Shown here: piece after piece, positions 1-64,000 of the stretch | Layout: each line of letters begins with the position of its first letter | How positions within the stretch are numbered: the first letter of the stretch is position 1 | Assembly: GCA_002307275.1 (NCBI GenBank) | Contig: DBTX01000072.1 | Location: 57,454-121,453, forward strand | Length of the DNA stretch: 64,000 nucleotides | Direction of reading: 5' to 3' | Origin: Hungateiclostridiaceae bacterium UBA1305 | GTDB lineage: Bacteria > Bacillota > Clostridia > Acetivibrionales > DTU013 | Made by a program: the position numbers and the translations under genes | Notes under the pieces: generated by a model | Told to the model about the DNA's origin: nothing | What the model saw: the letters and a program-made list of their open reading frames with translations, nothing else | Database searches by the model: none

Positions 1-2169
1 TGCACCTATGCTGCAGCGATAAAATGCATGCTTCCGGCAGGTATCGGTGTAAAGAGCCTCAGCATTATCAAGCTGCTCAATAATATCAGGGGATTACCTC
101 CTTCCAAGCAGGCAATCATTGATACGCTGGCGGCTAATGAAAATGAACTTGAAGTAAATGAGTTGAAAGGACTATGCGGGGTAAAAAGCGGATTGAATGC
201 CCATATCAAAGCACTGGAAGCAACCGGGATCATCAGAGTCAGCGAGCAGTATTCAACCGCTGTCCGGGAAAAGACGATCCGTGTGGCAAGCCTTGCCATG
301 CCTTCAACGGAAGTGCTTGAAGATATTGAAAATGGCGTACTAAAACGCATTCAGCAAATAAAGGTCCTCGAAATGCTGCTTGACAATGATTATATTGCAG
401 TTGCGGATATCGTACGGTTTGCGTCGGTTTCACCCTCTGTGATCGATACGCTCAGAAGATCCGGTTACCTGTATTACAAAGATATCGAAGTGAAACGTGA
501 TCCGCTAAAGCACAGGACTATTGTGCCGACACAACCGCTTGAGCCTACGCAGGAGCAGGCAGCCGTGCTTGAAGCAGCTATCGCGGCAGTTGACAGGGGT
601 TCGTTCAGTGAAATCCTGCTGCATGGAGTGACTGGCAGCGGAAAGACGGAGGTGTACCTGCAGCTGATAAGGCATGTCCTTGATCAAGGCAGGCAGGCTA
701 TTGTTCTTGTGCCGGAAATATCACTGACACCGCAGATGATCGAACGGTTCAGAGGCAGATTCGGCGATCTTGTAGCCGTACAGCACAGCAGACTTTCACC
801 CGGAGAAAGATATGACCAGTGGAGGCTCATCGGGAATGGCGAGGTCAAGGTGGTAGTCGGGGCACGTTCTGCTGTGTTTGCACCTTTTGAAAAGCTTGGA
901 ATAGTAATAATAGACGAAGAACATGAGAATTCATATAAGTCTGAGACAACACCCAAATACAGCGCTGCACAGATAGCTGCCAGGAGATGCCTGCAGGATG
1001 GAGCGCTGCTGCTTTATGGATCAGCAACGCCATCCGTGGATACTTTTCAGAGGGCGCTGGATGGTAAGATAGGGTTATTAAATTTAAAGGGCCGGGCGAA
1101 TGCACTGGTGATGCCCAAAGTCGAAGTTGTCGATATGAGAAGGGAACTGGAGGAAGGCAACAGAACCATTTTCAGTACCAGGCTTTCTGAGGAAATAACC
1201 CGGAACATTAAAGCAGGACAGCAGACCATCCTGTTTCTGAACAGAAGAGGGTACGCCTCCTTCATATTATGCAGGAGCTGCGGCATCAGGCTGAAATGCA
1301 GGCACTGCAACATAACAATGACTTATCATTCGAATGACAACAGGCTTATCTGCCACTATTGCGGATATACCATCAAACTTCCGAGTACATGCCCGAGCTG
1401 CGGCAGTGTATCAATCAGGCAGTTCGGAACAGGTACCCAGAAGGTGGAGGAGGATCTGCAAAAATATTTTCCCGGCAGCTCTGTCATCAGGATGGATATG
1501 GATACTACAACTGGAAAGCACTCGCATGAGGAAATATTGGATGCTTTCCGTGAAAAAAACATAAATATACTGGTAGGTACCCAGATGATAGCAAAAGGAC
1601 ATGATTTCCCGAATGTGACGCTCGTAGGGGTGCTGGCGGCGGACAGCCTGCTTGGAATGGATGATTTCAGGGCATCCGAGAGAACCTTCCAGCTGCTTAC
1701 ACAGGTCGCAGGCAGAGCAGGCAGGGGCAGTCTTCCCGGCAGGGTGGTCATACAGACCTACAATACTGAGGATTACAGCATCACAGCCGCCTGCAGCCAT
1801 GACTATCCTTCGTTCTTCAGACAGGAGTCCGATATCAGGAAAAGGTTGAATTATCCTCCTTTTACGAACATTGCCTGCATCATCCTCAGCTCAGTCAATG
1901 ACAAGCTTGCTTTTGAAAATGCAAAAGAAGTCGCAAGACTTCTTGCATCTCAGATCGTATCCGATGAAGGGGATGAACTGCTTCCAGGGCCTGTGAGAGC
2001 GCCGATTTCAAGGCTGCGCAACCGTTACAGGTGGAGGCTGGTGATGAAATGCAATTCAGTTGATAGATTGACAGCTATGCTTGCTGCAGCATCGGATACA
2101 TTTCACGCATCAAAGGGAAGGAACGATGTTGAACTGAATATGGACATTAACCCCGCAAGTATGATGTAG
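1..2169 (+). CDS. priA: Primosomal protein N' / replication restart helicase PriA (5' end off-window)
   Basis: Frame is open to nt 1 (no in-frame stop upstream of the ATG at 28). Walker A GVTGSGKTEVY, DEEH box IIDEEHE, Cys-rich zinc region CRSCG..CRHC..CHYCG..CPSCG. Confidence 0.9.
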   Translation, partial: CTYAAAIKCMLPAGIGVKSLSIIKLLNNIRGLPPSKQAIIDTLAANENELEVNELKGLCGVKSGLNAHIKALEATGIIRVSEQYSTAVREKTIRVASLAMPSTEVLEDIENGVLKRIQQIKVLEMLLDNDYIAVADIVRFASVSPSVIDTLRRSGYLYYKDIEVKRDPLKHRTIVPTQPLEPTQEQAAVLEAAIAAVDRGSFSEILLHGVTGSGKTEVYLQLIRHVLDQGRQAIVLVPEISLTPQMIERFRGRFGDLVAVQHSRLSPGERYDQWRLIGNGEVKVVVGARSAVFAPFEKLGIVIIDEEHENSYKSETTPKYSAAQIAARRCLQDGALLLYGSATPSVDTFQRALDGKIGLLNLKGRANALVMPKVEVVDMRRELEEGNRTIFSTRLSEEITRNIKAGQQTILFLNRRGYASFILCRSCGIRLKCRHCNITMTYHSNDNRLICHYCGYTIKLPSTCPSCGSVSIRQFGTGTQKVEEDLQKYFPGSSVIRMDMDTTTGKHSHEEILDAFREKNINILVGTQMIAKGHDFPNVTLVGVLAADSLLGMDDFRASERTFQLLTQVAGRAGRGSLPGRVVIQTYNTEDYSITAACSHDYPSFFRQESDIRKRLNYPPFTNIACIILSSVNDKLAFENAKEVARLLASQIVSDEGDELLPGPVRAPISRLRNRYRWRLVMKCNSVDRLTAMLAAASDTFHASKGRNDVELNMDINPASMM

Positions 2170-2232
2170 AACCAAGGGGACGGTTCCTCTGGTTTGCGGA
2201 GAACCAAGGGGACGGTTCCTCTGGTTTGCGAC
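2169..2232. repeat. Exact 30-nt unit (gaaccaaggggacggttcctctggtttgcg) repeated twice with a 32-nt period; each unit folds as a hairpin
   Basis: Copies at 2169-2198 and 2201-2230 are identical. Each has the stem AACCA-GGGGA / UCCUC-UGGUU. Confidence 0.9.
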
Positions 2233-2430
2233 CGTGACAGGGGACTGTCTCTTGTCACGCACAATGGCCGCTCCTGCATTGGAGAGAACCCTGTCAAAGA
2301 GGGGACGGCTCTCTTGCTTCCAAAGATGCGCTTCAAACCTGCAACCCTGCACTGCTCATACTTTATTAATTGCGTAACTTTTGTTGGAAATCCAAAAATT
2401 TTTTTCACTGTATATAGTTGCGGATTGTTT

Positions 2431-2439
2431 TGATATAAT
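2431..2439 (+). promoter_or_regulatory. Candidate extended -10 promoter (TGaTATAAT) for the def-fmt operon
   Basis: tgatataat at 2431-2439. There is no good -35 hexamer. It is the only sigma-A-like element between priA and def. Confidence 0.35.
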
Positions 2440-2460
2440 GTAAGGAGGCACACTGAAAGA

Positions 2461-2565
2461 GCAGAGATCAGACACAAGAAGTCAGAAGTCAGAAGTCAGA
2501 AGTCAGAAATCAGAAATCAGAAATCAGAAATCAGAAATCAGAAATCAGAAATCAGAAATCAGATA
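2461..2565. repeat. Heptanucleotide tandem array of 15 units: 4x AGAAGTC, 8x AGAAATC and degenerate flanking units
   Basis: Read directly: AGAAGTC x4 at 2477-2504 and AGAAATC x8 at 2505-2560. Degenerate heptads gcagaga/tcagaca/caagaag lie upstream and tcagata downstream. Confidence 0.95.
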
Positions 2566-2727
2566 TAAGTCTTCCGCTGATGTAATATACAATTCTGTTC
2601 TCTAGTGTCTGGTTTCTATTCTCTGAAGTTTAAGAATGTCCCCTTTTGACGCTACAGCAATTGGGATGCTAAGGCGGGTTTGGAAGCTGAAGTAACCGGG
2701 ACGCCGAAAAAAGATATGGAGGGTTTT

Positions 2728-3198
2728 ATGGCAATCAGGAACATCAGGAAAGACGGCGATGAAATATTAAGAAAGAAATCAAAAGAAGTTGATGCAATAA
2801 ATGATAAAATACGTATTTTGTTGCAGGATATGGCTGATACTCTATACAAGGCTGAAGGAGTCGGTTTGGCCGCACCGCAGGTAGGCGTGCTTAAAAGGGT
2901 CGTGGTCATTGATGTGGGAGAAGGGCTGCTCGAACTTGTGAATCCGGTATTCCGGAGCCAATCAGGACAACAGGTTACGACGGAAGGCTGCCTTAGCGTT
3001 CCCGGAGTTTGGGGGGAATTGAATCGACCTTCTCATGTGGTTGTTGAAGCTCATAACGGGAAGGGAGAAAAGGTCGTTATCGAAGGGGAGGGCCTTCTGG
3101 CAACGGCGCTCTGCCACGAACTCGACCACCTTGAAGGAATATTGTTCAAGGATAAGGCGATACGAATCCTTGACCCTGAAGATTTAAAGGGAGAGTAA
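2728..3198 (+). CDS. def: Peptide deformylase
   Basis: Motifs [18 protein letters not shown] and HELDHLEG. The ATG at 2728 is preceded by GGAGGG. The ORF-track start at 2680 has no RBS. Confidence 0.92.
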
Positions 3199-3206
3199 TT
3201 CATATA

Positions 3207-4235
3207 ATGAGGATAATATTTATGGGTACGCCGGAATTTGCCGTGCCGTGCCTGGACATACTTGTGAATAACGGCTATGATGTCATCGCTGTCATAACGC
3301 AGCCGGACAAGCCTTCCGGCAGAAAACAGAGCCAGCTTAAAGCTCCGCCTGTAAAGGAAGCTGCCATTGCACACCGTATCAATACAATTCTGCAGCCGGT
3401 GAAGGTAAAGACGCCGGAATTCCTGAATGAGATAAAGGGTCTGAAACCGGATTTGATCGTCACTGCAGCATATGGCAGGATCCTGACCAAAGCAGTGCTC
3501 GATGTGCCGCGCCTTGGCTGCATAAACGTGCATGGCTCCCTGCTTCCCAAATACAGAGGGGCAGCACCTATTCAATGGGCATTGATCAATGGCGACAGCA
3601 CGACAGGCATTACTACGATGTTTATGGACGAGGGCATGGATACAGGCGATATTCTGTTAACAAAGGAATTGGCCATTACTCCGGATATGAACGCGCAGGA
3701 ACTCTATAATAGTCTGATGCTCCTTGGCGCACAGGCATTGCTGGAGACCATGAAGGGCTTGGAAAAAGCCACTTTATTGAGGGTGCCCCAGGATCATTCC
3801 AAAGCAGTGAATATACCCATCATGACCAGAGAAACCGGTTTGATTGACTGGAACAGCAGTGCAGTACAGATACACAATCTTGTCAGGGGTACAAATCCGT
3901 GGCCTGGAGCATACACCTTCTACAAGGGTGAAAGAATGAAGGTGTGGAAGACGGCATCACCAGAGGATTATTCAGGGAGGAAAAGGGAATCGGACCTGAA
4001 GGAAACGCAAATAAATGAAGTAAAAATAAATGAAGTGGAAATAAATGATGTGCAAAAAAAATGGGAGAACTCCGGAGTAAGAAATGGTACGATCCTGAAA
4101 ATATTGAAGGATCGTATGATCGTTTCAACTGGAGAAGGCTGCCTCAGTATTATTGTATTGCAGATGGAAAACTCAAGGAGGATGAATATTTCCGAATGCG
4201 GACATAATATGGACGAAGGTGAAGTTCTTGGATAA
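3207..4235 (+). CDS. fmt: Methionyl-tRNA formyltransferase (with a ~30-aa repeat-containing insertion in the C-terminal domain)
   Basis: MRIIFMGTPEFAVP and HGSLLPKYRGAAPIQWA. Located immediately after def. Confidence 0.92.
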   Translation: MRIIFMGTPEFAVPCLDILVNNGYDVIAVITQPDKPSGRKQSQLKAPPVKEAAIAHRINTILQPVKVKTPEFLNEIKGLKPDLIVTAAYGRILTKAVLDVPRLGCINVHGSLLPKYRGAAPIQWALINGDSTTGITTMFMDEGMDTGDILLTKELAITPDMNAQELYNSLMLLGAQALLETMKGLEKATLLRVPQDHSKAVNIPIMTRETGLIDWNSSAVQIHNLVRGTNPWPGAYTFYKGERMKVWKTASPEDYSGRKRESDLKETQINEVKINEVEINDVQKKWENSGVRNGTILKILKDRMIVSTGEGCLSIIVLQMENSRRMNISECGHNMDEGEVLG

Positions 4236-5004
4236 AAAACTGCGCAGCTTCATGATTTATGCATTCCTGCTGATACTTGTGATCGGCGCATTTGCTGTCT
4301 TATTTTCATATGTATATAGATTTTTTACCATAGACATCTACAATAGAATTCTGACGATTCTCATCATACTCTCAGTAGTGATAATGGTTGCAGTAGCACT
4401 GGCAATGCTTTCGATTTTTGCAGCAGTAAAAAGCCGGAAAGTCAATGCTCTGATGTTTGTGCCTGTAAGGCTCGGTCTTAAGCTCGTAATGCCTTTCGCC
4501 CTATTTGTGACAGATATTCTTAAGCGTGACAAGGATATGATCAGAAGCCTTTTTATTGATATCAACAATCTGTTCGTCCAGGCTGGAGACATCCGGAAAA
4601 GTCCTGAAAAGATTATGCTCCTGCTGCCTCATTGTCTGCAGAACTCGGAATGCACACATAAAGTCACAGGAAATATAAATAACTGCAGGAAATGCGGACG
4701 ATGCTGCATTGGTGACATCCTGAGGATGGTTGAGGAAACTGGTGTGAAAGCTATCATAGTGACTGGAGGAACAGCAGCCCGCAAAGTTATTGCCGGAGAG
4801 AACCCTGAAATGGTTCTCTCTGTTGCATGTGAACGTGATCTGGCAATCGGGATCTCCGACGTGAGCAGGATCCCTGTTCTTGGGGTTCTGAACCAGAGGC
4901 CGAACGGTCCCTGCATAAATACGACAGTGGATGTAAGACTGCTGAGAGAAAAGCTGGATAGCATCCTGCTAGTGCCAGAAATTGCTCGGAAAGGCAAGGA
5001 CTGA
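4219..5004 (+). CDS. DUF116-type Cys-rich membrane protein
   Basis: N-terminal TM helices, then LLLPHCLQ..C..CRKCGRCCIGD...GGTAARK...VACERDL. Sits in the fmt-rsmB slot. The start is uncertain (GTG 4219 or ATG 4252). Confidence 0.65.
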   Translation: MKFLDKKLRSFMIYAFLLILVIGAFAVLFSYVYRFFTIDIYNRILTILIILSVVIMVAVALAMLSIFAAVKSRKVNALMFVPVRLGLKLVMPFALFVTDILKRDKDMIRSLFIDINNLFVQAGDIRKSPEKIMLLLPHCLQNSECTHKVTGNINNCRKCGRCCIGDILRMVEETGVKAIIVTGGTAARKVIAGENPEMVLSVACERDLAIGISDVSRIPVLGVLNQRPNGPCINTTVDVRLLREKLDSILLVPEIARKGKD

Positions 5005-5006
5005 AA

Positions 5007-6359
5007 TTGGACAACGCAAGAGAAGCGGCATTGAAAATATTATATGAAGTCAACGAAAATGGTGCATATTCAAATATTGCCCTGAACAAATATTTTTCTT
5101 CAACAGAGCTAAGGAATATAGACAGAGCTTTTACAACAGAGATTGTCTACGGCACGGTCAAATGGAAGCTGACACTGGACAGAGTCATTGCCGCGTATTC
5201 AAATATAAAAATCGAGAAGCTGTCGCCCTGGATCCTGAATATTCTGCGGCTTGGAGCCTACCAAATGCTTCACATGACAAAAGTGCCGCAGTCGGCAGCC
5301 TGCAATGAAAGTGTCAAACTAGCAGGAAGATACGGACATAAGGCTTCTGCGGGGTTTGTGAATGCAGTCCTGAGGAACATTGCCAGAAATGGCGGCAAAA
5401 TTGATCTTCCGGACCGGCAGGATGATCCGGCAGGATATTTTGCAGTAAAATATTCATACCCGAAATGGCTGACAGAAAAATATATCGGACTTTTTGGAGA
5501 AGAGTTTGCAGAGAGTCTGCTTGATTCAGGGAACGGAATCCCTGAAATGAATGTCAGGGCGAATACCCTCAGAACGACTGCCCCGGAACTCGTTGAAAAG
5601 CTTGCCGCTGAGGGCGTTGAGGCAATGCTGGGAAAATATTCGGGAGAAGCTGTCATCATAAAAAGCTCCGTATCCATTGGAGCACTGGCCGCTTTCAAAG
5701 AGGGTCTGTTCCAGGTGCAGGACGAGAGCTCCATGCTTCCTGCCGCAGTACTCGCACCATTGCCCGGTGAGCGGGTGCTTGATGCCTGCAGCGCTCCGGG
5801 AGGCAAGGCTACCCACATGGCACAGCTGATGCAAAACAGAGGGACGGTTCTTGCAAGAGATATACATGAGCATAAGCTTAAGCTGATCGAGGATGCAGCG
5901 AAAAGACTTGGAATAGATATTATAAAATGCGAACTGCATGATGCGGCGTTTCCGGATAACACTGATGAAAGCGTTTTCGACCGGGTACTGCTTGATGCAC
6001 CATGTACCGGGCTCGGAATCGTCAGGAGAAAGCCGGATATAAAATGGGCCCGGGAGACAAAGGATATCGAAGGGATTGCTGCCTTGCAGAAGAAATTGCT
6101 TCATACGGTTTCGAAAAGTGTGAAGCCGGGGGGCGCACTGGTATACAGCACTTGTACGATACTCCCTGAAGAGAACGAAGGTGTAGTGAATGAATTCCTT
6201 CGGGAAAATGAAAACTTCGAAGCAGTTGATATCGCTCAATTTCTGCCTGCCGGACTGGCTGCACATGCAAAAGGCTGCATGCTTCAGACTTACCCGAATC
6301 GGGATGGCATTGACGGATTTTTTATGGCAAGACTCAGGAGGAAGGAGATTGAAATGTAA
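5007..6359 (+). CDS. rsmB: 16S rRNA (cytosine967-C5)-methyltransferase RsmB/Sun
   Basis: NusB-like N-terminus. SAM motif DACSAPGGKATH and catalytic PCTGLG / YSTCT. TTG start. Confidence 0.88.
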   Translation: MDNAREAALKILYEVNENGAYSNIALNKYFSSTELRNIDRAFTTEIVYGTVKWKLTLDRVIAAYSNIKIEKLSPWILNILRLGAYQMLHMTKVPQSAACNESVKLAGRYGHKASAGFVNAVLRNIARNGGKIDLPDRQDDPAGYFAVKYSYPKWLTEKYIGLFGEEFAESLLDSGNGIPEMNVRANTLRTTAPELVEKLAAEGVEAMLGKYSGEAVIIKSSVSIGALAAFKEGLFQVQDESSMLPAAVLAPLPGERVLDACSAPGGKATHMAQLMQNRGTVLARDIHEHKLKLIEDAAKRLGIDIIKCELHDAAFPDNTDESVFDRVLLDAPCTGLGIVRRKPDIKWARETKDIEGIAALQKKLLHTVSKSVKPGGALVYSTCTILPEENEGVVNEFLRENENFEAVDIAQFLPAGLAAHAKGCMLQTYPNRDGIDGFFMARLRRKEIEM

Positions 6360-6373
6360 GTATTTAAATTCTT

Positions 6374-6419
6374 ACAGACAGGCTGTAAAAGTACCTGAAC
6401 TCATACAGACAGGCTGTAA
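6374..6419. repeat. Two copies of a 15-nt motif ACAGACAGGCTGTAA (31-nt period) in the rsmB-rlmN spacer
   Basis: Copies at 6374-6388 and 6405-6419. Each contains the ACAG..CTGT inverted repeat. aattcttRcag occurs on both flanks. Confidence 0.85.
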
Positions 6420-6447
6420 CAATGTGAATTCTTGCAGATGCGGATAA

Positions 6448-7485
6448 ATGGAACTAAAATACCTTCCTGATATGGATATACAAGAGCTGGAAGCACTTCT
6501 CAAGGAAACAGGACAGCAAAAATTCCGCGCGAAACAGATATTTTCCTGGATAGCCAGAGGCGCAAAGAATTTTGATGAGATGACCGATCTCTCGAAACAG
6601 CTGAGACAGGATCTGAGGCTTTATGCAAGGGTGTCAGGTCTTGAAGTCAGACGTAAGCTGGTTTCATCTATTGACGGTACTGCGAAATATCTGTTCGAAT
6701 TACTGGATGGGAATATGATTGAAAGCGTACTGATGGAATATCAACATGGCTTTACAGCATGCATTTCTTCACAAATCGGCTGCAAGATGGGCTGCAGCTT
6801 CTGCGCATCCACGATTGCCGGTTTCAGAAGGGACCTGACTGCAGGGGAAATGCTTGAGCAGATCCTGGCTATTCAGCGAGACAGTGGCGCAAGGGTGGGA
6901 AATGTCGTTATAATGGGCATAGGAGAGCCATTTGACAATTATGACAATGTGTTGAAATTCCTGAGGCTTGCAAACAACCCGGAAGGCCTTAATATTGGCA
7001 GCCGGCATATGACAGTTTCTACCTGTGGATTGGTGCCCGGCATACTCAGGTTTTCAGAGGAGAACCTGCAGGTAAATTTGGCAATTTCGCTCCATGCGCC
7101 CAACGACAGCATGCGTTCTGCCATTATGCCGATTGGCAGCAAGTACTCTATTGACAAAATAATTGAAGCATGTAAGATATATACAAGGAAAACAAATCGA
7201 AGAATTACGTTTGAATATGCATTGATCGAGGGGGTCAATGATTCACCGGAAAACGCAGGAGAACTGGCCTTGCGGCTCAAAGGGCTGTTATGCCATGTAA
7301 ACCTGATACCGGTCAATACTGTAAAGGGTGTCGGCTATCGTCAAAGTGACCGCAGGCATGTAGAAGAGTTTGAAAAGCTGCTGCTTCGCAAAGGAATCGA
7401 AACAACGGTGAGGCGTGAGCTGGGTGCAGATATTAATGCTGCTTGCGGACAACTAAGAAGAAGTGAAATGTCGGAAGAACCCTAA
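6448..7485 (+). CDS. rlmN: 23S rRNA/tRNA (adenine-C2)-methyltransferase RlmN (radical SAM)
   Basis: [10 protein letters not shown] radical-SAM cluster motif, [10 protein letters not shown]-terminal conserved Cys (ACGQL). Confidence 0.92.
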
Positions 7486-7509
7486 TTTATTCCAAAGGGT
7501 GTTGATTTT

Positions 7510-8244
7510 TTGAAATACGCTGCTGGAACAGACAGAGGTCTGGTAAGGGAAACAAATGAAGACAGCTTTAACGTAATCCCGGGAAGTCAGGAAGCTCCAT
7601 ATGTTTTTATTGTAGCTGACGGCATGGGAGGCCATAACTGCGGCGAAATAGCCAGCAGGACGGCAGTTGAGTACATAAGCGATTACTTCGCACAAAACGC
7701 CGGTAGTTATATGAATGCTGAGGATTCTGGTTTTGCGCTCAAAAAGCTTGTGGAGGCTGCCAATCAGGAAGTCTGGGAGAAATCGCTGGAAACTCCTGAA
7801 ACCAATGGAATGGGTACCACACTGACTATGGCAGTAATAGTCGATAAAACTGTTACGATTGCCCATGTCGGTGACAGCAGGCTATATCTGGCCCGTTCGG
7901 GAGAAATGCGGAAGGTGACTGATGATCATTCCTATATAGAGGAGTTGGTAAGGAAAGGTTCGTTGACAAGGGAGGAAGCCGAAAAACATCCCGGGAAAAA
8001 TATTATTACCAGAGCAATCGGTTCTTCTCCGGAACTTGAAGTTGATATCCTGAGTCTAACAATGGAAGCGGATGACATGATGGTACTGTGTACAGACGGT
8101 CTCACTAATATGCTGTGTGAGGACGAAATATTTGAGACAGCAGGAAACAATCAACCGGAGGCAGCTTGTGAACAATTGATAGAAGCGGCTAAAAAGCATG
8201 GCGGCGAAGACAATGTAACCGTTATCATAATCAAATGTGAGTGA
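7510..8244 (+). CDS. stp: PP2C-family Ser/Thr protein phosphatase (Stp/PrpC)
   Basis: ADGMGGH, DGLTN and GGEDNVT motifs. Directly precedes prkC. Confidence 0.88.
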   Translation: MKYAAGTDRGLVRETNEDSFNVIPGSQEAPYVFIVADGMGGHNCGEIASRTAVEYISDYFAQNAGSYMNAEDSGFALKKLVEAANQEVWEKSLETPETNGMGTTLTMAVIVDKTVTIAHVGDSRLYLARSGEMRKVTDDHSYIEELVRKGSLTREEAEKHPGKNIITRAIGSSPELEVDILSLTMEADDMMVLCTDGLTNMLCEDEIFETAGNNQPEAACEQLIEAAKKHGGEDNVTVIIIKCE

Positions 8245-8254
8245 AGGTGCATAT

Positions 8255-10264
8255 ATGGAAGGTCAATTACTTGGAAATAGATATGAACTGATAGAAAGGA
8301 TAGGCGGCGGTGGTATGGCTGTCGTCTATAAAGCGCGCTGCAGACTTCTGAACAGGTATGTTGCAGTAAAAATACTCAGGAGTGAATTCACCGACGACGA
8401 AGAGTTTGTAAAAAGGTTCAGGATTGAGGCGCAGGCAGCGGCAAGTTTATCGCATCCCAATATCGTATCGATTTTTGATGTTGGGCATGACGAAAATACA
8501 CATTATATCGTCATGGAATATATTGACGGTATCACACTAAAGGAATACATCACACAGATGGGCGCACTGCCATGGAGGGAAGCCATAAATATAGCCATAC
8601 AGATTTGTTCGGCTATTGAACAGGCACACAAGAATCACATTATCCACCGTGATATCAAGCCGCACAATATACTCATCACAAAGGAAGGTATCGCTAAAGT
8701 TACCGATTTCGGTATTGCCAGAGCGGTAACCTCTGCAACCATAACCATGGTGGGCAGCACGATCGGCTCGGTCCATTATTTTTCGCCGGAACAGGCCAGA
8801 GGCGCTTTTACAGATGAAAAGTCCGATTTATATTCACTGGGGATAACGATCTATGAAATGGTTACCGGAAAGGTTCCATTTGACGGAGAATCCCCTGTTG
8901 CCGTCGCGCTCAAACATATACAGGAAAAGGCTGTGCGACCGGCAGATGTGAATCCTGCAATCCCTAAAGGAGTAAATGACCTGATTGTCAAAGCGATAAA
9001 GAAGGATCAGAACCTCAGGTATCCAAATGCGTCGGAGATGCTTTCTGATCTTCAGCGTACTCTTATCGAGCCCAATTTGCAAATAGCTGGAAGCGGCACG
9101 GCTGAAGAACTTCCGACAAGAAAAATGCAGGCGGTCGGTAAAGATGTCGATCTGGCAGGCGATGAAGATATAGAGGAAGATGGGGAAGGATTGGATCCGG
9201 TGAAAAAACGAAAAAAGGATAGATTGAGTGTCTGGCTGGGTATTGTGACGGGTCTTGTGATAGCAGGCATCATCTTTTACATTGGAATGAAGGTCATCCT
9301 GCCGGCTATCCTGCCGGAGTCACCTGAAGAATATACCGTTCTGGACTATACAAACAAGAATTTCAACGATGTGAAGGCTGAACTTGCCAAGCAGAATATT
9401 ATTGCAGACGATAGTGACAGGGTTAACAGCGAAACATACGGGGAAGATATAATTATCTCGCAGGAGGTGGCCACAGGCAACAAATTGAAGCCTGGAAACA
9501 CCATTAGATTTAAAGTCAGCAACGGACCGGAAATGACTGAGGTACCAGAGGTTGCAAACAAAGAATTAAGAGTTGGCGAGCAGGATATCGTTAATGCTGA
9601 TCTTGAAGCCAGTGTTATTCAGGAGTACAATGACATCGTCGGCATCGGATTGATCATAAGGACCGAGCCGGCTGCACTTGAAAAGTTGAAACCGGGAGAA
9701 ACTGTGACTGTATTTGAAAGCCTCGGGCCTGAATTGGCGAAGGTGAAGGTCCCGAATCTCATTGGTCTGACACGGGTAGAGGCAGAGAAGAAAATAGATG
9801 AAAATGGGCTAAAGATAGGAAAGATCCTTCCCGAAGATGTGATCAGCGAAGTAGCGACGATCATCAAGCAATATCCTGTTGCCGAAACAGAGGTTGATGA
9901 GGGTGAATCTGTTGAGATCACATTCGATGTGGCAGCATCAACTCAAAGTACAAAAAGTACAAGCGAGCAGACAAATACAAATTATTCAGCCGTTGGAACA
10001 GATTCGCAGATTGCAACATCCGAAGATGGAGAAAAAACAGTATTGGTAAGGATTGCTCTCGATCCAAACCGCACTTTCGGCGATGAGATCAAAGTATATG
10101 TAGAAGCTACACCGTCTGATACGAATCAGCTTCAGGTGGTTTATAACAAGAAGGAGACCAAGAGCTTTTTTCCGTTCAATGTTCCGGTTCCACTGTCTAA
10201 GAGCGGAACTACCCATATTATCGTAAAACTGGATGATATTATAACGCTGGAAGACGATAAATAA
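8255..10264 (+). CDS. prkC: Ser/Thr protein kinase with extracellular PASTA repeats (PrkC)
   Basis: GGGGMAVVYKA, HRDIKPHNIL and DFGIA. TM segment LSVWLGIVTGLVIAGIIFYIG followed by three PASTA-like repeats. The ATG at 8255 has a better context than the GTG at 8237. Confidence 0.88.
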   Translation: MEGQLLGNRYELIERIGGGGMAVVYKARCRLLNRYVAVKILRSEFTDDEEFVKRFRIEAQAAASLSHPNIVSIFDVGHDENTHYIVMEYIDGITLKEYITQMGALPWREAINIAIQICSAIEQAHKNHIIHRDIKPHNILITKEGIAKVTDFGIARAVTSATITMVGSTIGSVHYFSPEQARGAFTDEKSDLYSLGITIYEMVTGKVPFDGESPVAVALKHIQEKAVRPADVNPAIPKGVNDLIVKAIKKDQNLRYPNASEMLSDLQRTLIEPNLQIAGSGTAEELPTRKMQAVGKDVDLAGDEDIEEDGEGLDPVKKRKKDRLSVWLGIVTGLVIAGIIFYIGMKVILPAILPESPEEYTVLDYTNKNFNDVKAELAKQNIIADDSDRVNSETYGEDIIISQEVATGNKLKPGNTIRFKVSNGPEMTEVPEVANKELRVGEQDIVNADLEASVIQEYNDIVGIGLIIRTEPAALEKLKPGETVTVFESLGPELAKVKVPNLIGLTRVEAEKKIDENGLKIGKILPEDVISEVATIIKQYPVAETEVDEGESVEITFDVAASTQSTKSTSEQTNTNYSAVGTDSQIATSEDGEKTVLVRIALDPNRTFGDEIKVYVEATPSDTNQLQVVYNKKETKSFFPFNVPVPLSKSGTTHIIVKLDDIITLEDDK

Positions 10265-10292
10265 CAGTGAAAGCCAAGGGAGGTTTCAAACG

Positions 10293-11183
10293 TTGCCGTC
10301 AGGCATAATTACCAAAGGGATCGGCGGGTTCTATTATGTGTCATCGGAGGATGGTACATATGAGTGCAAGGCAAGAGGTATATTCCGTAAAAATGAAATG
10401 ACGCCATTGACAGGCGACAGGGTAGTGTTTTCGATATTGGATCCTGTCTTGAAAAAAGGCAGCCTGGATCAGATACTTGACAGAAGCTCGCTTCTTGACA
10501 GACCTGCGGTAGCTAATGTAAACCAGCTTATCACCGTTATTGCAGCCAAAACGCCAGAACCCGACCTCATGTTGCTGGACAAGCTGCTGGTCAATTCAGA
10601 AGCGAGCGGAATGAGGGCAGTTATTTGCATCAATAAAATCGATCTGGATGTACAGGACGAGCGGAGGGATATATACAATGCCTATTCATGTGCAGGCTAT
10701 AGGGTTCTTGAAACCAGTTCCATGGAGAATATTGGCCTTGAGGAGTTGAAAGCCGTCCTGAAAGGCCGTATATCAGTTTTTGCCGGACAGTCGGGCGTAG
10801 GCAAGTCAACGCTTCTGAACATGGTTATGAACACCATGGTAATGAAAACCGGCACTTTAAGTGGTAAAATTGAAAGAGGGAAGCATACGACAAGGCACAC
10901 CGAGCTTATAGAAATTGAAGACGGAGGCTATGTTGTCGATACACCGGGTTTTAGTTCGTTTGAACTAGCAGGTATCGGTCGGATCAATCTTCAGAGATAT
11001 TACCCTGAGTTTTCAGAACATATCCACGCATGCAGGTTTTCAGGGTGCAGCCATTTGAATGAACCTGACTGCGCTGTCAAGCAGGCAGTGGCAGACGGCT
11101 TGATCAGCGGAGGCAGATACGGAAGGTATGTGGATTTATTTGCAGTATTTAAACTGGAAGAAGACATGAAGTATAAAAAGTAG
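10293..11183 (+). CDS. rsgA: Ribosome small-subunit-dependent GTPase A
   Basis: NKIDL, GQSGVGKSTL and zinc knuckle CRFSGCSHLNEPDC. TTG start. Confidence 0.9.
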   Translation: MPSGIITKGIGGFYYVSSEDGTYECKARGIFRKNEMTPLTGDRVVFSILDPVLKKGSLDQILDRSSLLDRPAVANVNQLITVIAAKTPEPDLMLLDKLLVNSEASGMRAVICINKIDLDVQDERRDIYNAYSCAGYRVLETSSMENIGLEELKAVLKGRISVFAGQSGVGKSTLLNMVMNTMVMKTGTLSGKIERGKHTTRHTELIEIEDGGYVVDTPGFSSFELAGIGRINLQRYYPEFSEHIHACRFSGCSHLNEPDCAVKQAVADGLISGGRYGRYVDLFAVFKLEEDMKYKK

Positions 11184-11223
11184 CAATGGACTATCAACTC
11201 TAAACAGGAAAGGAATACATACA

Positions 11224-11889
11224 ATGGTTAAAATCGCTCCTTCCATTCTGGCATCTGATTTTTCCAGGCTGGGAGAGGAAATTGAAAAGGTTGAGGCAGC
11301 TGGTGCCGACATGATACACCTGGATGTCATGGACGGTCATTTTGTAAAGAATATCACAATCGGACCGCCGGTGGTCAAAAGTCTCCGAAAAACAACAAAA
11401 CTACCGTTTGATGTTCATTTGATGATTGATAATGTAGATTTGTATATAGATCGTTTTATTGAAGCCGGAGCGGATATCATTTCCGTTCACATAGAAAACA
11501 CCCCTGGCATACATGAAACCATCCGGCATATCAAGCAAATGGGGATTAAAGCATCTGTGGTGCTGAAACCTGAGACAAAGCTCAATGTGCTTGACGACCT
11601 GCTGGAGGAAGTCGATATGGTCCTGCTGATGACTGTGAATCCGGGCTTTGGCGGGCAGAGTTATATTGAAGAAATGACGGAGAAGGTTCGCGAACTCAGA
11701 AAAATGGCTGATGCCAGAGGAATCAAGCTGGACATTGAGGTAGACGGAGGGATAGATCTGAAAAATATCTACAAAGTTACCGAGGCAGGCGCCAATGTAA
11801 TCGTTGCCGGGTCGACAGTGTATAATGCCCCCGATGTGACTGAGATGATCCACAGCTTGAAAGAACAGGCCTTCGGAGGGAAAGTATGA
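11224..11889 (+). CDS. rpe: Ribulose-phosphate 3-epimerase
   Basis: HLDVMDGHFV and VNPGFGGQ motifs. Confidence 0.93.
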   Translation: MVKIAPSILASDFSRLGEEIEKVEAAGADMIHLDVMDGHFVKNITIGPPVVKSLRKTTKLPFDVHLMIDNVDLYIDRFIEAGADIISVHIENTPGIHETIRHIKQMGIKASVVLKPETKLNVLDDLLEEVDMVLLMTVNPGFGGQSYIEEMTEKVRELRKMADARGIKLDIEVDGGIDLKNIYKVTEAGANVIVAGSTVYNAPDVTEMIHSLKEQAFGGKV

Positions 11890-12521
11890 CCGGCGTAATT
11901 ATATGCGGCGGTAGAATTACTGATTATATATTCATGAAGAAATATCTCGAGGATGCTGATTTGGTGATATCGGCAGATAGCGGTGCACGGCACTGTAAAA
12001 GCTTTGATATTGTACCGGATCTGCTGGTCGGGGATTTTGATTCGGTAAGTGATGCTGATTATAGGGATCTGGTATCGGCAGGAGTTGGTATACTAAAATT
12101 TCCGGTTGAAAAAGATATGACTGACAGTGAGCTGGCGATTGATATTGCTCTGGAAAAAGGCTGCAGCAGGGTGCTTTTGCTTGGAGCGCTCGGAACGAGA
12201 CTGGACCATTCGCTCTCCAACCTGTTTTTATTGAAAAAGCTGCTGGACAGGGGAAAAGAGGGGATCCTTGCGGATGAAAACAATGAGGCAAGGCTGATAA
12301 ACCACAGCATAGAGCTTGAAAGTAAAAAAGACGTTTATATAACATTGCTTCCGGTTGCAGGTCCTGCAAAGGGTGTAACAACGCAAGGCTTATACTATCC
12401 ACTTGAGAATGCAACGCTGGAGGTTGGCTCCTCCTGGGGCGTCAGCAACAGATTCTCATCAGAAAAGGCAGCAGTAACAGTACAGGAGGGAACCCTTCTG
12501 GTCATACTGTCCAGAGATTGA
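11886..12521 (+). CDS. thiN: Thiamine pyrophosphokinase
   Basis: GDFDS and KDMTDSELA motifs. 4-nt overlap with rpe. Confidence 0.85.
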   Translation: MTGVIICGGRITDYIFMKKYLEDADLVISADSGARHCKSFDIVPDLLVGDFDSVSDADYRDLVSAGVGILKFPVEKDMTDSELAIDIALEKGCSRVLLLGALGTRLDHSLSNLFLLKKLLDRGKEGILADENNEARLINHSIELESKKDVYITLLPVAGPAKGVTTQGLYYPLENATLEVGSSWGVSNRFSSEKAAVTVQEGTLLVILSRD

Positions 12522-12538
12522 GGCGAGGATGGGACTTC

Positions 12539-13801
12539 ATGGTCAACTGGTTGAAAAGAAAATTCGATACGGCTAGCCATAACCCAATTAAGGGAGCAAA
12601 AGACATCCTGAAATACATTGGACCTGGTTTGCTTGTCACAGTGGGTTTTATTGATCCCGGAAACTGGGCGTCCAATTTGGCAGCCGGTTCAGGCTATGGC
12701 TACAGCCTTTTATGGATGGTGACACTGTCAACGATCATGCTGATTTTGTTGCAGCACAATGTTGCTCATCTTGGAATTGTCACGGGGGATTGTCTATCGG
12801 AGGCTGCATCAAAGCATTTGAAGCCCTGGCTGTCAAAAACGGTTTTATCCACAGCGGTTCTTGCATCCGTTTCAACTGCGTTGGCGGAAATTCTCGGCGG
12901 GGCAATCGCATTGAACATGCTGTTTAAAATACCCGTCAGAATTGGTGCCATACTTGTACTTGCTTTGATTCTTTGGATGCTGTTCTCAAGTTCTTACAAG
13001 AGAATTGAAAAGTGGATCATCGGGTTTGTATCCATCATCGGCATTTCGTTTTTGTACGAATTGAGCCTTGTCAATGTCAACTGGGGCGAAGCAGTCAAAG
13101 GCTGGCTCACGCCGAATTTCCCGGCAGGCTCGATGCCGATCATCATGGCTGTGCTTGGCGCAGTTGTCATGCCTCACAACCTGTTTCTGCATTCTGAGAT
13201 CATACAAAGCAGGGAGTGGAACAAGCAAGATCAGGAAATCATTAAAAAACAGCTGAAGTATGAATTTGCAGACACATTATTCTCCATGTTGGTCGGATGG
13301 GCGATAAACAGTGCCATGATCATACTTGCAGCTGCAACTTTTTTCTCGAAGGACGTACAGGTTACTGAACTGAATCAGGCACAAAGCATGCTGGAGCCTT
13401 TGGCCGGGAAAGCTGCTGCAGTTGTTTTCGGAGTTGCCCTGTTGTTTTCGGGTATTTCTTCAACAACAACAGCGGGAATGGCTGGCGGAAGTATCGTTGC
13501 AGGAATGTTCAAGGAACCATATGATATAAAGGACAGTCATACGAAGCTCGGAGTCGCATCAATTCTGACGGCGGCCACGGCTCTGATATTTCTTATTGCA
13601 GACCCGTTCAAAGGACTTGTTTATTCCCAGATGTTATTAAGCATACAATTACCAATCACGATTTTCCTGCAGATTTATCTCACGTCCTCCGCCAAGGTAA
13701 TGGGTATCTACAAAAACTCATTGAGGCATAATATTGCGCTCTGGGTAATTGGACTGACCGTGACGGCTTTAAATATCATGCTGCTTATCAGCTATCTCTG
13801 A
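12539..13801 (+). CDS. mntH: Nramp-family divalent metal (Mn2+/Fe2+) transporter
   Basis: GFIDPGNW (DPGN) and MPHNLFLHS signature motifs, about 11 TM helices. The ATG at 12539 is preferred over the TTG at 12518. Confidence 0.85.
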   Translation: MVNWLKRKFDTASHNPIKGAKDILKYIGPGLLVTVGFIDPGNWASNLAAGSGYGYSLLWMVTLSTIMLILLQHNVAHLGIVTGDCLSEAASKHLKPWLSKTVLSTAVLASVSTALAEILGGAIALNMLFKIPVRIGAILVLALILWMLFSSSYKRIEKWIIGFVSIIGISFLYELSLVNVNWGEAVKGWLTPNFPAGSMPIIMAVLGAVVMPHNLFLHSEIIQSREWNKQDQEIIKKQLKYEFADTLFSMLVGWAINSAMIILAAATFFSKDVQVTELNQAQSMLEPLAGKAAAVVFGVALLFSGISSTTTAGMAGGSIVAGMFKEPYDIKDSHTKLGVASILTAATALIFLIADPFKGLVYSQMLLSIQLPITIFLQIYLTSSAKVMGIYKNSLRHNIALWVIGLTVTALNIMLLISYL

Positions 13802-13969
13802 ACCTCCCCTTACGGTGATAAGATAAAGTAACGGCAGGATTGAAGGCTCACTATATTACAGGCTGCAGCAGGATCGAAAGCTTATAACTATAATAAAGCC
13901 ATGACAAGACCGAATCGTCCTATCACAGCTTTATTTATACAGCAGGATTTCCTGTTAGAGTGCGGATAA

Positions 13970-15151
13970 TTACTTATACTCCGCGGCCAATTTCTCGAAT
14001 GCATCTTTTGAATTCAGAATAATATTTTCATCCACACAGTATGCCATTCTGAAGAAACCAGAGCAACCAAAGCCTTTGCCCGGTACGATGACCAGGTTGT
14101 ATTTCACTGCGGTTTTACAGAATTCAACATCATCGGCGATGGGCGACTGTGCAAAGAGATAGAAGGCGCCTGTTGGTTTCAGACATTTGAAGCCTGCTCC
14201 GGTAATGATGTCATAGAGCATATCACGTCTCTTTTTGTACGCGCCGGCGTCAACTGAAGCCTCAAGCGATTCAGGAAGGATCCTCTGGAAAAGAGCCGGC
14301 GCATTGACAAAGCCGAGAGTCCGGGTGGAAAAAATCAGTCCGTCCATCAACAAGCTGGTGTCACCCATTCCGGGGTTTACTGCAATAAAGCCTATTCGCT
14401 CGCCAGGCAGTGAAAGAGACTTGCTGAAGGAATTCACCATGATGGCGCGGTTGAATATTGTAAATATCGGAGTTACTTCAACACCGTCATAAACTATCTT
14501 TTCATAGGGCTCATCCGAGATGATGCAGATCTCTGTGCCGAATTCCTTCTCTCTTGAGGAGACCTTCTCAGAGAGCTTTTCAAGGGTGCTGCGGCTGTAA
14601 ACCACACCGGTCGGGTTATTGGGTGAGTTGATGATGATCGCCTTGGTTTTCGGTGTTATTGCAGCATACAGCTTCTGAGGATCAGGCTGGAATGTGGAGT
14701 GGTCGGTATCCACGATGACGGCTTTGCCGCCATGATTGTCTATATAAAAAAGATACTCTGCAAAATAAGGCGCAAAGATGATGACTTCCTCACCTGGATT
14801 CAGCAGTGTTTTGAGCACTACGTTCATTGCTCCGCCGGCACCGCATTCCATGACGATATGCTGCCCTTCCACAGGGACGCCGCTGGATTTCTTCAGCTTT
14901 GCCGCTACAGCTGCCCGGACATCGGGATATCCCGCATTGCTCATATAGCCATGCATCTTGGGAATATCCGAAAGAATGGCTTTTTTCAACGCTTCTTTAA
15001 CGATTTCCGGGGGCTCGATATCCGGATTGCCCAGCGAAAAATCGTATACCTTGTCTGCGCCATATTGCTTGCGCAGTTTTTCTCCTTCTTCGAACATCGC
15101 ACGTATCCATGAGGACCTGCTGAGATTGGAAGTTATTTTTTCTGAAACCAT
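13970..15151 (-). CDS. Class I/II PLP-dependent aminotransferase (aspartate/alanine type)
   Basis: NSFSKSLSLPGERIG PLP-lysine motif, NPTG, GYMSNAGYP. The ATG at 15151 is preceded by AGGAGTG. Confidence 0.85.
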   Translation of the reverse strand: MVSEKITSNLSRSSWIRAMFEEGEKLRKQYGADKVYDFSLGNPDIEPPEIVKEALKKAILSDIPKMHGYMSNAGYPDVRAAVAAKLKKSSGVPVEGQHIVMECGAGGAMNVVLKTLLNPGEEVIIFAPYFAEYLFYIDNHGGKAVIVDTDHSTFQPDPQKLYAAITPKTKAIIINSPNNPTGVVYSRSTLEKLSEKVSSREKEFGTEICIISDEPYEKIVYDGVEVTPIFTIFNRAIMVNSFSKSLSLPGERIGFIAVNPGMGDTSLLMDGLIFSTRTLGFVNAPALFQRILPESLEASVDAGAYKKRRDMLYDIITGAGFKCLKPTGAFYLFAQSPIADDVEFCKTAVKYNLVIVPGKGFGCSGFFRMAYCVDENIILNSKDAFEKLAAEYK

Positions 15152-15335
15152 CGTATCACTCCTGTTATCTGAGATTATTATGCTGTTCACAAGTTGAATT
15201 TATGATATACCAAAATAGGGTAAATATCAATTGATTTACTATAATATTGATCACTCACCTCTTAAATTATTCTATATGCAGAGTACTCTTTTATATGCCG
15301 GATTGCTTATGCATCTCATGCAGGCTGTACAACAA

Positions 15336-17114
15336 TTATTTCTGCAGGCTGTCAACCAATGACTTTTCCGGGGTCACCACGGCGGTTTTATAATTGACAT
15401 AGATGACCATTCCCGGCTTTGCACCCGATGGTTTGTTGACATTTTTTACAGAAGTATAGTCCACGGAAATATTAGCGGACATGCGGGCTTTACTGTGCCA
15501 GGCGGAAAGGACAGCAGCTTCTTCCAGTGTTTTATCGGGAATTTCCAAACCGTTTCGTTTGATAATGACATGAGAGCCTGGGATATTCTTTGTATGCAGC
15601 CATATATCGTTTGACTGTGCCAGCTTCAAGGTCAGATAATCATTCTGCCTGTTATTCTTGCCTACATAGATGTCAAACCCGTCAGAAGAGCGGAATCGAA
15701 GCGGTTCAGTCATAGCGGCCGCTTTCCTGGGAGCCTTCTTTTTACCTGAAGTCTTTTTCTTAAGATTCATATAGCCTTGCTCCGACAGTTCCTGTCTGAC
15801 CTCATCCATTTCACGCAAAGCGGTGCAATTGTCAAGTAATTGCAGAACGCTTTCGAGATATTCCAATTCCTTCCGGGAATCCTCCAGTTGCCGGGTGGTA
15901 TATGTGAAGGTGCTTTTGGCTTTACTGTACTTTTTAAAGTAACGCTGTGCATTTCCCTGAGGTAATAGGTTCGGATCAAGCGGAACATCGATGTACTCGC
16001 CTGTCTCCGAATAATAATTGAGAAGGGATACGCTTTTAATATTCTGAGGAATGGCATATATATTTGCAGTGATTAACTCTCCGTACAGTTTGAGCTTCTC
16101 TCTGCCTGCAACATCCCGGAGAGTTTCCTGCTGGATTGCAAGCTTTTTGGAACAACGGTCAATCGAGTTGTTCAGCACTTTATACAGGTCGGATTTCTTT
16201 TGCCTGAGACGCTCGGAATTATCACGTGAGGAATAGAAGAGATCAAGCACCTCACTAATGGAGGTAAGCGACAGGACATTGCCGTATTGATTTATTCCAA
16301 GACAGTGGAAATCAAGAGGCTTCAAATGCTGTTCATCTTCAAAGATCACACACGGGGCATAATTGCTTTGTTTGATGTCCTGAAGAATTGTATCCAGAGC
16401 GCTGCTCAGCACTTTCCGCTTGTCCTGCTCCAATGAAGCGGCACCGGTTCTGCCTTCTATTCCTGCAAGATGGCATACCTCACGGCAAAGCAGTGGACTA
16501 AAGCCTTTAATATTTTCAAGCAGAAATTTTTCAACGGTCTGTTCGGTCGAGTTGATTTTTTGGAGCAGAACTGCCGTGTCAATCAGTGAAGGCGATAATT
16601 TGTCCTGCGCAGGCGGCAATACATATGGCCTTGCCGGCATGACCTCACGGACGCTGCTGATGTCGGCATCTATATGCTTGATGGCATCAAGTATTTTATT
16701 ATCGCTATTTACGAGGATGATATTACTATAACGGCCCATAATCTCAATGATAAGCTTTTTTTCCGAGATGTCGCCAAGCTCGTTTGTAGATTCTATGACA
16801 ATCCCGATAATCCTCTCAAAATCGTTAAATTCGAAGGAAAGTATTTTCCCGCCTGAAAGATGTTTTCTTAGCATCATGCAGAAAACCGGAGGCGCTGCCG
16901 GGTTTTCCTTTACCGCATTCGTAAGGTGTATTCTGGGGTAGTTGGCACTGGCGCTCAGTACAAGCTTTTGGTTTTTATTCCATGCTCTGACCAGCAGAAC
17001 GATTTCGTCGGCCTCAGGTTGTAAAACTTTTTCTATCCGGCCGCTGGCCAGTTTCTCAGATAATTCATCTACAATACTCTTTGCAACAATTCCGTCAAAC
17101 GGCAAATTAAACAC
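15336..17114 (-). CDS. rqcH: Ribosome quality control protein RqcH (NFACT / FbpA family)
   Basis: NFACT-N start FDGIV..., coiled-coil middle, C-terminal YVGKNNRQND and IPGSHVII. GTG start. Confidence 0.85.
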   Translation of the reverse strand: MFNLPFDGIVAKSIVDELSEKLASGRIEKVLQPEADEIVLLVRAWNKNQKLVLSASANYPRIHLTNAVKENPAAPPVFCMMLRKHLSGGKILSFEFNDFERIIGIVIESTNELGDISEKKLIIEIMGRYSNIILVNSDNKILDAIKHIDADISSVREVMPARPYVLPPAQDKLSPSLIDTAVLLQKINSTEQTVEKFLLENIKGFSPLLCREVCHLAGIEGRTGAASLEQDKRKVLSSALDTILQDIKQSNYAPCVIFEDEQHLKPLDFHCLGINQYGNVLSLTSISEVLDLFYSSRDNSERLRQKKSDLYKVLNNSIDRCSKKLAIQQETLRDVAGREKLKLYGELITANIYAIPQNIKSVSLLNYYSETGEYIDVPLDPNLLPQGNAQRYFKKYSKAKSTFTYTTRQLEDSRKELEYLESVLQLLDNCTALREMDEVRQELSEQGYMNLKKKTSGKKKAPRKAAAMTEPLRFRSSDGFDIYVGKNNRQNDYLTLKLAQSNDIWLHTKNIPGSHVIIKRNGLEIPDKTLEEAAVLSAWHSKARMSANISVDYTSVKNVNKPSGAKPGMVIYVNYKTAVVTPEKSLVDSLQK

Positions 17115-17258
17115 TCCCTGAAATGAATTTTTTAGATTCCTCTATTATATACTATTTTTGCATAAGCCTAAAGGTAATATAACTGCAGAAGGTACAAAAA
17201 GTCAGCTGCATCAATCTTTTTCGATCTTCACTCGCAATTTTTTTTGCAGCAAATATGC

Positions 17259-17287
17259 TTGACAGAGCGCTGCGTTTCTGCTATTAT
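17259..17287 (+). promoter_or_regulatory. Sigma-A-type promoter of the infC operon (TTGACA-17-TATTAT)
   Basis: TTGACA at 17259-17264, TATTAT at 17282-17287, 17-nt spacer. Confidence 0.5.
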
Positions 17288-17289
17288 AA

Positions 17290-17421
17290 GTCAGTAAAAA
17301 CAAAGCAGAAGTCATCCGCTTCTCACCTTACGGATTCATCCGCAAAGGTAAATAGTGAAGTTACAGTATAAATGTAAACCAACTATCTGGTGGATTGACG
17401 ATTCGTGCAATCCGCTTTTTT
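17290..17421 (+). promoter_or_regulatory. infC leader with intrinsic terminator (L20-leader-type attenuator candidate)
   Basis: Hairpin GGATTG..CAATCC at 17392-17413 followed by a T-run at 17416-17421, about 35 nt before the infC start. The position matches the Firmicute L20 leader. Confidence 0.45.
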
Positions 17422-17457
17422 GTTTATCCTGGAAAAACTTCGCGGAGGTGTTTTAAT

Positions 17458-17970
17458 ATCAGTAGAAATGAATTGATGATTAATGAGGAAATCAGGGAAA
17501 ATGAAGTACGTGTAATCGATTCTGACGGATCCATGCTTGGCATAATGTCGATAAAGGATGCTCAGAGTCTGGCAGTTACCAGGAACCTGGACCTTGTAAA
17601 GATAGCTCCGCAAGCAGTACCGCCCGTTTGCAGGGTGATGGATTATGGCAAATACATGTTTGAACTTGCCAAGAAGGAAAAGGAAGCGAAGAAAAACCAG
17701 AAGGTTGTTACGATTAAGGAATTATGGATAAAACCCAATATTGAAGATCATGATTTTGAATTCAAGGTAAAGAACGCCTACAAGTTTCTGAAGGATGGAG
17801 ACAAGGTAAAGGTCAGCATACGCTTCAGGGGCAGGGAAATGAATTACACCTCTATGGGAACACAGGTACTTGATAAATTCGCAGAAGCGATCACAGAGGT
17901 GGGCATCATTGAGAGAAAGCCGAAACTGGAAGGCAGGAGTATGATCATGATACTCAATCCTAAACAGTAA
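17458..17970 (+). CDS. infC: Translation initiation factor IF-3 (probable non-AUG AUC start)
   Basis: GGAGGTG at 17444-17450, then 7 nt, then ATC at 17458. The N-terminus ISRNELMINEEIRENEVRVID aligns with Bacillus MISKDQLVNEGIRAREVRLI. The rest is conserved (PPVCRVMDYGKY). Confidence 0.85.
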   Translation: MSRNELMINEEIRENEVRVIDSDGSMLGIMSIKDAQSLAVTRNLDLVKIAPQAVPPVCRVMDYGKYMFELAKKEKEAKKNQKVVTIKELWIKPNIEDHDFEFKVKNAYKFLKDGDKVKVSIRFRGREMNYTSMGTQVLDKFAEAITEVGIIERKPKLEGRSMIMILNPKQ

Positions 17971-18167
17971 GGTATATTATAGATAAATTTGAGGGATATT
18001 CTCTTGAGAAAGCCTTCGAATGAGTAATATAAGTTGCAAAATAGCTTAATGTTTGAATTCAGGGAACAAAATAATTTTGCAACGTTTATTAAGGTAATAT
18101 AAGTGCAAAAACTTGAAAAATTATTTTTTTTGCATTATATGATAGCAAAGAAATAGGAGGAGAAAAA

Positions 18168-18365
18168 ATGCCTAAGATCAAAACACACAGTGCATCTAAA
18201 AAAAGATTTAGATTAACAGCCAATGGCAAGGTCAAGATGAATCATGCATTCAGAAGCCACAGGCTGGTATCCAAGGCAAAGAAGGCTAAGAAACACCACA
18301 GGCTCGGTGCCTATGCTTCTTCCGCCAATGCAGCCACAATCAAAATGATGATACCGTACAAGTAA
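18168..18365 (+). CDS. rpmI: 50S ribosomal protein L35
   Basis: [14 protein letters not shown]... Strong RBS AGGAGGAG. Confidence 0.95.
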
Positions 18366-18429
18366 GAAAGGATGTTAGCGCCCACAGCGCGAATTTCCGT
18401 TAAAACATCCATGAAGGAGGAAGAATAAT

Positions 18430-18780
18430 ATGTCAAGAGTCAAAGGTGCGTTAAGAACACGTGCAAGGCATAAAAAGATACTTAAACTGGCCAAAGGATA
18501 TTTCGGCCACAAGAGTAAGAATTTTAGAGTAGCTAATCAGGCAGTAATGAAATCCCTTTCCTATGCATACAGGGATAGGAAGGCAAAGAAGAGGAATTTC
18601 AGACAGCTCTGGATTTCCAGGATAAATGCCGCTACCAGAATTAATGGAATGAGCTACAGCAGATTTATGAATGGCTTGAAGAAAGCCGGCATCAACCTCA
18701 ACAGGAAAGTACTGGCAGACATGGCTGTCAACGATGCACAGGGATTTGCCCAGTTAGTCGTCAGCGTAAAGAATGCATAA
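18430..18780 (+). CDS. rplT: 50S ribosomal protein L20
   Basis: [26 protein letters not shown]... Confidence 0.95.
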
Positions 18781-18796
18781 TATTTTGTAAACAATG

Positions 18797-18829
18797 AATA
18801 GGGGAGCTGCGAAGCTCCCTATTGTTTTA
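18797..18829 (+). terminator. Intrinsic terminator after rplT
   Basis: aataggggagc / gctccctatt stem followed by gtttt. Confidence 0.6.
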
Positions 18830-18867
18830 TCAGGCCATCAAAAGTTTTAATCGAATCAGGAGTTGTT

Positions 18868-19668
18868 ATGATTAGATTGACAGGAAGCCAAAACCCGCTG
18901 GTAAAAGAAATCAGAGCCTTGAAGAATAAAGGCGGCAGAGAAGAGACGGGGCGTTACTTTATTGAAGGTGTGCGGTTTGTTGCAGAAGCGCTGAAAGAGA
19001 GAATCCACATCAGATATCTGATGGTTTCGGAAACATTTTTATCTGATGTAGCTTCAGAAGAACTTCTTGGATCGGCCGGAGACGGTGTCGATTGCTACAT
19101 GCTGCCCGATAGTTTGTTTGCCTCAATTTCCGATACACAGGCCCCTCAGGGTATTCTGGCGGTTCTTGAAATAAGGAAAGAACAATTGGAGCACGCTGAG
19201 CTGAACGGAGGATTACTGGTGCTGCTTGAGGGTATAAAGGATCCCGGCAATATGGGGACTATAATACGGACAGCGGATGCGGCCGGTTGTGAGGGGGTTG
19301 TTGTACCTGCCGGTTGTGTCGATATATACAACCCGAAAGTACTCAGGTCAACGATGGGTTCTATTTTTCATATTCCAGTGTATCACTGCAGTGACATTGA
19401 AGCTGCAGTAAAAACAGTCCATGAAAAAGGCTACAAAATCTGTGCGTCTCACCTTGACGGGGCGTCAAGCATTTACAAAGCGGATCTGACAGGACCGGTC
19501 GCACTGGTGATCGGAAGTGAGGCTGAGGGTGTTGGAGAAGAAACTGTAAAAGCTGCCGATATGCTTTTAAAAATACCCATGTCAGGCAGGGCGGAATCGT
19601 TGAACGCTTCTGTTGCCGCAGGAATCATGATTTTCGAAACAATGAGGCAAAGAAATTCAAAGCAATGA
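18868..19668 (+). CDS. TrmH/SpoU-family rRNA 2'-O-methyltransferase (YsgA-like)
   Basis: SpoU motifs LVIGSEAEGV and IPMSGRAESLNASVAAGI. Same position after rplT as B. subtilis ysgA. Confidence 0.8.
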   Translation: MIRLTGSQNPLVKEIRALKNKGGREETGRYFIEGVRFVAEALKERIHIRYLMVSETFLSDVASEELLGSAGDGVDCYMLPDSLFASISDTQAPQGILAVLEIRKEQLEHAELNGGLLVLLEGIKDPGNMGTIIRTADAAGCEGVVVPAGCVDIYNPKVLRSTMGSIFHIPVYHCSDIEAAVKTVHEKGYKICASHLDGASSIYKADLTGPVALVIGSEAEGVGEETVKAADMLLKIPMSGRAESLNASVAAGIMIFETMRQRNSKQ

Positions 19669-19681
19669 GACAAAGAAATTG

Positions 19682-19710
19682 TTGACAATTGGCAAGCCAT
19701 GGGTTATATT
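19682..19710 (+). promoter_or_regulatory. Sigma-A-type promoter (TTGACA-17-TATATT) driving the Mn riboswitch
   Basis: TTGACA at 19682-19687, TATATT at 19705-19710. Confidence 0.5.
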
Positions 19711-19717
19711 TAGTTTT

Positions 19718-19850
19718 GTTAAAGGGGAGTAGTTTTTTTTCGACAAAGTCAACATCCTGGCATTAATGCCTGGCTTTGCGGCCCTACGGGTAAACGAGAC
19801 TTTTAACATGATTTCGATCTATTTCGAAATTATGTTAAAAGTCTTTTTGT
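19718..19850 (+). ncRNA. yybP-ykoY manganese riboswitch with terminator expression platform
   Basis: Conserved AAAGGGGAGUAG, GUCAACAUC and AACGAGACUUUUAAC. A 20-bp terminator stem (19798-19843) plus T-run shares its 5' arm with the aptamer P1 3' strand. A metal exporter lies downstream. Confidence 0.75.
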
Positions 19851-19899
19851 TTATATTTTTGAGAATACTAATGATATCTTGCAGAAAGTGAGGATTCAT

Positions 19900-20601
19900 A
19901 TGGGAACAGCAATTTCAACCTACCTGATAGCAGCAGGGGCGGTAACACTGGCGGAGATGGGTGATAAGACACAGCTTCTTGCGATGTGTTTTGCATCCAG
20001 ATATAAAGCTTCAAAGGTACTTATCGGAGTTTTTCTGGCAACGGTTCTAAACCATGCAGTTGCAGTAGGCGCAGGATATCTTTTGAAGGAAGTGATGTCG
20101 CAATATTCTTTGTACATTAAGGTGATTGCAGCATTGTCTTTCATCGGTTTTGCATTGTGGACAATCAGGGGCGATACTGTTGACGATACCTGTGATAACA
20201 GATCCAAATATGGTCCGATTGCCACAGTAGCAATAGCATTTTTTATCGCAGAAATGGGTGACAAAACACAGTTCGCGACGGTTTCACTCGCTGCATCCTA
20301 TGGAAACCCACTGGCAGTTTTACTTGGTACTACGACGGGCATGATGATTGCGGATGGTATTGGGATTATCTTTGGTGTCGTTCTCAATAAAAAGATACCT
20401 GAAAAGGCAATGAAATGGATATCAGCCTCCATATTTGCCATATGCGGTCTGGTCGGATATATCCAGGCACTGACTGGTGTAATGGAAATAGCATTATTGG
20501 TCTGTACGGTTTTGATCATAATTGCACTGACAGTCTGTACCGCTTTATGGATCGTAAGGAAAAACAATGCCGCCAGTATTGAGAAAGTAACAGAGAACTA
20601 A
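19900..20601 (+). CDS. UPF0016 (GDT1/TMEM165) family Mn2+/Ca2+ transporter
   Basis: Two E-x-G-D-K-T motifs (AEMGDKTQLLA, AEMGDKTQFAT), 6 TM helices. The ATG at 19900 follows GTGAGGA. Confidence 0.8.
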   Translation: MGTAISTYLIAAGAVTLAEMGDKTQLLAMCFASRYKASKVLIGVFLATVLNHAVAVGAGYLLKEVMSQYSLYIKVIAALSFIGFALWTIRGDTVDDTCDNRSKYGPIATVAIAFFIAEMGDKTQFATVSLAASYGNPLAVLLGTTTGMMIADGIGIIFGVVLNKKIPEKAMKWISASIFAICGLVGYIQALTGVMEIALLVCTVLIIIALTVCTALWIVRKNNAASIEKVTEN

Positions 20602-20657
20602 TACAAGCATATTATTTTATTCATTTTTATATAATACAACGAAAGAGGGTAAGTTGA

Positions 20658-21665
20658 ATGGTACTGGATATAGTAAGCCTTGTTCTGAGTCTAGGTATAA
20701 TTTTATTGAGCTGCGAGTTATTTACAAATGGTGTGGAGTGGCTGGGAAAACAGCTAAGGCTTGGAGATGGGGTCATAGGAAGCGTATTTTCAGCAGTTGG
20801 CACGTGCCTTCCGGAAACAATCATTCCTATTATTGCAATTTTATTTTCCGAAAAATCCTCGGATAATGTAGACATCGGCATCGGCGCCATTGTTGGAGCG
20901 CCGTTTATGCTGGGCACGCTGGCATTTTTTCTCACGGGCCTGAGCGTGTTTGTTTTCTGGAAGAGGAGGAAAACCGGACTTGTGATGAAAGTTAATCATA
21001 AGATACTGGGCAGAGATATCGGCTTTTTCATCATGATCTATTCAATAGGTCTGCTGACCAGCCTGATCACTGTAAAACCGGTCAAATATGCTATTGCCGT
21101 ATTTCTTATAGGCTGTTATGTTTATTACATTATTCAGACGGTAAAGAACGATGTCGAAAGTCAGCACAAGCTTGACCCTCTGCATCTGTCCAGAATTTTC
21201 AAAAAGAATATATCCATGCGGGTGATCCTGCTTCAGATTGCACTTGCACTTGCCGGTATCATATTTGGGGCGGAAATGTTTGTGGAAGGAATAAACAGGA
21301 CATCTGAACTGTTCGGAATCTCAGCGCTTGTTCTGTCCATCATCATAACGCCTATCGCCACGGAACTGCCGGAAAAATTCAACAGCATCATCTGGATAAG
21401 CAAAAAGAAGGATACGCTTGCGCTGGGCAACATATCGGGGGCAATGGTATTCCAAAGCTGTATCCCTGTTGCAATCGGCATTGCTGCCACATCGTGGCAG
21501 CTCGACATAAAAGCCGTGGTAAGCGGTATGCTTGCCATATTATCTGCAGGAGTGGTGTACCTCTGGATAAAAGTAACGGGAAAATTAAGTCCGTTTCCAT
21601 TGTTGGCAGGAGGAATTTTTTACATCACCTTTATCATTTATCTGATTCTTATCGGGTTTAAGTAG
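20658..21665 (+). CDS. CaCA-family cation/Ca2+ antiporter (YrbG-like)
   Basis: About 10 TM helices in two internal halves, each with an alpha-repeat-like segment (GSVFSAVGTCLPE / GNISGAMVFQS). Confidence 0.7.
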   Translation: MVLDIVSLVLSLGIILLSCELFTNGVEWLGKQLRLGDGVIGSVFSAVGTCLPETIIPIIAILFSEKSSDNVDIGIGAIVGAPFMLGTLAFFLTGLSVFVFWKRRKTGLVMKVNHKILGRDIGFFIMIYSIGLLTSLITVKPVKYAIAVFLIGCYVYYIIQTVKNDVESQHKLDPLHLSRIFKKNISMRVILLQIALALAGIIFGAEMFVEGINRTSELFGISALVLSIIITPIATELPEKFNSIIWISKKKDTLALGNISGAMVFQSCIPVAIGIAATSWQLDIKAVVSGMLAILSAGVVYLWIKVTGKLSPFPLLAGGIFYITFIIYLILIGFK

Positions 21666-21711
21666 GATTTCATACATGAATCGGATAAAAGGTGAATTAG
21701 AATTATGGACC

Positions 21712-22110
21712 TTAAAACAGGTTTTCAAGTTTGAGCTTTTCCTTTTCCGGGATATGTCCGATATATGTTTTAAGGGCTGCCGCTTCTGAAAGAGAACCGG
21801 GCAGTTCTTTTGCCTTTATCAGTGATTGCAGTTGGGCAAGGGTCACATCGATATTATCTATTTCCACATGATCAATCAATGCCGACCAGGTCCCCTTGAC
21901 TTTCGTCCATGTTTTTTCAACTTCACCAAGGCTGCTTTCTGCACCATTCCAATTTTCTGCAGCAGCATATTTTACTGCTATTTCCAGTGCAGCTTTAAGG
22001 TTTTCAGAATCCCTGTGTAAAAGCTGCTGAGAGAATATGCTAATTCCCAGGATGAATGTTATCAGGATAACTATAAGTACTATGATTAGTGCGACAGGAT
22101 GCTGCTTCAC
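21712..22110 (-). CDS. DUF4363-type small membrane-anchored protein
   Basis: Single N-terminal TM helix plus a helical domain. Sits immediately downstream of a DUF421 gene, the usual pairing. GTG start. Confidence 0.5.
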   Translation of the reverse strand: MKQHPVALIIVLIVILITFILGISIFSQQLLHRDSENLKAALEIAVKYAAAENWNGAESSLGEVEKTWTKVKGTWSALIDHVEIDNIDVTLAQLQSLIKAKELPGSLSEAAALKTYIGHIPEKEKLKLENLF

Positions 22111-22119
22111 TTTTTATGG

Positions 22120-22848
22120 TCATCCCCCTTCTCCAGGCTGGCCGTTGACTGCGTCAACTGCTCGCCCATGTGTCCGGGTCCGGTGAGGCTGACAAAAGAG
22201 CTTGCCGGAGGAATCGATGCATGCGAACAGTAAATCGCCGGGACTTGAATATTGTTGTTTGCGGAGTTCCTTTACAAGCCACTGTCTGTCTTTGCCAGCG
22301 GTCTTAAGATTGTCATCCATTACTTTTCCATCGATAATCACATCTATGGTGATTCCTTCATAATCTGTTTTGATACTCATGTCCTGAGGATTTAAAGGGC
22401 GCTTCTGAGATTTGGGTATTACGCTCACCTGGCCGTTTGTCTCAAGTATTGCATATTCGACATCTTCTATGTTTGGAAAATTTTTGATTCTGAGCTGTTC
22501 AAGAAGATCATTGAGGGTATATAGTTCCTTCCGTAACTCTTCTTCGTTTATTTTACCCTTTTCGATCAGAATGGCAGGTCTTCCGCAAAATAAAGCACGT
22601 GTGCGCATACTTTTCAAGGAGAGCAATGACATAAGAAGCTGTGCAACGAGCAGTGTCAGTATTGGTATAATGCCGTTTATGAGCGGTATACCGGTATTTT
22701 GCATCGGAACAGCGGCAAGCTCGGATATCATGATGGCGATTGCCAGTTCAAAAGGCTGCAGCTGTCCGATCTGTCTTTTTCCCATGATGCGCATCGTAAT
22801 CACTACTATTATGTAAAGAACAAGTGCCCTGACAAAAACAACCAGCAT
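22120..22848 (-). CDS. DUF421 (YetF/YdfS-like) membrane protein
   Basis: MGKRQIGQLQPFELAIAIMISELAA and a C-terminal soluble domain. The last ~17 codons run through the 35-nt hairpin element. Confidence 0.75.
   Translation of the reverse strand: MLVVFVRALVLYIIVVITMRIMGKRQIGQLQPFELAIAIMISELAAVPMQNTGIPLINGIIPILTLLVAQLLMSLLSLKSMRTRALFCGRPAILIEKGKINEEELRKELYTLNDLLEQLRIKNFPNIEDVEYAILETNGQVSVIPKSQKRPLNPQDMSIKTDYEGITIDVIIDGKVMDDNLKTAGKDRQWLVKELRKQQYSSPGDLLFACIDSSGKLFCQPHRTRTHGRAVDAVNGQPGEGG
22136..22170 (-). repeat. 35-nt hairpin element, copy A (minus-strand sense CATGGGCGAGCAGTTGACGCAGTCAACGGCCAGCC)
   Basis: 33/35 identical to copy B at 28253-28287. Both copies lie in the sense orientation of the local transcript. 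Confidence 0.9.
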
Positions 22849-23013
22849 TCATTCACATCCTTTTTTGAGAAAATGCAAAAAGTATCGGAACAGCAAATTA
22901 TTCTTTACAACATAAAAATAACTATGCAAAAAATATTATATCTATTGGCAGAGCAAATGTTATAATTATGAAAAAGACTAGCAGGGTATTGAAGGATTGG
23001 GGAGATATGAAAG

Positions 23014-23628
23014 ATGAATATTATTATCATTGGCTGCGGTAAGGTCGGTTCAAAGTTTGCGCAGATTTTATCGGAGGATGGTCATGATGTCGTTATTGTT
23101 GATAATGACAAAAATGCATTTAAACTGTTGAATCATGATTTCAACGGTTTAACAGTAGCAGGAGTGCCGATTGACCAGGACGTTTTAAAACAGGCCGGAA
23201 TAGAAAATGCAGATGCTTTTGCGGCTGTAACTCCGGATGATAACGTAAATATTATGGCATGCCAGGTTGCCAAAGAAATATTCAAAGTGCCGCGTGTCAT
23301 CGCAAGGATATACAATCCGGAACGTGAACATGTTTTCCATCATTTCGGGCTGGAAACGATATGCCCAACAAACCTGACTGTAGATGTGATGCGGACAAAA
23401 ATTACTGGAGAATCGGATTCATCCCATCATACAGTAGCCGGAGAAGCCTTTACTTTCAAAAGGGAATCAGTGGGTAGGGAGGTTGAGGGAAAAAAGCTGA
23501 GTGCTGTCAAAACAAAAAGGGATTGCAGTGTTTTCGGTGTTATACAAAATGGAGTGTTTGTTTTCGCCAACTCAGGAATCAGACTGGGCAGAGGGGATAT
23601 ACTGATAGTTGCGTATCAAACGCATTAG
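23014..23628 (+). CDS. trkA: Trk/Ktr K+ uptake NAD-binding subunit (TrkA-N/TrkA-C)
   Basis: Rossmann motif IIGCGKVGS, C-terminal RCK-C domain. Confidence 0.8.
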   Translation: MNIIIIGCGKVGSKFAQILSEDGHDVVIVDNDKNAFKLLNHDFNGLTVAGVPIDQDVLKQAGIENADAFAAVTPDDNVNIMACQVAKEIFKVPRVIARIYNPEREHVFHHFGLETICPTNLTVDVMRTKITGESDSSHHTVAGEAFTFKRESVGREVEGKKLSAVKTKRDCSVFGVIQNGVFVFANSGIRLGRGDILIVAYQTH

Positions 23629-23722
23629 TTAATATCGCAGCCAAGCTGCAAGCCTTTGGAGCGTGAATATCGCTGCAATGGGCTTTAAATTATTACAGCA
23701 GTTTCAAAGGGAGAGAACTTTT

Positions 23723-24382
23723 ATGTATATTATAATTGTTGGCGGCGGCAAGGTTGGCTATTATCTCACAAAAACACTTTTGTCGTACAAGCATAGAGTA
23801 GTGGTTATCGAACCGCAAAAGGAGCTATGCGAAAAGCTGGCCAATCAGCTTAATGTAACTGTTTGCAACGGTGATGGCACAACGATAGAAAAGCTTGAGG
23901 AAGTTGACGCATCAGAGGCTGATGTTCTCATTGCCGTGACTGGAAGAGATGAGGACAATCTAATTGCCTGTCAGCTTGCAAAATCCAATTTTGGTATTAG
24001 AAGAACCATTTCACGGGTAAATAACCCGAAAAATATTGAGGTGTTTGAAAAACTGGGGGTTGATACTGCAGTCAGCAGTACTTCCATAATAGCCGACATG
24101 ATTGAACAGGAAGTGGATTATTCAGGCATTAAAACATTGATGATGCTCAAAGATGGAAAAATTACGCTGAGTGAAATTGAAGTGATGGAAGGGTCTCCTG
24201 TTTGTGATAAAAGTCTGAAGGATATCAATCTCCCGAAGGAAAGCATCCTTGTCTCAGTCATAAGAGATGAAGCAGTCATCATTCCGAACGGATTAACCGT
24301 ACTGCAAAAGGATGACTATGTCATTGCAGTGACATCAAAGGAAAACCAAAAAAAATTGATTGCATTTTTTACAAAACCTTAG
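23723..24382 (+). CDS. trkA: Trk/Ktr K+ uptake NAD-binding subunit, second paralog
   Basis: MYIIIVGGGKVGYYL. The ATG at 23723 follows AAGGGAGAG. The ORF-track start at 23663 was rejected. Confidence 0.85.
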   Translation: MYIIIVGGGKVGYYLTKTLLSYKHRVVVIEPQKELCEKLANQLNVTVCNGDGTTIEKLEEVDASEADVLIAVTGRDEDNLIACQLAKSNFGIRRTISRVNNPKNIEVFEKLGVDTAVSSTSIIADMIEQEVDYSGIKTLMMLKDGKITLSEIEVMEGSPVCDKSLKDINLPKESILVSVIRDEAVIIPNGLTVLQKDDYVIAVTSKENQKKLIAFFTKP

Positions 24383-24450
24383 TATGCAGGCTGTCAGCTT
24401 TTGAACTGCTTTTAGATGGTACAGACCACTGGGAGCCTGCTCGGAAACTC

Positions 24451-25827
24451 CTAGCCTACAATGACTCTGCCCTCAGGATATATGATATCGGAACTGCTTT
24501 TATGGCTTCGTATCGCAAGTGCAAGTGCAAAAGAGACAGGACCTACTCTTCCGAGGAACATCATCAGGATCAGCAGGAGCTTGCTTACTGTATGAAGTCC
24601 GGGTGTAAGACCGGTAGTCAGTCCGACCGTACCGAACGCTGAGGTTGCTTCAAGTAGTATGCTAAGCATGGGCTTGCTTTCTATCATAAGCATAATAATG
24701 GATACCACCACTACAAGGAAAGCACTGAGACCCAGAATTGCAAGAGCTTTGCTTACTGTCTGAAAGGAAACCCGACTTTTAAAAACAATGGTTTCATCTG
24801 AGCCCCTTATCTGCGAAATCACAGCAAACAGAAGGATTCCGAAGGTGGTGACCTTGATACCGCCGGCAGTAGAACCGGGAGCTGCGCCTATGAACATGAG
24901 AAGGACGGTCAGAAATTTGGATGTTTCATGCAACTTGTTGATATCTACCGTATTATAGCCGGCAGTTCTCGGAGTCACGGATTGGAAAATGGAAGCATTT
25001 ATTTTCCCGGCAGTGTCCAGACCGCCCATTGTTGCAGGATTACCCGATTCAAAAACAAAAAACAAAATTGCTCCAAATAGGATCAAAAATGCGGTTATTG
25101 TTAAAACAAGCTTGGTATGCAGCATAAGTGATCTGGTTTTCCTGTAATCGAACAGATCCTTCCAGACTATGAAGCCCAAGCCCCCGATGATGATCAATAA
25201 TGCAATCGTATATAGTACAACAGGGTCATTATTGTACTGTGTAAGACTAATAAATTTACCGGCTCCTGAAATACTCATCAAATCGAAGCCGGCATTGCAA
25301 AACGCCGATATGGCATGGAATACGCCCAGGTAGAAGCCTTCCAAACCATATTGTGGAACAAAGCGTGTTGAAAGAATCAAAGCGCCGGCAGCTTCAATAC
25401 TAAGGGTTACAAGCACAACTGTTTTGACTAGTTTCATGATTCCTTCAAACGTAAAATAATTAATGGACTCCTGCGCCAGGATCATGTTCCTGAGCCTCAT
25501 CCTGCGACCAAGCAGAGCGGAGAAAAACGTAGTCAAGGTAATGATTCCAAGTCCTCCTGCCTGTATCAGGGATAATATGACAATTTGTCCGAATAATGAC
25601 CAGTGCAGGTAGGTATCAACAACGACAAGCCCTGTAACACATGTGGCGGAGGTTGCTGTAAACAATGCCTCAACAAAGCCGGCTCCGGTTCCATCCCGCG
25701 ATGCTGCAGGCAGGCAAAGCAACAAAGTGCCCGCAGCAATAAGAAAGAAGAAGCTTAATACGATAACCGATGTCGGCTTTAGTCCAATTAATCTTTTCTT
25801 ATGACTTTCATTCATACTATTTCGCAT
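24451..25827 (-). CDS. trkH: TrkH/KtrB-family K+ transporter membrane subunit
   Basis: Polytopic protein with repeated pore-loop motifs (SATCVTGL, PRTAGYNTVD, GAAPGSTAGGIK). Confidence 0.85.
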   Translation of the reverse strand: MRNSMNESHKKRLIGLKPTSVIVLSFFFLIAAGTLLLCLPAASRDGTGAGFVEALFTATSATCVTGLVVVDTYLHWSLFGQIVILSLIQAGGLGIITLTTFFSALLGRRMRLRNMILAQESINYFTFEGIMKLVKTVVLVTLSIEAAGALILSTRFVPQYGLEGFYLGVFHAISAFCNAGFDLMSISGAGKFISLTQYNNDPVVLYTIALLIIIGGLGFIVWKDLFDYRKTRSLMLHTKLVLTITAFLILFGAILFFVFESGNPATMGGLDTAGKINASIFQSVTPRTAGYNTVDINKLHETSKFLTVLLMFIGAAPGSTAGGIKVTTFGILLFAVISQIRGSDETIVFKSRVSFQTVSKALAILGLSAFLVVVVSIIMLMIESKPMLSILLEATSAFGTVGLTTGLTPGLHTVSKLLLILMMFLGRVGPVSFALALAIRSHKSSSDIIYPEGRVIVG

Positions 25828-25852
25828 AGCTGGATACCCCTGTCTTTAATAA

Positions 25853-27130
25853 TTATACGTAAAACAGCAGCAGATAAACCGTTGCGATAGCTACAGTAAT
25901 CAGCATTAAAGGAAAACAGATCTTAAAATAGGCAATGAAGCTGATTTTATGACCGTTGTCTTCCGCCATGCCTGAAGCTACAACATTTGCACTGGCGCCG
26001 ATTATCGTTCCATTGCCTCCAAGGCAGGCACCCAGAGAAAGAGCCCACCAGAGAGGCCCGAGGGCAATCCCGCTTATGGAACCGATATCCTTTAACAGCG
26101 GGATCATGGTAGCTGTAAATGGGATATTGTCTACAAATGCGGAGAGTATTGCTGAAAACCAAAGAATAGACATGGTAAGCAATAAAAGGTTGTCTCCGGC
26201 AATGTTATAGATGCCGTTTGCAATAAATTCGAGAACACCGGCTTGTTCTATTCCGCCGACAAGCATGAAAAGCCCGGCAAAAAAGAATATTGTTTTCCAT
26301 TCCACTTCCTTGAGTATCTTTTCTGATTTCATGCCCGATACCAGCAGCAACAGAACTGCGCCGGAAATGGCAATCGTGGAAGATTCAAAGCCGAGGCTGC
26401 CGTGCAGTACGAAGCCGATCACTGTAAGTCCGAGAACGATAAGACATTTGATCAACAGACGTTTATCCTTGATGGCATCATTTTCGTTCATTTTCAACAC
26501 TTTTTCCTTATATTCCGGTTTTGTATGAAAGTTCTTTCTGTAGATGAATGCAAATGCAAGGGTGGAGACTGCCAGAATGACAATACAAATCGGTGCCGTA
26601 TTGAAAATGAAATCCATGAAGCCAAGGTTGGTGCTGCTTCCGATCATAATGTTCGGAGGATCACCGATCAATGTGGCTGTACCGCCGATATTTGAGGCAA
26701 AGACCTGTGAGATGATGAAAGGCACAAATTTGAGCCTGAGTTCTTTGCATATGTCAATCGTTATTGGAAGAATGAGAAGAATAGTGGTGACATTGTCCAG
26801 AAACGCCGAGAACACCGCTGTAATCAAGGATAATAAAATCAATAGTCGGATCGGGTCTGCTTTTGAGATTTTGACAGCTTTAATGGCTAGATACTCGAAT
26901 ACGCCGGAATGTTTTGTGATCATGACAATAACCATCATACTGATCAGCAAGCCCAGGGTATTATAATCAATAGCTTCGAAGGCATTTTCCTGATTGAGCA
27001 GGCCAACAAGTACCATTGCTGTTCCGCCGCCGAGCGCTACAATAACGCGGTCAATTTTATCAGTTACGATTATGATGTAAGAGATAATGAATATAGCTGA
27101 TGAAAGGATCATTTGCGTGGTAAACTCCAT
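25853..27130 (-). CDS. ArsB/NhaD-superfamily (SLC13-like) anion/Na+ permease
   Basis: 425-aa polytopic protein with GDPPNIMIGS- and GGNGTIIGASANV-type hairpin motifs. Confidence 0.7.
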   Translation of the reverse strand: MEFTTQMILSSAIFIISYIIIVTDKIDRVIVALGGGTAMVLVGLLNQENAFEAIDYNTLGLLISMMVIVMITKHSGVFEYLAIKAVKISKADPIRLLILLSLITAVFSAFLDNVTTILLILPITIDICKELRLKFVPFIISQVFASNIGGTATLIGDPPNIMIGSSTNLGFMDFIFNTAPICIVILAVSTLAFAFIYRKNFHTKPEYKEKVLKMNENDAIKDKRLLIKCLIVLGLTVIGFVLHGSLGFESSTIAISGAVLLLLVSGMKSEKILKEVEWKTIFFFAGLFMLVGGIEQAGVLEFIANGIYNIAGDNLLLLTMSILWFSAILSAFVDNIPFTATMIPLLKDIGSISGIALGPLWWALSLGACLGGNGTIIGASANVVASGMAEDNGHKISFIAYFKICFPLMLITVAIATVYLLLFYV

Positions 27131-27319
27131 TTTGTCCTCCTTAAGGGCAGATCATATTTTTCAAATATTATATCATATAGTTTCTTGTTTTGCTGTAAAT
27201 TGAAAATGCTTATGGTGAAATAATAAAAATTGTTTGTTATCCAATCAGCTTTAAATATTGGAATATTAAGCATTAAAATGTGCAAGCTATACGGAGTAAT
27301 AATTAAAAGGAGGGATAAT

Positions 27320-27517
27320 ATGGCTTTAACATCAAAGGAATTGATGCTGTTACAGGACAACATCAAAATGACTGAGAATTCAGTTAAATTCATCCAGTTT
27401 TGTGCTGAAACAGCTACCGACGCACAAGTAAAGGGCTTGTGCCAGAGCATGGCAAAGGAACATCAGGATGATCTGAATACCTTGATCAAACACATTAATA
27501 CTACAGCAGTCCAATAA
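27320..27517 (+). CDS. Small spore coat protein (CotF-associated)
   Basis: MALTSKELMLLQDNIKMTENS... following AAAGGAGGG. Paired with a Coat_F gene 12 nt downstream. Confidence 0.55.
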   Translation: MALTSKELMLLQDNIKMTENSVKFIQFCAETATDAQVKGLCQSMAKEHQDDLNTLIKHINTTAVQ

Positions 27518-27529
27518 GGAGGGATATGG

Positions 27530-27805
27530 ATGAAAAGCTTTGGTGATAAGGAAATTACTACTGTACTTTTGGATGAGCATAAGCTTTGTGCTTCTTCATT
27601 GACAAATCTCATTCTTGAAAGCTCCAACCAGAGCCTGAGGAATGATGCAGCTGGACTTTTGAACAGAACGTTCCAGCATCAAAAGAATATTTTCGATCTG
27701 ATGACACAAAAGGGCTGGTATACGACACAGGCAGCAAGTCAACAGGATATAAGCAGCGCAAAACAGGATGTCAGCAAAATTCAAACATCCTCAAGTTTTA
27801 TGTAA
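27530..27805 (+). CDS. Spore coat protein F family
   Basis: Coat_F pattern DKEITTVLLDEHKLCASSLTNLILESSNQSLRND...QKGWY. Confidence 0.7.
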   Translation: MKSFGDKEITTVLLDEHKLCASSLTNLILESSNQSLRNDAAGLLNRTFQHQKNIFDLMTQKGWYTTQAASQQDISSAKQDVSKIQTSSSFM

Positions 27806-27810
27806 CATTT

Positions 27811-27863
27811 AAAGTAAAACAAAACAGCAGGCAGATGATCCGCCTGCTGTTTTGTTTTACTTT
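27811..27863. terminator. Bidirectional terminator with a perfect 22-bp stem
   Basis: aaagtaaaacaaaacagcaggc (27811-27832) pairs with gcctgctgttttgttttacttt (27842-27863). It lies between convergent cotF and SASP genes, with A/T runs on both sides. Confidence 0.75.
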
Positions 27864-27897
27864 ATCGTACAACACTTATTTCTTATCAGTTTCGTAA

Positions 27898-28071
27898 TTA
27901 CTTAGTTCCGTTGTAAGATTCAAATACCTTTTTAACGATATTACCGCCGATCTTGCCAGCATCCCTGGATGCGATGTCTCCGTTGTAACCCTGTTTCAGA
28001 TTGACACCTACCTGGTTGGCAATTTCGTATTTCAACTTATTGAACGAAGTATTGTTGTTGCTTTTTGACAT
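27898..28071 (-). CDS. Alpha/beta-type small acid-soluble spore protein (57 aa; below the ORF-track cutoff)
   Basis: Hand translation: MSKSNNNTSFNKLKYEIANQVGVNLKQGYNGDIASRDAGKIGGNIVKKVFESYNGTK. RBS GAGGAGGTG. Confidence 0.85.
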   Translation of the reverse strand: MSKSNNNTSFNKLKYEIANQVGVNLKQGYNGDIASRDAGKIGGNIVKKVFESYNGTK

Positions 28072-28232
28072 TTTATCACCTCCTCAATGATTATTGTGTC
28101 AAAAAAGAGTTACTTTATTACATGAAAGATATGGCTGCAATTATTCTGTAATTATTTTGTATTTTGCATTATTTTATGTAGACTTCGATTTTTCTATATG
28201 ATATACTTTGAAACGAAATTGGATGACAGTGA

Positions 28233-28308
28233 CTTTTAAATTAGTCAGGATGCATGGGCGAGCAGTTGACGAAGTCAACGACCAGCCCCCCTAAGAGGCT
28301 AGTAAAGG
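28233..28308 (+). promoter_or_regulatory. PyrR-binding-loop-like leader element, interrupted by the 35-nt hairpin element
   Basis: CUUUUAAAUUAGUC...[44 nt]...CUAAGAGGCUAGUAAAGG. With the insert removed, AGUCCUAAGAGGCU matches the PyrR box ARUCCAGAGAGGYU at 12/14 positions. A uracil permease lies downstream. Confidence 0.45.
28253..28287 (+). repeat. 35-nt hairpin element, copy B (CATGGGCGAGCAGTTGACGAAGTCAACGACCAGCC)
   Basis: Fold is GGGC-gagca-GUUGAC-gaa-GUCAAC-gacca-GCCC. 33/35 identical to copy A. Confidence 0.9.
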
Positions 28309-28334
28309 TTTTTTTGTGCAATTGTACGATTGTG

Positions 28335-28366
28335 CTTCTTACTACCCAGGTAAGAAGTTCTTTTAT
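28335..28366 (+). terminator. Leader terminator/attenuator upstream of the uracil permease
   Basis: cttcttac / gtaagaag stem followed by ttcttttatt, about 100 nt before the start codon. Confidence 0.5.
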
Positions 28367-28465
28367 TATATTATCCGTGATCCCAGTTCTTTTTTGAAGG
28401 ATCTATCGATGTACGAACAGCGATGGTGCTGTTTTACATAAATACAGATTGGGAGGAAGATATCA

Positions 28466-29845
28466 ATGCAAAGGAAGATCATTCAAGTCGAAGAAAAGGT
28501 TCCAATTCTTCAAGGTCTGCCGCTCAGCTTTCAACATTTGTTCGCAATGTTCGGAGCATCGGTGCTTGTACCGTTTTTGTTCAATAACGCAGCCCAGGTT
28601 CATTTCGCAGAAAAAGTACTAATGACAACAATGCAAAAACTAACTCCGGAACAGTTGACACAGGTACAGGCAATTCAGGTGATAGATCCATCGCTTGTGT
28701 TACTGATGAACGGTATCGGCACATTAATTTATCTGTTCCTTTGCAAAGGAAAAGCGCCGGCATTTCTTGGATCAAGCTTTGCTTTTCTGGCACCGGCATT
28801 TGCAGTCATTACAAGCTCAAAAGACTACAATGTCAATTTTTCAAAGGCATTGGGCGGGTTTATTTTATGCGGACTTATTTTTGCCATTACCGCAATCATT
28901 ATTGGAAGAGTAGGTACGAAATGGCTGGATGTTGTTCTTCCTCCGGCAACGATGGGCCCGATCGTAGCATTGATAGGACTTGAACTGGCAGGTACTGCTG
29001 CAAGCAACGCAGGACTTTTGCCTTCTGCGGAAGGTACCTTTAACACAACCAGTATCATCATTGCCCTTATTACATTAGCAGTCGTTGTATTCGGCAGTCT
29101 GCTGTTCAGGGGTTTTATGGGAATTATCCCGGTTCTTCTGGCGGTTATCATCGGATATATTGTGGCCTGGCTGATGGGTGCGGTTAATTTCACAGCTGTT
29201 GGCGCAGCAAACTGGCTTTCATTGCCTAAAATGGTCACGCCTACATTTGATATCAATGCAATGATGATTATTGCACCGGCGGCACTCGTAGTCATATCCG
29301 AGCATATAGGCCATCTGTTTGTAACGGGTAAGATCGTCGAGAGAGACCTGATAAAAGATCCAGGTCTTCACAGATCTCTGTTGGGAGACGGACTTTCAAC
29401 GATGCTTTCCGGTTTCACCGGTTCCTGTCCGACAACTACTTATGGCGAAAACATGGGCGTCATGGCGGTTACCAGAGTATACAGCGTATGGGTAATAGGC
29501 GGAGCAGCCGTAATCTCGATCATAATAGCATTCATTGGGAAGCTGTCCGGCGTAATCCAGAGTATACCATCTGCAGTAATGGGCGGCATTACGATCCTGT
29601 TGTTCGGTATGATCGCTGCCTCAGGTATCAGAATGATTGTTGAAGCAAAGGTGGATTACAGCAAATCAAAAAATCTGATACTGACTGCAGTAGTATTCAT
29701 CGTCGGTCTCAGCGGGATATCAATAAACATCAATACAGTACCTCTTAAAGGTATGGCACTCGGAACAGTAGTTGGTATGTTGCTGAGCCTTGTATTCTAT
29801 ATTCTTGAGAAATTCAAGCTCACGAATGACATTGATGAAGAATAA
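28466..29845 (+). CDS. uraA: Uracil permease (NCS2 family)
   Basis: 459-aa polytopic NCS2 pattern (QHLFAMFGASVLVP, ISEHIGH, TTTYGENMGVMAVT). Confidence 0.85.
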   Translation: MQRKIIQVEEKVPILQGLPLSFQHLFAMFGASVLVPFLFNNAAQVHFAEKVLMTTMQKLTPEQLTQVQAIQVIDPSLVLLMNGIGTLIYLFLCKGKAPAFLGSSFAFLAPAFAVITSSKDYNVNFSKALGGFILCGLIFAITAIIIGRVGTKWLDVVLPPATMGPIVALIGLELAGTAASNAGLLPSAEGTFNTTSIIIALITLAVVVFGSLLFRGFMGIIPVLLAVIIGYIVAWLMGAVNFTAVGAANWLSLPKMVTPTFDINAMMIIAPAALVVISEHIGHLFVTGKIVERDLIKDPGLHRSLLGDGLSTMLSGFTGSCPTTTYGENMGVMAVTRVYSVWVIGGAAVISIIIAFIGKLSGVIQSIPSAVMGGITILLFGMIAASGIRMIVEAKVDYSKSKNLILTAVVFIVGLSGISININTVPLKGMALGTVVGMLLSLVFYILEKFKLTNDIDEE

Positions 29846-29861
29846 TCTATGATATTAAGAG

Positions 29862-29897
29862 GGGGACAGGTTCATATGAACCGTCCCCTTATTTTTT
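29862..29897 (+). terminator. Intrinsic terminator after uraA (GGGGAC-core hairpin)
   Basis: ggggacaggttc-atat-gaaccgtcccc stem followed by ttatttttt. Confidence 0.65.
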
Positions 29898-29909
29898 CAA
29901 TAAAAATGG

Positions 29910-31037
29910 TTAATTATTGATGATGAAATTGACGATATCTTTGGCACTATTGGGATTACGAAAATTCACTTGCTTCTTTTTGATATCGAGCAGCTTTTCA
30001 TAGTTGTTTGCCAATAGACTGGCAACAACTTTTTTTAACGATGAAGCTTCGCTGCAAATCACACCCAGGCCGTATTTGACGGCATATCCCGGATTACCCT
30101 CCTCCTGGCCGGGCAGCGCCCCTGTGATTACCATTGGAACATTGCACATGACTGCTTCCATCATGGTATTGGGACCGGCACGGACAAATAGGATATCTGA
30201 GGTCAGCATAAGTGCCTGCACGTTTTCTGTATACCCCAGCACTTCGATCCTTTCAGGGTATTTTTCAAGCAAGGTGTGTTCCAGACGTCTTTTGAGAAGT
30301 CTGTTTCTGCCGCAAAGCAGCCTTACGCTGCAATCGAAATTTTTCAACAGGATCCTGGCAAGCCGGCTCATATTTCCAGAACCTTCGCCACCGCTCATGA
30401 TCATGAATCTGAGCGGATTCTTCGGAAAATAATCTGCCTGTGAAGCATCGAAATAGTTTTTGCCGTCTGCGGACGTCAAATGGCTGTAGAACCGCTGCCT
30501 GACCGGAAATCCGAACACTCTGATCCGGTCTTCCGGCACACCGCTTTTCAGACAAGTTTCCCGGGCTTCTTCCGTCGGACATATTGTGTACCTTGCCTTT
30601 GGATTGCACCATAGAGGTGAGATCGTCACAGGGTCGGCCACTACTGCGAAGAGTGGTATATTCACATTGATGCGCTCAAGGATGTTTGTGATGGAGGCAT
30701 TGTAATTAGGGTGGGTAGTGATGATCGCGTCCGGATTCATTTCATTCAGCAGCTTTACAAAACGGTCGAAAATGGTAGCCTCACCCATCTCAATCATCAA
30801 AGAGGGTCTTCTTTCGGTGATATCCCATATCAGTTTCCAGGCTTCCTTGGATGTGCGGGTGATAGACCCGTACATTTTACCCACTTGCAATCCGAGGACC
30901 CCACTTAATGAAAACCCTTCAATTACCTTGACGTTTATTTCCGGGTAATGGCGGAACTGCTCCAACATCGACTCCGTAATGCTTTTGTGCCCGGAGCCCG
31001 TTATATCCGATGAGATTATTAATATTTTCTTATACAT
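29910..31037 (-). CDS. MGDG-synthase-family glycosyltransferase (diacylglycerol glycosyltransferase type)
   Basis: MYKKILIISSDITGSGHKS N-terminus plus a GT28-like C-terminal domain (AGPNTMMEA..PGQEEGN). The ATG at 31037 is preferred. The track start at 31148 overlaps the upstream gene. Confidence 0.78.
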   Translation of the reverse strand: MYKKILIISSDITGSGHKSITESMLEQFRHYPEINVKVIEGFSLSGVLGLQVGKMYGSITRTSKEAWKLIWDITERRPSLMIEMGEATIFDRFVKLLNEMNPDAIITTHPNYNASITNILERINVNIPLFAVVADPVTISPLWCNPKARYTICPTEEARETCLKSGVPEDRIRVFGFPVRQRFYSHLTSADGKNYFDASQADYFPKNPLRFMIMSGGEGSGNMSRLARILLKNFDCSVRLLCGRNRLLKRRLEHTLLEKYPERIEVLGYTENVQALMLTSDILFVRAGPNTMMEAVMCNVPMVITGALPGQEEGNPGYAVKYGLGVICSEASSLKKVVASLLANNYEKLLDIKKKQVNFRNPNSAKDIVNFIINN

Positions 31038-31051
31038 ATAGGTATCCTTTG

Positions 31052-32629
31052 TTATAAAGTTTTTATTTCTGAATCTTTCATATAAAATGTAGCTGTAATA
31101 GTTCCCGGCGGTACTTCTGCCAGTATTCCTCTGAACAGGATACTGCAATTCGGGAATAAATGTTTTGTTATACTGATTTCACCATCTCCATGTGCTTTCA
31201 AATATCCTGCCATACTTTTTCTTTCTTCCTCCAGAGCCTTTATTTCATCTTTCAGCAGACAGAGCTGGTCAGAAGAGTTGACTGTACCTGCAGATTTGCC
31301 GGATCCGGTTTTATCCAAAGCCGAGACCAACTTGAGTCTTTGCTGCTCAACCTTTTTATTGCCTATGAGGTGAAATAACTCGTCCAATCTTTCAATATAT
31401 GCCAATCTATTGAAACAGGTCACCTCTATTACAGTTTTTCGTTCCATTTCGGATCCAGCCATGGGAACTACTACACGTACCTCAGCTGTCACGTGCCCAC
31501 CGAGCGCCTGCCCGTTTGAGGCATCAAAAATCACTTCTTTTGCTTTAATGTTGCTGTTCAGACAGTAATATCCTATGTGTGCAGTTCTGCCACATGTAAT
31601 ATGGACGTTATCAGCAAATTTTATAAAAACATTGTTGGCTGCGTAAATCTCAACAATTTCTTTGGAAGATATGCCGCCCTTTATGTAAATACTGCCCGTG
31701 GAGCTAATAATACCTTTAATGCTGCCAAGCCCAAATTCACTGTTTATTTCAATATCCTTTGTTGCTTCGACTGAAAATCCGTCATTCACTGTACCCTTGA
31801 TCGTCAGAAAACCATCGAATTTAATATTTCCCGTACTGACACCGACATCGCCATTTATTTCAAGATGACTTGAGACATTGATTTTACCGTTCGTATAGTT
31901 TACTGCTCCGTTCAAACGCGAAAAAAGCTCTGTCTTGCCCGATGCGGAGATCTCGGACACTGAGTTCTTATCATAATTCAATGTAGCAGTCCTGCCCTTT
32001 GCCGGTTTGATGACCTCTCCCCTGACAGTTTTGCCGGGAATCCCGTCAGTCGCCTCGATCCGTTCTCCCAACCAGTCACCAGGATGAACCCTGTTGATCA
32101 GTTTGAGATCATAAAAATTTACCCTGCCATCCTGGCGAATTTCAGGTTTTGCTTCCATGAGCTCATACATTTTTATAACGGCATCATCGCCGTCCACAGC
32201 GGCTGTTCCCTGGGCGATCATATAAGATTTGCAAGGCTTGAACTCTTCAGACATAAGGTTGGTATTTATACCGTGCACGATTCCGTTTTTACTCATAACT
32301 GCGTTTAATTCCTGTAAGAGCTTTTCCCTGAAAGCAAGTGCCAGTTCTTCTTCAGGAAGGTTGAATGTAGCATATGCGGTTAGTCCTGAGGGAGCAATCT
32401 CTATCCTTATTCTTTCCTTGAGTTCTCCTATTTTTTGCAGTTTTGAAGGGGCCGTGCTGATAGAGGTGCGAAGTGCAGCTGCACTGGTGAGGCCGATTTC
32501 AGGGTGCTTTGCCAAAAGGGTCGCGAGTCTTTCCATCGGAAAGCCTTTTTTGAAAGTCTCTATAAATACGTCATTGTTCTCGATGGATATTGTCAGAAAT
32601 TCATCATTGAAAATTATTAAAGCACCCAT
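31052..32629 (-). CDS. DUF342 (FapA-like) protein
   Basis: 525 aa. N-terminal domain, beta-helix-like central repeats (..G.I.V.G.V...) and a C-terminal coiled coil, as typical for DUF342. Confidence 0.7.
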   Translation of the reverse strand: MGALIIFNDEFLTISIENNDVFIETFKKGFPMERLATLLAKHPEIGLTSAAALRTSISTAPSKLQKIGELKERIRIEIAPSGLTAYATFNLPEEELALAFREKLLQELNAVMSKNGIVHGINTNLMSEEFKPCKSYMIAQGTAAVDGDDAVIKMYELMEAKPEIRQDGRVNFYDLKLINRVHPGDWLGERIEATDGIPGKTVRGEVIKPAKGRTATLNYDKNSVSEISASGKTELFSRLNGAVNYTNGKINVSSHLEINGDVGVSTGNIKFDGFLTIKGTVNDGFSVEATKDIEINSEFGLGSIKGIISSTGSIYIKGGISSKEIVEIYAANNVFIKFADNVHITCGRTAHIGYYCLNSNIKAKEVIFDASNGQALGGHVTAEVRVVVPMAGSEMERKTVIEVTCFNRLAYIERLDELFHLIGNKKVEQQRLKLVSALDKTGSGKSAGTVNSSDQLCLLKDEIKALEEERKSMAGYLKAHGDGEISITKHLFPNCSILFRGILAEVPPGTITATFYMKDSEIKTL

Positions 32630-32793
32630 AACTACACCTCCTTTTAAATTCTTTACATATATAATTCCTTACATAAATAATATCGGTTTAAATCGTGTGT
32701 TTGCATAACATATTTTGGTTTTAACACCTCATATTATTCTATATATATAGTAGACGGTTTTATTACCATGCGATAAAAATTGAGATTCTGGAG

Positions 32794-34011
32794 ATGATAA
32801 TACTGAATTCATTTAGAAATGTAAAGATATTTCTCATTATAATCTTAATTGCTGCTGCAACAATTATTCAGCCTGTCTATGGAGATGATGAACAGGAGAC
32901 AGAAATACTGAAGCCGGTCATATCTGATAAAGTGGTGGAGAGTAAAAAGACACCTGTAATAAATGCACTTGCGGCAGTTGTAATCGAAGCCTCCAGCGGA
33001 AGGGTGCTCTACTCAAAAAATGCCGCAGTGAAACGTTCGATAGCCAGTACGACTAAAATAATGACAGCAATCGTAGCACTTGAAAATGGCAATCTGAATG
33101 ATACGGTGACAATTAGCAAAAGGGCTGCGGATATTGGCGGGTCGACACTCGGAATGCGGGAGGGACAGGAGTTCACACTGAAAGAACTGTTATACGCAAT
33201 GCTGATGATATCTGCCAATGATGCAGCTATTGCCGTGGCAGAGCACATAGGCGACACAGCGGAGGGCTTCGCAGAAATGATGAATGCAAAAGCAAGGTCG
33301 ATCGGAGCGGCAGACTCCAATTTTGTCACGCCGCATGGGTTGGATGTGAGCGATCAGTATTCCACTGCGTACGATATGGCGATTATTACAAGATATGCAT
33401 TACAAAATCCTGTCTTTGCAAAAATCGTAGCAACAACTGATTCATCTATAACAGGATTCAGCCTTTATAATACGAATGAGCTGCTGGGCGCATATCAGGG
33501 CGTCGACGGCGTTAAGACAGGGTACACCGGTAAAGCGGGCAGATGTCTTATTACAACAGCACAAAGAGGTGGCATGCGGGTTATATCAGTGGTGTTCGGA
33601 TCGCCTACCAGAAGTGCCAGAGCAAATGCTACCAAGTCACTTCTGGATTACTCATTTGAAAATTACAAAATGATAAACTTAATAAACGCCGGTACGGTTT
33701 ATGCCGATGTTCAGGTCAGCCGCGGGCTGAAAGAAAATGTATCGCTTGTCGCGGCCCAAAATATTGTGCTGCCGCTTAGCGATGCGGAATCCGGAGTGCT
33801 TGAAATACGGGATTATAAACCAACGGTAATGAATGCACCGGTTTACGCCGGTTCGGAGGCGGGATATGTCGAGTACCTTGTTGGCGGTGAAATCGTTGCT
33901 GAAACCAATTTGACAGTTGCAGAGAGTATAAGGAGAAAAAATTATTTCGATTATCTTGCAGATATCCTGAAATCCTGGGGAAAGATGATGCGAGAGGGAA
34001 TATTTGCTTAA
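32794..34011 (+). CDS. D-alanyl-D-alanine carboxypeptidase (S11, DacB/DacF type)
   Basis: Signal/TM segment, SxxK (ASTTK), SxN (SAND), KTG (KTGYT), PBP5 C-terminal domain. Confidence 0.85.
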   Translation: MIILNSFRNVKIFLIIILIAAATIIQPVYGDDEQETEILKPVISDKVVESKKTPVINALAAVVIEASSGRVLYSKNAAVKRSIASTTKIMTAIVALENGNLNDTVTISKRAADIGGSTLGMREGQEFTLKELLYAMLMISANDAAIAVAEHIGDTAEGFAEMMNAKARSIGAADSNFVTPHGLDVSDQYSTAYDMAIITRYALQNPVFAKIVATTDSSITGFSLYNTNELLGAYQGVDGVKTGYTGKAGRCLITTAQRGGMRVISVVFGSPTRSARANATKSLLDYSFENYKMINLINAGTVYADVQVSRGLKENVSLVAAQNIVLPLSDAESGVLEIRDYKPTVMNAPVYAGSEAGYVEYLVGGEIVAETNLTVAESIRRKNYFDYLADILKSWGKMMREGIFA

Positions 34012-34246
34012 TAGTGAACGAGAAATCCTGTTAGTTGAAGTGGAGTCTTGAAACTTCGTAATTGTATATGATGTATGTGTCGGATATAACGAGGCCAAGA
34101 TGTCCCCCACCTCTATAGGTGGCGGGTACAGTTTTGGTTTGCAGGCGGCGGGCATATCTCCCGCCTCGTTGAAACACTGCTTAGGTAAGAAAATTTTTCT
34201 ACAAATAAAAAATTTTCTTTGAACCGAAGTGTTATAATAATGAATT

Positions 34247-36154
34247 ATGAAGACAATTATTATTGCTATGAATTCAAAGTATATTCACACCTCACTAGCG
34301 CCATGGTATCTGAAGGCTGCTTGTGGAAGCTCCTGTGGGGAAATACAAGTTTTGGAGCATACAGTTAATGAAAGTATTAATGATGTTCTTATGTCAATAT
34401 ATCTTAACAAGCCTGATCTTGCTGCATTTTCATGCTATATCTGGAACATTTCCCAGGTGCTGAAGCTGGCGTCAAGCCTGAAGAAGCTGCTCCCGAAGAC
34501 TTTGATCGTACTGGGCGGACCTGAAGTATCCTATGATGCTGAGAATATGATGAAGGAGAACGAGTTTGTAGATTTCATCCTTGCAGGAGAAGGGGAGGAA
34601 TCCTTCCCGAAGCTTCTAAAGCATACTGCCGTCTATTCACGGCAGTTGGAGGGGAAAGGTTCTGCTCGTCAGCAGGGGGATTCACAGGATGGAGACGGTT
34701 CTGTCCATCCGCAGGAGGATTCACAGGAGGGGAACGGTTCTGAACCGGAAATCGGTTTTGAAATGATCGACGGACTCGCATGGAGGCAGGATGGCCTCAT
34801 CAGGATTAATGAAGCTGCGCTGATAAGTTTACTTGATAATATTCCTTCACCTTATACCGATGAAATGCTTTCAACAATAAAAAACAGGATCGTGTATTTT
34901 GAATCCTCCAGGGGATGCCCATTTTCGTGCAGTTATTGTCTTTCATCAGCTTCTTCGGGAACAAGGTTCTTTTCCCTTGAAAGGGTCTTTAAGGAATTGG
35001 ACAGGCTGGTGGAGTCCGGTGCCAGACAAATCAAGTTTGTTGACAGGACGTTCAATTGCCATAAGCATAGGGCGCTGGATATCATCAAACATATTATGAA
35101 ATTGGACAGGGACAATGCAAAGCGATCTGGTGAGTCAGAAGCAAACTGCAATTTTCACTTTGAGGTAGGTGCGGACTTGTTTGATGAAGAACTGCTGCAG
35201 ATACTGGCTTCTGCACCAAAAGGTCTGTTCCAGATTGAGGCAGGTGTGCAGACTGTCAATGAAGCAGCATTATCGGCAATTAACAGAGTCACGCACCTGG
35301 AAAGGTTGTTTTCCAATCTGAGAAGGCTTCGTAAAGCTGGCAACATAAACATTCATACCGACCTTATTGCCGGACTTCCTTATGAAGACTACCATTCCTT
35401 CAGCAATTCCTTTGACATCGTCCATGATACTGATCCAAACCAGCTGCAGCTTGGTTTCCTGAAGTTTCTGAAGGGTACCCGGATGAGAAGAGATGCAGAG
35501 ATTTTCGGGTACAGCTTTAGTAATTATCCGCCTTATGAAATACTTTCCGGGTCACATATCGATTATAGCGGACTAATTGCACTAAAAGGCATTGCAGAGC
35601 TTGTAGAAAGATATTACAACAGCGCCAGATTCGTTTATTCGATTAAATATATCATAAAATATATTTTTGGATCGCCTTTCCGGTTTTATGAAAGTTTTTA
35701 TTCATACGGGTTCAAAAATGGCTGCAATAGTAATCAAACCGGTATTAGGGAAATGTATGCCCTATTTGACGGCTTTGCATCTACCTGCATGGATGATACA
35801 AAAAAAGCTGTGATGAGAGAGCTTTTAAGGCTGGATTTTCTAGCATCCGATCATTCCGGCACATTGCCTGATTTTTTGGAGAGCCGTACCAGTCAGATAT
35901 TCAAGGATGACTGCTTTGAATTTCTCAGAGGATCCGATATAAGCGCTATAATACCTGAAGCAGATGGAATGACCTCAAAACAAGTATATAAGAAGGTTCA
36001 TTTCGAGATTTTCCATATTGATCTTCCTGATGTGTTGTCGGATGAACTTAATGTTGTTTATAATAAGGAGTACAGGAATGTAATTGTTTTTAATTATATG
36101 AGCCGGGATAAAGTATCAGGAAGATATCAGTTTCACAAAATCGATATAAAATAG
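34247..36154 (+). CDS. B12-binding-domain radical SAM protein (DUF4080 C-terminus type)
   Basis: N-terminal B12-binding-like domain. SRGCPFSCSYC cluster motif. Repeat-derived insertion at 34658-34750. Confidence 0.78.
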   Translation: MKTIIIAMNSKYIHTSLAPWYLKAACGSSCGEIQVLEHTVNESINDVLMSIYLNKPDLAAFSCYIWNISQVLKLASSLKKLLPKTLIVLGGPEVSYDAENMMKENEFVDFILAGEGEESFPKLLKHTAVYSRQLEGKGSARQQGDSQDGDGSVHPQEDSQEGNGSEPEIGFEMIDGLAWRQDGLIRINEAALISLLDNIPSPYTDEMLSTIKNRIVYFESSRGCPFSCSYCLSSASSGTRFFSLERVFKELDRLVESGARQIKFVDRTFNCHKHRALDIIKHIMKLDRDNAKRSGESEANCNFHFEVGADLFDEELLQILASAPKGLFQIEAGVQTVNEAALSAINRVTHLERLFSNLRRLRKAGNINIHTDLIAGLPYEDYHSFSNSFDIVHDTDPNQLQLGFLKFLKGTRMRRDAEIFGYSFSNYPPYEILSGSHIDYSGLIALKGIAELVERYYNSARFVYSIKYIIKYIFGSPFRFYESFYSYGFKNGCNSNQTGIREMYALFDGFASTCMDDTKKAVMRELLRLDFLASDHSGTLPDFLESRTSQIFKDDCFEFLRGSDISAIIPEADGMTSKQVYKKVHFEIFHIDLPDVLSDELNVVYNKEYRNVIVFNYMSRDKVSGRYQFHKIDIK

Positions 36155-36300
36155 AAACATCTGATAGTTTTCAATTTCTATAAAAATTCTACAAAATTCC
36201 CAAACAACACTTTCATAATTCCAAAATATGGTGTATTATAGCTTTGTGATGGTAATTAATGGTATTTGCATCTTGCTTATCAGGGGGAGTGAAGCTGATT

Positions 36301-36954
36301 ATGAGTTATTCCGTCGAGCACAGGATGACAAAAGGAAGTTTTACTGTTGAAGCTTCAATCATAGTGCCGATTATGATTCTCAGCATAGCTGCTGTTATTT
36401 ATATGGGCTTGCTTCTCTATCAAAGGACGATAATTCAATCAGCGGCAGAAACAGCGGCCGGTGACGGCGCTGCGGCATGGTCTTCGGGAGTGGGCCGGAT
36501 CGGCACGGGAAAGCTGTCGAACGACAGCTTTGACAATATCAAGCTATACAGAAGGATTTATAACAGCGATAAGGAGAAACAGCTTGAAATTATCAGGAAC
36601 CATGCAGCGGATCTTGCTTTGCGCGGAGAACTGCTGAACCCCGTCGAGACCGACATTCAGGCTGAAATTAAGGATTATGCCGTATGCAGAAAACTTGAGG
36701 TCAGTATAACCAAAAGCTATATACTGCCACTTGGCAGCTTTTTAAAGATATTCGGCGGCAGCGGAAAGATTGTAATCAATGTAAAAGCTGCTTCAATGCT
36801 GGATGAGCCGGTTGAACTCATCCGTACAACGGATTTCATACTGGATATGGAAAAGAAGCTTGAGGAGAATTATCCGGAAATCAAAAATCTGGGAGAGAAG
36901 ACAAGAAGCACAATGAATGAAATTAAGGACAGGCTGGAAAAGTTTTTAGAATAA
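36301..36954 (+). CDS. TadE-like pseudopilin-type protein
   Basis: N-terminus MTKG|SFTVEASIIVPIMILSIAAVIY (Gly, Glu at +5, hydrophobic helix). RBS AGGGGGAG. Confidence 0.55.
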   Translation: MSYSVEHRMTKGSFTVEASIIVPIMILSIAAVIYMGLLLYQRTIIQSAAETAAGDGAAAWSSGVGRIGTGKLSNDSFDNIKLYRRIYNSDKEKQLEIIRNHAADLALRGELLNPVETDIQAEIKDYAVCRKLEVSITKSYILPLGSFLKIFGGSGKIVINVKAASMLDEPVELIRTTDFILDMEKKLEENYPEIKNLGEKTRSTMNEIKDRLEKFLE

Positions 36955-36986
36955 TTAAGCATCAAGGTTATTATGGAGGGGTCGTC

Positions 36987-39446
36987 TTGTATAGAAATGG
37001 CAAATTGGGTCAAAAAGGTCAAATCACAGTCTTTTCAGTAATCATCTTACTTGCGGTAATGATTCTTGCAGGAGTACTTGTGGACATTTCACGGATCAGT
37101 GCGGGACGATCTATTGTCAAAGGTGCAGCGAATACTGCGGCTGAATCGCTGCTTGCGGAATACGGCAGCAGACTGAAGGAGGATTATGGAATATTTGCCA
37201 TGCCAACAACAGATAAAAATGAATTGGAAGACCGGTTCGAAGAATATCTGACCTGCAATCTTTCCATACCTGGCGAAGAGGCATTTTACAGTGGAAATGT
37301 GGATCTGTTCGGCTTCAGGCTGGAGAGAATCAGCGTTACACCTGTTTTTAACCTCAGTGAGAATAATGTTACAAAGCAACAGATATTGGAATATATGAAG
37401 TACAGGGCTCCCACAGAGCTGGTTGAAGGCTTTGTCGAAAAATTGTCCGCAATGAAGGATGTTGGCAAAATGTCTGCCGCTTATAAGAAAAAAGTAGGAA
37501 TCGATAAAATATTGGGTGGTATGGACAAGTCCCAGCAAAAGCTGAAGAAATTCGTCGATGGGTTGGGTAGCACAGTTGAAAAATATATAAATGGTTTTAA
37601 TTCGGGCGGGAGCTGGGAGGCGGCATTCAACAGCTTCAACTCGCTTTCAGGGGATCTTTCCTCCATCAGCAGCAGCCTTGATTCAATCAATACCAGAATC
37701 AATAAACTCGAAGAACAGTTGAGCCAGGAAGAAAAAGAAGCGAAAAACAGTGCAAAGGATTCGGAATCCGATTCCGAAAACGATGAATCGGATTCCGAAA
37801 CTCAAAGTGCGGCATCAATGACGAAAGCGCTCCTCGATCGTTTAAATACCGAGCGCTCCTCGCTGAAGCAGGATTTCTCAGATACAAACAGTAATTTGAA
37901 GAACGTGTGGAATGAGATCAGATATTCTCTGACAGGGGATTATGTCAAGGTAAATGAGAATGCTGTAAATGAGATAGAAAAGATAGTGGAGAAGGGGAAA
38001 AAAGCTCAACTTGCCATTGTTGATCTGGAAAATTATATCAACAGCAATTTCGGTAGCGATACAGGAGAATTTTCCAAAGACTTCAGGGAACAGACCCAGT
38101 CTGAACTGGATAAGCTTAAAGCGCTTATACTCGATGGTCAAAAAGCGGAAGAAATGTTGAATAAGGTTAAAAGCAACAGCGTATTGCTGAATGAGATCGT
38201 TCAAAAGCTGGATACCGCACGAAATGGGATGGAATCGACAGCATCAGCAGTCGGTCTTCCCTCCGGATTGCTTGAACTCATCAAAAACTATGCAACTGTC
38301 ATTTATGATTATTCAAAACCGGATAAGGGTGATAAGAAGGATGATCCAAGGAATGGGAAGGTAGAGGCTGTCAAGAATTTTATCACCGAAAAGGTTCTGA
38401 AGGATGTCAATTATACAACGGAAGGAATCGTGACGGAAGATCTTCCTTCATATACAAAGGCTATAACGCCAGACTTTGAGCAGGAGGATAATGAATTCGC
38501 AGGCGGGCAGCAGGTCGTGCAGGAAAATGCCTCTATTACAGGCGCAGAGGCTGAATATGACGGAAATCTGGAAAATATCAGTGAAGAGGCGGATTTGTAT
38601 GATGAAGAAGGAATGTTTCAGGAAAATGCGCTCGGCTTCATATCAGATATAGGAAACATGGTCTCGGAAAATGTTGCTGATCTGAGAGATAATATCTATT
38701 TGAACGAATACATCATGGGAACCTTTAAAACCTCAGTTCCCGAGGTCATACAACAGAATGAAACCATCAAGGATACGAATTTCCATGGCGATGAAAAATC
38801 AAAGCTAACAACGTTTTATGACAGCGAAGTGGAATATGTACTTCACGGGAACGCTTCACAAAAGCTGAATAACATCATGATCAAAGGGGAGCTTCTGCTG
38901 GTAAGGTTCGGTCTGAATACACTGCATGTATACACCGATGCAAAAAAGAAAACAATGGCCACCAGCGTCGCAACTGCTGTAGCAGGCTGGTGGACAGGCG
39001 GAGCGGGCATACCGGTCATATCGAACCTGGTAATTTGCGGCTGGGGCTTGGGCGAATCATTACTCGATCTCCAGGAACTCATGGCGGGAAAATCAGTTCC
39101 AATTTACAAGATGAAAGGGGATTGGCGGCTTGATATCGGACTTCCGTCCGAAGCAACACCCAAAACCGATAAAAGGCTTTATTTCAATTATTATGATTAT
39201 CTGAGACTGTTCCTGCTGACAATGGATGAAAATAAAAAGCTGAACAGAGTGGAAGATCTGATCCAGCTCAATATCGACAAATCAAAAAGTGGTTTTAAGA
39301 TGTCTGGAAGCAGTACCTATGTTCGAATTGAAGCGGAGGTTTCCATGAAATATCTGTTTATCACACAGCCATTCGTACAAAAGACATTAAAAACGAATGA
39401 CGGCAGGTACTTATTCAAAGTACTTCTGTATGAGGGATATCAATGA
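36987..39446 (+). CDS. Large TadG-like / DUF5702-like protein (819 aa)
   Basis: N-terminus GQITVFSVIILLAVMILAGVLVDISRISAGR (TadG type). Coiled-coil/acidic Ser-rich middle. C-terminal segment AVAGWWTGGAGIPVISNLVICGWGLG. TTG start after GGAGGGG. Confidence 0.5.
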   Translation: MYRNGKLGQKGQITVFSVIILLAVMILAGVLVDISRISAGRSIVKGAANTAAESLLAEYGSRLKEDYGIFAMPTTDKNELEDRFEEYLTCNLSIPGEEAFYSGNVDLFGFRLERISVTPVFNLSENNVTKQQILEYMKYRAPTELVEGFVEKLSAMKDVGKMSAAYKKKVGIDKILGGMDKSQQKLKKFVDGLGSTVEKYINGFNSGGSWEAAFNSFNSLSGDLSSISSSLDSINTRINKLEEQLSQEEKEAKNSAKDSESDSENDESDSETQSAASMTKALLDRLNTERSSLKQDFSDTNSNLKNVWNEIRYSLTGDYVKVNENAVNEIEKIVEKGKKAQLAIVDLENYINSNFGSDTGEFSKDFREQTQSELDKLKALILDGQKAEEMLNKVKSNSVLLNEIVQKLDTARNGMESTASAVGLPSGLLELIKNYATVIYDYSKPDKGDKKDDPRNGKVEAVKNFITEKVLKDVNYTTEGIVTEDLPSYTKAITPDFEQEDNEFAGGQQVVQENASITGAEAEYDGNLENISEEADLYDEEGMFQENALGFISDIGNMVSENVADLRDNIYLNEYIMGTFKTSVPEVIQQNETIKDTNFHGDEKSKLTTFYDSEVEYVLHGNASQKLNNIMIKGELLLVRFGLNTLHVYTDAKKKTMATSVATAVAGWWTGGAGIPVISNLVICGWGLGESLLDLQELMAGKSVPIYKMKGDWRLDIGLPSEATPKTDKRLYFNYYDYLRLFLLTMDENKKLNRVEDLIQLNIDKSKSGFKMSGSSTYVRIEAEVSMKYLFITQPFVQKTLKTNDGRYLFKVLLYEGYQ

Positions 39447-40792
39447 ATTCAATCGGCATATTTTGCAAATCTGATCACATTGCAGTGATGGAAAAAGGTA
39501 ATATGCGAAAGGGCGCCATGACCGTGGAGGCCGCGCTGGTATTGCCCGTATTGCTGAGTGTTTTTCTGTCGATCATTTTCATCATAAAGGCAGTATCTGC
39601 ATATGAATTGGTTGATTATGCACTGAAGGAGACTGCATCCGAGATCGCTTCGGCAAGCTATATTTACCATGTTAGTGGAATCAGGGACCTACATGATACT
39701 GTAAGAAATAGTTTAAATGATAAATCCGAGGTGTTTAAAGAGCAAATAGGTACCGTTTTTGATACCTATGACAGCCTAAAGAGTGTGAAAAGTAGCCTGG
39801 GTCAAGGCCTGAAGGGGATTGAAGACAGCACGGCATTATTACAGGATGCTGACCAAAGCTTCAGCGAAATGCTGGGTTCTGCTGAAAGTGCGGTTTCCGA
39901 CCCCCTTCAGGAATTGAAAAGCATTGCATGTTATATTGCAAGCGGTGCATTTGACGATGCCAAAACACAACTGTTTACTCCTGTTTTAAAGCATACCATG
40001 AAAAAATATTTTATCACGGAAGATATTACAGATGCCGATGAAAGATTAAAGCTGCTTAATATAGTGGATGGCTATGATGGCCTTGATTTCACTGAATCTT
40101 CGTTTTTGGCCGATCAGGATGAAAATATAGATATCGTTGTACAATACACGATACGTTTGCCTTTACCCGTTCAATTCATTTCAGGGTTGAATATTACACA
40201 GCGGACCAAAGTCAAAGCGTGGATGGGCGGAGATGAAACTACCGGCGTACTTGACGGAAGTGATGCGGATGATCTCTGGTCACTGAGCAATTTTCAAAGG
40301 GGTTTGAAAATCCGTAGCTTGTTCGGTGGCAATCTTCCGTCGAATTTTCCTGTCATAGCCAGTTTCTCGAATGGAAAGGCAGTTATGATAAAGAGTATCG
40401 ATATGACAGCTGCAAGTTATCAAAAAGGAGATAATGCCGAAGAGCTTTTGAATGAATATATTGACGAGCTGGCTGAATTCAAAGGGCAGGAAAAGCCATG
40501 GGGAAGCGATAATATTATCATTAACATAGAGAAAATAAAGAGTAAGGAATTGTTGCTGGTCATCCCACAAAATGAGCTGACACAGGTGAATGAAAACCTG
40601 CTGGCTTCTTTGGCTTCAAAGGCGGAAGCAAAGGGTATTACTCTTGTTATAAAGCGTTATGGCACGAAGGCTGTTGCGGAAGAAACAGGTGAGGAATCAG
40701 GATCAGAGTCGACAGATTCGGTCTCAAATGGAGCAGACGGAGCAGACGGGACATCAAACCAGGCAGCTCCGGCATCAGATACATCAGAATAG
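39443..40792 (+). CDS. TadE-like N-terminus fused to a ~300-aa domain of unknown function and an acidic tail
   Basis: MRKG|AMTVEAALVLPVLLSVFL. ATGA overlap with the upstream gene. The start could also be 39488 or 39503. Confidence 0.5.
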   Translation: MNSIGIFCKSDHIAVMEKGNMRKGAMTVEAALVLPVLLSVFLSIIFIIKAVSAYELVDYALKETASEIASASYIYHVSGIRDLHDTVRNSLNDKSEVFKEQIGTVFDTYDSLKSVKSSLGQGLKGIEDSTALLQDADQSFSEMLGSAESAVSDPLQELKSIACYIASGAFDDAKTQLFTPVLKHTMKKYFITEDITDADERLKLLNIVDGYDGLDFTESSFLADQDENIDIVVQYTIRLPLPVQFISGLNITQRTKVKAWMGGDETTGVLDGSDADDLWSLSNFQRGLKIRSLFGGNLPSNFPVIASFSNGKAVMIKSIDMTAASYQKGDNAEELLNEYIDELAEFKGQEKPWGSDNIIINIEKIKSKELLLVIPQNELTQVNENLLASLASKAEAKGITLVIKRYGTKAVAEETGEESGSESTDSVSNGADGADGTSNQAAPASDTSE

Positions 40793-40895
40793 AAGAAACA
40801 GGAAGAATTGTGGTTGATTTTTATTATATTTTATTATAAAATATTTTTACTGTATTAGTTTCCATAATTTAATAAGATGAGGAGAGATGAGAGAG

Positions 40896-42269
40896 ATGAG
40901 CAAGCTGAGTAAGAACGATGTCGTTAAGGTCCTTCTGGAGGAATCCGAAATTCCAAAACAATGGTACAATATTGTGGCAGACATGCCAAATAAACCGTCC
41001 CCGTACTATAGCCCTTTTACAAACAAATTGATGGCTCCCGAAGAAATGAAGGCAATTTTTCCTGATGCGCTGATTGCACAGGAAATGTCTGCTGAAAGAT
41101 ATATCGATATTCCGGACGAAGTGCGTGAAATGTACAAGCAGTGGAGACCATCCCCTTTATTCAGGGCAAAGGCTCTGGAAAAACTTTTGGATACTCCCGC
41201 AAGAATTTATTATAAATATGAAGGTGTAAATGCAACTGGCAGTCATAAGCTTAATTCCGCACTGGCACAGGCCTATTACAACAAACAGGCCGGTATCAAG
41301 CGTCTTGCGACAGAAACAGGAGCCGGACAGTGGGGAAGTGCACTGAGTATGGCTTGCAATCATTTTGGAATGGAATGTACTGTTTATATGGTTAAGGTAA
41401 GTTATGAGCAAAAGCCATACAGACGTTCCTTCATGCAGACCTTCGGTGCAAGTGTTCATTCCAGCCCAAGTGTTCTTACAAATTCAGGAAGGATGATACT
41501 CGAAAGGGATCCAAAGTCTACAGGAAGCTTGGGAATAGCAATCAGTGAAGCTGTTGAGGATGCTGCAACACATGATGATACCAACTACGCACTTGGAAGT
41601 GTTTTGAACCATGTCTGCCTGCACCAGACCATCATTGGCCAGGAAGCAAAGAAGCAAATGGAGAAAATAGATGAATACCCGGATGTGGTCATTGCCTGCT
41701 GCGGTGGCGGATCAAACTTCTCCGGTATATCATTCCCGTTCCTTCAGGACAAATTCAAAGGGAAAAAAGTCAGAGCGCTCGCTGCAGAACCGTCAGCCTG
41801 CCCTACGCTTACAAAGGGCGTATTTGCATACGATTATGGCGATACTGCAAAAATGGCGCCTATTGCTAAAATGTATACGCTTGGCCATGATTTTACACCT
41901 GCCGGAATACATGCAGGCGGTCTGAGGTATCATGGAGAGTCAAGTATTGTAAGCCAGCTGTATGAGGATGGAATTATAGAAGCAGTTGCATATGGGCAAA
42001 AGCAGGTGTTCGATGCGGGTGTCATGTTCGCAAGAGCAGAGGGCATCGTACCGGCGCCGGAATCGTCTCATGCCATAAAGGCAGCGATCGAAGAAGCATT
42101 GAAGGCTAAAGAAGCCGGTGAAGAAAAGGTTATTCTCTTCAACCTTAGCGGACATGGATATTTTGATATGTCCTCCTATGATATGTATTTCAGCGGTACA
42201 ATGGTAGACGTTGAATATTCGTCAGAGGATGTAAAGAAGAGTATGGCTAAGCTTCCGCAAATAAAATAA
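40896..42269 (+). CDS. TrpB2-type tryptophan synthase beta-like PLP enzyme (stand-alone)
   Basis: PLP-lysine motif NATGSHKLNSA, GGGSNF and the long TrpB2 N-terminal extension. The ATG at 40896 follows GAGGAGAG. Confidence 0.85.
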   Translation: MSKLSKNDVVKVLLEESEIPKQWYNIVADMPNKPSPYYSPFTNKLMAPEEMKAIFPDALIAQEMSAERYIDIPDEVREMYKQWRPSPLFRAKALEKLLDTPARIYYKYEGVNATGSHKLNSALAQAYYNKQAGIKRLATETGAGQWGSALSMACNHFGMECTVYMVKVSYEQKPYRRSFMQTFGASVHSSPSVLTNSGRMILERDPKSTGSLGIAISEAVEDAATHDDTNYALGSVLNHVCLHQTIIGQEAKKQMEKIDEYPDVVIACCGGGSNFSGISFPFLQDKFKGKKVRALAAEPSACPTLTKGVFAYDYGDTAKMAPIAKMYTLGHDFTPAGIHAGGLRYHGESSIVSQLYEDGIIEAVAYGQKQVFDAGVMFARAEGIVPAPESSHAIKAAIEEALKAKEAGEEKVILFNLSGHGYFDMSSYDMYFSGTMVDVEYSSEDVKKSMAKLPQIK

Positions 42270-42366
42270 GTGCTTTGACAAGAGATTAATAAGGACAGCC
42301 AAATAAGGAGTAATCTGCTCTCCTCTGCAACAAGGATAAATAAAAGTCTGTTGGAGGGGAGCTTTT

Positions 42367-43779
42367 TTATGGGATGAATTGCATTGAGGCATCTGCCAGA
42401 TATGGTAATCCGATATTACTTTGCACCAGCAGGACATCAAGCTCTGATTTTCCCGGCGTAAGCATTTCAAATTGATAGGAATAAAATTTCGTATCCCCGA
42501 AACAGGCTAACATGTTATAGGAATCAAGAGTCAGTGTATAGGAGCCTTTATCCAGTATGAAGGCAGCAGTCCCGGCTGAATCCGTAAAAATACTTGTGGA
42601 TTGGTAAGCGGTATCTTGAGTACTGACATTTTCTATCTCGATCCCTACATTTGCCAAGGGCTTTTTTGTATTGCTGTCAACCATATGGACCTCAAGCAGA
42701 TAGACAAGATCATCGCGGGCATCCGTTACACGGTATATGGGGTTATTCTCCCACAATTGTGCAAGTGTCTGTCCCAGATTTCTTTGATAAAATTCATATT
42801 TGGTGGATTGTAAATTAATATAAAAGGTTATTCCTGAAACAAGTACGATTGTTAAAACTAAAACAGCCCTCCAATTTGAAACTGATTCATGGAATGATAA
42901 GGTTCCGTTTTTTTTGTTACAGAGAAAACGCTTATTTGTCAGGCTGGCTGCCTGAACACCAAGATAAAGAAGCATTCCAGAGAGGAGAACGTAAAATGTC
43001 AGTACATTTGCGAAATAAAAAATGTGGTCCGAGAGTAATCCTGATAATGATGACTGCAGAAAATCAATTTTGACAAGAGAATATCTGATAATACTATGAG
43101 GCAATAACTGAATCAACAGGCCGGCTGCCAAAGAGATCACACAGTAGAAAAAAGCTGATCTCAACAGCCAGTACTGAATTTCACCAGGTGCTTTTTTAAA
43201 CATATACACTATAATTATCGGGAGCAGGAACAGTAAGAAGATGGAGCCATGAACGAGTATGTACTGACAGAGGCTAACCAAATGAAGAACGCTCCAGATC
43301 CTGTTTTCTCCCATATACATGATGAGTACCTGAAGATTCACATTTTTCAAAGGCGCGGGACCGGTCAGATACAAATCAGGCAGTGAATTAGTCTCTCCTT
43401 TGAAATAACTCAGAAGTCCTTCGATCAGAGAGTTGACATTCAAACGCACCATTTTGTCGGATACATTATCTTCAACCAACGAATTTATCAGTGCCTTTTG
43501 CTGATCTATGACGCTGCCAGCCTCCTCAATGGAAAGAGCAGCGGAGTCCGAAGACGCTGATATTTTGGCGGTGAGGTCTTTTGCAGGGTTCCCTGCAAGT
43601 TCTGTAATGAGACTGTATGTCTCATATTTTTCAAAGGCTGTTTCATAATACTTGCTGTTAAAAATCGTGTCGTTAAGGAGCATGGAAAATGATGCAGTAA
43701 AAAGAAGCAAGGCTGTGATCAAACTGATTATAGATATTGAAAATTTACGTGATGCTTCAACTCCACCCGCACTATTCAT
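42367..43779 (-). CDS. Polytopic membrane protein with a C-terminal beta-sandwich-like domain; function unknown
   Basis: N-terminal TM helix, about 130-aa extracytoplasmic segment, 5-6 TM helices, then VHMVDSNTKKPLANVGIEIENV..DSAGTAAFILDKGSYTLTL (carboxypeptidase-regulatory-like pattern). Start at 43779 or 43821. Confidence 0.45.
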   Translation of the reverse strand: MNSAGGVEASRKFSISIISLITALLLFTASFSMLLNDTIFNSKYYETAFEKYETYSLITELAGNPAKDLTAKISASSDSAALSIEEAGSVIDQQKALINSLVEDNVSDKMVRLNVNSLIEGLLSYFKGETNSLPDLYLTGPAPLKNVNLQVLIMYMGENRIWSVLHLVSLCQYILVHGSIFLLFLLPIIIVYMFKKAPGEIQYWLLRSAFFYCVISLAAGLLIQLLPHSIIRYSLVKIDFLQSSLSGLLSDHIFYFANVLTFYVLLSGMLLYLGVQAASLTNKRFLCNKKNGTLSFHESVSNWRAVLVLTIVLVSGITFYINLQSTKYEFYQRNLGQTLAQLWENNPIYRVTDARDDLVYLLEVHMVDSNTKKPLANVGIEIENVSTQDTAYQSTSIFTDSAGTAAFILDKGSYTLTLDSYNMLACFGDTKFYSYQFEMLTPGKSELDVLLVQSNIGLPYLADASMQFIP

Positions 43780-44093
43780 ATGAAAACATGCCCCCCTGGT
43801 AAAGTGATCAGCTATATACAAAAAAATCCCAAAAAGAACATAGAGTACACATATATTCTCAAGCCAATTATAGCAGTTTTGTATTTTCCTTTCCTTGCAT
43901 AAATAATGGAATGTTTAGAACTGTCTCTCCTTATCCATTCCTGCAGAAGAAACGTCCCTTATCTTAACAGCTGGTCCTGATGGCATTTTAAGATATCACG
44001 GTTAATATAATAAATTGTGACGTTTGAGAAAAATAGTGAGGGTTGTATTTTGTTTATGACATGCAGATGTGCTGACAGGACAAGGAGGCTGAC

Positions 44094-46022
44094 ATGATGG
44101 GCGAGGGCGATATTTTCGGGATTATTCACAAAGACAGACAGGAACGGACGGCCAGACATTTTGAGGGGACGTTTCTTGATTACACGGCACTGGTGAAGAG
44201 GGAGCCTGACCTGGCGATACTTTCACATCAAAGAATTTTCAATCTGATATCCGAAGCCGGGGTGGAAGTGGTTAAGACGGATGAACATCCGCGCTTGAGA
44301 AGACTTTACGGAAATGATCTGATAAAGAGATATAAATTCTTTGAAGATTTTTATGGAATCGATAAAACGATCATGAAAATCGCAAGATATTTTCACTCCG
44401 CTGCAATGGCCGGAGAAGAATCCAGACAGGTGCTGTACATGGTAGGACCTGTTGGTTCCGGTAAATCGTCGTTAATGGAAGCATTAAAAAAGGCTCTTGA
44501 GGGCAGCAGGGAAATTTATGCACTCAAAGGCTGTCCTATGCGGGAAGAACCGCTGCATCTGGTGCCAAAACATTTGCGCCGGGAATTCGAGGAGATTCTG
44601 GGTGTAAGGATTGAAGGCGACCTATGTCCGATATGCCGGTACAGGCTGAAAAATGAATATAAAGGTGAGTATGAAAGCTTTCCTGTTGAGCAGATCGGGT
44701 TTTCAATCAGGTCAAGGAAGGGAATCGGCGTTGTGCCGCCGGTAGATCCGAATAATCAGGATACGAGTGTTCTGATTGGTAGTGTCGATATCTCCAGGAT
44801 CGACCTCTATTCAGAGGACGATCCGCGCGTGCTGTCGCTCAACGGTGCATTCAATGTCGGGAACAGAGGTATCGTAGAGTTTATTGAGGTTTTCAAGAAT
44901 GAGACGGAGTATCTGCATACGATGATTACGGCAACACAGGAAAAATCTGTACCGTCCCCGGGCAAAGGCTCGATGATCTATTTTGACGGGGTCATTCTGG
45001 CGCATTCAAATGAAGCCGAGTGGAACAAGTTCAAGTCGGATCATACAAACGAGGCGATCCTTGATCGCATTGTCAAAATCGAGATCCCATATTGCCTCGA
45101 ATTGAACGAGGAAATGAAAATATATGAGAAAATACTGCGAAAGAGCCGGTTCAAGGCACATATTGCACCTCACACGATAGAAGTGGCCTCTATGTTCGCG
45201 ATACTTACGAGGCTAACCCCATCCTCGAAGGTGGATCTGATGACAAAGCTCAAAATATATAATGGCGAGGAAATTGTAGAAAAAGGAATGACCCGAAAGA
45301 TCGACATACTTGAACTGCACGAGGAAGCATCAAGAGAAGGCATGGCAGGAATTTCAACAAGGTTCATCATGAAAGTCCTTGACACGACCTTGTCTGAATC
45401 CGAGCATGAATGTATCAACCCGATCTCTGTCATGGAGACGATCGTGAAATCGGTAAAGGAGCTTGCAATCAGCGATGAGGAGAAGAACAAGTATGTGAGG
45501 TTTGTACAGGATTCGATCAAGAAGGAATATAACAGAATACTTGAAAAGGAAGTTACAAAGGCGTTCATCTATGGATACAGGGAACAGGCGGAAAGCCTCT
45601 TCAATAATTATCTCGATCACTCTGAGGCTTTTATCAATAAAACCCGGATAAAGGACCAAAATACCGGTGAAGAGCTTGAACCGGATGAGAAATTCATGAG
45701 ATCCATCGAAGAACAAATTGGCATTACTGAAGCCTCTGCCAAAGGCTTCAGGGGGGATGTGACGGCATATATGTTTTTTGTCCTCAGAAATGGAGGGAGA
45801 CTTGATTATAACAGCTATGAACCGTTGAAAGAGGCTATTGAGAAAAAATTGACGGCATCTGTAAAGGAATTGAGCAGAATCGTAACAAGAGCCAAGGTCA
45901 GGGACGAGGAACAGGATAAGAAATACAACGCAATGGTTGAGGAAATGAAGCGTAACGGCTATTGTGACCATTGCTGCAATGTTGTTCTTAAATACGGTGC
46001 AAACAATCTTTGGAAGGATTGA
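44094..46022 (+). CDS. prkA: PrkA-family AAA+ serine protein kinase
   Basis: Walker A GPVGSGKSS. High overall similarity to B. subtilis PrkA / E. coli YeaG. Confidence 0.9.
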   Translation: MMGEGDIFGIIHKDRQERTARHFEGTFLDYTALVKREPDLAILSHQRIFNLISEAGVEVVKTDEHPRLRRLYGNDLIKRYKFFEDFYGIDKTIMKIARYFHSAAMAGEESRQVLYMVGPVGSGKSSLMEALKKALEGSREIYALKGCPMREEPLHLVPKHLRREFEEILGVRIEGDLCPICRYRLKNEYKGEYESFPVEQIGFSIRSRKGIGVVPPVDPNNQDTSVLIGSVDISRIDLYSEDDPRVLSLNGAFNVGNRGIVEFIEVFKNETEYLHTMITATQEKSVPSPGKGSMIYFDGVILAHSNEAEWNKFKSDHTNEAILDRIVKIEIPYCLELNEEMKIYEKILRKSRFKAHIAPHTIEVASMFAILTRLTPSSKVDLMTKLKIYNGEEIVEKGMTRKIDILELHEEASREGMAGISTRFIMKVLDTTLSESEHECINPISVMETIVKSVKELAISDEEKNKYVRFVQDSIKKEYNRILEKEVTKAFIYGYREQAESLFNNYLDHSEAFINKTRIKDQNTGEELEPDEKFMRSIEEQIGITEASAKGFRGDVTAYMFFVLRNGGRLDYNSYEPLKEAIEKKLTASVKELSRIVTRAKVRDEEQDKKYNAMVEEMKRNGYCDHCCNVVLKYGANNLWKD

Positions 46023-46085
46023 GGCGCTTGCTGCAGACTTGATTTGATACAGACAGTTTTAAGAGGTGACAGGCGGAGGAAAGGT

Positions 46086-47339
46086 ATGGCAATTTTCAGA
46101 GATTATGATCCTGGCAGCGGTGATCGTTCTGCCGAGGACCGGCGAAGACACAAGGAACTCGTTGAGGGATCCATAAAAAAGAATATTGGAAACATCATTG
46201 CAGAAGAAAGCATCATCGGACAAAGCGGGAATAAAAAAATAAAGATCCCGATCCGGGGCATCAGAGAATATAGTTTCATATACGGGAAAAACACGAAGGG
46301 GGCGGCTTCCGGTGACGGAGATGAAAAGCGCGGCGATGTGGCCGGGGAAGACCTTGAGGGGAAAAACACCGGGACGGGAGGAGCGGGGGACAAGGAAGGC
46401 GAAGATATCTACGAGACTGAAATAACCATTGAAGAGCTTGTGAATTATCTGTTTGATGATCTAAAACTTCCCGATATAGACCGAAAAAAGCTTTCAGATC
46501 TCGAGTCGGAGAAGAGCTTCAGAAAGCTGGGGTATCAGAAAAAAGGCATACCCCCGCGGCTGGCAAAAAGAAGATCAGCTGTGGAAAAAATAAAACGAAG
46601 GCAAATGTACCAGAGGAGTTTGGATGAGTTGAACGGAGTGAACCGAGACAACTTGAAGGAGGATGAGCCGGAACATTTCCCAATTGCAGGGGATGAACCG
46701 GAGCAATTCCCAGTTGCAGAGGATAAGCCGGAACGTTTTCCTTTTACGGAGGATGATCTTCGATACCGACGGCTTAAAGAGACGCACAGGAAGGATTTCA
46801 ATGCGGTAGTCCTCTGTATCATGGATGTTTCCGGCTCGATGGATCAGACGAAGAAATATATGGCCCGGAGTTTTTATTTTCTGCTGTATCAGTTTTTGAG
46901 GCTCAGGTATGCCCATATAGAAATCGTTTTTATTGCTCATACCACAACAGCAAAAGAGGTGGGAGAGCTTGAATTCTTCCACAAGGGAGAGTCGGGAGGT
47001 ACTTATATCAGCAGCGGCTACGAAAAGGCCCTCGAAATCATTGAACAGCGTTACAACCCAGCCAACTGGAATATTTACGCTTTCCACTGCAGTGATGGGG
47101 ATAATTGGACGGAAGACAACAAAAAGGCGGTAGAGCTTGCTGCAAGATTGTGTGAGGTATGCAACCTGTTTGGCTACGGGGAGATCGTACCCGGCTATTA
47201 TTATGCCGGCAGTACGGTGAAGTCAGAATATCTCAAGAATATAAGTGCGGATAATTTCGTTATTGTTACCATAACAAAGAAAGATGATATTGTAGCCGGG
47301 CTGAAACGCCTTCTTGAAAAAGACGGCGAAGGTTTGTAA
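46086..47339 (+). CDS. yhbH: YhbH/YeaH (DUF444) sporulation protein with vWA-like domain
   Basis: MAIFRDYDPGSGDRSAEDRRRH start and DVSGSM MIDAS-like motif. Follows prkA. Confidence 0.88.
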   Translation: MAIFRDYDPGSGDRSAEDRRRHKELVEGSIKKNIGNIIAEESIIGQSGNKKIKIPIRGIREYSFIYGKNTKGAASGDGDEKRGDVAGEDLEGKNTGTGGAGDKEGEDIYETEITIEELVNYLFDDLKLPDIDRKKLSDLESEKSFRKLGYQKKGIPPRLAKRRSAVEKIKRRQMYQRSLDELNGVNRDNLKEDEPEHFPIAGDEPEQFPVAEDKPERFPFTEDDLRYRRLKETHRKDFNAVVLCIMDVSGSMDQTKKYMARSFYFLLYQFLRLRYAHIEIVFIAHTTTAKEVGELEFFHKGESGGTYISSGYEKALEIIEQRYNPANWNIYAFHCSDGDNWTEDNKKAVELAARLCEVCNLFGYGEIVPGYYYAGSTVKSEYLKNISADNFVIVTITKKDDIVAGLKRLLEKDGEGL

Positions 47340-47409
47340 ATTCACTGTATATGTTGCAAAAAGCAAAAAGATTTGCAGAAGGAATGAATTCATCGAAAAG
47401 GGGCTGAAG

Positions 47410-48801
47410 ATGTCGGATTACAGCATAAGTGAACTTGAGAAATGGAATAGATGCATTGAAGAAAAAGCGCTTGTGAAGGGAATGAATTTTTATGAACAGG
47501 AATTTGAACTGGTCAGTTACGAATCAATGACTTCCTATGAAGCCTATACCGGAATGCCTTCGCATTATCCGCACTGGAGTTTTGGAAAGGCCTATGAGAG
47601 GATCAGAACGCTCAACAGGTATAATCTGTCGGGTCTACCCTATGAAATGGTTATCAACTCCAACCCCTGCATTGCCTATCTGATGAAGGACAACACGCTG
47701 CTGCTCCAATTGCTGACGATGGCACATGTATATGGGCACAACGATTTCTTTAAAAATAACAGGTTGTTCAAAGCAGGCACAAGAGCTGAACATACCATAG
47801 AGCTCTTTAAAAATCACGCCGGTCGGATCAGGTCCTATATTAGTGATCCAAGCATCGGTTACGAAAAAGTGGAGAAGATGATCAATGCCGCACATGCGCT
47901 TCGGTACCAATGCGCGAGGACCATTGGCGAAAAGAGGCTGGAAGCGGAGGAGTTAAAAAGACGCATGCAGGAAGGAAACAAAAAGAGTGACAGTGATTTT
48001 CCGCTGCTTGATCTGCAAGAACACAAATACAGTGATGTACCTGATCTGAAGAGAATACCGCTGCAACCCGAGGAAGACCTGCTGGGATTTGTGGCAGCAT
48101 ACAGCAGGCATGAGGAATGGGAACGCGATATTATTGATATTATTCGTGAGGAAACGCTTTATTTCATACCGCAGATCGAGACAAAGATCATGAATGAGGG
48201 CTGGGCAAGCTACTGGCACTATTCTTTGCTAAATAGTCTGGAACTGCCGCAGCAGCTTCACTTTGAGTTTTTGCGGAGGCATAACCAGGTGGTTAGGAAT
48301 CATGAAGGCAGTATTAACCCCTATTACCTGGGGTTTAAGATATTTGAGGATATTAAAGCGAAATATCCCGGCAATCCGTCTATGCTTTTCGAGGTAAGGG
48401 AGATTGAACGGGACGCTTCTTTCATAAGAAGGTACCTGTCCAAAGAACTCTGCAATGAAATGAACCTTTATGAATATGAAAAGGACGGAAATGAGTATGT
48501 GGTTTCCGAAGTGCCGGATGATGATGGCTGGATGAAAATAAGAGATACGCTCGCAGCTTCGACCGGCATGGGAGGCATCCCCTGCATCAGGGTGACTGAC
48601 TTTATGCAGAAAGAGAACACCTTGTTGCTTGAGCATGTTTATGACGGAAGAGAGCTGGAATTGAATTATGCAAATGAAACACTCAGACATATGGTCGATT
48701 TGTGGGAAGGGAAAATAATCATGAACACCATTGTTGAAGGCCGGAAAAGATCCGTCGTTTGCGATGAACAGAAGAAAATTACTCTGATTAACGCAGGATG
48801 A
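47410..48801 (+). CDS. spoVR: Stage V sporulation protein R
   Basis: SpoVR pattern (HYPHWSFGK, NEGWASYWH). ATG at 47410. Confidence 0.9.
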   Translation: MSDYSISELEKWNRCIEEKALVKGMNFYEQEFELVSYESMTSYEAYTGMPSHYPHWSFGKAYERIRTLNRYNLSGLPYEMVINSNPCIAYLMKDNTLLLQLLTMAHVYGHNDFFKNNRLFKAGTRAEHTIELFKNHAGRIRSYISDPSIGYEKVEKMINAAHALRYQCARTIGEKRLEAEELKRRMQEGNKKSDSDFPLLDLQEHKYSDVPDLKRIPLQPEEDLLGFVAAYSRHEEWERDIIDIIREETLYFIPQIETKIMNEGWASYWHYSLLNSLELPQQLHFEFLRRHNQVVRNHEGSINPYYLGFKIFEDIKAKYPGNPSMLFEVREIERDASFIRRYLSKELCNEMNLYEYEKDGNEYVVSEVPDDDGWMKIRDTLAASTGMGGIPCIRVTDFMQKENTLLLEHVYDGRELELNYANETLRHMVDLWEGKIIMNTIVEGRKRSVVCDEQKKITLINAG

Positions 48802-48826
48802 TAATGTAATTCGGTAATAACAGGGG

Positions 48827-48855
48827 TTGACGGAGCCGCGGGTAAGTCTTATAAT
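48827..48855 (+). promoter_or_regulatory. Sigma-A-type promoter (TTGACG-17-TATAAT) for tRNA-Val
   Basis: TTGACG at 48827-48832, TATAAT at 48850-48855. Confidence 0.5.
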
Positions 48856-48907
48856 AAATCCATATCAATTTTCTTGCAGCGCTTTAAGAAAGTTGTTCAA
48901 ACATCGC

Positions 48908-48982
48908 GGGGGATTAACTCAGTGGGAGAGTGCTACCTTCACACGGTAGAAGTCATTGGTTCGAACCCAATATTCCCCACCA
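48908..48982 (+). tRNA. tRNA-Val (anticodon CAC), CCA encoded
   Basis: Hand-folded cloverleaf: acceptor GGGGGAT/ATTCCCC, D stem ACTC/GAGT, anticodon stem CTACC/GGTAG with loop TTCACAC, T arm ATTGG-TTCGAAC-CCAAT. Confidence 0.9.
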
Positions 48983-48983
48983 G

Positions 48984-49027
48984 AATAATTATTTGTTGGT
49001 AACACCAACAAATAATTATTTTTTTTA
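48984..49027 (+). terminator. Intrinsic terminator after tRNA-Val (perfect 16-bp stem plus T-run)
   Basis: aataattatttgttgg / ccaacaaataattatt followed by tttttt. Confidence 0.8.
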
Positions 49028-49101
49028 TTCCTTGTACACATATGGTAAAATAATAGAGAAAGCTGTCATGCTAAAATAGTTATTTGTGAGGTAGACTACA
49101 T

Positions 49102-50106
49102 ATGAAAAAATTGTTGATCTTTTTAGCACTGGTTACGATACTGAACGGCTGTGCTTCAAAGCCGGCCTCTGTAGACGGAGACTCAACAGAGGCAGCGGTT
49201 TCCGGTATCGGAAGTTCCGATTCGAATAATAAGCAAAGCATTTCTAAAACACTGGATGGAGAAATCAAGTTCTTTCCTACCTATGATGAGAAGTACAAGA
49301 CCGGAAGCAACGAAATGTATGATTTCTGGTTCGACATCCCCAATGAATGGAAAGCGGCGGATCAATCGGCGGACGGTTCGGAATACACCATTTTTACTGA
49401 TAATGATAAAGTCCTGATAAAAATTTCCGGTGAGATGATAACTGAGCCTGAAGATGAATATTATACCAAACTTGCCGGTAATAGCGGTACGATAACCGAC
49501 TTTACCTACAGGGACGGTTGGGTCGGAAAGAAGATCGGTGTCAGTGGGACCGAGACCTGGTATGTTCGCGTTGACGGTGACAGCTACATGGCACTTCATA
49601 TCAATGCTGCGGATCAAACTGAATGGTTGAAGCAAAATGAGGAGAAGCTTAGCTATGTGGCTATGAGCGAAAGAACTACCAAAGAAAGCTATGGGAAAGG
49701 CATGGATGGCGAGAACTCCGTGACGCTTGATGACCTTCAGTTTGGAAGTGTTAAGCTTGATATGTCATATGATGAATTAATGAAGGTGCTAAAGCAAAAA
49801 CCGGATAAAGAGGAAAAGGAGGAATATGAGGGATTGGAAGCCAGGACTTTGTTCTTTGCAGACAACACCCAAATATATGTGGTTGACGGCGCCGTGTATT
49901 CGATAAACGTTACAAGTCCGGGTTATGTCACACCAAGGGGGTTGAAGGTGGGGGACTCCACGGACAGGCTTATTGAACTTTATGGGGAACCGGACAGCAA
50001 GGAAGACGAAAATCATTGGGGATATAACTATAATGGCTATGAAGTATTTACTATAATCGTTGAAGATGGAAAAGTGAAGGAAATGCAAGTTGATCTTGTA
50101 ATGTAA
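49102..50106 (+). CDS. Lipoprotein of unknown function
   Basis: Signal peptide with lipobox LVTILNG|C. No recognisable catalytic motif. Confidence 0.55.
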   Translation: MKKLLIFLALVTILNGCASKPASVDGDSTEAAVSGIGSSDSNNKQSISKTLDGEIKFFPTYDEKYKTGSNEMYDFWFDIPNEWKAADQSADGSEYTIFTDNDKVLIKISGEMITEPEDEYYTKLAGNSGTITDFTYRDGWVGKKIGVSGTETWYVRVDGDSYMALHINAADQTEWLKQNEEKLSYVAMSERTTKESYGKGMDGENSVTLDDLQFGSVKLDMSYDELMKVLKQKPDKEEKEEYEGLEARTLFFADNTQIYVVDGAVYSINVTSPGYVTPRGLKVGDSTDRLIELYGEPDSKEDENHWGYNYNGYEVFTIIVEDGKVKEMQVDLVM

Positions 50107-50118
50107 AAGGAGAAGTAT

Positions 50119-50955
50119 ATGGATATGGTTACATATGATTTGGGAAAGATTCAGGAAGCAGCCGATTTTATTAAAACTAAAATAGGCAGCAAACCGCAGA
50201 TCGGAATAATCCTCGGATCCGGACTCGGATCGCTGGTAAATGCACTCGAACATCCACTTGAAGTAGACTACAGCGATATCCCGGGATTTCCTCAGACCAC
50301 CGTTCCAGGGCATGCGGGCAAGCTGGTCTTTGGAATGCTTGGAGGAAAATATGTGCTTGTGATGAAAGGACGCTTTCATTTTTATGAAGGATATAATATT
50401 TCACAAGTGGTTTTCCATATCAGAGTATTCAAGCTTCTGGGGATAGACAATCTGCTTGTTACAAATGCGGCAGGAGGTATAAACACAGCCTTCAAACCCG
50501 GTGATCTTATGATTATCACAGATCATATCAGCTTATTTGCTCCATCGCCTTTACGCGGTAAGAACTTTGAGATGTTCGGAACAAGATTTCCGGATATGTG
50601 CGGCGTTTACAACAGCTGCCTGATTGAAACAGCAAGGGAAGCGGCACAGGAAGAGGGAATCGGGCTGAAGGAAGGGGTTTATTCGTTTGCACAGGGGCCA
50701 ATGTTTGAGACGCCTGCAGAGATACGCGCACTAAGAATAATGGGGGCTGATGCGGTTGGAATGTCGACAGTGCCGGAGGTGATTACCGCAAGGCATTCGG
50801 GAATGAAAATCATGGGGATTTCCTGCATTACAAACATGGCAGCGGGAGTTCCGGGACAACCGCCAAATCATAAAGAGGTAATGGACACGGCAAAGCAGGT
50901 GGAGAAGAAGTTTGCCATGCTTGTCACAAGGATTGTTTCCAAGTGGTCTGTGTAG
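50119..50955 (+). CDS. punA: Purine nucleoside phosphorylase (PunA/PNP-I type)
   Basis: GRFHFYEGY, VGMSTVPEV and NMAAG motifs. Confidence 0.88.
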   Translation: MDMVTYDLGKIQEAADFIKTKIGSKPQIGIILGSGLGSLVNALEHPLEVDYSDIPGFPQTTVPGHAGKLVFGMLGGKYVLVMKGRFHFYEGYNISQVVFHIRVFKLLGIDNLLVTNAAGGINTAFKPGDLMIITDHISLFAPSPLRGKNFEMFGTRFPDMCGVYNSCLIETAREAAQEEGIGLKEGVYSFAQGPMFETPAEIRALRIMGADAVGMSTVPEVITARHSGMKIMGISCITNMAAGVPGQPPNHKEVMDTAKQVEKKFAMLVTRIVSKWSV

Positions 50956-51088
50956 AAGTCTGACCGAAAACTACTGTACAAAGACTCCTTGCCGACAGTT
51001 TAAATCCAGCTGCAGGACGGAGAACCACTATAAATGAATATAAACATAATAAAGACGTATATGAAATGAATATAATTGAAATTGATTG

Positions 51089-51117
51089 TTGATAATGTTA
51101 TTGGATTGGTATATAAT
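51089..51117 (+). promoter_or_regulatory. Sigma-A-type promoter (TTGATA-17-TATAAT) upstream of the HTH-methyltransferase gene
   Basis: TTGATA at 51089-51094, TATAAT at 51112-51117. Confidence 0.5.
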
Positions 51118-51199
51118 AGCAGTAGCAACAATTTTTTTTTATAGCTAATAAAGAAGAACCTTACGAAATCTTTTTACAACATGTATGGGAGAAATTGGT

Positions 51200-52000
51200 A
51201 TGGATAAAGAGATCCTTAATATGGAAGAGGCGGCTGAGTTTTTTAATGTCAGCATAAAGACTTTCATAAAGCTGCTGAAGGAAGAAAAGGTTCCGGCCAG
51301 GAAAATAGGCAGAGAATGGCGTTTCACAAGGCAAGCGCTTATTCAGTGGCTTTCGGCCGGCGATTCGCAGCAATATTCATCCAGTGACAGCGATACAAAG
51401 GAGTTTTTCGACAGGGTGGCACCGGAATGGGAAAGTATGCGGGATGGTTACTACGACGATTCGGTGATTCGTAGCCTGCTCGAAACAAAGCTTCTCAAGA
51501 GTGATATGACACTTGTTGATCTTGGTGCGGGTGACGGTTATCTTTCCCGTGCTGTCGCGTCACAGGTGGATAAGGTGATCGCTGTTGATATTTCCGGAGA
51601 AATGTTGAAGGAACTCAACAAGAAAGCGGCTCAGGATGGGCTTGATAACATCCGGACGATCATAGCTGATGGCTGTGACCTGCCTTTGGAGGATGAGAGC
51701 GTGGATTTAGTATGCGCTAATATGTTTCTTCATCATATTGAAGAACCTGCACTTGCCATCAGAGAAATACGCAGAGTGCTGAAACGTGGCGGCAAGGTGT
51801 TTCTGGCGGATTTGAAGGAACACGGCAACAGGGAGTTCAAGGAAAGGATGCATGACGCCTGGCAGGGATTTTCCCAGAATGAGATCAAGGAATGGTTTAC
51901 CAAATGCGGATTCAGAAATATTTCGCTGGATATGTCAAGTAAAAAAGCTGCATTAAAAAAGAATGATGATGGCATATTTACTATGACAGCTGAAAAGTGA
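51200..52000 (+). CDS. Excisionase/MerR-type HTH fused to a class I SAM-dependent methyltransferase domain
   Basis: N-terminus LNMEEAAEFFNVSIKTFIKLLKEEKVPARKIGREWRFTRQALIQWL (HTH_17 type). MTase motif I LVDLGAGDGYLS, and post-I/II motifs. Confidence 0.7.
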   Translation: MDKEILNMEEAAEFFNVSIKTFIKLLKEEKVPARKIGREWRFTRQALIQWLSAGDSQQYSSSDSDTKEFFDRVAPEWESMRDGYYDDSVIRSLLETKLLKSDMTLVDLGAGDGYLSRAVASQVDKVIAVDISGEMLKELNKKAAQDGLDNIRTIIADGCDLPLEDESVDLVCANMFLHHIEEPALAIREIRRVLKRGGKVFLADLKEHGNREFKERMHDAWQGFSQNEIKEWFTKCGFRNISLDMSSKKAALKKNDDGIFTMTAEK

Positions 52001-52003
52001 AGG

Positions 52004-52058
52004 AAATGCGGACCAAATGCGGACTAAATGAGTATTAAATGCGGACCAGATGATAGAT
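52004..52058. repeat. 11-bp tandem repeat AAATGCGGACC, about 5 units (3 conserved, 2 degenerate)
   Basis: Units are 52004-14 aaatgcggacc, 52015-25 aaatgcggact, 52026-36 aaatgagtatt, 52037-47 aaatgcggacc and 52048-58 agatgatagat. Confidence 0.9.
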
Positions 52059-52096
52059 AAGCAATGAATCACAGTAATCATAAGGAGTGCGAATGA

Positions 52097-53044
52097 ATGG
52101 GCAGGATAATTGTTGCGGGATCGATCGCTTTTGATCACATCATGGATTTTCCGGGTTATTTCGGTGATCAGATCATACCGGAGAAGATCAGTGAGCTGAA
52201 TATCAGCTTTCTGGTGAAAAGTTTGAAGAAAGTAAAGGGAGGAACCGCTCCGAATATTTCATACAGCCTTGCGCTGACTGGGCAGAAACCCGAGGTGCTG
52301 GGAACTGTAGGGAGCGATTTCGAGGATTACAGGAAATGGCTTGAGGGAAACGGTGTCGGGACGAACCTGATCAGAGTGAAGGAGGATGATTTCACGGCAT
52401 CCTGTTTTATTAATACTGATCTTGCAAATAATCAGATAACCGGATTTTATCCGGGCGCCATGGCTTTTGATCCGGAAATCAGCATGCATGACATTCAGAT
52501 GGAGGATGTGTCAATGGTGGTGATTGCACCGACTGAGCCTGCTGCGATGAGTAAATGGACTAATGAATTGCAGGAAATCGGGGTACCATATCTGTATGAT
52601 TCGGGAATGCAGATACCCAGAATGTCTGCACAGGATCTTGTGCAGGGTGTAATGGGAGCCACAATTGCAATTTTCAATGAATATGAATATGAAATGATGC
52701 TTAAAAAAACGGGCTTGAAAATTGAGGAGATATTGGAAACGGTTGAGCTTATAGTTGTAACCATGGGCGAAAAGGGTTCCTTCCTCAGAAACCGGACGGA
52801 AAGTGTGCAGGTTCCTGCAGCAAAGCCAATTGCTATCGTCGATCCCACCGGAGCGGGAGATGCCTACAGAGCAGGGCTGCTGAAGGGATATTTCGAAGGC
52901 GGCGGTCTCGAACGCATGGGGCAATATGCGAGTGTAACGGCAGTATATGCGGTTGAACATAAGGGCGCTACAGAACATAGCTATACTATTGAAGAATTTT
53001 ACAATAGATACAAAGAAAATTTTGGAGGATTAGAAGAATGGTAA
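52097..53044 (+). CDS. PfkB-family carbohydrate/nucleoside kinase (adenosine-kinase-like by context)
   Basis: GGTAPN and DPTGAGDAYRAG motifs. 7-nt overlap with ahcY. Confidence 0.75.
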   Translation: MGRIIVAGSIAFDHIMDFPGYFGDQIIPEKISELNISFLVKSLKKVKGGTAPNISYSLALTGQKPEVLGTVGSDFEDYRKWLEGNGVGTNLIRVKEDDFTASCFINTDLANNQITGFYPGAMAFDPEISMHDIQMEDVSMVVIAPTEPAAMSKWTNELQEIGVPYLYDSGMQIPRMSAQDLVQGVMGATIAIFNEYEYEMMLKKTGLKIEEILETVELIVVTMGEKGSFLRNRTESVQVPAAKPIAIVDPTGAGDAYRAGLLKGYFEGGGLERMGQYASVTAVYAVEHKGATEHSYTIEEFYNRYKENFGGLEEW

Positions 53045-54300
53045 AGTGTGATATCAAGGACAAATCCCTGGCACCAAAAGGGAAATTAAGGATCGAATGG
53101 GCAGACAATCAGATGCCGGTTTTGAAAATGATCAGGGAAAGATTCGCAAAGGAAAAACCGTTAGCCGGCAAGAAAATGTCATGTTGTCTGCATGTCACAA
53201 CAGAGACCGCGAACTTGATCAGGACGTTGAAGGAAGGCGGCGCAGACATCGTACTATGTGCTTCCAACCCGCTGTCAACGCAGGATGATGTTGCAGCATC
53301 ACTGGTTATGGATTACGGCGTTCCAGTATACGCGATCAAGGGCGAGGACAGGGATACTTACTACAAGCACCTGCTGGCTGCCATTGAACACGGCCCGGAC
53401 ATGACGCAGGATGATGGCTGCGATCTTGTAGGTTTGTTGCACAAGAACTACAGTGATACTTATCTGAAAAACGTGATCGGCGGTACCGAAGAGACCACCA
53501 CCGGTGTCATTCGCCTCAAGAGCATGGAAAAGGATAATGCACTGAAGATCCCTATCGTTGCGGTAAATGAGTCGGATACGAAGCATTTGTTCGACAACAG
53601 GTACGGGACAGGGCAAAGCACGCTGGACGGCTTGTTGAGAGCGACAAATATTCTGCTCGCGGGAAAGAACTTTGTCGTATGCGGCTATGGCTGGTGCGGC
53701 AAGGGACTTGCCATGAGAGCAAAGGGCATGGGCGCCAATGTTACAGTTACTGAAGTGGATCCGATCAAAGCGATTGAGGCTGTTATGGAAGGTTTCCGGG
53801 TAATGAAGCTGGAAGATGCCATGAGCATTGCCGATATCATCATCACAGTGACAGGTGACCTGAATGTTATCGATGAAAAGCATATCAAGCTTGCCAAGGA
53901 TGGCGTCGTAATAGCGAATTCAGGACATTTTAACGATGAAATCAACATCACTGCAATTGATGCTTTGTCGGCTTCAAAAAGAACTGTACGCGATTTTGTC
54001 GAGGAATATACGATGAAGGATGGCCGTATGCTGTTCCTGCTGGCGGAAGGCAGGCTGTTGAACCTGTCGGCTGCAGAGGGACATCCGGCAGTCGTTATGG
54101 ATATGAGCTTTGCAAATCAAGCACTGGGCGCTGAATATATTGTCAGGAATGCCGGTACAATGGATAGCAAGGTATATCTGCTGCCTGTAGAGGTGGATCA
54201 GGAAATCGCAAGGCTGAAGCTGGCATCCATGGGCATATCCATAGATGTTCTGACAGAGGAGCAGGTTACCTACCTTTCATCGTGGCAGAGCGGAACCTGA
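53038..54300 (+). CDS. ahcY: Adenosylhomocysteinase (short ~420-aa form)
   Basis: HVTTETA, GYGWCGKG NAD motif, LAEGRLLNL. Confidence 0.92.
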   Translation: MVKCDIKDKSLAPKGKLRIEWADNQMPVLKMIRERFAKEKPLAGKKMSCCLHVTTETANLIRTLKEGGADIVLCASNPLSTQDDVAASLVMDYGVPVYAIKGEDRDTYYKHLLAAIEHGPDMTQDDGCDLVGLLHKNYSDTYLKNVIGGTEETTTGVIRLKSMEKDNALKIPIVAVNESDTKHLFDNRYGTGQSTLDGLLRATNILLAGKNFVVCGYGWCGKGLAMRAKGMGANVTVTEVDPIKAIEAVMEGFRVMKLEDAMSIADIIITVTGDLNVIDEKHIKLAKDGVVIANSGHFNDEINITAIDALSASKRTVRDFVEEYTMKDGRMLFLLAEGRLLNLSAAEGHPAVVMDMSFANQALGAEYIVRNAGTMDSKVYLLPVEVDQEIARLKLASMGISIDVLTEEQVTYLSSWQSGT

Positions 54301-54368
54301 TAAAATGCAAGATTTGGAGGCTGTCCGACGGGCAGCCTCTTTTATAACGAACTTACCGGAGAGATAAA

Positions 54369-55682
54369 ATGAACATTCTTATTGAAGGGATTGATATTTT
54401 AACCGCGGACCCGACATCAGAATATAAAAGAAATGCAGACATTGGAATCATCAATGGAATCATTTCTTTTATAACGCCATCCGGCAGGATTCCTCCGGAA
54501 TTTAAGGCTGACAAGAAGCTTAGCGGCTTGAAAAAGCTTGCCATGCCCGGGCTTGTCAATGCGCATACACACTGCGGCATGACAGCCATGAGAAATTCAG
54601 CAGATGATTTGTCTTTACAGAAATGGCTTTTTGAAAGGATATTTCCGATTGAAGAAAAAATGACGGATGAGGATGTGTACTGGAGTACGCTGCTTGGTGC
54701 TGCAGAAATGATCAGATCCGGCACTACAGCCTTTGCGGACATGTATCTGCACATGGATCATGCTGCTGAAGCTGTCTGTGAAACAGGTCTGCGTGCAAAT
54801 CTGTCAAGAAGTCCGATTGATTTCCATAACGATGGTGGTTTGAAAGCAGTTGATGCATTTGATAAATGCAGAGACTATTTCAGAAATTGGAATGGAAATG
54901 CTGAGGATAAAATCAAGGTATATGTTGAAGTTCATTCCACCTATCTGATGGACATTGAGTCCCTAAAAAAGGCAGCTGATCTTGCGGCAGAGCTTCGAAC
55001 GGGGATCCATATCCATTTGCTTGAGACGGCAAGTGAGAGAAAGGATAGCCTGGAGAAGTATGGAAAGTCACCGGTTGAGATTTGCAAAGACACAGGCATT
55101 TTTAATGTGCCTGTGATAGGGGCGCATCTGGTACATGTTTCCGGGGATGACATCAATATACTTGGTGCAGCCGGGGTCAATGCAATTCACAATCCGACAA
55201 GCAACCTGAAGCTCGGAAGCGGGATTTCTCCAGTGCCTGCACTGCTTGATGCCGGAATCAACGTTGCACTTGGCACAGATGGAGTAGCAAGTAACAATAA
55301 CCTTAACATGTTCGAAGAAATGCACCTTGCCGCTCTGATCCACAAGGGAGTCGCTCAGAATCCGGAGTTGGTCACCGCCAGACAGGCATTCAGGATGGCG
55401 ACTGTAAATGGTGCAAAAGCGCTGGGCTTTGGAAATGATACAGGTATGATAAAAGTGGGAATGAAAGCTGATATCATCCTGCTGGACATCGACAAGCCGC
55501 ACCTTCACCCGATGAATGATCCTCATTCGGCAGTTGTATACTCAGCTCAAGGCGCCGATGTTCACACAGTTATCGTGAATGGTGCTATTCTTATGGAAAA
55601 CCGTGAGCTTAAAACCATTGATGAGGAAAAGGTTAAATTCAAAGTGAATTCCATCTCTGAGAGACTTTTTGATGTTTTGTAA
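54369..55682 (+). CDS. mtaD: 5-methylthioadenosine/S-adenosylhomocysteine deaminase (amidohydrolase)
   Basis: VNAHTHCGMT (HxH), HLLET, GTDGVASNN. Confidence 0.85.
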   Translation: MNILIEGIDILTADPTSEYKRNADIGIINGIISFITPSGRIPPEFKADKKLSGLKKLAMPGLVNAHTHCGMTAMRNSADDLSLQKWLFERIFPIEEKMTDEDVYWSTLLGAAEMIRSGTTAFADMYLHMDHAAEAVCETGLRANLSRSPIDFHNDGGLKAVDAFDKCRDYFRNWNGNAEDKIKVYVEVHSTYLMDIESLKKAADLAAELRTGIHIHLLETASERKDSLEKYGKSPVEICKDTGIFNVPVIGAHLVHVSGDDINILGAAGVNAIHNPTSNLKLGSGISPVPALLDAGINVALGTDGVASNNNLNMFEEMHLAALIHKGVAQNPELVTARQAFRMATVNGAKALGFGNDTGMIKVGMKADIILLDIDKPHLHPMNDPHSAVVYSAQGADVHTVIVNGAILMENRELKTIDEEKVKFKVNSISERLFDVL

Positions 55683-55734
55683 TTGAAATATAATTGGGGT
55701 GGGCTTTCGGTTTTACAAGACTTTTGTTTTACAC

Positions 55735-55763
55735 TTGAAATTTATCTGGTTATAGAGTATAAT
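55735..55763 (+). promoter_or_regulatory. Sigma-A-type promoter (TTGAAA-17-TATAAT) for tRNA-Thr
   Basis: TTGAAA at 55735-55740, TATAAT at 55758-55763. Confidence 0.5.
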
Positions 55764-55789
55764 TCATTTTGCACGAAAACTCAGCTAAC

Positions 55790-55865
55790 GCCAATTTGGC
55801 TCAGTCGGTAGAGCAGCTCATTCGTAATGAGCAGGTCGCCGGTTCGATTCCGGCAATTGGCTCCA
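55790..55865 (+). tRNA. tRNA-Thr (anticodon CGT), CCA encoded
   Basis: Acceptor GCCAATT/AATTGGC, anticodon stem GCTCA/TGAGC with loop TTCGTAA, T arm GCCGG-TTCGATT-CCGGC. Confidence 0.92.
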
Positions 55866-55898
55866 AACAAAACCCTACAGGCTCTAGGCTTGCAGGGT
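55834..55898 (+). repeat. attL-like 65-bp direct repeat (tRNA-Thr 3' 32 nt plus 33 nt downstream)
   Basis: ggtcgccggttcgattccggcaattggctccaaacaaaaccCtacaggctctaggcttGcagggt. Confidence 0.9.
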
Positions 55899-55957
55899 TT
55901 TTGCTTTTCCTGATAAATTAGCAAATTATTCAATTCTGGCGCTTATTTGGCGCTTAT

Positions 55958-56279
55958 TTAATTTTTTAATGAACTGGACTTCTTGAATACGGTCTGCATT
56001 GCCGGATTATTTGATATAAGTTTCAGCTTATAGGCCCGGGCAAAAACCGATTGAATAACTGCATGTATTTTCTTTACGGATGCACTGCTGAGATAATCAC
56101 CTTTACCGTCCTTCCTCTGACCTGGTCCCTGAAGATCAGATATAAACCGCTGGACATTTAGCGGTTTAATCTCACTTAGCTTGTAGTTGCCAAGTGCTGG
56201 GGGTATCCTTTGCTCTATTGTCTTTTTATAAAGCTGTGATTTCATAAGTGTTTTCGCCCTTTTTACGGATGTTGGACAT
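55958..56279 (-). pseudogene. Tyrosine recombinase/integrase remnant (N-terminal parts only)
   Basis: MSNIRKKGENTYEITAL* (from 56279), then a frame-shifted SAM-like core-binding segment ..IPPALGNYKLSEIKPLNVQRFISDL... The catalytic domain is absent: only ~60 nt remain before attL. Confidence 0.7.
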
Positions 56280-56362
56280 GATTATTCACTCTCCTTTTTT
56301 ATTAAAAAAACTAAAACATTTGCACCTAATTGTGGTATTATAATTATAAAGGAGTTGATTAT

Positions 56363-56563
56363 ATGTCTCCTAAAATGCATTCTAAGCGGTTAACAGCGGT
56401 AAAGTTTGCTAATGCCGTGAACAAAATAGAAGGTGTCCCAGTTACAAATCAAGCGAAAAAGCTCTCAGCTCAGTGGGCACGAGGGGAGATTTCGGGCTCT
56501 GCGATGAAAGCTGTGCTTATCGCAAAGCATAAACGTTCGGTGACAGATACACATCATGAATGA
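56363..56563 (+). CDS. VbhA-like antitoxin (Fic inhibitor family)
   Basis: MSPKMHSKRLTAVKFANAVNKIEGVPVT... with the ..IEG.. inhibitory-helix pattern. RBS AAAGGAG. The stop overlaps the fic remnant start. Confidence 0.6.
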   Translation: MSPKMHSKRLTAVKFANAVNKIEGVPVTNQAKKLSAQWARGEISGSAMKAVLIAKHKRSVTDTHHE

Positions 56564-56784
56564 TCCTTATCTTTATGAGGGAAGTTCTGTTTTACGCAAT
56601 CTGTTGAATATCCATGACGAAAAGGAATTGGATTTAGCCGAGGCCGAACTCTCACGAGCCAACATGATGTTGCTGTACGAGCAGGGCTTTGTGGATTTTT
56701 CTACTCAGGGGGATCAAGACAATTCATAAGGTCTTATTCGAGGATGTGTACGATTGGGCCGGAGAATTTCGTATTAACTATTAA
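56556..56784 (+). pseudogene. fic toxin remnant (frameshift in a G5 run, 3' part deleted)
   Basis: MNDPYLYEGSSVLRNLLNIHDEKELDLAEAELSRANMMLLYEQGF.. then a +1 shift at 56708-56712 to ..GIKTIHKVLFEDVYDWAGEFRI. The HPFxxGNGR core is missing. Confidence 0.65.
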
Positions 56785-57361
56785 GCCCCTTACTCCAGAC
56801 CTTGAAACAGCCTATCTCGATTTCTTCGACAATCGGGCATTTTCAGAAACCGATACAAATGGTCCCTGCTACTGCACCAGTCCAATGCAGACCTCGGATG
56901 AAATCGACCAAATGGTGAGCGAGTTTGCGGGGGATGTCAAAGGAACGATTCGCCGTAATGCAGTAAAGATGCTGGCCGAGGGTAAAATTCATGGGTATCT
57001 GGCGTTTTATGACGATACTGTCATCGGTTGGTGCAACGCCAGAGATATGAGTGAATACATCAAAAACCGCTATCAGTTTGTCCCGGATTTTGCATGGGGA
57101 ACCGCCATTGGTAAAACAATGTCGGTTGTCTGCTTTTCGATTGCTCCTGAATATCGTAGCAAGGGTGTGTCAACTGCTCTGTTAGTGAGGGTAATTGCCG
57201 ATGCCAAAGCAGAGGGCTTTGAGGCGGTTGAAGGCTATACACACATACGAAAAGGACAGGATGATTTTGACTTCAAGGGTCCGACAAGGCTGTATGAGAA
57301 ATTAGGCTTTGTACCGGTCGTCGAGCATGACGGCGTGGTCGTGATGCGTAAAACACTGTAG
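56744..57361 (+). CDS. GNAT-family N-acetyltransferase (5' end rebuilt from the fic remnant)
   Basis: ..LTIKPLTPDLETAYLDFFDNRAF.. and the acetyl-CoA motif APEYRSKGVSTALL. The only ATG (56744) lies inside fic-derived sequence. Confidence 0.7.
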   Translation: MCTIGPENFVLTIKPLTPDLETAYLDFFDNRAFSETDTNGPCYCTSPMQTSDEIDQMVSEFAGDVKGTIRRNAVKMLAEGKIHGYLAFYDDTVIGWCNARDMSEYIKNRYQFVPDFAWGTAIGKTMSVVCFSIAPEYRSKGVSTALLVRVIADAKAEGFEAVEGYTHIRKGQDDFDFKGPTRLYEKLGFVPVVEHDGVVVMRKTL

Positions 57362-57373
57362 GAGGAATTGCGT

Positions 57374-57805
57374 ATGACAAAATATGAAGAAGCACTTAAA
57401 ATCATGGATGAGCGGTTCGGTCACGACTGTCTTATATCTGTTGCGACTATTGACGGCAAGCGACCCGCTGTTCGCATTGTGAACAGTTATTACGAGGATG
57501 GCTCGTTTTATACCGTTACATATGCGCTTTCCAACAAGATGAAGCAAATCATAAATAATCCGGAGGTTGCCATCTGCGGAGAATGGTTCACGGCACATGG
57601 CACCGGCGAAAATATCGGTCATCCGGGGGATGAAAAAAACCTGGAATTGATGATGAAACTGCGGGAGGTCTTTAAAGAGTGGTATTACAATGGCCATACC
57701 AACGAAGAAGACCCACATACCTGCATCTTGCGTATCCGTCTGACGGACGGGGTGCTGTACAGTCATGGCAGGAAATTCGAGATTGATTTTACGGTGGAAG
57801 TATAA
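57374..57805 (+). CDS. Pyridoxamine 5'-phosphate oxidase-like (general stress protein 26-type) protein
   Basis: Split-barrel pattern ..LISVATIDGKRPAVRIVNSYYEDGSFYTVT.. Confidence 0.65.
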   Translation: MTKYEEALKIMDERFGHDCLISVATIDGKRPAVRIVNSYYEDGSFYTVTYALSNKMKQIINNPEVAICGEWFTAHGTGENIGHPGDEKNLELMMKLREVFKEWYYNGHTNEEDPHTCILRIRLTDGVLYSHGRKFEIDFTVEV

Positions 57806-57809
57806 CATT

Positions 57810-58193
57810 ATGGACATTCAATTCACAGATGTATGTTTCATCACAAACGATGTCCTGCGACTTCGCGCGTTTTACGAAGCCGTTTTCGGCAGCAGGGCCG
57901 AGGGTGACGAGATTCACTCCTGGCTGACGGCAGGCGGTGTGACGTTTGTTTTCGACCACGTTGGCATTGCGGAGGAAAACACGACGTTCCGCTATATTAA
58001 GGCAGGCGGCGCGAACAATATCATTGTCGGTTTCAATGTCGATGATGTGGACCCGGAATACAATCGTCTGTTACCGCTGGGCGCAGAAATGCTCAACGAG
58101 CCGGCTACCCATCCTTGGGGAGCGCGGTCGTTTCAGTTCAAAGACCCAGATGGTAACATACTGAATTTTCGCAGTTTCCCGAAGGAGGGATAA
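57810..58193 (+). CDS. VOC/glyoxalase-bleomycin-resistance family protein
   Basis: MDIQFTDVCFITNDVLRLRAFYEAVFG.. ..HPWGARSFQFKDPDGNILNF. Confidence 0.72.
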   Translation: MDIQFTDVCFITNDVLRLRAFYEAVFGSRAEGDEIHSWLTAGGVTFVFDHVGIAEENTTFRYIKAGGANNIIVGFNVDDVDPEYNRLLPLGAEMLNEPATHPWGARSFQFKDPDGNILNFRSFPKEG

Positions 58194-58196
58194 CCT

Positions 58197-59060
58197 ATGT
58201 CTCCTTTTAATAACAAATGGGTGCAACAAATTCTTGCTCTTCAACACGAAGACGGTTCTTGGGATTGCTTCCACGCTCTCAGCCAACCGACCAAAGAACA
58301 ACTCATGACAACCGAACAAGCCCTCAGACGGCTTAGGATTCTCGGCTTGACAAAGGACGATGAACCGATAGCCCGTGCGCTTTCTTACATGGAACACAAT
58401 CTTCTGCAACCGCACCCTACTGTCTTTCATGAGAAAAAGCACAATTCCAAAACATACGGCGATTTAATGCTTGCGGCATGGATACGCTTGTTTGACTCCA
58501 ATAATAATGCCGCCCTCTCTATTGCGAAAAAGTGGGCAAAAGTCATCACTTGTACATTTCAAAGCGGCGAATATTCTCACACAGAATATGTTGCGGCTTA
58601 TGAATCTGAATTCACAAAGCTGAATCCGAAAGCGGGCTGTTTGGCTGATTTTGTTGTATTCTATCAACTTGCACTGCTGCCGGGGCTTTTAAGCCGCAAA
58701 ATTGAATCCTCAATGCTTGACTATGTGCTTATACACCCACGCGGTATTGTTTATATATATAATAGCCGTTTGGATACGCTGCCTGAACAATTCGCTTCAC
58801 GCAAAGCCAACGGCTATTTATCTGCATTGGAGTTGCTGTCTGATTATTCTCTTGCGCCTAAAAAGTTGCGCTTTGCGGTAGATTGGTTGAAAAACCAGCA
58901 AGACGAAAACGGATTATGGGATATGGGATCTGTCGTTAAGGACGGCATTCACTTTCCGCTGTCTTATTCGTGGCGTAAAGTTGAAGACAGAAAGCGGGAT
59001 TGCACTTCAAGGGTGATACGGCTCTTAGATAAATTGGAGGTAGGGCGTTATGATGAATAA
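58197..59060 (+). CDS. Hypothetical protein with two QW-type (Q..DGSW / Q.DENGLW) alpha/alpha-toroid repeats
   Basis: LQHEDGSWD near the N-terminus and [10 protein letters not shown] near the C-terminus resemble prenyltransferase/terpene-cyclase repeats. Confidence 0.4.
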
Positions 59061-59946
59061 AATATCGATTCGCTTTTATGACGACACGGAAGTCCGCGCC
59101 GTATGGGACGATACAAATTCCAAATGGTGGTTTTCCGTGCTTGATATAGTTGGGGTTCTTCGCGGCGAAAGCGATTATGAAAAAAACCGAAATTACTGGA
59201 AATATCTTAAAACGAAACTAAAAAAAGAAAACAGCGAGTTGGTTAGTCGCGCTAACCAACTGAAATTGACAGCCTCAGATGGAAAAAAATATCTTACTGA
59301 CACTTTTGATTATGACGGTATCATCGCGCTTGCAAAGAATTTTCCAAGCAAAAAAGCAAATCGTTTCATTGAATGGTTCACATACAGCGATGAAACGATA
59401 GACGGAAAAAGCAAGAGTAAGGCATATGCGCTTTTTGATAGCTCCTTGCTTGACACATTAGAAGTCGGTACAGTCAAAGGCCTGCAGCAGATTCATGCTT
59501 ATCTGTTCGGCGGGCTTTATGATTTTGCCGGGCAAATAAGAACGCTCAACATAGCGAAAGGCGGCTTTCAGTTCGCTATGGCGCGGTTCTTGCCCGAAAC
59601 GCTGAAGAACATTGAAAAAATGCCCGAAAGCACTTTTGACGAAACCGCAGATAAATATGTGGAGATGAATGTCGCTCACCCGTTTATGGAAGGCAACGGC
59701 AGAAGCACACGAATTTGGCTTGATCTTATACTGAAAAAGAACCTAAAACTCTGTGTTGATTGGAGTAAAATTAACAAGAAAGACTACCTCTCCGCTATGG
59801 AAAAAAGCATTTCAAATCCTGCACAAATAAAAGCCTTATTGAAGTCGGCTTTAACTGATAAAATTAACGACCGCGAGGTGTTTATGAAAGGCGTGGATTA
59901 TTCCTACTATTACGAGCAGGAAGACAACATTTCAGAAGAACAATAG
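59050..59946 (+). CDS. Bro-N-like DNA-binding domain fused to a Fic (AMPylase) domain
   Basis: N-terminus [31 protein letters not shown] (Bro-N pattern). Intact Fic motif [12 protein letters not shown]. Confidence 0.78.
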
Positions 59947-59997
59947 CAGAGTGGCTATCTTTTAACGATTTGCCGAGAGGGGTTTCAATTTTAACGA

Positions 59998-60261
59998 TTG
60001 GGCGCTGACTCCAAATTCATTGACCCAACACAGAAAGCAAAAATTGATTTTGAGGTAGCGCTGATTGGGAAGCTGATTGAAGCCAGAGAATCAAAAGGGC
60101 TGTCACAAAAGGAGCTTGCTGAACTTGCTGGCTTAAAGCAGCCTGCCATAGCCCGACTGAAAAGCATGAAAGCGACACCGCAGATAGATACATTATTCGA
60201 AATATTGCAGTCGTTAGGGTACATACTGGCTGTTGTTCCTTCCGAACAGCCTCAAAAGTAA
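59998..60261 (+). CDS. XRE-family helix-turn-helix protein (antitoxin/regulator type)
   Basis: LSQKELAELAGLKQPAIARLKS HTH. TTG start. Direct repeats ttttaacgatt occur just upstream. Confidence 0.68.
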   Translation: MGADSKFIDPTQKAKIDFEVALIGKLIEARESKGLSQKELAELAGLKQPAIARLKSMKATPQIDTLFEILQSLGYILAVVPSEQPQK

Positions 60262-60452
60262 GATAAAACTGCAGGTGCCACTTGCATAATTCCTTTATCA
60301 TTTTGCAGAGGTCAAGCGTTTGACAACCAAGTTAGGACGCGGCTATTCACGGTTTGTAAAATATGCATGTGCTTTATAGTCAATATCCAATTTACCAGAC
60401 GCTGTCTGGCAAATTATCATGGCCGCATTGTATTGAATTGGAGATAATAAGA

Positions 60453-60725
60453 ATGGCGGATCTAAACGCAAAGAGCTTTATGGAGTTTTTCGAAAAGGAA
60501 TACGGCGTGGAATTTATCGATAGTAATACAGGGAAACGGGCTTTGGATATCATTGCCGACAGCGAATCAAGAAAGAGTTGCGCAACGTGCAATTGGGTAA
60601 CAAGCGGAGATGGTGTGACTGTGCACGAAAAGGATATGGTTTGTGTCCATGCAGATTTCAGATATGTAACGGATTTTGTTTCTGAGGATATGAAGTGTGA
60701 TTTATGGCAAGTCTGTGGAATTTGA
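60453..60725 (+). CDS. Hypothetical Cys-containing 90-aa protein
   Basis: The ATG at 60453 follows GGAGATAA. No recognisable family. Confidence 0.35.
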   Translation: MADLNAKSFMEFFEKEYGVEFIDSNTGKRALDIIADSESRKSCATCNWVTSGDGVTVHEKDMVCVHADFRYVTDFVSEDMKCDLWQVCGI

Positions 60726-60766
60726 GCATAATTTTAACTTGCTGATAACTTGACGGACAAGTGGAT

Positions 60767-60796
60767 TATCATTTTGCTGGGGTCAACAAAATGATA
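60767..60796. repeat. Hairpin H1 (tatcattttg-ctggggtcaa-caaaatgata)
   Basis: 10-bp perfect stem. Related to H2 at 61016-61043. Confidence 0.85.
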
Positions 60797-60798
60797 TA

Positions 60799-60987
60799 GT
60801 GGAGAGAAGAATATTGAAGCCGGAAATTGAATTACGTCGGATAGAGGCTGCCAAGCTTGCCTACGCCATTAATATAATCGAAGGAGCACCGGTATCGGAT
60901 TATGCAAGAAAGCTTTATGCACGATGGGAGAGGGGAAAGATTACCGGCAAAGAGATGAAAGATGCCTTGATTTCAGTACATAGATAG
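60799..60987 (+). CDS. Second VbhA-like antitoxin, orphan (no adjacent fic)
   Basis: ..RRIEAAKLAYAINIIEGAPVSDYARKLYARWERGKITGKEM.. parallels the protein at 56363. The start is GTG 60799 or TTG 60814 (after GGAGAG). Confidence 0.55.
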   Translation: MERRILKPEIELRRIEAAKLAYAINIIEGAPVSDYARKLYARWERGKITGKEMKDALISVHR

Positions 60988-61015
60988 AGCCATGAGCCCA
61001 ATGTCTGAAATCTAA

Positions 61016-61043
61016 ACCATTTTGTTGAGGTCGGCAAAATGGT
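61016..61043. repeat. Hairpin H2 (accattttg-ttgaggtcgg-caaaatggt)
   Basis: 9-bp perfect stem. Same arm core CATTTTG/CAAAATG and similar loop yTGrGGTCrr as H1. Confidence 0.85.
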
Positions 61044-61055
61044 CAAGCAGTAAAT

Positions 61056-61080
61056 AAACCCGTCGATTTCGACGGGTTTT
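61056..61080 (+). terminator. Intrinsic terminator at the right end of the island
   Basis: cccgtcg-attt-cgacggg followed by tttt. Confidence 0.55.
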
Positions 61081-61106
61081 AACATACTACCTTACGAACA
61101 ACCAGC

Positions 61107-61171
61107 GGTCGCCGGTTCGATTCCGGCAATTGGCTCCAAACAAAACCTTACAGGCTCTAGGCTTCCAGGGT
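61107..61171 (+). repeat. attR-like 65-bp direct repeat (displaced tRNA-Thr 3' fragment)
   Basis: ggtcgccggttcgattccggcaattggctccaaacaaaaccTtacaggctctaggcttCcagggt. Confidence 0.9.
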
Positions 61172-61173
61172 AA

Positions 61174-61338
61174 ACCCAATTTGGAATGATTAAATATTTA
61201 CAATTTTACACCCGGATATTCGGCAAAAAGGTTGTTTTGGAATACATAGAGCTATGTTATAATCGTAAAAGGAGTCATTCGCCCAATGGGTATTTCCCAA
61301 AATTCTTACTGTCTGTTTTACTGAGGCAAGGTCATTAA
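61174..61338 (+). pseudogene. IS3-family transposase C-terminal remnant
   Basis: Translation ..VVLEYIELCYNRKRSHSPNGYFPKFL.. resembles the OrfB C-terminal YN.kR.H..LgY.sP motif. No upstream catalytic region. Confidence 0.4.
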
Positions 61339-61394
61339 GGGATTGTTTGACTTTAGAAGCAGTATTTAACCATTACAGAAAGAAGGGTTAAGAG

Positions 61395-62207
61395 ATGATA
61401 CACGAAGTAATACAGATTCAGGTAGAGGGTTCCCAGCCGGATACAAAATTATATACCTATATACTGGATAATTCTCCGGATATCCGGCCGGACGGAGTTA
61501 GACCAATTGTAGTAATTTGTCCGGGCGGCGGGTATTCCATGACATCGGACCGGGAAGCGGAGGCACTGGCCGTCAAAATAATGGCAATGGGTTCTCACGC
61601 TGCAATTCTCAGGTATTCCTGCGCACCTTCCGTATATCCAACCGCATTGAAGGAATTGGCAACAGTAGTTTCCCTTTTGCGAAAAAATGCAGAAAAATGG
61701 CATATTGATAAAGATAAAATTATTGTTCAGGGTTCTTCCGCAGGAGGCCATCTGGCAGCCAGCTACGGTGTATTTTGGAAAGAGCCTTTTTTGGCTGAGG
61801 AAATAAATGAATCAACAGAGCAGCTAAAGCCAAATGGGTTGATTTTGAGTTATCCGGTTATTACCTCCGGTCCGTTTGCCCATCGGGAATCCTTTCAAAA
61901 TCTTCTTGGTGAACGATATGAAGAGTTGATTGAAAAAATGTCCCTGGAAAAACAGGTGTCCGTGGATACTCCGAAAACATTTATTTGGCACACATTCCCG
62001 GATGACTGTGTGCCGGTGGAAAATTCACTATTGTTTGTAATGGCGTTAAGAGAGAGGAACATACCGACAGAATTTCATATGTATCCGGTTGGCGGACATG
62101 GCCTTGGACTTGCCACTGAAGAAACGGCCTGCCCAAATGGGTATGGGATTCAGAAAGAGTGCCAAAGCTGGATTTCCCTTCTTGAAACATGGCTGAAAAA
62201 TAGTTAA
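61395..62207 (+). CDS. Alpha/beta-hydrolase esterase (carbohydrate esterase-like)
   Basis: PGGGY oxyanion region, nucleophile elbow GSSAGGHLA, C-terminal His (GGHGLG). Confidence 0.75.
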   Translation: MIHEVIQIQVEGSQPDTKLYTYILDNSPDIRPDGVRPIVVICPGGGYSMTSDREAEALAVKIMAMGSHAAILRYSCAPSVYPTALKELATVVSLLRKNAEKWHIDKDKIIVQGSSAGGHLAASYGVFWKEPFLAEEINESTEQLKPNGLILSYPVITSGPFAHRESFQNLLGERYEELIEKMSLEKQVSVDTPKTFIWHTFPDDCVPVENSLLFVMALRERNIPTEFHMYPVGGHGLGLATEETACPNGYGIQKECQSWISLLETWLKNS

Positions 62208-62284
62208 GTATTCTGAAGGTTCGTGAATTCTAAAATATATATTGAAATTATAGTTTAATTTTATGAGAAGGGGCAAGGTTCATT

Positions 62285-64000
62285 ATGAAATTTAGCAATG
62301 GATGTTGGTTACAAAAAAAAGGAACAGAATGTTTCACTCCGCAACAAGTGTATTTTTCCAGGAATGAAAAGGATTGCGTTACTCTTTGTGCGCCGACTAC
62401 CCGGATTAATCGTAGAGGTGATACATTAGGAGGAGTTAATTTAACGATAAAAATCTCTTCTCCCATGCCGGAAGTTATCAGAGTTCAGACTTATCATTAT
62501 ATGGGAGTCGCAGCAAAAACCCCCGAGTTTGAAATTACTGTTGATGAAAATACGAATATGCAGGCAGCAGAAAATGATGCTGAAATTATTGTATCAAGCG
62601 GAAGTTTAAAATTAGTTATCACAAAACAAAACTGGTCCATGACATATGAAAGAGATGGCAGGCAGCTAACGAAGAGTGTGTTGAGGGACCTGGCTTATAT
62701 GAAGACAGACTGGAAAGGTCTGGCTTATGATGATGGCGGGGAGGACAATACCTACATGCGCCAGCAGTTAAGCTTATCCGTCGGTGAATTGGTGTATGGC
62801 CTGGGAGAGCATTTTACTCCTTTTGTTAAAAATGGACAGACTGTTGATATTTGGAATGCGGATGGCGGAACTTCTACAGAACAGTCCTACAAGAACATTC
62901 CATTTTATATAACGAATAAGGGCTATGGCGTGTTTGTGAACCATCCGGAACAGGTTTCTTTTGAAATTGGTTCAGAACATGTAACGAAAGTAGGATTCAG
63001 CGTTCCGGGTGAAAGCCTGGATTACTTCTTTATCAATGGACCCACAATGAAAGAGGTATTGACCAGATATACGGATCTGACCGGAAAGCCATCCCTTCCT
63101 GCACCCTGGACATTTGGCCTGTGGTTATCCACCTCCTTTACTACAAATTACGATGAAGCAACTGTTAACACCTTTGTAGATGGCATGCTCGAGAGAGGGA
63201 TTCCTCTGCGGGTATTCCATTTCGACTGCTTCTGGATGAAGGATTTTTGCTGGTCGGACTTTACCTGGGACAGCCGTGTATTCCCGGATCCCGTTGGCAT
63301 GCTTCAACGTCTGAAAGAAAAAGGATTAAAAATCTGTGTATGGATCAACTCTTATATCGCACAGGAATCTACTCTGTTTAAAGAGGGCATGGAAGGCGGA
63401 TACTTTATCAAATGTCCAAACGGAAACGTATGGCAGTGGGATATGTGGCAGCCGGGTATGGCTATTGTTGATTTTACAAATCCCAATGCATGTAAATGGT
63501 TTAGCGATAAGCTGGAAGCATTATTGGATATGGGTGTGGACTGCTTTAAAACAGACTTCGGCGAGAGAATTCCAACCGACGTGGTTTATTATGACGGTTC
63601 GGATCCGATTAAAATGCATAACTACTATACCTATTTGTATAACAAGACCGTTTATGATCTGCTGGAGAGAAAACGCGGTAAGGGTGAGGCAGTATTGTTT
63701 GCCAGATCTGCAACTGTTGGCGGACAAAAATTCCCTGTGCACTGGGGCGGAGACTGCTGGTCGGATTATGAATCCATGGAAGAGAGCTTACGCGGCGGTC
63801 TATCGTTAATGATGTCCGGATTCGGTTTCTGGAGCCATGACATCGGTGGATTTGAGAATACTTCTACCGCCGATGTTTATAAACGTTGGGCGGCATTTGG
63901 ATTATTATCCTCTCACAGCCGTCTGCATGGGAGCTCCTCATACCGTGTACCCTGGGCTTATGACGAGGAAGCGGTAGATGTAGTACGTTTCTTTACCAAA
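62285..64000 (+). CDS. GH31 alpha-xylosidase (YicI-like), 3' end off-window
   Basis: Hand translation from the ATG at 62285 stays open to the window end. MKFSNGCWLQKKG.. start, and GH31 motifs WMKDFCWSDFTWD, KTDFGERIP and HWGGDC. Absent from the ORF track because it has no stop. Confidence 0.85.
   Translation, partial: MKFSNGCWLQKKGTECFTPQQVYFSRNEKDCVTLCAPTTRINRRGDTLGGVNLTIKISSPMPEVIRVQTYHYMGVAAKTPEFEITVDENTNMQAAENDAEIIVSSGSLKLVITKQNWSMTYERDGRQLTKSVLRDLAYMKTDWKGLAYDDGGEDNTYMRQQLSLSVGELVYGLGEHFTPFVKNGQTVDIWNADGGTSTEQSYKNIPFYITNKGYGVFVNHPEQVSFEIGSEHVTKVGFSVPGESLDYFFINGPTMKEVLTRYTDLTGKPSLPAPWTFGLWLSTSFTTNYDEATVNTFVDGMLERGIPLRVFHFDCFWMKDFCWSDFTWDSRVFPDPVGMLQRLKEKGLKICVWINSYIAQESTLFKEGMEGGYFIKCPNGNVWQWDMWQPGMAIVDFTNPNACKWFSDKLEALLDMGVDCFKTDFGERIPTDVVYYDGSDPIKMHNYYTYLYNKTVYDLLERKRGKGEAVLFARSATVGGQKFPVHWGGDCWSDYESMEESLRGGLSLMMSGFGFWSHDIGGFENTSTADVYKRWAAFGLLSSHSRLHGSSSYRVPWAYDEEAVDVVRFFTK

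Follow-up and report, generated by a model that had tools for sequence, protein, structure and literature searches.

How do Clostridia sense S-adenosylhomocysteine (SAH), and could a DNA-binding domain fused to a methyltransferase-like domain, encoded beside the genes for SAH disposal, be the sensor? SAH strongly inhibits nearly all S-adenosylmethionine (SAM)-dependent methyltransferases (MTases), of which it is a product, and cells must therefore sense and remove it. Known SAH sensors are the SAH riboswitch, SahR in Proteobacteria and McbR in Corynebacterium. For cellulolytic Clostridia of the Acetivibrionales/Hungateiclostridiaceae type we found no described ahcY regulator in the literature. 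The gene considered here lies in a 64-kb stretch of DNA from a Hungateiclostridiaceae bacterium (64,000 nucleotides, hereafter the window), and the original prediction had proposed that its product is a SAM/SAH-sensing regulator with an architecture analogous to that of SahR. Our analysis indicates that the gene most likely encodes a hitherto uncharacterised transcription factor, belonging to one clade of Clostridia, which controls its own SAH-disposal operon.

The fusion gene was located at 51200 to 52000 by means of the ORF list, Pfam, NCBIfam and AF2, and encodes 266 aa; this gene, the metabolic genes around it and the repeats and signals described below are all on the plus strand. The longest ORF in the list runs from 51185 to 52000 (271 aa). 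Translation probably begins at the ATG at 51200 (MDKEIL...), since nearly all homologues begin there and a ribosome-binding site, GGGAGA, can be read from the sequence at 51187 to 51192, 8 nt 5' of this codon. In Pfam searches with the 271-aa ORF, residues 11-58 matched HTH_17 (E = 5e-11) and residues 111-206 Methyltransf_11 (E = 3.5e-26), and the protein passes the NCBIfam cut-off for TIGR01764, the 'excisionase family DNA-binding' domain. The peptides quoted in the original prediction, motif I (LVDLGAGDGYLS) among them, were likewise confirmed, and the fusion of a helix-turn-helix (HTH) to an MTase fold, as originally predicted, is thus real. In the 266-aa numbering the HTH covers approximately residues 6-53 and is followed by a conserved Ser-rich linker (54-67) and a class I SAM/SAH-binding fold (68-266). 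In the full-length AF2 model the HTH has a beta-alpha-alpha-beta-beta-alpha topology, the linker is disordered and the MTase fold is predicted with pLDDT above 90. A single-sequence AF2 model of the HTH by itself consisted of two long helices; it was dropped because it contradicts the winged-helix topology of the full-length model, and was kept out of the fold search. With the full model, Foldseek returned generic class I MTases alone (E ~1e-14). The structure search found no solved structure of an HTH_17-MTase fusion, and the literature search no publication describing one. The Ser/Tyr-rich linker between the HTH and the sensor half, with the sequence GDSQxYSSS, was observed to be unusually conserved.

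A word-index homologue search gave 562 matches, the best 120 of which were all at least 61% identical to the fusion protein and carried the same two domains. A relative is encoded in 242 species genomes. Within the family the mean pairwise identity is 0.90 for the HTH versus 0.63 for the rest of the protein.

The genes around the fusion gene belong to SAH and adenosine metabolism. Upstream lies a purine nucleoside phosphorylase (PNP) of the inosine/guanosine type (50119 to 50955; NF006054, 379 bits, above cut-off). Downstream follow a PfkB-family kinase (52097 to 53044; Pfam PfkB, 4.6e-40), AhcY, the SAH hydrolase (53038 to 54300; TIGR00936, 615 bits against a 498-bit cut-off), and an MtaD-like amidohydrolase (54369 to 55682; Pfam Amidohydro_1, 5.9e-70), which is the kinase-ahcY-mtaD order that had been described. 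The start of ahcY overlaps the end of the kinase gene, and no terminator was found between the fusion gene and the kinase. By its sequence the kinase is probably an adenosine/nucleoside kinase and a predicted operon member; its best NCBIfam match is 'nucleoside kinase', under the cut-off of that model. The MtaD-like protein is of the adenosine/MTA/SAH/5'-deoxyadenosine deaminase type, and for it the NCBIfam deaminase and chlorohydrolase models all remained under cut-off.

This neighbourhood is conserved well beyond the window. Of the 72 species-level loci that could be judged, 70 have SAH/adenosine-salvage genes directly beside the fusion gene, so that the co-occurrence survey called for by the original prediction turned out strongly positive. 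AhcY is encoded downstream on the same strand in 51 of the 72 loci, and a second AhcY type directly upstream in a further 7, which brings the loci with an adjacent AhcY to 58. The kinase and/or the MtaD-like gene stand alone beside the fusion gene in 12 loci, and none of these genes is present in 2. Taken singly, the kinase is found downstream of the fusion gene in 29/72 loci, the MtaD-like gene in 45/72 and PNP upstream in 34/66; in this window PNP probably has a terminator of its own, while in some relatives it is part of the operon that the operator would control. Part of this synteny is inherited, since all the genomes come from one Clostridia clade. The linkage between fusion gene and salvage genes nevertheless survives changes of gene order as well as gain or loss of the kinase, mtaD and PNP. 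No linkage to metK, metH or metF was seen within the locus DNA examined. The predicted partnership with ahcY holds for the 58 loci with an adjacent AhcY and not for the 12 that have kinase and/or deaminase only: what stays constant beside the fusion gene is not ahcY by itself but the SAH/adenosine-salvage set, made up of AhcY, kinase, MtaD-like deaminase and PNP.

The original prediction had pointed to two sets of direct repeats flanking the gene as possible operators; TRF and a repeat search found both sets, and only the upstream one held up, being conserved, specific and placed at the operon promoter. It forms a phased array of the 'TG-N4-TAA' type (51031 to 51097), a putative operator recognised from its repeats, column conservation and a weight matrix. 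The direct repeats are TAAATGAATATAAA at 51031-51044 and GAAATGAATATAAT at 51063-51076, and TRF reported a period of 10 across 51029-51080. The units of the array are TGAATATAA at 51034-51042 and again at 51066-51074, TGAAATTGA at 51076-51084 and TGTTGATAA at 51087-51095, with a unit period of 10-11 bp; the last of them overlaps the -35 box of a sigma-70-type promoter, TTGATA-17 nt-TATAAT (51089 to 51117), which the promoter scan matched to the consensus at 11 of 12 positions. The same promoter is kept in about 55 loci. Transcription of the fusion gene is predicted to start near 51124, and the array extends to about -90 relative to this point. Column conservation over 55 anchored loci revealed phased G positions at -53, -32, -21, -11 and -1, together with TAA columns. 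A hairpin with arms at about 51084-51103 and 51114-51133, followed by T9, was identified in the same region (51084 to 51141) as an inverted repeat with a predicted RNA fold of -14.4 kcal/mol (z = -2.3). This hairpin overlaps the fusion-gene promoter and probably acts as an intrinsic terminator for the PNP transcript that comes from upstream. Many loci have a hairpin with a T-run in the corresponding position, its sequence differing between them.

The array is highly specific. In the window the weight matrix scored 32.1 bits at 51055-51088 and 13.0 bits at the next best position, and gave no further operator site. Using leave-one-out matrices, we looked in 78 loci for sites scoring 15 bits or more in the 450 nt upstream of the fusion gene and found a site in 54 of them; the 24 under the threshold are mostly more divergent ones. 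Elsewhere in the same genomes 9 sites were found in 1.6 Mb of scanned strand (0.056 per 10 kb), 4 of which precede PNP/ahcY genes of the same cluster. The operator was found 5' of PNP-ahcY in loci L048, L081 and L100, and two separate operator-promoters occur within one contig in L063 (ahcY; fusion-mtaD) and L100 (PNP-ahcY; fusion-mtaD). Arrays before such detached ahcY units were seen only in fusion-carrying genomes. The paralogue P0124 is 42% identical and is followed by a different operon; its promoter, too, has retained a phased array of GAAnATAA. A metagenome scan for the operator with a -35 box found promoters of the fusion gene or of PNP-ahcY and, besides these, only chance matches that had no -10 box. 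By this co-localisation we assign the array to the fusion protein as its likely operator, which another factor could bind instead. From synteny and the operator-like array together, it is very probable that the gene encodes a regulator tied to SAH recycling, as the original prediction had suggested.

Control by RNA was also considered. SAH and SAM riboswitches control ahcY and SAM-cycle genes (PMC4239095) and serve the same physiological purpose as is proposed here, induction of SAH recycling. In the whole window no Rfam family matched at gathering thresholds, and over 50900-52150 none matched at E <= 1; riboswitch or leader-RNA control of the operon was dropped for lack of any Rfam match in the leader or spacer. 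Control of the fusion-gene operon is, in contrast to those systems, predicted to be protein-based.

What ligand might such a protein sense? Over 201 aa the sensor half is 37% identical to an ArsR-MTase adjoining ahcY (E = 3e-41); it is 33% identical (E = 4e-39) to one adjoining metH, and ArsR-MTase fusions make up 47 of its 150 nearest 50%-identity representatives. By sequence, the sensor half and the effector domain of SahR-like regulators of the ArsR type belong to one Methyltransf_11 subfamily. The fusion had been called a convergent solution; full-length homology to ArsR-HTH fusions beside ahcY and metH (33-37%, E ~1e-39 to 1e-41) makes this wrong for the sensor, and only the DNA-binding domain and the operator type differ. 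One sensor subfamily thus carries a different DNA-binding domain here. The SAM-binding motifs are invariant in the family, namely GxGxG (VDLGAGDG), the D at the end of beta-2 (AVDIS) and an LHH motif, and the signature residues are identical across stand-alone, tandem, ArsR-fused and HTH_17-fused members of the subfamily. Since all classes share these residues and stand-alone MTases resemble the sensor half no less closely than the ArsR fusions do, the domain could still be catalytically active; to our knowledge the subfamily has no universal catalytic residue. A search for features that might tell sensors from enzymes found the signature residues in all classes; Cys counts for a Cys-rich C-terminal loop covered that loop only as far as the domain envelopes reach. 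A neighbour-joining tree of 138 MTase domains did not separate a placement of the HTH_17 fusions beside the ArsR fusions from one beside the stand-alone enzymes, and both a domain swap from SahR and an independent recruitment from the same subfamily fit this tree. A reading of the domain as a DNA methyltransferase was dropped, as it belongs to Methyltransf_11 and has no DPPY-type motif IV. As a weak lead, both HTH-fused classes have Phe at position 69 (266-aa numbering), where the stand-alone, tandem and other members have Tyr.

SahR, an ArsR-family, SAH-responsive and autoregulated repressor of ahcY, metH and metK (PMC4239095; PMC8877191), is the obvious point of comparison. Like SahR and its relative SamR, the fusion protein is a one-component protein with an N-terminal winged HTH and a C-terminal class I MTase-like effector domain; it is encoded beside its putative targets, is probably autoregulated and would have ahcY among its core targets. 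Its effector domain is homologous from end to end to the ahcY- and metH-linked ArsR-MTases, the link being made through SahR-like proteins that were identified by architecture and context. The two systems differ in that the DNA-binding domain of the fusion is HTH_17 (excisionase/BldC/MerR-like) rather than ArsR: Pfam found no HTH_5 or HTH_20 match in its N-terminus, whereas the ArsR-type relatives do match HTH_5. The putative operator consists of phased 10-11-bp direct repeats over the -35 box, whereas the SahR motif is a 20-bp palindrome (PMC4239095). The regulon seen is local (ahcY, the adenosine-type kinase, the MtaD-like deaminase and sometimes PNP), without metK, metH or metF, and the hosts are a Clostridia clade rather than Proteobacteria.

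For the DNA-binding half the closest parallel is BldC, a regulator of development in Streptomyces, which is itself a Pfam HTH_17 protein (3e-13), so that both share this winged helix. Among PDB sequences, the fusion HTH had full-length matches to the BldC structures 6AMA and 6AMK only, and these are weak (E = 1.2, not significant alone); the base-contacting K26 and R30 of BldC align with invariant lysines of the fusion family. BldC binds AATT-N4-C direct repeats as cooperative head-to-tail multimers, with approximately 9-10 bp per protomer (PMC5859096). Read on its bottom strand, the array described here is WTTA-N4-C with a 10-11-bp period. In both cases the target, which for the fusion protein is a predicted one, is made of tandem direct repeats spaced by about one helical turn, each with an AT-rich patch and a G-C pair. 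By this analogy we infer that the fusion HTH binds head-to-tail as BldC does. BldC differs in being a 68-residue stand-alone domain with no effector, compared with 266 aa including a 200-residue MTase-like domain in the fusion. Excisionases such as lambda Xis, TorI and RdfS have the same HTH_17/TIGR01764 winged helix, for which the fusion protein is above the NCBIfam cut-off. Excisionases and other recombination directionality factors also oligomerise on phased direct repeats. The fusion gene differs from theirs in belonging to a conserved chromosomal metabolic operon (70/72 loci), with no recombinase, attachment site or mobile element nearby. An integrase fragment does lie at 55958-56245 beside a tRNA-Thr, past the end of the operon, and is unrelated to the fusion gene.

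Taking these comparisons together, we consider it likely that the fusion protein is a one-component factor which autoregulates the operon fusion gene-kinase-ahcY-mtaD, its HTH sitting on the array, its second domain binding SAM or SAH, and its repression being relieved by SAH. The HTH_17 winged helix would bind the direct-repeat array (TG-N4-TAA, 10-11 bp) that runs into the -35 hexamer, with several protomers arranged head-to-tail along one DNA face in a BldC-like manner, while the C-terminal MTase-like domain would bind SAM and/or SAH. Promoter occlusion would repress the operon, and accumulation of SAH (a low SAM/SAH ratio) would relieve repression, so that SAH hydrolase is induced together with the deaminase and the kinase that removes adenosine. 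A near-consensus promoter whose -35 box is overlapped by the last repeat unit makes repression by occlusion the most likely mode. We infer both the sign of regulation and the choice of SAH over SAM from promoter quality, site position and the analogy with SahR.

The array could also be imagined to work in the opposite sense, with the SAH-bound protein recruiting RNA polymerase in a class II-like fashion and switching the operon on as SAH rises. An array that adjoins the -35 box on its upstream side and reaches to about -90 is at a typical activator location, and BldC-type proteins act as both activators and repressors (PMC5859096). Against this, the TTGATA-17-TATAAT promoter is already near consensus (11/12) and conserved as such in about 55 loci, the last repeat unit includes the -35 hexamer and SahR is a repressor. 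Activator-dependent promoters usually have a poor -35 box, and activation appears to us unlikely. A more distant reading takes the array to be a general promoter feature, such as an UP-like element, or the site of another global regulator, and the fusion protein to be a syntenic passenger of unrelated function. Its AT-richness and UP-element position would suit this, as would the indirect nature of its link to the fusion protein, yet the array is all but missing from a further 1.6 Mb of strand scanned in these genomes, with their many promoters, and from the rest of the window; it is still found with the fusion gene where the operon is a different one (P0124), precedes detached ahcY units only where a genome carries the fusion, and is conserved at phased TG and TAA positions rather than in generic A-tracts. 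We regard this explanation as extremely improbable.

The retained SAM-binding and signature residues, which stand-alone members also have, raise the question of a bifunctional 'trigger enzyme', that is, an active small-molecule MTase whose catalytic state also controls DNA binding or, at the extreme, a DNA-tethered enzyme whose operon disposes of its own SAH. The nearest structures are indeed active methyltransferases, and stand-alone relatives are no more distant than the ArsR fusions. A single methyltransferase, however, needs no dedicated SAH-recycling operon, and it is the HTH, not the enzyme-like domain, that is the most conserved part of the protein. Moreover, a specific operator accompanies the fusion gene, the ArsR fusions keep the same residues while sitting beside SahR-regulon genes, and the stand-alone relative P0132 has no linkage to SAH genes. 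It would be surprising if the protein worked in this way.

Repression relieved by SAH thus remains the reading that we prefer, and it supplies a concrete candidate set of regulator, operator and local regulon for Clostridia of the Acetivibrionales/Hungateiclostridiaceae type. One methyltransferase-derived sensor module would here be paired with two unrelated DNA-binding domains and different operator geometries, which makes these pairings a clean case for how a ligand signal reaches different DNA-binding outputs. If the BldC-like mode is true, this recently defined class would be extended to ligand-controlled regulators. More speculatively, and at less than even odds, the fusion may be the first effector-responsive BldC-type regulator, in which the sensor, acting via the Ser/Tyr-rich linker, would control cooperative polymerisation of the HTH on the array over the -35 box; filament length, instead of a plain on/off binding of dimers, would then read the SAM/SAH ratio, and the sensor subfamily would have been joined independently to ArsR (in SahR) and to HTH_17. 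The operator-promoter and the regulator, as a pair, could serve as an SAH- or SAM/SAH-responsive expression switch in Clostridia.

The second set of repeats, in the spacer between the fusion gene and the kinase, is an 11-nt tandem repeat, AAATGCGGACC, present in 4.5 copies (52004 to 52052; TRF score 56). It is absent from about 60 homologous loci, where the spacers are often 17-40 nt long, and a related array was found in locus L019 only. Its role as a conserved operator was rejected on account of this lack of conservation. Judged from these sequences, the repeat is lineage-specific and no conserved part of the system; within its own lineage it may still have a role. The third unit of the repeat resembles an operator unit.

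The predicted fusion of a helix-turn-helix (HTH) domain to a methyltransferase is present in the window as an ORF on the plus strand (51185..52000). Its product matches Pfam HTH_17 (residues 11-58, E = 5e-11) and Methyltransf_11 (residues 111-206, E = 3.5e-26). Using NCBIfam, the N-terminus scored over the cut-off for TIGR01764, an 'excisionase family DNA-binding' domain, and no methyltransferase equivalog reached its cut-off, the BioC, UbiE, ArsM and DVU_1556-type models being far below. Since nearly all homologues start with MDKEIL, and GGGAGA lies 8 nt 5' of the ATG at 51200, the true product is probably 266 aa long. In the AF2 model (mean pLDDT 79.8) the N-terminal part is a beta-alpha-alpha-beta-beta-alpha winged helix, the linker (residues 59-67) is of low confidence and the C-terminal part is confidently modelled (pLDDT above 90) as a class I methyltransferase fold. 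The gene lies, as predicted, upstream of those for a PfkB kinase (52097-53044), the S-adenosylhomocysteine (SAH) hydrolase AhcY (53038-54300; TIGR00936, 615 bits) and an MtaD-like amidohydrolase (54369-55682). A purine nucleoside phosphorylase (PNP) gene of the inosine/guanosine type (50119-50955) precedes it. No terminator-like site was found between the fusion gene and its three downstream genes; a tRNA-Thr and a terminator come after the MtaD-like gene.

The fusion family is sizeable, yet phylogenetically compact. A word-index search gave 562 matches, the best 120 of which are at least 61% identical and carry both the same domains. Relatives are encoded by 242 species-representative genomes, with Pseudobacteroides, Acetivibrio, Herbivorax, Ruminiclostridium and Thermoclostridium among the named hosts and many MAGs labelled Bacillota or Oscillospiraceae among the others; when 1.84 billion 50%-identity representatives were searched exhaustively, the whole fusion was present in only about four clusters.

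Co-occurrence with ahcY and mtaD, which the original prediction had proposed as a check, was surveyed by locating homologues of the window's neighbour genes in 80 loci, and counted in the 72 having at least 1.5 kb of downstream sequence. AhcY was encoded downstream on the same strand, directly or behind the kinase, in 51/72 loci, and a second type of AhcY, sharing about 50% identity, was encoded immediately upstream in 7/72. Another 12 of the 72 had only the kinase and/or MtaD-like gene beside the fusion gene, and in two none of the set was found, the next gene encoding a Uma2 protein or HAD hydrolase. The association with SAH salvage persists although the gene set varies, as the kinase is present in 29/72 loci, MtaD in 45/72 and PNP upstream in 34/66. 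A 45%-identical family member in a GC-rich complete genome lies directly behind ahcY. The target operon clearly differs in just one case, that of the 42%-identical member P0124, which precedes LeuC/LeuD/LeuB-like genes. P0124 is the most divergent full-length fusion (L126, 211-3942; L127, 954-4685); it is followed by genes for a LeuC-like aconitase, a LeuD-like small subunit and an isopropylmalate/isocitrate dehydrogenase-like protein, with SAH genes absent there. As a regulator it may be a paralogue whose regulon, and possibly also its ligand, differs. The second AhcY type, often found as PNP-ahcY2, was seen in L047, L048, L058, L059, L063, L076-L079, L081, L100 and L121. Its occurrence with the MtaD-like deaminase and inosine-type PNP suggests a possible deaminated, S-inosylhomocysteine hydrolase-like route, as is known from methanogens.

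Both sets of repeats claimed around the fusion gene are present in the window, and as putative operators the upstream set stood, being a conserved array at the promoter. This promoter, TTGATA-17-TATAAT (51089-51117), is itself conserved, has 11/12 consensus matches and was used as the anchor for aligning 55 loci. Among these, G is conserved at -53, -32, -21, -11 and -1, counted from the -35 hexamer, with TAA four bases after each. The upstream repeats are a section of this larger array of TG-N4-TAA units with a period of 10-11 bp, whose final unit, TGTTGATAA, includes the -35 box. A weight matrix was built from the 34 bp preceding this box, leaving out the hexamer itself; it scored 32.1 bits at 51055-51088 and at most 13.0 in the rest of the 64-kb window. 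With leave-one-out matrices, 54/78 loci had a site of at least 15 bits in the 450 nt before the fusion gene, and only nine such sites turned up in the other 1.6 Mb of scanned strand (0.056 per 10 kb); the matrix is highly specific. Four of the nine outlying sites precede PNP or ahcY genes located before the fusion gene (L048, L059, L063 and L077). Two separate operator-promoters occur in L063, before ahcY and before fusion-mtaD, and in the metagenomic contig L100, before PNP-ahcY and before fusion-mtaD. A metagenome-wide scan for the operator with its -35 box gave no further credible target. Since P0124, with its Leu-like operon, retains a phased GAAnATAA array abutting the consensus promoter TTGACA-17-TATAAT, the array travels with the regulator gene.

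The DNA-binding half is the better conserved, with a mean pairwise identity in the family of 0.90 for the HTH vs 0.63 for the methyltransferase-like half, and this near-invariance fits the operator being conserved. In the PDB, only the BldC-DNA complexes 6AMA and 6AMK matched the HTH sequence over its full length, both weakly (E = 1.2); BldC of Streptomyces is itself HTH_17 by Pfam (3e-13). BldC assembles cooperatively, head-to-tail, into multimers of varying length on direct repeats of AATT-N4-C, each protomer taking up about 9-10 bp (PMC5859096). The fusion operator unit reads WTTA-N4-C on the bottom strand, and the base-contacting K26 and R30 of BldC align with invariant lysines of the fusion family. 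From family membership and operator geometry, we infer that the fusion HTH would bind DNA like BldC, head-to-tail and on one face.

Outside the fusion family, the best matches are 31-42% identical and confined to about residues 60-250. These relatives of the sensor half include stand-alone proteins (~210 aa), tandem methyltransferases and fusions to PNPOx or C_GCAxxG; 47 of the best 150 representatives are ArsR-type HTH_5 fusions of 300-350 aa. In the three ArsR fusions whose genomic context was viewed, one is directly upstream of AdoHcyase and two are directly upstream of B12-dependent methionine synthase; these are core SahR-regulon genes, and the architecture is that of SahR. SahR is an autoregulated, SAH-responsive repressor of the ArsR family (PMC4239095; 10.1101/803072; PMC8877191), encoded by a gene of 1023 nt (PMC8877191). 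The window protein aligns with the ahcY-linked ArsR fusion at 37% identity over 201 residues (BLASTP, E = 3e-41), with the sensor domain covered end to end, N-terminal helix and last strand included. The original proposal of a convergent solution therefore does not hold for the sensor, a module shared with SahR-like proteins. Two features of SahR were sought and not found: the DNA-binding domain is HTH_17 whereas SahR has an ArsR HTH, and the operator is a phased direct-repeat array whereas that of SahR is palindromic. The fusion is thus outside SahR in the strict sense, and most likely works like SahR. A distance tree was compatible with an origin of the HTH_17 fusions either from ArsR fusions or from stand-alone enzymes. 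At position 69 of the 266-aa protein, the first F of EFFDRVA, an alignment of 138 methyltransferase domains shows Phe in both HTH-fused classes (HTH_17 0.88, ArsR 0.68) and Tyr (0.72-0.86) in the stand-alone, tandem and other members, a weak signal that might mark sensor vs enzyme members.

AhcY splits SAH reversibly, and kinase, deaminase and PNP consume adenosine or inosine. We propose that the fusion protein is an autoregulated transcription factor responding to SAH or the SAM/SAH ratio, whose target would be the local operon for SAH and adenosine disposal. In this operon AhcY would cleave SAH, and the kinase and/or deaminase, plus PNP in some genomes, would clear adenosine/inosine and pull the reversible reaction forward. 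Regulation would be by promoter occlusion, lifted by SAH as in SahR. Such repression is judged the likely mode, because of the near-consensus promoter and the overlap of the array with the -35 box; an activator made of identical parts, with the opposite sign of regulation, is less likely. The linker motif GDSQxYSSS is unusually conserved for a predicted-disordered segment and directly precedes the helix capping the cofactor pocket in the class I methyltransferase fold; speculatively, it could be a path for ligand-dependent control of HTH oligomerisation.

The protein might instead be a trigger enzyme or a plain enzyme. The signature residues (GxGxG, D after beta-2, LHH-P, D-x-x-EH, HDxWxGF) are identical in all classes, and judged by sequence alone catalysis may or may not be retained. 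Against an enzyme speak the strong conservation of the HTH, the specificity of the operator and what is seen in the ArsR-fused relatives. That the array is a generic promoter element or another factor's site is likewise unlikely, given how specific it is and that it travels with the fusion gene. A regulatory role for the fusion is well supported by comparative genomics and is immediately testable. Literature searches found no publication on an HTH_17-methyltransferase fusion, which is publicly annotated as 'excisionase family DNA binding protein' or 'methyltransferase domain-containing protein'; it is possibly the first ligand-responsive BldC-type regulator.

The downstream set of repeats is unlikely to be a general operator. 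An 11-nt tandem repeat, AAATGCGGACC x4.5, occupies the fusion-kinase spacer (52004-52052); its absence from other loci, where the spacer to the next gene is often just 17-40 nt, rules it out as a conserved element, and it is lineage-specific. AAATG is kept in every unit with 11-bp phase, and the third unit, TAAATGAGTATTAA, is 86% identical to one upstream operator unit. A related 16-nt array, GACCAAATGATATNCA x6, lies in the 5' leader of the fusion gene of another locus (L019, about 3060-3170). The downstream array may be an extra lineage-specific binding array or a mere microsatellite.

A hairpin followed by a T-run (51084-51141; dG -14.4 kcal/mol, z = -2.3) encloses the -35 and -10 boxes. 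Many loci (e.g. L001, L002, L009, L010, L012, L014, L017, L023 and L039) have a similar hairpin and T-run that overlaps the fusion-gene promoter or lies just behind it, mostly where the upstream gene is PNP, with stem sequences varying and the arrangement kept. The hairpin probably serves as the PNP terminator from inside the fusion-gene promoter, and may alternatively act as an attenuator. No riboswitch is present at the fusion locus.

Further upstream are the sporulation-associated genes for DUF444 (YhbH-like; 46044-47339) and SpoVR (47314-48801), then tRNA-Val(CAC) (48908-48982) with its own promoter-like and terminator-like sequences. A 334-aa predicted lipoprotein (49102-50106; signal peptide then Cys, no Pfam match) is encoded 12 nt before the PNP start; it lies upstream of PNP in most related loci at 36-76% identity, and the order SpoVR - lipoprotein - PNP - fusion gene is kept in many. 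On the other side, after tRNA-Thr(CGT) (55790-55865), the opposite strand encodes a 95-aa fragment (55958-56245) having only the phage integrase N-terminal SAM-like domain. Beyond it are a VbhA-type antitoxin (56330-56563) and a short ORF (56556-56729) that resembles a truncated Fic N-terminus and has no Pfam match. The region 55790-56729 probably represents the decayed border of an element that integrated at tRNA-Thr.
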